IMG/VR virus record: IMGVR_UViG_3300031853_000017
Span: 66,397-83,384 of that record
Length of the DNA: 16,988 bases
Origin: a virus
Taxonomy: Duplodnaviria; Heunggongvirae; Uroviricota; Caudoviricetes
Direction: 5' to 3' (one strand)
The translations under genes and the position numbers were made by a program. Numbering within the stretch: the stretch's first letter is position 1; each line of letters begins with the position of its first letter. Shown here one piece after another: positions 1-16,988 of the stretch. The notes beneath the pieces were generated by a model. The model was not told where the DNA came from and made no database searches. It saw only the letters and a program-made list of their open reading frames with translations.

Positions 1-2
1 GA

Positions 3-383
3 AATGATTTGTGGATTAAGCATAGAGATTTTTTCTCCGCGCAGCATATACCGTCCGATATAAAAGACAATGGAACACCATTAACATATCGCGCAAAGAA
101 ATATTTCGATATGGATTTAGACGGCAAAGAGAAATTCATTTACAATGATTGTTGGGGCGGCATAGTTTTACGAAATGAAGCATGGATTGTTTTCAGAAAC
201 ATTAAGCAAGCGCTTATTCGTAATGAGAATGATTTATCTCAAACTTTGGTTGAAATGTTTTCAAAGACAGATTTTTGCAAGAAACATTCGATAGATTATT
301 TGGATTTAATCAATAGCGATTGGCAAAGATTTTTTGAAGAAACCGCGCGGAAATACAATACATACATAATGAAAGGAAAATAA
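3..383 (+). CDS. Hypothetical protein, probably 5'-truncated by the window edge
   Basis: The frame is open from position 3 (AAT GAT TTG TGG...). The TTG at 9 has no RBS. TAA at 381-383 abuts the next ATG. Confidence 0.6.
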   Translation, partial: NDLWIKHRDFFSAQHIPSDIKDNGTPLTYRAKKYFDMDLDGKEKFIYNDCWGGIVLRNEAWIVFRNIKQALIRNENDLSQTLVEMFSKTDFCKKHSIDYLDLINSDWQRFFEETARKYNTYIMKGK

Positions 384-668
384 ATGAAAATCACTTTAGA
401 AACTACTTGGAATTATATTCTATTAATTCCTTATGAAATGCCAAAACATAGCAATTTGGTTACAAATAGTAACGACACAAAATGCTTGGGAGAGGTTGTC
501 AATATTCATCGTTTTTATAGTGGGCATGACCTTGAAGAAGGCATTTATAATGAAGGAGATATTCTCATGTATGACATTAGAAAATCTCAGAAATATATAA
601 TTGACGGGAAAGAATACATTGTCGTTGCAGACAAAGATGTAATTGCGAGGGTAAAAATTGATGAATAA
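384..668 (+). CDS. groES: Divergent GroES/Cpn10-like co-chaperonin
   Basis: 94 aa, directly upstream of groEL. The C-terminal half EGDILMYD...KYIIDGKEYIVVADKDVIARV matches the GroES pattern GDxVxF...xxIDGEEYLIxxExDILAxV, and GEVV matches GEVLAV. The mobile loop is divergent. Confidence 0.75.
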   Translation: MKITLETTWNYILLIPYEMPKHSNLVTNSNDTKCLGEVVNIHRFYSGHDLEEGIYNEGDILMYDIRKSQKYIIDGKEYIVVADKDVIARVKIDE

Positions 669-2256
669 AAAAATTATTTATAAGGAAAATGCGCAAGAGA
701 AACTTCAAAACGGTGTTAATACCGTCGCTGAATGTGTAAAAGTAACTCTTGGCGCGAAAGGAAATTTTGTTTGTCTGGATAGAGATTACGGCTCTCCACT
801 TATCACAAATGACGGCGTGACCATTGCGAAAGAGGTAAAATTACCTGATGTGTTTGAAAATATGGGTGCAAAAATTGTATGCGAAGCGTCATCAAAGACC
901 AACAGCGATTCCGGCGACGGAACTACAACCGCAATCGTTCTCGCACAAGCATTGGTTAATGTTGGATTGCCATTGGTTAAGACAACAAGTGCTGTTTTGG
1001 TTAAGAATGGAATGGAAGCAGCGGTAAATGACGTTGTTGATTATATTAAGAAAAACTCTATTCCGGTACGCGGAGCAGACGACATAGCGAAAATCGCAAC
1101 AATTTCTTCCCGCGACTCTCAATTCGGACAGATTATTTCTGAAATTATCGAAAAGCTGGGCAATGACGTTGTAATAACGGTTGAAGAATCCCATACAGAT
1201 AATACTGAATATGAGATTGTAGAAGGATTGCGTTTTGATAAGGGCTATATTGCGCCACACATGGTAACAGATGTAGACAAAATGGTTGCAGAGTATGACA
1301 ACCCACTTATTTTGATTACCGACCAGAAGATAGTCAATATCAATGACATTATGCCAATTCTCGAAGAAGTTTCAAGCAACAGTAGAGCCTTGCTTATCAT
1401 TTCCGACGATTTGACAAATGAAGCAACTGGTATGCTTATCCAGAATAAACTTCGCGGAGTTCTCAATGTGGTTTGTGTTAAGCCGCCAAAATTCGGAGAA
1501 ATGCGCGAGTCATGGCTTGAAGATATAGCTGTTCTCACAGGTGGAACATTCATTAGTAGCAAACTTGGAATGAGCCTGAAAAATGCAACTGTTGAAAATC
1601 TTGGTTCAGCAAAGAAAATCAAGGTTGACAAAGATAGCACAACGATTATCGGCGGCAATGGAGATAAAAATGATTTACAAAACAGAATTAAATCACTTCA
1701 TGCCGAGATTGAGAAAGCAACATCAGATTTCGATAAAGAAAATTTCAAAGAGCGTCTTGCAAAGCTTACGAGCGGAATAGCGATTATTCGCGTCGGCGCT
1801 GCTACAGAAATCGAAATGAAGGACAAGAAGCTTCGCTTAGAGGACGCGCTTGCGGCTACGAGGGCTGCGATTGATGAAGGCATTGTTCCCGGCGGTGGTA
1901 TTGCTTATCTAAGGGCGTTTGATTCCATTGACCTTAATGCGGTTGGAAAAGATAATATTGATGGATATTATGCTGTTAAATCTGCATTGTTAGAGCCGTT
2001 TAATAATATCGTGAGAAATGCCGGACACGATTGCAAAAAACTCCGAGAACAATATAATCAAAACAAAGGCAAAAATCCGAATTACGGTTTTGATGTAATG
2101 AAGAATGATTTTGTTGATATGATTGAAAGCGGCATAATCGACCCCGCAAAGGTTACAAGAACAGCTCTGCAAAATGCTTTATCCGTTGCAACCATGATTA
2201 TTTCAACACAAGTTTTAATTGCCGATGAAAAAGAAGAATCTGAAACCAACCAATAA
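661..2256 (+). CDS. groEL: Group I chaperonin GroEL/Cpn60 (divergent, no GGM tail)
   Basis: Motifs KVTLGAKG, LITNDGVTIAKE, GDGTTT, EGLRFDKGY, RLAKLTSGIAIIRVGAATEIEMKDKKLRLEDAL, PGGG and GIIDPAKVTRTALQNA. ATG at 661 is preferred over TTG at 658; it overlaps the groES stop. Confidence 0.97.
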   Translation: MNKKIIYKENAQEKLQNGVNTVAECVKVTLGAKGNFVCLDRDYGSPLITNDGVTIAKEVKLPDVFENMGAKIVCEASSKTNSDSGDGTTTAIVLAQALVNVGLPLVKTTSAVLVKNGMEAAVNDVVDYIKKNSIPVRGADDIAKIATISSRDSQFGQIISEIIEKLGNDVVITVEESHTDNTEYEIVEGLRFDKGYIAPHMVTDVDKMVAEYDNPLILITDQKIVNINDIMPILEEVSSNSRALLIISDDLTNEATGMLIQNKLRGVLNVVCVKPPKFGEMRESWLEDIAVLTGGTFISSKLGMSLKNATVENLGSAKKIKVDKDSTTIIGGNGDKNDLQNRIKSLHAEIEKATSDFDKENFKERLAKLTSGIAIIRVGAATEIEMKDKKLRLEDALAATRAAIDEGIVPGGGIAYLRAFDSIDLNAVGKDNIDGYYAVKSALLEPFNNIVRNAGHDCKKLREQYNQNKGKNPNYGFDVMKNDFVDMIESGIIDPAKVTRTALQNALSVATMIISTQVLIADEKEESETNQ

Positions 2257-2259
2257 ATA

Positions 2260-2967
2260 ATGAGTGTAACGGAAATAAATAATAATCACCCCCGAACAAA
2301 ACTAATTTGTGGTGATTGTATGGAGCAACTAAAGAAGTTTGAAGATGATAGCATTGATTTAATTGTGACAGACCCGCCGTATCGGACAACTTCTCGCGGG
2401 AATTGTCTTGGCGGCGGTATGTTCAAAAAGAAAATCAATCTAAAAGGTCAAGTATTTACTCATAACAACATTGATTGCTCAGAATATGCGCCAGAGTTTT
2501 ATAGAGTTTTGAAAGACGGCGGGCATTGTTATGTAATGACAAATCATGTCAATTTAGTGAACATTCTTAATGTTTTCATAGGTTCTGGATTTCATTTTAT
2601 TAAATCATTGATTTGGGACAAGCAGAATAAAATTGTCGGTACATATTATATGTCACAATTTGAATATATTTTGTTTTTCCGCAAAGGTCGCGGAGTTAAG
2701 ATAAATCATTGTGGCACAAGTGACATTTTATCGGTTCAAAACAAAAAGACAAAGGATGAAAACGGTAAGAATTACCACGACACAGAGAAGCCAGTTGAAT
2801 TGATGAAAATATTGATAGATAATTCTTCTAAAGAGCATGATGTTGTATTAGACCCATTTATGGGAATTGGTAGTGCCGGAATCGCTTGTAATGAATTGAA
2901 TAGGCGTTTCATTGGAATCGAGATTGACGAAACATATTTCAAAATTGCCGAGCAAAGAATGGCATAA
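2260..2967 (+). CDS. Orphan DNA amino-methyltransferase, beta class (N6_N4_Mtase family), likely m6A
   Basis: N-terminal GDC...DLIVTDPPY (motif IV), H-x-TEKPVELM, and C-terminal VLDPFMGIGS (motif I) followed by RRFIGIEID. No cognate endonuclease is adjacent. Confidence 0.92.
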   Translation: MSVTEINNNHPRTKLICGDCMEQLKKFEDDSIDLIVTDPPYRTTSRGNCLGGGMFKKKINLKGQVFTHNNIDCSEYAPEFYRVLKDGGHCYVMTNHVNLVNILNVFIGSGFHFIKSLIWDKQNKIVGTYYMSQFEYILFFRKGRGVKINHCGTSDILSVQNKKTKDENGKNYHDTEKPVELMKILIDNSSKEHDVVLDPFMGIGSAGIACNELNRRFIGIEIDETYFKIAEQRMA

Positions 2968-2998
2968 AAATACACCTCATAGTTTCCTACGAGGTGTA
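2966..2998 (-). terminator. Intrinsic terminator for the repressor/peptidase operon
   Basis: The minus strand reads TACACCTCGTAG-GAAA-CTATGAGGTGTA-TTTTT: a 12-bp stem with one G-U pair, a GAAA loop and a U-tract, just past the 3005 stop. It may also act weakly on the + strand. Confidence 0.85.
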
Positions 2999-3004
2999 TA
3001 ATCA

Positions 3005-3607
3005 TTATATTGATTTTTGCAAATAAACATTCACAATATCGTTTTCCCATGCTGTTTTTCTATGGCTTTTTATCCATATACTATACTCCTTGAGGCGTAT
3101 AGCGCCGGCTTCTGCGGATAAACCGAACACAGATTGAATATCATGCGCATTTTTTATTCCTAAAACCTTAAACAGAGGAAATGGAGCTAATAATGTCGCG
3201 GCAAAACAATCAGCTTCAATTTCAAAATATTTATTGTGTATTTGCACAAAATCATTTTCCGCAATTTTGTCTAAAGCCGAAACCAAATGATGACCGCATT
3301 GAATGTGTCCTATTTCGTGTGCCATTGTCCATCTGCGGCGACCATAATTGCTTGTTTCAGAAAGGTTAATCAATATTAAATATCTGTTTGTTTCTACATC
3401 ATAATGAGTGCAGCCGGATTTACTTCTACATAAAGTAATAACATCGTTTACAGTACAATTATTGATTTGCGCGAATTTTTGATATGACATATATTTGCAG
3501 TTCGGCATGAACGGCAATATTCTGTCAAGTTGTAATGGAAATTGAATTTGCGGGAGTTGCGAATAAAGTTTTAATACCAAATTATTGATGTGGATTCTTC
3601 TAATCAT
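3005..3607 (-). CDS. ImmA/IrrE-family metallopeptidase (anti-repressor)
   Basis: RRRWTMAHEIGHIQCGH (HExxH), then EIEADCFAATLLAP (E-x-EA-x-x-FA motif). GGAGG RBS upstream on the minus strand. Confidence 0.9.
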   Translation of the reverse strand: MIRRIHINNLVLKLYSQLPQIQFPLQLDRILPFMPNCKYMSYQKFAQINNCTVNDVITLCRSKSGCTHYDVETNRYLILINLSETSNYGRRRWTMAHEIGHIQCGHHLVSALDKIAENDFVQIHNKYFEIEADCFAATLLAPFPLFKVLGIKNAHDIQSVFGLSAEAGAIRLKEYSIWIKSHRKTAWENDIVNVYLQKSI

Positions 3608-3682
3608 TGTGCTATAGCCTCCAATCTCTTTGACGCTTATTTTTAGTATAACAAAAAGCTTGGGCTATAAAACGGACATTGC

Positions 3683-4030
3683 TCAATTATCTTCATCAAA
3701 TGCGTAACCAAAAGCAAGTTTAATCATTTGTAAAGATTTAGTTTGGTCTTGTGGTGTCATTTTTTCTTTTCCGCGCTGTAGCGTGATGATGTAATCGTCG
3801 CCCAGAAGCTCAGACACAGGTGTTCTAATGTCAGTCCTGCCGAGCAGATAATCAACAGAAACATTAAAATATGTAGCGATTTTTGCTATTTTATCCATAG
3901 ACGGTGATGATGTGTTTTTCCATTTTTGGATTGATGAATAGCCTACTCCTAAATCGCTTTCTAATTTGTTGATTGTGATTCCGCGCTCAGTGCATAGTTC
4001 TTTAATGCGTTTGAATAAAATATTTTCCAT
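3683..4030 (-). CDS. XRE-family HTH repressor (ImmR/cI-like), 115 aa
   Basis: RIKELCTERGITINKLESDLGVGYSSIQKWKNTSSPSMDKIAKIATYFNVSVDYLLGRTD is a classic Cro/C1 HTH. Start moved to the ATG at 4030, which has a GGGAGGG RBS. Confidence 0.92.
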   Translation of the reverse strand: MENILFKRIKELCTERGITINKLESDLGVGYSSIQKWKNTSSPSMDKIAKIATYFNVSVDYLLGRTDIRTPVSELLGDDYIITLQRGKEKMTPQDQTKSLQMIKLAFGYAFDEDN

Positions 4031-4048
4031 GGAAATTCCCTCCCTTTT

Positions 4049-4138
4049 TTTAGTCCTATTTTCTTGAAAAAGTATTGACACCAAGAAATAAATCTGCTAA
4101 AATATAAACTAATCAAGAAAATGCGACTAAATTTTCTT
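4049..4138. promoter_or_regulatory. Candidate repressor operators
   Basis: The 18-mer CAAGAAAATnnGACTAAA occurs at 4114-4131 (+) and 4049-4066 (-), 16/18 identical. There is also a perfect inverted repeat AAGAAAAT-N8-ATTTTCTT at 4115-4138 and a further CAAGAAA at 4082. Confidence 0.6.
4075..4103 (+). promoter_or_regulatory. SigmaA-type rightward promoter (extended -10)
   Basis: TTGACA (4075-4080), 17-bp spacer, TG-n-TAAAAT (-10 at 4098-4103). Confidence 0.85.
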
Positions 4139-4139
4139 C

Positions 4140-4168
4140 ATTATACATTAAAAAATCTTGGAAGTCAA
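4140..4168 (-). promoter_or_regulatory. SigmaA-type leftward promoter for the repressor/peptidase operon
   Basis: Minus strand: TTGACT (4168-4163), 17-bp spacer, TATAAT (4145-4140). Confidence 0.85.
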
Positions 4169-4188
4169 TACATAGGAGGAAAATAATT

Positions 4189-4440
4189 ATGTTTTATGCT
4201 ACTTATAAAAAAGTAATAGATGATTGCAGTTTTGACGAAATCGCGGAATTTCAGACCGAACAGGAGCGTGACGATTGGGTTAATTCGCAAGACAGTATTT
4301 TTGAAAGAGAAGCCATTGACGATTTGGAGTTTTTAGGAATAGATTTAGCTGATTATTTTAAGGTTCCAGACACGTTCCCTTCAAAAGAACAATGGTATGC
4401 TACAAATGCTTACATAAGGAGGTTAAATAATGGCGATTAA
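4189..4440 (+). CDS. Small acidic hypothetical protein, first gene of the rightward operon
   Basis: Strong AGGAGG RBS at about 4174-4179; 83 aa; the end overlaps the next start. Confidence 0.75.
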   Translation: MFYATYKKVIDDCSFDEIAEFQTEQERDDWVNSQDSIFEREAIDDLEFLGIDLADYFKVPDTFPSKEQWYATNAYIRRLNNGD

Positions 4441-5287
4441 AGGCGCTATTATCGGAGATATAGTTGGTTCTCCATTTGAATTTAACAATATATACGCAAA
4501 ACAAAATATTAAGCCACAAGATATAGTGTTAAAAGTTGATAAAGGCACAATATATTGTGGTTATAATGATGATAAAACTACAATTTTATCAACTAAAAAG
4601 TGCCATTACACTGACGATACAGTGCTTTCTTTGGGCTTAAAATGGGCTATACAGCATAAAAAGTCATTTTCAGAGGGATTTGCCAAATTTGCGAAAAAAT
4701 ACCGAAATAGCGGATTTGGCGGCATGTTTTGTAATTGGGTAGATTCTGATGATAAGAAACCATATGGAAGTTATGGTAATGGCTCGGCTATGAGAGTTTC
4801 TTACATTGCAGACTTCTTTAATGACAAATTAAAAGTTGCTGAAATGGCAAGAGAATCGGCACTATGTACACATAATCATGAAGAAGGTGTAAAAGGTGCA
4901 GTAGCTACAGCAGTATGTATCGGAATGGCAAAACACGGTCTTGGGAAAGACGATATTCTAAGTTATGGTATTTCAATTTATCCAAAGGAGAAGTATGCTT
5001 ATAGCCCTGAGATACCTCTTTCTGAAATAAGGGAATATTATCGTTGGAATGAAACTTGTCATGGCAGCGTTCCGGCTGTTATTCGCTGCATTTATGAAGC
5101 AAACAATTATACCGAATTTATCAAAAATGTATTAAGTTTGCCATGCGATACTGATACATTATGCGCGATCGGCGGTGGTATTGCCGAGGAATTATTCGAC
5201 AATGGCGATGATGAATTATTATCACACACAGATGAAATCTTAGAAGAATATCTTGATGATTATTTATTAGCAGTATTAAAAGAATAA
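4430..5287 (+). CDS. ADP-ribosylglycohydrolase (DraG/ARH family)
   Basis: GAIIGDIVGS, YTDDT, GSYGNGSAMR, THNHEEGVKGA and DTDTLCAIGGGIAE are the metal-binding motifs of the ARH family. GGAGG RBS. Confidence 0.93.
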   Translation: MAIKGAIIGDIVGSPFEFNNIYAKQNIKPQDIVLKVDKGTIYCGYNDDKTTILSTKKCHYTDDTVLSLGLKWAIQHKKSFSEGFAKFAKKYRNSGFGGMFCNWVDSDDKKPYGSYGNGSAMRVSYIADFFNDKLKVAEMARESALCTHNHEEGVKGAVATAVCIGMAKHGLGKDDILSYGISIYPKEKYAYSPEIPLSEIREYYRWNETCHGSVPAVIRCIYEANNYTEFIKNVLSLPCDTDTLCAIGGGIAEELFDNGDDELLSHTDEILEEYLDDYLLAVLKE

Positions 5288-5296
5288 ATTTCAAAA

Positions 5297-5318
5297 AAAT
5301 ATAAAAATTTTTATATTT
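5297..5318. repeat. Perfect 22-bp AT-only palindrome AAATATAAAAA/TTTTTATATTT
   Basis: Read directly from the sequence; lies immediately upstream of the -35 box at 5323. Confidence 0.7.
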
Positions 5319-5322
5319 ACTG

Positions 5323-5351
5323 TTGACAAATGGTTACAAATATGTTACAAT
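5323..5351 (+). promoter_or_regulatory. SigmaA-type promoter for the nucleotidyltransferase operon
   Basis: TTGACA (5323-5328), 17-bp spacer, TG-n-TACAAT (-10 at 5346-5351). Confidence 0.85.
5333..5349 (-). promoter_or_regulatory. OmpR-family (WalR-like) direct-repeat box overlapping the promoter
   Basis: The minus strand reads TGTAAC-ATATT-TGTAAC, matching the WalR consensus TGTWAH-N5-TGTWAH. Confidence 0.45.
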
Positions 5352-5378
5352 TATTACAGAGATGAAATGAGGGTAAAA

Positions 5379-6419
5379 ATGGTAAATAACATTAGTGAAT
5401 TACTAAAATCTCAGCCATATGATTTTCTAAGAAACAATGAAAACTTGGCAGAAAACATTATTCTTCTTGGATATGGAGGAAGTTATGCTTATGGAACAAA
5501 TAACGATAACTCTGATGTGGATATTCGTGGGATAGCTACAAACAGTTCGAGGAATATCCTCACAGGGCGGGATTTTGAACAGGTTGTAGATGTTCCTACG
5601 GACACGACGATCTATTCATTTGATAAAATCGTGAAATTACTTTGCTCCTGTAATCCTAACACGGTGGAAATTCTTGGGCTTAAACCAGAGCATTATTTCT
5701 TGCTTTCAGACGCAGGGCGAAAATTGATCGCAAATCGCCATTTATTTTTATCCAAATTAGCTATTCATTCTTTTGGAGGATATGCAAATGCGCAGCTCCG
5801 CCGTTTAGAAAACTTCACGGCAAGAAATTCAAGCCAATCTCAGTTAGAAAAACATATTCTTAAAAGTATCGAACACGCTTCGGTTGATTTCAAGAATAGA
5901 TATTTCGATATGCCGGAAGATTCAATCAAACTGTATATTGATAAATCTCCGCGAGATGATTACGAAACCGAAATCTTTTGTGACGTAACATTAAAGCATT
6001 ATCCTCTCCGTGACCATAAAGGTATGCTGAATGATATGGGAACAATTATTCAGCAGTATAAGAAAATGGGAAAAAGAAATAGTAAGGCTTATGAACATAA
6101 CAAAATAGGAAAGCATATGATGCACCTTGTTCGGCTTTATCTTATGGCTTTTGACATTCTTGAAAAGGGTGAAATCAATACCTACCGTGAGAAAGACCAT
6201 GATTTTCTTATGGAGATTCGTAATGGAAAATATCTTGATAGCAACCAGAAACCAACAAAAGAATTTTATGAGATCGTAAATGAATATGAGCACAAACTTG
6301 ACGATCTAAAAAATACAACAAATTTGCCGGAAGTTCCCGATATGGATAAAGTTATGGATTTAGTTGAAGAAATAAACGGAAATGTTATATGTAAAAATTG
6401 CGGATATTTTAATGGTTAA
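5379..6419 (+). CDS. Pol-beta-superfamily nucleotidyltransferase, RlaP-like (Nuc-transf family)
   Basis: GGSYAYGTNNDNSDVDIRG (GS..YG...SDxD), CNPNTVEIL and C-terminal KHMMHLVRLYLMAFDILEKG helix. ATG at 5379 (GAGGG RBS) is preferred over 5367. Confidence 0.85.
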   Translation: MVNNISELLKSQPYDFLRNNENLAENIILLGYGGSYAYGTNNDNSDVDIRGIATNSSRNILTGRDFEQVVDVPTDTTIYSFDKIVKLLCSCNPNTVEILGLKPEHYFLLSDAGRKLIANRHLFLSKLAIHSFGGYANAQLRRLENFTARNSSQSQLEKHILKSIEHASVDFKNRYFDMPEDSIKLYIDKSPRDDYETEIFCDVTLKHYPLRDHKGMLNDMGTIIQQYKKMGKRNSKAYEHNKIGKHMMHLVRLYLMAFDILEKGEINTYREKDHDFLMEIRNGKYLDSNQKPTKEFYEIVNEYEHKLDDLKNTTNLPEVPDMDKVMDLVEEINGNVICKNCGYFNG

Positions 6420-6428
6420 GAGGTATTT

Positions 6429-7397
6429 ATGAAAAAAGAAGATGTATTAAAATCTATTGGTTTGAAAAAGAGGTTTTGTAAAGATTGCAATTTACCGATT
6501 AACCTCTTTGACGAACCTTATTTTATGCAAAGGCTAAAAATACTCGATGCTCTGTTTGATTGTGTAAAAAAATTTGATACATTTTGCATAGAGCTTGAAT
6601 CTTTTGATGACGAGCAAAGTTATTTTGAATATTACAGCTCAGTAAAAGATAGTGTAATAACCATGATTAAAAATAGTCAAGGATATTACAAGTTTATAAA
6701 TGATGATTTTTCTGATGCGCGTATTATTAAACATACGGTTATGCTCGGAAAAAATAACCTATATGTGGAAGGTAATACCGACAAATCTTTTGTTTCAATA
6801 GATATGAATAAAGCGAATTTTTCCGCGCTTCGACATTATAATGCTGAAATATTCAAGAAGAAAGAAACATGGGAAGATTATATTGGTGCTTTCACATGGA
6901 GCGAACACATTAAAAACAGTAAGTATATCCGGCAGGTAATTCTTGGCGCTTGTAATCCTAAAAAGCAAATTACATACGAAACATATTTAATGACGATTCT
7001 ATATCTGCATATTAAAGATGTTCTTGGTGATAGAGTTAAATTTTATAGTTTAACTACCGATGAACTTATTATTGATATACAGAATACGAACTGTACTTTA
7101 AAAGAAATTGAAGAAGTAATTTCAAGCTGCCAACAGAATATTGGCTCTTTAGTACGCTGCGAATATTTCAAGTTGCGTAAAATAAGCAATTTTGGTTGGT
7201 TGAAAGAAATCTATAAGCATGATGAAAACAACGATATGTTCAAGGATAACATTGTGTTTAAAGGATTAAATGCCGATATTTACCACCAGATTGTTAAACA
7301 TTTCTTCGGTAACGAAATCACAGAAGATGATCTTGTGTTTCGTTACAATGGTGAACTTGCCCGTTTCTTGAAAGAGGTGGATAATCCGTGGAAATGA
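6429..7397 (+). CDS. Hypothetical protein with palm-polymerase-like acidic motifs
   Basis: 322 aa, GAGGT RBS. FVSIDMNKANFSAL and FYSLTTDELII resemble palm motifs A and C. The fold assignment is inference. Confidence 0.7.
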   Translation: MKKEDVLKSIGLKKRFCKDCNLPINLFDEPYFMQRLKILDALFDCVKKFDTFCIELESFDDEQSYFEYYSSVKDSVITMIKNSQGYYKFINDDFSDARIIKHTVMLGKNNLYVEGNTDKSFVSIDMNKANFSALRHYNAEIFKKKETWEDYIGAFTWSEHIKNSKYIRQVILGACNPKKQITYETYLMTILYLHIKDVLGDRVKFYSLTTDELIIDIQNTNCTLKEIEEVISSCQQNIGSLVRCEYFKLRKISNFGWLKEIYKHDENNDMFKDNIVFKGLNADIYHQIVKHFFGNEITEDDLVFRYNGELARFLKEVDNPWK

Positions 7398-8755
7398 ACA
7401 TTAAACTTCCAATGCCGGTACAGTTCATTCTCAATAGATTAAACGACAATGGTTATGAGGGATTTATTGTTGGCGGTTGTGTTAGAGATAGTCTTATGGG
7501 TATTAAACCGCATGATTGGGATATTTGTACATCCGCGCTGCCGGAGCAAGTGATGGAGTTGTTTAAAGACTTCAAAGTGATTCCAACAGGTATCAAACAC
7601 GGAACCGTATCTGTGGTTTTTGATGATAAGCCTGAAAATATTTTTGAAATAACCACTTACAGAATTGACGGAGAGTATAAAGATAATCGCCATCCAGAAA
7701 CGGTGAAGTTCGTTACAGACCTTGAATTAGACCTCTCTCGTAGAGATTTTACCATCAATGCTATTGCTTATAATGAGGTTAAAGGAATTGTTGACCCGTT
7801 CGGAGGATATGATGATATTATTGAAAAGCGTATAAAATGCGTTGGTAATCCAAATGATAGAATAAATGAGGACGCATTACGGATTATGAGAGCAATCAGG
7901 TTTGCACTCAGATTTAACTGTGATATTGATTCCGAAACATTATCAGCAATACATAAAAATAAAGATTTACTAAAAAAAGTATCGGCAGAACGAATTAACT
8001 CTGAATTAACAAAAATACTGAGTTATCCGCTTCTACCATTCAATCCTTCCGAATATAAAAAAACTCCATATAACGAAAGAATAAAAACCCAAGTTTACAT
8101 ACTGTTATATTTAATAGAATCAGTTGTCCCGTGGGCTGGATTTCTCAATGATAGAAAAACTTTTTATCGGCTGTGGTTTGCAAATTCATCAAATTGTGCA
8201 TTGAATTTGGCTATTATTTTGGGTAGTAATTTTGGGGATAAAACGTCTTTTGAAATACTCAAACAGTTAAGATTTTCAAATGAAATAATTGATTCCGTTG
8301 GGAAGATTCTTCAATATGCAGATGAAATAAGTAAGAGTTTTCATACTTGGGTAAGCACAAATTATGGTATTTTCCCATCAAAAATAAAAATATCAAAATA
8401 TTATGCACGAAAACTATTACACAATTTAGACTATATCACTATCAATCTTGCTTTGGATTGCGCAAAAGTTTTTTCTATTTATTCTGATAAACAGCCAATT
8501 AGTCAGCTTTTATATCTTGAATGTATTGAAAAATTACGAGAAGAAGTTAATAAATGCAGAGAAAATGGAGATGTTTATGATTTAAAATATCTTGCTGTGG
8601 ATGGAACTGATCTTATTTTGCTTGGATATAAAGGGAAAATAATTGGTGAAATTCTTGATAGTTTATTGGAAATGGTGATGAAAGATGAAATACCAAATAG
8701 CCGCGATTCTTTAATTTATACAATAAATACAACATTTGCGAGTGATTGCAAATAG
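7388..8755 (+). CDS. cca: Class II tRNA nucleotidyltransferase (CCA-adding enzyme)
   Basis: VGGCVRD...PHDWD (motif A), EITTYR plus flexible loop DGEYKDNRHP, DLSRRDFTINA (motif B), EDALRIMRAIRFA (motif D) and SAERINSEL. GTG start with GAGGTG RBS. Confidence 0.92.
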   Translation: MEMNIKLPMPVQFILNRLNDNGYEGFIVGGCVRDSLMGIKPHDWDICTSALPEQVMELFKDFKVIPTGIKHGTVSVVFDDKPENIFEITTYRIDGEYKDNRHPETVKFVTDLELDLSRRDFTINAIAYNEVKGIVDPFGGYDDIIEKRIKCVGNPNDRINEDALRIMRAIRFALRFNCDIDSETLSAIHKNKDLLKKVSAERINSELTKILSYPLLPFNPSEYKKTPYNERIKTQVYILLYLIESVVPWAGFLNDRKTFYRLWFANSSNCALNLAIILGSNFGDKTSFEILKQLRFSNEIIDSVGKILQYADEISKSFHTWVSTNYGIFPSKIKISKYYARKLLHNLDYITINLALDCAKVFSIYSDKQPISQLLYLECIEKLREEVNKCRENGDVYDLKYLAVDGTDLILLGYKGKIIGEILDSLLEMVMKDEIPNSRDSLIYTINTTFASDCK

Positions 8756-9081
8756 CAGAATATAAATGTCCGGAATGCGGCTGTGAAAGAGTATATTCAA
8801 TCCCAAAAGGTTTGCGGCATGGTGTGTATTGTGCAGAATGTAATACATGGATATGTTGGACTACCTATAAAAAAATGAAAGAAATCTATAAGCAAATAGA
8901 TAATGATAGTTTGAATGATGATGTGTCTATAAGAAAAACAAAAACACGAAATGGAATTACCAAAATGAATTGTGAAAAGTGTGGCTGCTTATTATATGAT
9001 TCGACATCACCAAAAGTGGAAGGGCAATTCGATTTGGTTAATGCTATTTACTGCCCAAAATGCGGTAGAAAACTAATTTAA
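8746..9081 (+). CDS. Double Zn-ribbon hypothetical protein
   Basis: Four CxxC pairs (CPEC, CAEC, CEKC, CPKC); TTG start overlapping the cca stop. Confidence 0.7.
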   Translation: MQIAEYKCPECGCERVYSIPKGLRHGVYCAECNTWICWTTYKKMKEIYKQIDNDSLNDDVSIRKTKTRNGITKMNCEKCGCLLYDSTSPKVEGQFDLVNAIYCPKCGRKLI

Positions 9082-9093
9082 TTTTTTTTTTTT
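9082..9093 (+). repeat. T12 homopolymer
   Basis: Twelve consecutive T between the Zn-ribbon stop and the second MTase. Confidence 0.8.
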
Positions 9094-9142
9094 GGGCAGC
9101 ACAGTAAATATAAAAAACATAATAAAAGAATGGAGCATTTTT

Positions 9143-10165
9143 ATGAGATTAAAGAATGAATGGATTAACGGCGATTGCTTGAAAGAGTTGAAAAAATTGC
9201 CGGATGAAAGCGTCCATCTTATCGTAACTTCACCTCCGTATCACAATCTAAGGGTTTACAGTAACGACCCTTGTGACTTATCTAATTGCGAGTCTTATGA
9301 TGAATATTATTATTTGCTTGGGCTTGTGATTGCCGAGTGCCAGCGCGTACTTGTGCCAGGGGGTAAATTTGTTCTTCAATACGAAGATTACAATTATACA
9401 ATAGGTAGAGATGGTAAAAACGGACAGGAAAGTTTAACTGGTAAGTTGAATGACATCTTTTTAGGATATGGTTTTTCGTTGTGGACAAAAGCATTTTGGC
9501 GTAAATATTCCGCTCAGAGAGCTATGCTTGCCCAGGGCAATTTATATTACAGGAACATGAAGGCAAGAGATACAATCCTTGCGGCAAACGTCGGCTTTGT
9601 TTATGTGTATAAAAAAGAGGGAGATTGTGAGTTAATCAAGGCTTCCGATATTACTCTTGCTGAATGGGCTGATTGGGCTGACGGTGTATGGAATATTCCA
9701 AATCAAGGAATTTCACATAGTACACCATTTGCAGAAGAACTTGTTAAAAGATGTATCAAACTCTGGTCTTGCCCTTATGATACCGTATTAGACCCATTCG
9801 CTGGTGCTGGAACAGTAAACAAAGTAGCCATAGAAAATCACAGAAATGCTATCGGAATTGAATTGCAAAAAGAGTATTACGATTTAGCTATTGAAAAAAG
9901 ATTTTCACTTTGGGACGATAGTATTTTTGAAACAGATGATTCTATTGAGAAAATGAAAGAGCGTTTTGCAGAACAACTTGCGATTGGTAAAGAACAGAGC
10001 GAAAACGCAAAGGCAGCAAAAGAGGAACAAAAACAATTGGCACAAAAGAAGAAAGATATTCGTGCAGAAATCAAGGAGCTTGAAACACAGTTAAAGGCTC
10101 TCGGCGTTAAAGCAAAAGAAATTAAGGAGATCAAAGATAATTCACTGAGGTTATTTAATGATTGA
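9143..10165 (+). CDS. Orphan beta-class DNA amino-methyltransferase (SPPY, likely m4C) with C-terminal coiled coil
   Basis: GDC...HLIVTSPPY, HSTPFAEELV and VLDPFAGAGT. Start moved to the ATG at 9143 (GGAG RBS at 9132). The last ~70 aa are Lys/Glu/Ala/Gln-rich and heptad-like. Confidence 0.9.
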   Translation: MRLKNEWINGDCLKELKKLPDESVHLIVTSPPYHNLRVYSNDPCDLSNCESYDEYYYLLGLVIAECQRVLVPGGKFVLQYEDYNYTIGRDGKNGQESLTGKLNDIFLGYGFSLWTKAFWRKYSAQRAMLAQGNLYYRNMKARDTILAANVGFVYVYKKEGDCELIKASDITLAEWADWADGVWNIPNQGISHSTPFAEELVKRCIKLWSCPYDTVLDPFAGAGTVNKVAIENHRNAIGIELQKEYYDLAIEKRFSLWDDSIFETDDSIEKMKERFAEQLAIGKEQSENAKAAKEEQKQLAQKKKDIRAEIKELETQLKALGVKAKEIKEIKDNSLRLFND

Positions 10166-11661
10166 ACTTGAAATCCCTGTTGAGCAAATACCGTACATCA
10201 GAACAATCGAAGGAAGAAAATTTAGAGATGGCAAGTGGCAATTTCCCGATTCATCACTAAATAAGTTAATTCAATTAGGCTTGGTTTCATCAGATACTAA
10301 GCCTATTGAAAAGACTATGAAACAATATTCTATATCACCGTTTCTGCGTAATTATCAAAAAGAAATTTGCAACAAGGCATTAAACGCTGAAAATTATGGT
10401 GTCTTTGCCGACACAGGTACGGGTAAAACCGTTATGGGTTTGGAAATAGCAAAATTTTACTCCAAGTCACTGATTTTGTGTCCTTTATCTGTAATAGAAA
10501 CAGCTTGGATTGATGATTGCCGAAAATTTTACCCAAATAGAAAAATTATTAATGTTTGGGGAAACTCAAAAGCAGAAAGGCTCAAAAGCAGAAAGGCTTA
10601 AACACCTAAATACCGAAGCTGATATTTATGTGATGAATTACGATAGTTTTAAGATACTTCGCAACGAAATTCGCAAAGCTAATTTTGATTGTATTGTGGT
10701 TGATGAAAGTAGCGTAATGAAAAATATGAAAAGCCAAATTACTGCTATGCTTTTAGATATTGCGACTATTATTCCGCACAGATTTGTTTTGAGTGGATGC
10801 CCCACACCCAATCATAATAGTGAAATATTTCCCCAAATGAAATTTGTGAATCCAGAGGTTTTTGGAAACAACTACTATGGATTTCTTGCAAAATATTTTC
10901 ATCAGGATATGTCAAATCCGCACTATTGGTTTCAAACTGACGAAGATAAAGACCGATACTATCAAAGACTTGATGAACAATCAGTTTTCCTAAAGAAAGA
11001 AGATTGTTTAGACCTTCCCGAACAAGTCTTTGAAATTCGCAAATTTGATATGTCAAAAACTCAAAGACGCTACTATGACGATATTGAGAATGATATTCGT
11101 GAACATATAAATCAATGGAGCAAATTTGAGTTTACCGCCAAGTTAATGAAACTCCGCGAGGTCGTTAGTGGTTTCGTAATCAATAAAGACAAGACTATAA
11201 CCACATTTGATAACGACAAAGAGAAACTATTACAAGAAGTCGTTTCCGAAATTGGCAATCAACCGATTATTGTATGGTGTCAGTTTACGCACGAAATTGA
11301 ATCACTTGCAAAGAAATTTAACGGCGTGGCATTAACATCTAAAACCAAAAATCGTGATGATATTATCCGGCAGTTTAAGAATAACAAAATCAATTTATTA
11401 TTCACGCACCCAAAACTAATCGGCAAAGGTTTAACCTTTACTAATTGCACTTACAATATTTACTATTCTATGAGTTTTAGCTATGAAGAATTTAAGCAAA
11501 GTAAAGATAGGATTCACAGAATAGGTCAAGGCAATAAATGCACATACATAATTTTACAGGCTAATAACTCCATTGAAGAAAAGATTTACGATTGTGTCCA
11601 GCGAAAAGGGAATGCAGTTGATGAATTGTATCTTGAAATGGGACTAAGAAACGCGAGTTAG
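10158..11661 (+). pseudogene. SNF2-family helicase split by a frameshift
   Basis: The first ORF holds Walker A (DTGTGKT). The second holds DESS, LSGCP, GKGLTFT and QSKDRIHRIGQ. Removing one 16-bp copy at 10565-10596 gives a single 495-aa ORF. Confidence 0.9.
10565..10598 (+). repeat. 16-bp tandem duplication (CTCAAAAGCAGAAAGG)x2 + CT
   Basis: Read directly from the sequence: copies at 10565-10580 and 10581-10596. Confidence 0.95.
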
Positions 11662-11670
11662 GAGATTGTT

Positions 11671-11859
11671 ATGGAAATTATTAAAAAGGGCGATATTGGA
11701 CAGGTAATTGAATCAAAAATGTTTGAGTGCAAACGCTGCGGTTGCGTATTCAAGGCAGAGCGCGGAGAGTATGAAAGCAAACAAGGCTGCCACAATGATA
11801 TATATTATCTATGTGAATGTCCAACTTGTGGCAAAACCGTTTATCAGGATGAGGAATGA
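11671..11859 (+). CDS. Small Zn-ribbon protein
   Basis: CKRC...CPTC; GGAG RBS. Confidence 0.7.
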   Translation: MEIIKKGDIGQVIESKMFECKRCGCVFKAERGEYESKQGCHNDIYYLCECPTCGKTVYQDEE

Positions 11860-11860
11860 T

Positions 11861-12166
11861 ATGAATTTTGAAATTTCAGAGTTAAATAGGCTTTTGACGG
11901 CTGTTAGAAAATTATTGCGCGGAAATCGGAAATATAGCTTTATTAAAGAATCTCCCACCATTGGGATATTGCAAAATGATGATGGAACATTCCGCTCGAA
12001 TGGCATTTTATGGTTATATGATGATGGTTTTATTACACTAAATGAAAAATCAATAACTGATTATTGTTTTGCTGATAATAAAAAACCGGCAGTGTTATAT
12101 GAATTTGAAAGTTGGGATAGCCTAATTCAATATGTGGAGGGTGGACATTATGATTCTATACAATAA
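11861..12166 (+). CDS. Hypothetical protein (101 aa)
   Basis: ATG at 11861 with a GAGG RBS avoids the 150-nt overlap of the track's 11708 start. Confidence 0.7.
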   Translation: MNFEISELNRLLTAVRKLLRGNRKYSFIKESPTIGILQNDDGTFRSNGILWLYDDGFITLNEKSITDYCFADNKKPAVLYEFESWDSLIQYVEGGHYDSIQ

Positions 12167-12755
12167 AGAAATATTTCAAAGATGTTTTTGTTACCGCCCG
12201 AAATATTGGTATAAGAATGTAGCTAATATCCCTCGATATTTTAAGGCAATTCATTTCCTTATCAAGAATGGCTACGACAGATATGCAACTTGGGAAACTT
12301 TTGATTGGTTTATGAAAACCATGTCAAAGATACTGACGGCATACCGTGATACACGTTGCGGAACTCCGATTGTGATTGACGATTTCAAAGACAGGGATAA
12401 AGAGTCGACAGACAAAAACGAGAATAAATGGAATGAGATTGTTGACCGAATGATATTCCTTCTTGGCGAAATGGGCGAAGATACTTGTCAAAAGAAGAAT
12501 CCGTATGAAGAAGAATACAATAGGATTTATGACGAATTTACTGAAAAGTATGGTATGTTCGGCAAGAAGTTGAACACACCAGAGGAAAATGAAAAAGAAT
12601 ATATAACATTACATACTCCAAGTGAGTTGCCAGAATACAAAGATACTATGAATAAATGGTTTGAAACTGAACTTGAAATCGAAAAATATCGGCAAAAATG
12701 TAAAAATGAATTTTTTGAATTGTTTTCCGAACACTTTTATGCTTTGTGGGATTGA
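12150..12755 (+). CDS. Hypothetical phage-type protein ending in ...FYALWD
   Basis: GGAGG RBS at 12136-12140, ATG at 12150. The W-x-E-I-V-D-R-M-I and terminal LWD patterns are reminiscent of uncharacterised phage proteins. Confidence 0.75.
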   Translation: MILYNKEIFQRCFCYRPKYWYKNVANIPRYFKAIHFLIKNGYDRYATWETFDWFMKTMSKILTAYRDTRCGTPIVIDDFKDRDKESTDKNENKWNEIVDRMIFLLGEMGEDTCQKKNPYEEEYNRIYDEFTEKYGMFGKKLNTPEENEKEYITLHTPSELPEYKDTMNKWFETELEIEKYRQKCKNEFFELFSEHFYALWD

Positions 12756-12757
12756 TT

Positions 12758-13093
12758 ATGAGAAAACCTTGTAGCAACTGTGAATATGCAAATCCTTATG
12801 AACTCAAAAAGAGAATTGATTGGCAGTGCTTTTCTACGGTAAAGAGAGATAACTGCCAACGATATAAAGATTATAAAACATATTTAGTATCACGCAGAAA
12901 GTACACAAAAGGTGAATTGATTACAAGTATGAATGAACTCGAAGAATGTTTAGAGCGCGACGGTTTTATTTATCTTTGTGATAAAGTGGTTCATCAAGGC
13001 TGGGTATTAGGTATGCAGTATCGTTTCATAAGAAATCAAATTATAGGTAGAAGAATTTATCGTGCAATTAGAAAAGGCGAAAACCAATGTTGA
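12758..13093 (+). CDS. Hypothetical protein, Cys-rich N-terminus
   Basis: CSNC...C...C; ATG two bases after the upstream stop. Confidence 0.65.
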   Translation: MRKPCSNCEYANPYELKKRIDWQCFSTVKRDNCQRYKDYKTYLVSRRKYTKGELITSMNELEECLERDGFIYLCDKVVHQGWVLGMQYRFIRNQIIGRRIYRAIRKGENQC

Positions 13094-13311
13094 TAAAACG
13101 AACTAATATGAAATATGTTGAGGATAATCTTAAACGTGAAATAACACTGTTACACAGCAAAAACTGCCCCTGTTGTGGAAAAGAACAGTTTGGAGTTTTA
13201 CTAATGGAGGAAGATTATGGCGGTATATTTCGCAGAGCAAAAACACAACATTTTTATTCTTTTACCTGTGATAGATGTGGTACTCAATGGGAATCGGACA
13301 AATGGGAGTAA
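13087..13311 (+). CDS. Small Zn-ribbon protein
   Basis: CPCC...CDRC; the start overlaps the previous stop. Confidence 0.7.
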   Translation: MLIKRTNMKYVEDNLKREITLLHSKNCPCCGKEQFGVLLMEEDYGGIFRRAKTQHFYSFTCDRCGTQWESDKWE

Positions 13312-13314
13312 TTT

Positions 13315-13608
13315 ATGGAAATAACAAAAATTGAAACTAAAGCTAACGGCGAAGTTACCGTGGAAAAACACAATGTTTCAGAAAGCAATTACGAAATATG
13401 CGGTAGATTCTGGCAAGCCTCCGATAATATGACATTTATCCGTAATTGGACAACTGACGAATATATCAATCACGACCCAAATATAAATAAGATTCTACCA
13501 TTAAGAGTAAATGAAACCGTAATTGATGTTGTAGCCCATACTGTTGAATTGAGAAAAATTTTTGCTACAAAAGACGGTAAAAGATTTCAATGTTTATGGA
13601 AACTGTAA
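13315..13608 (+). CDS. Hypothetical protein
   Basis: GGGAG RBS; tightly packed 97-aa ORF. Confidence 0.65.
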   Translation: MEITKIETKANGEVTVEKHNVSESNYEICGRFWQASDNMTFIRNWTTDEYINHDPNINKILPLRVNETVIDVVAHTVELRKIFATKDGKRFQCLWKL

Positions 13609-13644
13609 CCTATCCAGAAGATTCAAAATAAAGAGGTGATTCCA

Positions 13645-13836
13645 ATGGGGTTATTCAAAAAGCAAAATGAGCCGGTCAAGCTGAATTTCCATTGTTCAAA
13701 ATGCGACATAGATTTCAGCAAAGACAAAGCTGAATGTCAAAAGATGGTTTTTCCTATTCATGGCAATCGTAAAATAACATATTATTTCGCTACTTGTGCT
13801 AAGTGTGGCGAAAAGATTTCAATAAGACACGATTAA
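13645..13836 (+). CDS. Small Zn-ribbon protein
   Basis: CSKC...CAKC; GAGGTG RBS six bases before the ATG at 13645. Confidence 0.7.
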   Translation: MGLFKKQNEPVKLNFHCSKCDIDFSKDKAECQKMVFPIHGNRKITYYFATCAKCGEKISIRHD

Positions 13837-13873
13837 CAACATTTGAAAAACGCTAAAAATAGCACAACAATAA

Positions 13874-13902
13874 ATGACAAAAATTATGCAATATTTTATA
13901 AT
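13874..13902 (+). promoter_or_regulatory. SigmaA-type promoter upstream of the radical SAM gene
   Basis: ATGACA (13874-13879), 17-bp spacer, TATAAT (13897-13902). Confidence 0.65.
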
Positions 13903-13971
13903 AAATAGGCATAAATGACAACAAATGACAATAAATATGACGATAAAAGTGTGGTTTTATTGACAAGAAGA

Positions 13972-15204
13972 ATGAAAATTGCAATTATTGATGCTGACAT
14001 TGTTGGGAAAAAGAAGCATAGATTCCCTAATTTATGTTGTATGAAAATTTCTGCTTATCATAAACAGCTTGGGAATGAGGTAACATTAAAGACTGATTAC
14101 GAGAATTTAGATTGTTTTGATAAGGTCTATATCAGTAAAGTTTTTACTGATACTGAAATTCCTTGTGAGCCAAAAGATAAGACAAATAAAAATTCTGACA
14201 CTATTTCAGAGTGGTATGCTGATAATGAATTTCTTAAACAACCAAATATCGAGTACGGTGGGACAGGCTTCTTTTATGATAAAGCCCCATCTTTGCCAAA
14301 TGAAATAGAACATATAATGCCCGACTATCATCTATATGATGAATGGGTGCAATCGGCAATAAATAGCGGTAAGAAGCGTTCTGAATTTACATACTATCTT
14401 GATTATTCTATCGGTTATTTGACTCGGCATTGTTTTCGTGGTTGTTATTATTGCGTAAATCGTAATTATAAATGTGCGATTAGTGCAAGCCCACTATCTG
14501 AATTTATGGATGAATCTCGTCCTAAACTATGTTTTCTTGACGATAATTTTTTAAGTTATTCACATTGGAAAAACCTTATTCAACCTGTAATCGAAAGTGG
14601 CAAAAGGTTTCAATTCAAACAAGGGCTTGATGAAAGACTATTAACAAAAGAAAAGATTATCGAAATATCCAAATGGAAGTATGATGGTGAAGTAATTTTC
14701 GCTTTTGATAATATCGAAGATAAAGAACTGATTATCTCGAAACTTAAACTTATCCGCGAAACTGTTCCTGATTGGAAACGCGAATTAAAATTTTATGTAT
14801 TTTGTGGCTGTGATAAGAATGATAAGTATGATAAAGAATTTTGGAAGAACGATATTATAAATTTGTTCGATAGAATTGATATTCTTAGTCAATTCGGGGC
14901 AAAACCATATATAATGCGTTTTGAAAAAGTTTACAATTCCGAATATTCATCTTTTTATGCTGCCGTAGCTGCGTGGTGTAATCAGCCATCAATTTTTAAT
15001 ACATTTACGTTTCGTTTGTTTTGCCAATGTCGCGGAATGAGAAGAAATGGATATAAAACGTATAAACGAGATATTGATGGATATTTAGAAAACATTGGAA
15101 TTAAGGGTTCTGAATGGCGTAATATGGAATGGATTGAAAATATATATCCTGAAATTGCCAATAAATATTACGACTTCAATGGAAGGTCAAATAGAAAATA
15201 TTGA
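13972..15204 (+). CDS. Radical SAM protein of a phage-associated type
   Basis: CFRGCYYC (CxxxCxxC), FLDDNF and FKQGLDERLL. The N-terminus MKIAIIDAD...FPNLCCMKISAYHK is typical of uncharacterised Firmicutes phage radical SAM proteins. Start may be 13972 or 13915. Confidence 0.85.
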   Translation: MKIAIIDADIVGKKKHRFPNLCCMKISAYHKQLGNEVTLKTDYENLDCFDKVYISKVFTDTEIPCEPKDKTNKNSDTISEWYADNEFLKQPNIEYGGTGFFYDKAPSLPNEIEHIMPDYHLYDEWVQSAINSGKKRSEFTYYLDYSIGYLTRHCFRGCYYCVNRNYKCAISASPLSEFMDESRPKLCFLDDNFLSYSHWKNLIQPVIESGKRFQFKQGLDERLLTKEKIIEISKWKYDGEVIFAFDNIEDKELIISKLKLIRETVPDWKRELKFYVFCGCDKNDKYDKEFWKNDIINLFDRIDILSQFGAKPYIMRFEKVYNSEYSSFYAAVAAWCNQPSIFNTFTFRLFCQCRGMRRNGYKTYKRDIDGYLENIGIKGSEWRNMEWIENIYPEIANKYYDFNGRSNRKY

Positions 15205-15239
15205 AAATAAAACGGAAGTTTGATTGAGGAAGTATAGAT

Positions 15240-15437
15240 ATGTTATTTAGAAGTAATGTATTAGTTGGTTATGACTTTGATACAGAAGGTAACGATTTTG
15301 ACGAAATGGTAAATAATGGCACTTTAGTATTTTCGGAAGATAGAGGGCGTTACATACTGTCTAATACTGAGAATAATAAAGAGATTAAGATACTATTCGA
15401 TACCGATAATAAAGATAAGAATAAAAAAATTGATTGA
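15240..15437 (+). CDS. Hypothetical protein
   Basis: GAGGA RBS; 65 aa; ATGA-type overlap with the next gene. Confidence 0.6.
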   Translation: MLFRSNVLVGYDFDTEGNDFDEMVNNGTLVFSEDRGRYILSNTENNKEIKILFDTDNKDKNKKID

Positions 15438-15787
15438 CTATGAAGATAACTAAAGAAATGTTTCCTGATTATAGCATAGTGCGTCATACAAGTTATGGTC
15501 GGGAAGTTGATTATGCACAAGTTGGTTTTATAAATATTTCTGAACGAGATATTGCAGCATTATTAAATGGTGAGATATTAGATGTAGTTGGCGATATTCC
15601 TATTTTGATAAGATTTCAGCACAATGATAATCTTACATTTGGAGAATCTGTTTTGAAATATATGAAACCACGCAAACCGTTTTCTGAATTAACCGATTCA
15701 GAAAAAGAAAGAGCAATAAAATTTTTGGAAGATAATCCAAACTTTATTTTCGATGTGTGGCGAGGACAATATGAAAAATATAAGTAA
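15434..15787 (+). CDS. Hypothetical protein
   Basis: 117-aa ORF coupled to the previous gene. Confidence 0.65.
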   Translation: MTMKITKEMFPDYSIVRHTSYGREVDYAQVGFINISERDIAALLNGEILDVVGDIPILIRFQHNDNLTFGESVLKYMKPRKPFSELTDSEKERAIKFLEDNPNFIFDVWRGQYEKYK

Positions 15788-15810
15788 CGGGTTTTATGTA
15801 GGAGGTGCAT

Positions 15811-16293
15811 ATGTTAAAGCCAGCAATTTTATACAAGAATAAAATACTTGAATTGTTTGCAAAAGAACTATACACAGAAGATTATTTTTATTATAACGGT
15901 TATGATTGCGGAAGCTGCTTGCCCACCATTGAGCCAAGGGAAGATGTATATACATATGCTTGCGTAGATAAGTCAGATAATGTAATAGGTTATCTCACAT
16001 ATAGGATTTATTCATTGACCGACACTGTTTGCGATTTCGGGCTTTATTCTTTCGATAAAGGCAATCCGATTCTCGGCGTAGATGTATTGCGAAAACTAAA
16101 AGAGTTGATTTCAAAATATCATAAAGTTGAGTGGAGAGTTATTGAAGGAAATCCAGTAAAAAGACATTATGATAAGTTTTGCAAAAAATATAATGGCAAT
16201 ATTATTCATTTGCACGATACGAGCAAAGATTTAGACGGGCGTTTTAGGGATAGTTTTATTTATGAAATCATTAGAGATAGAAGGTATTTTTAA
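15811..16293 (+). CDS. Putative GNAT-fold (RimJ/RimL-like) acetyltransferase
   Basis: GGAGGT RBS. VIGYLTY strand, V-I-E-G-N-P...YDKFCKKY and C-terminal DG.FRD..IYEI resemble RimJ/RimL-type GNAT ends. Confidence 0.55.
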   Translation: MLKPAILYKNKILELFAKELYTEDYFYYNGYDCGSCLPTIEPREDVYTYACVDKSDNVIGYLTYRIYSLTDTVCDFGLYSFDKGNPILGVDVLRKLKELISKYHKVEWRVIEGNPVKRHYDKFCKKYNGNIIHLHDTSKDLDGRFRDSFIYEIIRDRRYF

Positions 16294-16631
16294 TGAACAA
16301 AGAAGAAATGTTAATAATAGACGTGCCATATAGAGAACTGCATCTTTTAATGGATAGCGATTCCGTGCGAAGATTTGAAAACTGCGGCAATACAGTACAT
16401 AAAACATACGTCGATACAGAAAACGCTGTCTATTCTCAAACGCCGTTGATTTTCACAACAATTACTCATTTCCTGAGATGGTCTTTTGCCACAAGATTAT
16501 TTGTGCATATAAACGGCGGTGAGCACGAGCTTACGATTGGCGACTGCGAGGGAACGACAAGAGAAATCCGCGCAGGGCATAATTTAGAAAAACTTCTAAT
16601 TTCTGGCGAATTTGATTGGTGGCGAGATTGA
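16293..16631 (+). CDS. Hypothetical protein
   Basis: 112 aa; TAATG overlap with the previous stop. Confidence 0.7.
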   Translation: MNKEEMLIIDVPYRELHLLMDSDSVRRFENCGNTVHKTYVDTENAVYSQTPLIFTTITHFLRWSFATRLFVHINGGEHELTIGDCEGTTREIRAGHNLEKLLISGEFDWWRD

Positions 16632-16811
16632 TATGTTAAAACCGGTTGTGTATTCTGCGCATTTGGTTGCCATCTTGAAAAAGAGCCAAATAGATTTCAA
16701 AGATTGAAACAAACACATCCGAATCTTTGGGAGTATTGTATGAAAAATTGGGAAAATGGCGGTTTAGGGATGAAAAATGTTTTGGATTATATCAATGTAA
16801 AAACAGAGTGA
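16632..16811 (+). pseudogene. C-terminal relic of a PAPS-reductase-family phage gene
   Basis: Not in the ORF track. Translates YVKTGCVFCAFGCHLEKEPNRFQRLKQTHPNLWEYCMKNWENGGLGMKNVLDYINVKTE*, which resembles the TGCxFCxFG...RF..L...HP..Y.YC...GGLG tail of Firmicutes phage PAPS-reductase-like proteins. No start codon or RBS before the Cys motif. Confidence 0.7.
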
Positions 16812-16834
16812 GAAAGGTAAACATAAAAAACACA

Positions 16835-16988
16835 ATGAAGAAAATAATTGTTGATATGGATGATACGGCAACATGGTTATTGCCAACATGGGTTAGTTTG
16901 CTTAATAAAGAACATAATCTGTGTGTCGATTGGAGAGATATTAAAGAATGGGATATGACTAAAGCATTCCCAACTTTATCTAAAAATC
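16835..16988 (+). CDS. 5'(3')-deoxyribonucleotidase-like HAD phosphatase, 3'-truncated
   Basis: Not in the ORF track. MKKIIVDMDDTATWLLPTWVSLLNKEHNLCVDWRDIKEWDM shows the HAD DxD motif I and an NT5C-like ..I..WD pattern; runs off the window end. Confidence 0.7.
   Translation, partial: MKKIIVDMDDTATWLLPTWVSLLNKEHNLCVDWRDIKEWDMTKAFPTLSKN

Follow-up and report, generated by a model that had tools for sequence, protein, structure and literature searches.

The window, i.e., the whole stretch of 16,988 nucleotides analyzed here, comes from a large gut phage whose host is probably Ruminococcus. On its plus strand, a sigma-70-type promoter with an extended -10 element (5323..5351; TTGACA, a 17-nt spacer, and TGtTACAAT) stands in front of three genes encoding an RlaP-family Pol-beta nucleotidyltransferase (5367..6419, 350 aa), an uncharacterized protein of 322 aa that we call protein X (6429..7397), with a family-B-polymerase-like palm and fingers in its predicted structure and without an exonuclease domain or full thumb, and a putative class-II CCA-adding enzyme, i.e., a tRNA nucleotidyltransferase (7388..8755, 455 aa). 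The promoter matches the consensus at 11 of 12 positions and has the extended -10 TG; it is one of only three sites that reach 11/12 between positions 4000 and 9400. There are 9 nt between the RlaP and X genes, and the X and CCA genes overlap by 10 nt, given a GTG start at 7388. The initial annotation had described exactly this strong promoter with three closely coupled genes behind it, as well as catalytic Asp motifs in all three proteins, and both descriptions are confirmed, the motifs being SDVD in RlaP, D125 and TTDE in X, and DWD/RRD/EDALR in the CCA enzyme. Its count of three coupled genes is right as far as it goes and overlooked a fourth one (8746..9081, also on the plus strand), which overlaps the end of the CCA gene and encodes a double zinc-ribbon protein (111 aa, CxxC...CxxC twice), for which the Pfam zinc-ribbon matches are weak. 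The arrangement is a genuine operon, with one promoter and translational coupling.

Two start codons deserve comment. ATG 5367 lies only 16 nt past the -10 box, and a GAGGG ribosome-binding site at 5369-5373 is found ahead of ATG 5379; judged from the sequence, ATG 5379 is the more likely start of the RlaP gene. Similarly, the CCA gene may start at ATG 7394 instead of GTG 7388, which would give a 4-nt ATGA overlap with the X gene. Rfam found no RNA family and ARAGORN no tRNA in the window. Searches at the genome level covered 83 kb of the phage record, the completeness of which is estimated at 53%.

The nucleotidyltransferases on either side of protein X

The RlaP gene product matches PF10127 (E 1.1e-14, 55.2 bits versus a cut-off of 23) over residues 29-148 only, and phrog_388 (E 4e-52) over residues 4-341. 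The GGS...SDVD motif is present, and none of GGS, D46xD48, and D75 (counting from ATG 5379) varies among 29 aligned orthologues. No solved RlaP structure was found among the structures searched, and none of the matches of the AF2 model (pLDDT 81.5) to solved structures is strong, the best being KNTase, ANT, and Hailong HalB at E ~0.02. Biochemical characterization of RlaP dates only from late 2025: the Pseudomonas enzymes extend RNA 3'-OH ends by one or two NMPs and are inactive on DNA (bioRxiv 10.64898/2025.12.29.696909).

The third gene product matches PF01743 (E 6.9e-36), PF12627, PF13735, and phrog_2244, and its motifs, aligned to 6ibp, are located at residues 29-45 (GGCVRD...DWD, motif A), 118-120 (RRD, motif B), and 161-165 (EDALR, motif D). 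Its best solved relatives are the CCA-adding enzymes 6ibp (186 bits) and 1miv (174 bits), compared with 101 bits for E. coli poly(A) polymerase and 50-58 bits for the split-activity (A-adding, CC-adding) enzymes. By homology it appears to be a class-II CCA-adding enzyme, nearer to these than to poly(A) polymerases or to A-/CC-adding enzymes. CCA-adding enzymes restore the CCA end of tRNA. The initial annotation had also raised the matter of tRNA genes elsewhere in the element; 15 are present, and 13 of these already encode CCA, so that the enzyme is not needed to mature most phage tRNAs.

Protein X, its fold and its gene neighborhood

No match to X was found in Pfam or PHROG. A profile built from 53 X sequences and compared with all PDB sequences gave nothing at E up to 10, i.e., no sequence link to any polymerase, and a protein atlas search returned "hypothetical protein" clusters only, plus weak leads to R3H and DNA_pol_B_2. 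The AF2 model of X (pLDDT 90.2, pTM 0.84) comprises N-terminal helices, palm, and fingers, followed by no more than a short C-terminal element, and includes neither an exonuclease nor a thumb domain. Its top fold matches are family-B polymerases, with a Foldseek E of 2e-4 for Pol alpha and VIA-align Z scores of 9.1 for Pol alpha, 8.4 for Pol delta, and 8.2 for the HSV polymerase; 266 residues are aligned with RB69 gp43. Please note that these comparisons, with 163-270 residues aligned and Z at most 9.1, are moderate and are whole-fold scores. Chains of family-A polymerases reach Z 5.7-6.7, under the 8-9 of family B; GGDEF cyclases, mCpol, and DRT-type palms are found at Z 5-7, and Thg1 is absent among the fold matches listed. 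R3H and DEDDy-exonuclease fusions occur among the giant-virus structural relatives of X. In the model, D125 is located at the end of strand 120-126, and D211-E212 (of TTDE) in the hairpin that joins strand 204-208 to strand 212-216. The alignment of 53 diverse X sequences has a mean column identity of 30%; in it S123 and E212 are invariant, and D125, D211, and the K165/R168/G173/N176 helix are conserved in at least 90%. X is predicted to carry a polymerase palm-fingers fold with the metal-binding acidic residues conserved, and the palm-like character that had been proposed for this middle protein is supported, as a polymerase palm, by the AF2 model and its structural matches. No published description of X was found, Burroughs and Aravind 2016 (PMC5062991) being outside the search, and no mention of it was found in PMC7824862 or bioRxiv 10.64898/2025.12.29.696909. 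One named candidate, divPolA2, was rejected as the identity of X, with an hhalign probability of 0.3% and a BLASTP E of 9.9 against AUR84708 (one representative compared); the lower scores of family-A chains for the X model also speak against it.

The X family comprises ~1,840 clusters at 50% identity. Linkage was counted in 60 non-redundant X groups with flanks, reached by tblastn from X, and the neighbor families were assigned by Pfam. X is usually encoded straight after RlaP, often with the CCA enzyme next, and is occasionally fused to either partner. RlaP adjoins X in 39/60 groups and the full RlaP-X-CCA trio is found in 24/60, its order constant while the flanking genes differ; in the relatives the RlaP-to-X spacing is mostly -4 to +18 nt and the X-to-CCA junctions overlap almost always. 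The initial annotation would have given up its proposal had the three families not co-occurred elsewhere; they do, in the same order and between different flanks, and the proposal passes on this point. RlaP-X pairing persists at 26-35% X identity (L031, L062, L067), and the pair is found on its own in Lachnospiraceae chromosomes (L042, L044, L049). Two natural fusions were found, one of RlaP with X (P0255, 839 aa, in two samples) and one of X with the CCA enzyme (P0274, 813 aa, with an RlaP gene ahead). Among the fused or extended X forms, Pfam matched P0255 (RlaP) and P0269 only, the latter through a DUF444 fragment that is probably a gene-calling artefact, and the X forms of 375-499 aa gave no match. 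Large phages that infect gut and rumen Clostridia and are related to one another contribute many of the trio loci, so that part of the trio synteny is shared ancestry. In the deepest branches of the X family, RlaP is nearby in 3/9 groups only, and some X members have the NAD-dependent DNA ligase as their neighbor instead. Cultured-phage records contain RlaP in 281 cases and X in 3, most RlaP genes being without X; a tblastn search with X through 50,697 phage records gave only three matches (Salicola phage SCTP-2, an uncultured 642-kb phage, and a faecal contig), with no recognizable RlaP or CCA neighbor of X by BLAST in any of the three.

Other genes are also found near X. Within three genes lie an RNA ligase in 5/60 groups, a DHH phosphoesterase in 8/60, LigA in 4/60, and a homologue of the zinc-ribbon protein in 11/60, the last placed after the CCA gene in L002, L004, L006, and others. 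The PF09414 RNA ligase is beside X in related phages and immediately after it in L039, and the NAD-dependent DNA ligase (LigA) adjoins X in L031, L033, L196, and L197. Adenylosuccinate-synthetase genes neighbor X in L006 and L208. The ADP-ribosylglycohydrolase (ARH) gene of the window (4430..5287, plus strand; PF03747, E 1.1e-24) had been pointed out as the upstream neighbor. It is no conserved part of the module: it is upstream of the 5323 promoter, behind a different one, and ARH is within three genes of X in 6/60 groups only.

Probable RNA 3'-end repair and the alternatives

Phage RNA-repair kits sustain viral translation when hosts cut their own tRNAs. We lean toward reading the operon as an RNA repair module that rebuilds damaged 3' ends, most likely those of tRNA, during infection, with the RlaP-X pair as its core. 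A part of RlaP and of CCA enzymes in the RNA repair of phages has already been published, and the repair kit is of a known kind. The end-repair theme of the initial annotation stands in so far as it fits the RlaP biochemistry (bioRxiv 10.64898/2025.12.29.696909) and a jumbo-phage survey that lists RlaP and CCA enzymes as phage RNA-end restorers (PMC7824862); two of its elaborations are not supported. One is the reversal of toxin modifications, a role to which nothing in the analysis points. The other is a "ligase-independent" route. It is true that neither the window nor the 83 kb searched gave a match to the PF09414 RNA ligase, and that no T4-type Pnkp or Rnl1 repair genes were found among the window ORFs scanned against PHROGs; however, such a route is not supported because relatives place the RNA ligase beside X and the record is only ~53% complete, and the same phage genome encodes LigA (C1:56644-58680) and a DHH phosphoesterase elsewhere.

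The following mechanism might be envisaged. X would act as an active, template-guided short-patch polymerase, without thumb or proofreading domain, and would extend RNA at a recessed 3' end; on a trimmed acceptor stem, for instance, it would fill in the 3' strand against the 5' strand. RlaP would next supply the discriminator position, a nucleotide without template, leaving the CCA enzyme to complete the tRNA end, and the zinc-ribbon protein may help RNA binding. In related phages, an RNA ligase or DHH phosphoesterase from the same neighborhood could join in. A bolder proposal, which we hold only tentatively and consider somewhat doubtful, is that a new class of minimal polymerases related to family B begins with X, spanning phages, bacteria, and giant viruses and acting on RNA, i.e., in the template-guided rebuilding of recessed tRNA 3' ends together with RlaP and the CCA enzyme, a 3'-end counterpart of Thg1-like 5'-end repair.

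Alternatively, X could be a DNA-directed gap-filling or repair polymerase working with the NAD-dependent DNA ligase of the phage, and the locus a general nucleic-acid end-repair cluster rather than one for tRNA. The best structural matches of X are indeed DNA polymerases, the groups with LigA within three genes include jumbo-phage contigs without RlaP, this phage has its own LigA, and neither PolA nor PolB was found in the 83 kb of the record. We nevertheless regard this as unlikely: by far the commonest partners of X are RNA-specific (RlaP, inactive on DNA; the CCA enzyme; RNA ligase), the two fusions join it to RlaP and to the CCA enzyme, and it is too small for a replicase and has neither a thumb nor an exonuclease domain. 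The same missing domains, and the presence of UL8-type inactivated family-B subunits among the fold matches, could also be taken to mean that X is a catalytically inert polymerase relic that provides RlaP and the CCA enzyme with an RNA-binding adaptor or scaffold, like herpesvirus UL8 in the helicase-primase complex. This seems quite improbable to us, as the expected metal-binding and fingers-helix residues are invariant or nearly so despite a mean column identity of 30%, a pattern expected of purifying selection on an active site.

There is only a slight chance that RlaP and X make or alter a small oligonucleotide or signaling nucleotide, as counter-defence or signal, the palm of X working like that of a GGDEF, Cas10, or mCpol-type synthase, whose product would be degraded by the DHH phosphoesterase. 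Family-B polymerases consistently outrank the cyclases found at Z 5-7 and align also over the fingers and N-terminal helices, characterized RlaP enzymes work on RNA ends, and the linkage and fusion to the CCA enzyme have no place in such a scheme, which draws otherwise on the weak likeness of the RlaP model to HalB (E 0.02), an oligodeoxyadenylate maker, and on the DHH-DHHA1 genes near X in 8/60 groups. That the three genes are adjacent merely by common ancestry of one phage lineage, with no joint function, is hardly credible even with so many trio loci in related Clostridia phages, given a gene order that outlasts changes in both flanks, the presence of the pair in bacterial chromosomes and in loci with 26-35% X identity, the conserved overlapping stop/start codons, and two independent fusions.

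Under the RNA 3'-end repair reading, a conserved and at times fused polymerase-like partner of RlaP suggests that current accounts of 3'-end repair still lack a step. Should X prove to be an RNA-end polymerase with an origin in the family-B fold, it would represent a new enzyme class, would provide ~1,800 sequence clusters without annotation in the libraries searched with a function, and, as a compact enzyme (~320 aa), could possibly be used in RNA 3'-end manipulation.

Relation to known systems

Compared with the family-B DNA polymerases (Pol alpha, HSV UL30, RB69 gp43), the palm, fingers, and preceding helices of X superpose in the prediction at Z 7-9, and X appears to share the acidic residue ending the first palm strand, the acidic pair in the beta-hairpin, and the conserved basic helix between them. 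It differs in lacking an exonuclease domain, a thumb, and detectable sequence similarity, in its size (322 aa versus 800-1,200 aa), and in a gene context of RNA repair rather than replication. divPolA2, a divergent polymerase of family A that lacks a thumb and is encoded by barbaviruses and other phages (Virol J 2024, PMC11348598), is like X in being a small, extra, non-replicative polymerase-like phage protein with an unrelated N-terminal domain and without an exonuclease; its structural affinity, however, is with family A, the best matches being family A polymerases and mitochondrial RNA polymerase (PMC11348598), whereas that of X is with family B. As for the CCA enzyme, every catalytic and nucleotide-selection motif of the Geobacillus (1miv) and Planococcus (6ibp) enzymes is present in its head domain, and Pfam recognizes its body and tail; it differs from them in being phage-encoded and in its translational coupling to X, to which it is fused in one relative (P0274).

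Thg1-like proteins are template-dependent tRNA 5'-end repair polymerases. The role proposed for X would be their mirror image, i.e., a palm enzyme that rebuilds a truncated acceptor stem with the opposite strand as its template; the likeness is conceptual only, and both the end repaired and the direction would be opposite. A further comparison is with the RlaP repair systems, i.e., RtcB-RlaP-RtcA of Pseudomonas, T4 NrdC.11, and the RlaP plus RNA ligase sets of jumbo phages, with which the operon has in common a PF10127 protein whose Pol-beta motif is intact, and the phage context and repair theme (PMC7824862; bioRxiv 10.64898/2025.12.29.696909); a PF09414 RNA ligase is found near related X loci. 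The operon described here differs from them in having no ligase, kinase, or phosphatase, its RlaP being coupled instead to the polymerase-like protein X and the CCA enzyme.

The operon and its genomic setting

The window is the final 17 kb of C1, an 83-kb IMG/VR viral record with a completeness estimate of 53%. The sequences most closely related to it are contigs in the genomes of Ruminococcus and other Clostridia, together with large phage contigs (90-190 kb) of gut or rumen origin. GroES/GroEL, two DNA methyltransferases and a radical-SAM protein are encoded in the window. The proposed operon is real: RlaP (5367-6419), an uncharacterised 322-aa protein, here called X (6429-7397, plus strand), and a class-II CCA-adding enzyme (7388-8755) lie behind a promoter close to consensus that has an extended -10 element (5323-5351) and are joined by a 9-nt gap and then an overlap. 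The sequence suggests that gene 1 starts at ATG 5379, preceded by GAGGG, rather than at 5367, and gene 3 may start at GTG 7388 or at ATG 7394, the latter giving an ATGA overlap. The 3' end of gene 3 overlaps a fourth gene (8746-9081), whose 111-aa product carries two CxxC...CxxC zinc ribbons, and no convincing terminator was found within the gene set.

Several neighbors were noted in passing. Strong promoters, divergent or face-to-face, accompany the genes for an ImmA-like M78 peptidase and an XRE repressor (3005-4084, minus strand, and 4075-4168), whose transcription runs away from the ADP-ribosylglycohydrolase (ARH) gene and the repair genes; many related loci (L023, L026, L029, L037) likewise have such a pair upstream of RlaP-X. 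The coding sequence of an SNF2/DEAD-type helicase (phrog_62) is divided between two overlapping ORFs (10158-10601, 147 aa; 10510-11661, 383 aa), where related loci L006, L025 and L029 have a single gene of ~495-530 aa. Elsewhere in this phage, 10-20 kb upstream of the operon, lie genes for a full-length NAD-dependent DNA ligase (C1:56644-58680) and for a DHH-DHHA1 phosphoesterase (C1:49659-50597) that is ~50% identical to the X-adjacent copy of other phages.

Fold and family of protein X

X has no match in Pfam or PHROGs, and our literature search, which did not extend to Burroughs and Aravind 2016, found no description of it. Its structural model (pLDDT 90.2, pTM 0.84; 29 homologues in the alignment) comprises a set of N-terminal helices, then a palm whose first strand and beta-hairpin are separated by the inserted fingers, and last a short C-terminal element; it has neither an exonuclease domain nor a real thumb. 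Family-B DNA polymerases rank first throughout in Foldseek and VIA-align comparisons, i.e., Pol alpha (E 2e-4, Z 9.1, over residues 107-279), Pol delta (Z 8.4) and the HSV polymerase (8.2), and RB69 gp43 aligns over 266 residues spanning the whole model. Because these scores are moderate, and Z values of 7-8 are commonplace with this structural comparison, we consider a polymerase-type fold resembling family B probable, an assignment at the fold level that stops short of family-B membership. The same resemblance would suit a DNA gap-filler partnered with an NAD-dependent DNA ligase (LigA); a ligase of this type lies near X in 4 of 60 groups, and we regard this role as unlikely.

Among 53 family members with a mean column identity of 30%, conservation is complete or reaches at least 90% for S123 and D125 (terminal part of strand 120-126), for A129-N130-F131, for K165, R168, G173 and N176 of one helix, for the hairpin pair D211-E212, and for K278 and D301. 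Their arrangement resembles that of polymerase motifs A, B and C, beside which an inert scaffold appears decidedly improbable. The conserved helix may resemble the family-B Kx3NSxYG motif, a lead only. Lower-ranked structural matches (Z 5-7) are to family A polymerases, reverse transcriptases and GGDEF-type palms; the last of these is where a synthase of oligonucleotides or signals would find its model, and we give that reading slightly less credence still.

A profile search places ~1,840 clusters at 50% identity in the X family, 703 of them with E < 1e-30. Among the fold matches in BFVD and AFDB are proteins of giant amoebal viruses (Klosneuvirus, Hyperionvirus, Barrevirus, Tupanvirus, Pandoravirus), with TM 0.64-0.81 by model length and in some cases the name R3H-domain protein, and, more weakly (TM 0.57), a Medusavirus protein named DEDDy exonuclease; these models hint that the family reaches into eukaryotic viruses. 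Lachnospiraceae genomes carry 499-aa forms of X (L068:5395-6894 and L063), whose ~190-aa C-terminal extension has no Pfam match. divPolA2, a thumb-less extra polymerase of phages (PMC11348598), was considered as kin of X and rejected: its published representative gave an hhalign probability of 0.3%, and its structural affinities differ.

Gene neighborhood of X

The survey drew on 207 loci taken from viral contigs, genomes and assemblies, in which ORFs were called and then scored with HMMs made from those loci; linkage was counted over 60 non-redundant X groups (85% identity), each with at least three genes on both sides. RlaP adjoins X in 39/60 groups and lies within three genes in 41/60. The CCA enzyme adjoins in 24/60, with RlaP present every time, so the three families do co-occur elsewhere as a trio; with a coarser grouping (60%, 25 groups), 13 have RlaP near X and nine have the CCA enzyme there. 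Trio loci vary in their flanking genes and their junctions remain tight, and mere synteny of the three genes is hardly credible. Two natural fusions were also found: P0255, a single 839-aa RlaP-X protein from two samples, and P0274, from one contig only, in which X is joined by a ~45-aa linker to an HD-domain-bearing CCA enzyme, its gene directly following an RlaP gene.

Where X identity has fallen to 26-35% (L031, L062, L067), RlaP still adjoins X or lies close by, and Lachnospiraceae chromosomes carry the RlaP-X pair by itself amid housekeeping genes. RlaP is often missing from the deepest X branches, being nearby in only 3/9 groups. Cultured-phage records contain RlaP homologues in 281 cases and X in three, and neither partner adjoins the RlaP of a C. 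difficile phage (46% identity). Since most cultured phages with RlaP are without X, X is an add-on to RlaP that only some systems carry.

Other genes near X include a zinc-ribbon protein (11/60) and a DHH-DHHA1 phosphoesterase (8/60). A PF09414 RNA ligase is near X in five groups, immediately after it in locus L039, and ARH (4430-5287 in the window) in just six; the ligase-independent route put forward in the initial annotation and a role for the ARH that it noted upstream are therefore unsupported, while its operon holds and its theme of RNA-end repair is supported by gene context. A jumbo-phage branch of the family (L196:7346-8135, L033, L197; contigs of 332-394 kb) has no RlaP; there X lies near a short NAD-dependent ligase (~367 aa) and near a 103-aa protein paired with a 162-aa HEPN protein (PF05168, E 4e-8), which looks like an MNT-HEPN pair. 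In two related phages (L006 and L208), adenylosuccinate-synthetase-like genes lie no more than a few kb from the module.

A probable RNA-end repair role and its known counterparts

Gene 1 scores above the curated PF10127 cut-off and belongs to phrog_388; its GGS, DxD and third Asp are invariant among orthologues. The gene 3 product has head, RNA-binding and tail domains with motifs A, B and D, and poly(A) polymerase is a far more distant relative of it than are the solved CCA-adding enzymes. The element does carry tRNA genes elsewhere: 15 cluster at C1:33473-43240, outside the window. Because 13 of the 15 already end in an encoded CCA, the CCA enzyme is not needed for maturing most of them, which fits a repair or maintenance role. 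The cluster includes a tRNA-Ile with a TAT anticodon and a 72-nt tRNA (anticodon TCA, called SeC by ARAGORN) that may read UGA as a suppressor.

From the fold of X, its conserved residues, its missing processivity domains and its partner genes, we infer a three-step mechanism in which X would perform a short, template-guided 3' extension, RlaP would supply an untemplated nucleotide, and the CCA enzyme would finish the end. Pseudomonas RlaP enzymes extend RNA 3'-OH ends by one or two nucleotides, prefer cleaved-tRNA mimics and do not use DNA as a substrate (bioRxiv 10.64898/2025.12.29.696909). RlaP and CCA-adding enzymes are already counted among the phage tools that restore lost RNA-end nucleotides (jumbo-phage survey, PMC7824862). 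The module is a variant of this known phage RNA-repair kit, and the new part, in which nearly all of its interest lies, is the uncharacterised polymerase-like X family.

Follow-up and report, generated by a model that had tools for sequence, protein, structure and literature searches.

A candidate minimal right-hand polymerase family associated with phage RNA repair modules

A phage from the class Caudoviricetes (virus record IMGVR_UViG_3300031853_000017) carries a gene for an unannotated 322-amino acid protein, here called protein X. This protein is probably an active minimal right-hand polymerase whose layout resembles that of family B DNA polymerases (PolB), and it appears to function alongside the RNA 3'-end nucleotidyltransferase RlaP and, in most cases, a CCA-adding enzyme as part of a phage module for the repair of RNA (tRNA). 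The polymerase-like predicted fold, the polymerase-type active site, and the location of the gene between enzymes for RNA-end repair thus indicate that protein X is probably an undescribed polymerase that helps phages of gut bacteria to rebuild tRNAs.

The gene for protein X occupies positions 6429-7397 (+) of the 16,988-nucleotide stretch of DNA that we analyzed (the window), which is the final 17 kb of the 83-kb fragment in the virus record. Its frame is open for 322 codons. The Shine-Dalgarno (SD) sequence AAGAGG, read directly from the DNA at positions 6418-6423 (+), lies 5 nucleotides ahead of the ATG, and the TGA stop codon (7395-7397) overlaps the start of the gene for the CCA-adding enzyme. 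An earlier note on this DNA had proposed exactly this ORF, and described the product as unannotated and as carrying two acidic motifs separated by about 85 residues with a basic motif between them. These statements were borne out. The quoted motifs are present as FVSIDMNKANF (residues 121-131; 6789-6821, +), SKYIRQVILG (residues 164-173), and FYSLTTDELII (residues 205-215; 7041-7073, +), the distance from D125 to D211 is 86 residues, and protein X has no match in Pfam, PHROGs, NCBIfam, or PADLOC. The fragment is ~53% complete as estimated by CheckV, and therefore the phage genome is probably near 150 kb in size.

Protein X has many relatives. A word-indexed search recovered 381 of these, none of which carries a name or a Pfam domain, and when 1.84 billion cluster representatives were searched with a profile, 1,827 clusters (50% identity) passed E<=0.001 and 692 passed the stricter cutoff of E<=1e-30. 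When 131 family members were compared with Pfam at E<=1, the only matches were near-noise scores of 5 members to the Y-family polymerase model IMS (best E 0.021) and of 1 member to RVT_1. Searches of PDB sequences with protein X by phmmer or by profile yielded no match. Genes of this family in cellular genomes are confined to Clostridia, where the nearest are from Ruminococcus (80% and 64% identity) followed by those from Lachnospiraceae, and thus these bacteria are the likely phage hosts. Two loci (L115, L117) have ORFs of ~500 amino acids with an extra N-terminal part that lacks a Pfam domain, and this additional length may be due to over-extended ORF calls. In a metagenomic protein of 481 amino acids (P0265), the X domain appears to be fused to the C-terminal vWA-like part of DUF444 (PF04285), which would be a second fusion in addition to the one described below.

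Conservation was evaluated by using an alignment of 139 sequences, consisting of the query and 138 representatives that are each 29-50% identical to it. Residues S123, D125, N130, S164, K165, R168, G173, D211, E212, K278, and D301 are each conserved at 96-99%, and A129 and F131 at 91-92%. The equivalent of polymerase motif A (residues 121-131) is built around D125 (98%), N130 (96%), and F131 (91%). The motif B equivalent, SKYIRQVILGACNPK (residues 164-178; 6918-6962, +), includes S164 and K165 (both 99%), R168 (98%), and G173 (96%), and corresponds to a basic fingers helix. In the motif C equivalent (residues 205-215), D211 and E212 are both conserved at 99% and lie at the turn of a hairpin. 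Farther downstream, the lysine at K278 (7260-7262, +; 98%) ends a strand that spans residues 270-278 and may correspond to the KxY lysine of PolB or to the lysine of motif D, and the acidic residue D301 (7329-7331, +; 99%) is part of a C-terminal DLVF strand. Family-wide, motif A reads D-M-K-K-A-N-F and the hairpin reads x-D-E-I-I-I, and a basic block near the N terminus (LKKRFCK) is also conserved.

The three motifs that had drawn attention to this protein go beyond chance, as conservation within the family is highest in these blocks. The conservation of the two Asp residues in homologs, which had been suggested as a check of the palm idea, was observed for D125 (98%) and D211 (99%) alike across the 139 sequences. 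As judged from the alignment, protein X is the product of a real gene whose polymerase-like set of acidic and basic residues is strongly constrained.

An AlphaFold2 model computed from a 26-sequence alignment has a pLDDT of 91.8 and a pTM of 0.85. Residues 1-100 of the model form a helical N-terminal domain. The palm begins with a strand (120-126) that ends in D125, followed by a helix (129-142) and then by a helical insert (148-202) located between the acidic motifs. This insert carries K165 and R168 and includes helices at 165-174 and 177-202. The palm then continues with the hairpin of motif C, a helix (224-241), and a strand (242-252). Two more strands follow, the second of which ends in K278, and the model closes with a small C-terminal element. 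Thus the features that were initially read from the amino acid sequence have structural counterparts in the model: the hydrophobic strand plus Asp is the strand at 120-126, the basic helix SKYIRQVILG coincides with the helix at 165-174, and the hairpin-like motif is a beta-hairpin (205-208 / 212-216).

The order of these elements as assigned by DSSP is beta-alpha-beta-beta-alpha-beta, with the fingers inserted past the first strand and helix, and the conserved carboxylates are at the end of strand 1 and in the hairpin of strands 2 and 3. An RRM-like palm with a fingers insert is described as the layout of right-hand polymerases in a jumbo-phage survey (PMC7824862). The model therefore agrees with the proposal of a minimal polymerase palm, in that the RRM-like palm has its acidic motifs in the places of motifs A and C and a basic helix between them. 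The clustering of D125 with D211 and E212 in space is a prediction that follows only from the RRM topology. Protein X had also been described as lacking both an exonuclease and a thumb. The first of these statements holds, as a protein of 322 residues whose N-terminal 100 are helical leaves no room for an exonuclease. The second is uncertain, because residues 280-322 align loosely to the PolB thumb in several of the structural matches. Even so, the predicted thumb appears to be rudimentary at best, which would be unusual for a templated polymerase.

Fold searches of the kind recommended in the earlier note returned mostly palm enzymes, with family B polymerases first in every library. Foldseek placed Pol alpha at the top of the PDB matches (E 2e-4, probability 1.0), and when the top Foldseek matches were re-aligned with VIA, 50 of the 50 rows listed were family B proteins with Z scores up to 8.6. 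These alignments include 209-268 residues and span model residues 1-322. All 30 rows listed for Swiss-Prot models are likewise family B, and a shape search of the ESM Atlas gave TM values of 0.57-0.61 over 263-282 residues for PF00136 clusters among the named rows. A VIA search of 48,161 chains without Foldseek preselection again ranked family B at the top (Z 7.5), followed at lower ranks by DRT6, family A polymerases, DGR and group II reverse transcriptases (RTs), Y-family polymerases, Abi-P2, and GGDEF cyclases (Z 5-6.6). Chains with Z >5 in this search are mainly right-hand polymerases and GGDEF cyclases, and the second-tier matches span the palm core only. Herpesvirus UL8-type helicase-primase subunits are among the fold matches, and no Thg1 or Cas10 entries are among the fold-search matches listed. 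Judged from aligned ranges, which give end points only, D125 falls within about 3 residues of the PolB motif A Asp, which we take to be D411 in RB69, D717 in HSV-1, and D860 in human Pol alpha. The Z scores of 7.5-8.6 lie in the band that VIA grades as middling, and therefore our claim is that protein X has a right-hand polymerase fold with a layout closest to PolB, not that it is a member of family B.

Upstream of the gene for protein X is one for a 350-amino acid Pol-beta nucleotidyltransferase of the RlaP family (5367-6419, +; PF10127, E 1.1e-14; phrog_388, E 4e-52), and downstream is one for a CCA-adding tRNA nucleotidyltransferase (7388-8755, +, starting with GTG at 7388 or ATG at 7394; PF01743, E 7e-36; NF009814, E 1e-80). 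Among 80 viral loci from IMG/VR, the RlaP gene is located directly upstream of the X gene in 77, and of the three remaining loci, two are truncated by the end of the contig. RlaP was also detected in 17 of the 26 cellular loci. The RlaP and X genes usually abut or overlap, and in 65 of the 80 viral loci the X gene is followed by one for a CCA-adding enzyme.

Loci that do not carry a CCA-adding enzyme have genes for other RNA-repair or tRNA-salvage enzymes after X. The enzymes found beside X include an RNA ligase with an OB/tRNA-binding domain (L021, L095), a fusion of a Pnkp-like kinase-phosphatase with an Rnl1 ligase at a locus that has no RlaP (L031), the peptidyl-tRNA hydrolase PTH2 (L072), and a NUDIX protein (L086). 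DHH/DHHA1 phosphoesterases occur in 34 of the 80 viral loci (L071 and L077 included) and Rnl-type ligases in 12. No match to the RNA ligase family PF09414 was found in the 83-kb fragment, which represents ~53% of the genome. The X gene is thus linked to an RlaP module through RlaP itself, the CCA-adding enzyme, and other neighbors that act in RNA-end repair. Furthermore, a protein of 839 amino acids (P0250) is a natural RlaP-X fusion, and the order of the RlaP and X genes is reversed at one locus (L114), which argues that the link is functional rather than the result of inherited synteny alone. Therefore the original description of protein X as a stand-alone enzyme is not appropriate given the near-obligate pairing with RlaP, the overlapping genes, the fusion, and the setting in an RNA-repair module.

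Such a close partnership, with overlapping frames and one fusion, would also be expected if protein X were a non-catalytic pseudo-polymerase that binds the ends of tRNAs or other RNAs and positions them for RlaP. A precedent exists in UL8, an inactivated PolB-like subunit of the herpesvirus helicase-primase whose relatives appear among the fold matches, and the conserved LKKRFCK block could bind RNA. However, D125, D211, E212, K165, R168, and K278 are conserved at 98-99% even in very divergent members, which is unlike what a scaffold would display. In addition, some copies of X adjoin RNA ligase genes where RlaP is not detectable (L031, L095, L096). We therefore consider it unlikely that protein X serves only as a binding partner of RlaP, and favor an active polymerase.

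RlaP does not generally depend on protein X, as evident from cultured-phage records in which RlaP is found 364 times and X only 3 times. No X-sized gene is annotated beside RlaP in Bacillus phage BCP01 or in Cronobacter phage EspYZU14. The latter phage (L091; Vequintavirinae) encodes RlaP and a tRNA nucleotidyltransferase at positions 393-1646 and 3474-4535, which are about 2 kb apart. Thus the pairing of RlaP with a CCA-adding enzyme is broader than the X family.

We also considered whether the CCA-adding enzyme might be used for maturing the phage's own tRNAs. The phage has 15 tRNA genes and CCA is encoded in 13 of these, so we rejected this candidate role and conclude that the enzyme serves repair rather than maturation. 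One of the 15 is a 72-nucleotide ARAGORN call outside the window (G000:C1:33473-33544) with the anticodon UCA, which reads UGA. It carries the label tRNA-SeC, and its CCA is not encoded. The call could be false, or the product could be a suppressor tRNA.

The remaining genes in the window are less frequent companions of X, with ADP-ribosylglycohydrolases in 17, zinc-ribbon proteins in 14, methyltransferases in 18-19, and SNF2 proteins in 6-7 of the 80 loci. The ADP-ribosylglycohydrolase (PF03747, phrog_6572; 4430-5287, +) is encoded early after a repressor/ImmA-like switch, and its homologs are located upstream of RlaP-X. Its presence suggests a counter to ADP-ribosylating host toxins that has been grouped with the RNA-repair genes. 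A 111-amino acid Cys-rich zinc-ribbon protein (8746-9081, +) is encoded directly after the CCA-adding enzyme, with which it co-occurs in the 14 loci noted above, and possibly assists the module as an accessory factor that binds RNA. At one locus (L001), a gene for a 108-amino acid protein is in the position that the zinc-ribbon gene has here.

Three other sets of genes in the window deserve mention. A chaperonin pair consisting of a GroES-like protein (94 amino acids) and GroEL (532 amino acids; phrog_5725, E 8e-153) is encoded at 384-2256 (+). A protein of 429 amino acids (13915-15204, +) matches the radical SAM domain protein phrog_9298 (E 1e-48), and no Pfam match was found for it at E<=0.01. 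An SNF2-type helicase is split between two overlapping ORFs (10158-10601 and 10510-11661, +), one with the ResIII/DEAD N-terminal part and the other with the SNF2 and Helicase_C parts, pointing to either a frameshift or a small duplication.

The DNA methyltransferases and the SNF2 helicase in this neighborhood, together with the fact that DNA polymerases are the best structural matches, raise the question of whether protein X is a small DNA polymerase for phage DNA replication, repair, or modification whose linkage to RNA enzymes merely reflects shared placement among early genes. A search of the 83-kb fragment for PF00136 polymerases yielded none, which could be taken to favor this idea, but the fragment is only ~53% complete and the replicative polymerase may therefore be elsewhere in the genome. 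Covariation of X is limited to RlaP, the CCA-adding enzyme, and RNA-repair genes, whereas methyltransferases and SNF2 proteins are present in 6-19 of the 80 loci. Moreover, protein X has neither an exonuclease nor a clear thumb, and its fusion partner RlaP rejects DNA (PMC12776372). A role in DNA synthesis consequently seems improbable to us. Least likely, and by our estimate very improbable, is that protein X is a Thg1-like 3'-5' polymerase for tRNA 5' ends, an activity that would suit tRNA repair and the D...DE triad, or a signal cyclase similar to GGDEF or Cas10 enzymes, as GGDEF domains match only about 115-120 palm-core residues (Z 5-6) whereas PolB matches include up to 268 residues with N- and C-terminal parts, the helical fingers insert that separates motif A from motif C, with a length of approximately 80 residues, is typical of 5'-3' polymerases, the hairpin reads (G/T/N)xDE with no GG(D/E)EF motif, and no effector or sensor genes for signaling are linked. 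Accordingly, neither the Thg1-like 5'-end repair nor the nucleotide-signal synthesis that had been suggested for this protein is favored in view of the fingers insert, the full-length PolB-like layout, and the lack of signaling partners.

RNA repair as currently understood relies on ligases, template-independent Pol-beta-type nucleotidyltransferases, and end-healing enzymes. RlaP reportedly received its name in a 2016 paper by Burroughs and Aravind. A study of this enzyme (PMC12776372) states that it was named after its association with RNA ligases, that it puts 1-2 NMPs on RNA 3'-OH ends with a preference for damaged tRNA mimics, and that its untemplated addition mostly restores the wrong nucleotide. 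RlaP, CCA-adding enzymes, and Thg1 are the phage enzymes that restore missing nucleotides at RNA ends according to the jumbo-phage survey (PMC7824862).

If protein X is indeed an active polymerase of the RlaP module, a pathway can be envisioned in which D125 and the D211-E212 pair of the palm would promote two-metal nucleotidyl transfer onto an RNA 3'-OH. More speculatively, the protein might refill base-paired positions of a damaged tRNA stem by using the opposite strand as template. RlaP could then contribute one or more untemplated nucleotides, with the final step left to the CCA-adding enzyme or an RNA ligase. Alternatively, the synthesis by protein X may be template-independent extension, as had been listed among the options in the earlier note. 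Use of ribonucleotides is hinted at by the near-invariant Asn130, which is located at D+5 from the motif A Asp. An aromatic steric gate is found near D+5 in B-family, Y-family, and RT enzymes, and viral RdRps have an Asp that senses the 2'-OH.

A more ambitious version of this model is that protein X founds a new class of RNA-repair enzymes, namely PolB-like template-dependent ribonucleotide polymerases that copy the opposite strand to rebuild the base-paired 3' strand of truncated or gapped tRNA stems before RlaP adds the unpaired discriminator base and the CCA-adding enzyme adds CCA. We offer this version only tentatively and consider it doubtful. If true, protein X would mirror, in the 5'-3' direction, the repair of 5' ends by Thg1-like enzymes, and the three enzymes would constitute a pathway for a complete tRNA 3' end that allows phages of gut Clostridia to survive host defenses that target tRNAs. 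We know of no tRNA-stem-cutting defense in Clostridia hosts, and the module would point to undescribed tRNA-directed defenses in these gut bacteria.

More generally, a widespread palm-fold polymerase in RNA-repair modules would add a possibly templated synthesis step, and such a step could solve the wrong-nucleotide problem that is reported for RlaP (PMC12776372). Protein X would also rank among the smallest right-hand polymerases and could therefore provide a compact scaffold for enzymology and engineering. If this large unannotated family were named, many phage and giant-virus genomes could be annotated more fully.

Among known polymerases, those of family B (Pol alpha, HSV-1 UL30, RB69 gp43, phi29 gp2; PF00136/PF03175) share with protein X a helical N terminus, an RRM-like palm, helical fingers that separate motif A from motif C, and an additional piece at the C terminus. 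However, protein X is one third of their size, lacks the exonuclease domain, and has at most a rudimentary thumb. Its motif C has the acidic pair D-E rather than DTD, giving a D...DE triad, its motif A lacks SLYPS and has Asn where the steric-gate Tyr would be, and its genomic setting is RNA repair rather than replication. The family B motifs DxxSLYPS and (Y)xDTDS are not present in protein X, where the first Asp and the hairpin position alone correspond. No profile match to PF00136 or PF03175 was found for protein X in Pfam or for the 131 members at E<=1. An hhalign comparison of the X family with a phi29-type PolB profile gave a probability of <1%, although this negative result is weak because the profile is narrow (members at least 63% identical). 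Because there is no sequence signal, no SLYPS, and no exonuclease, and because the triad is D...DE, we do not file protein X under family B and instead regard it as a distinct family in the palm-polymerase superfamily.

The acidic arrangement of protein X, in which one Asp closes strand 1 and an Asp-Glu pair occupies the hairpin, is shared by Y-family polymerases, A-family polymerases, and Thg1. Triads of the D...DE type include D7/D105/E106 in Dpo4 and D705/D882/E883 in the Klenow fragment, and also occur in Thg1. The motif A sequence of protein X, h-h-h-D-M-x-x-A-x-F, is much like that of the Y-family. Structures of Y-family and A-family enzymes nevertheless match protein X in the palm only (Z 5-6), and protein X lacks both a little-finger domain and an O-helix motif and gave no significant sequence match.

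Closer in overall shape are look-alikes from giant viruses and phages, which match over their full length with TM values of 0.7-0.8 at about 20% identity. Some of these are named R3H domain proteins (e.g. A0A1V0SKG9 from Klosneuvirus KNV1) and differ from protein X by adding an R3H single-strand nucleic-acid-binding domain or other extensions. These look-alikes and protein X probably constitute one superfamily. A medusavirus look-alike of 695 amino acids is named as a DEDDy exonuclease.

We did not find the X family described in the literature searched, which did not include the 2016 report by Burroughs and Aravind that introduced RlaP, and a palm-fold partner of RlaP is not mentioned in the accessible parts of the RlaP biochemistry preprint, the jumbo-phage survey, or surveys of PolB and other DNA polymerases. 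The loci that carry the X gene resemble known RlaP-containing repair systems in that their RlaP proteins are of one family and follow a common logic of restoring nucleotides at damaged RNA ends. RlaP also has the same companions in both, specifically CCA-adding enzymes, RNA ligases, Pnkp-like enzymes, and peptidyl-tRNA hydrolase. The difference is that RlaP is accompanied by ligases in the published systems, as far as the available text of these reports extends (PMC12776372, PMC7824862), whereas in the loci described here protein X is constant and the ligase is optional. Thus, protein X appears to represent a novel family of minimal right-hand polymerases inside phage RNA repair modules, which are themselves a familiar type of system.
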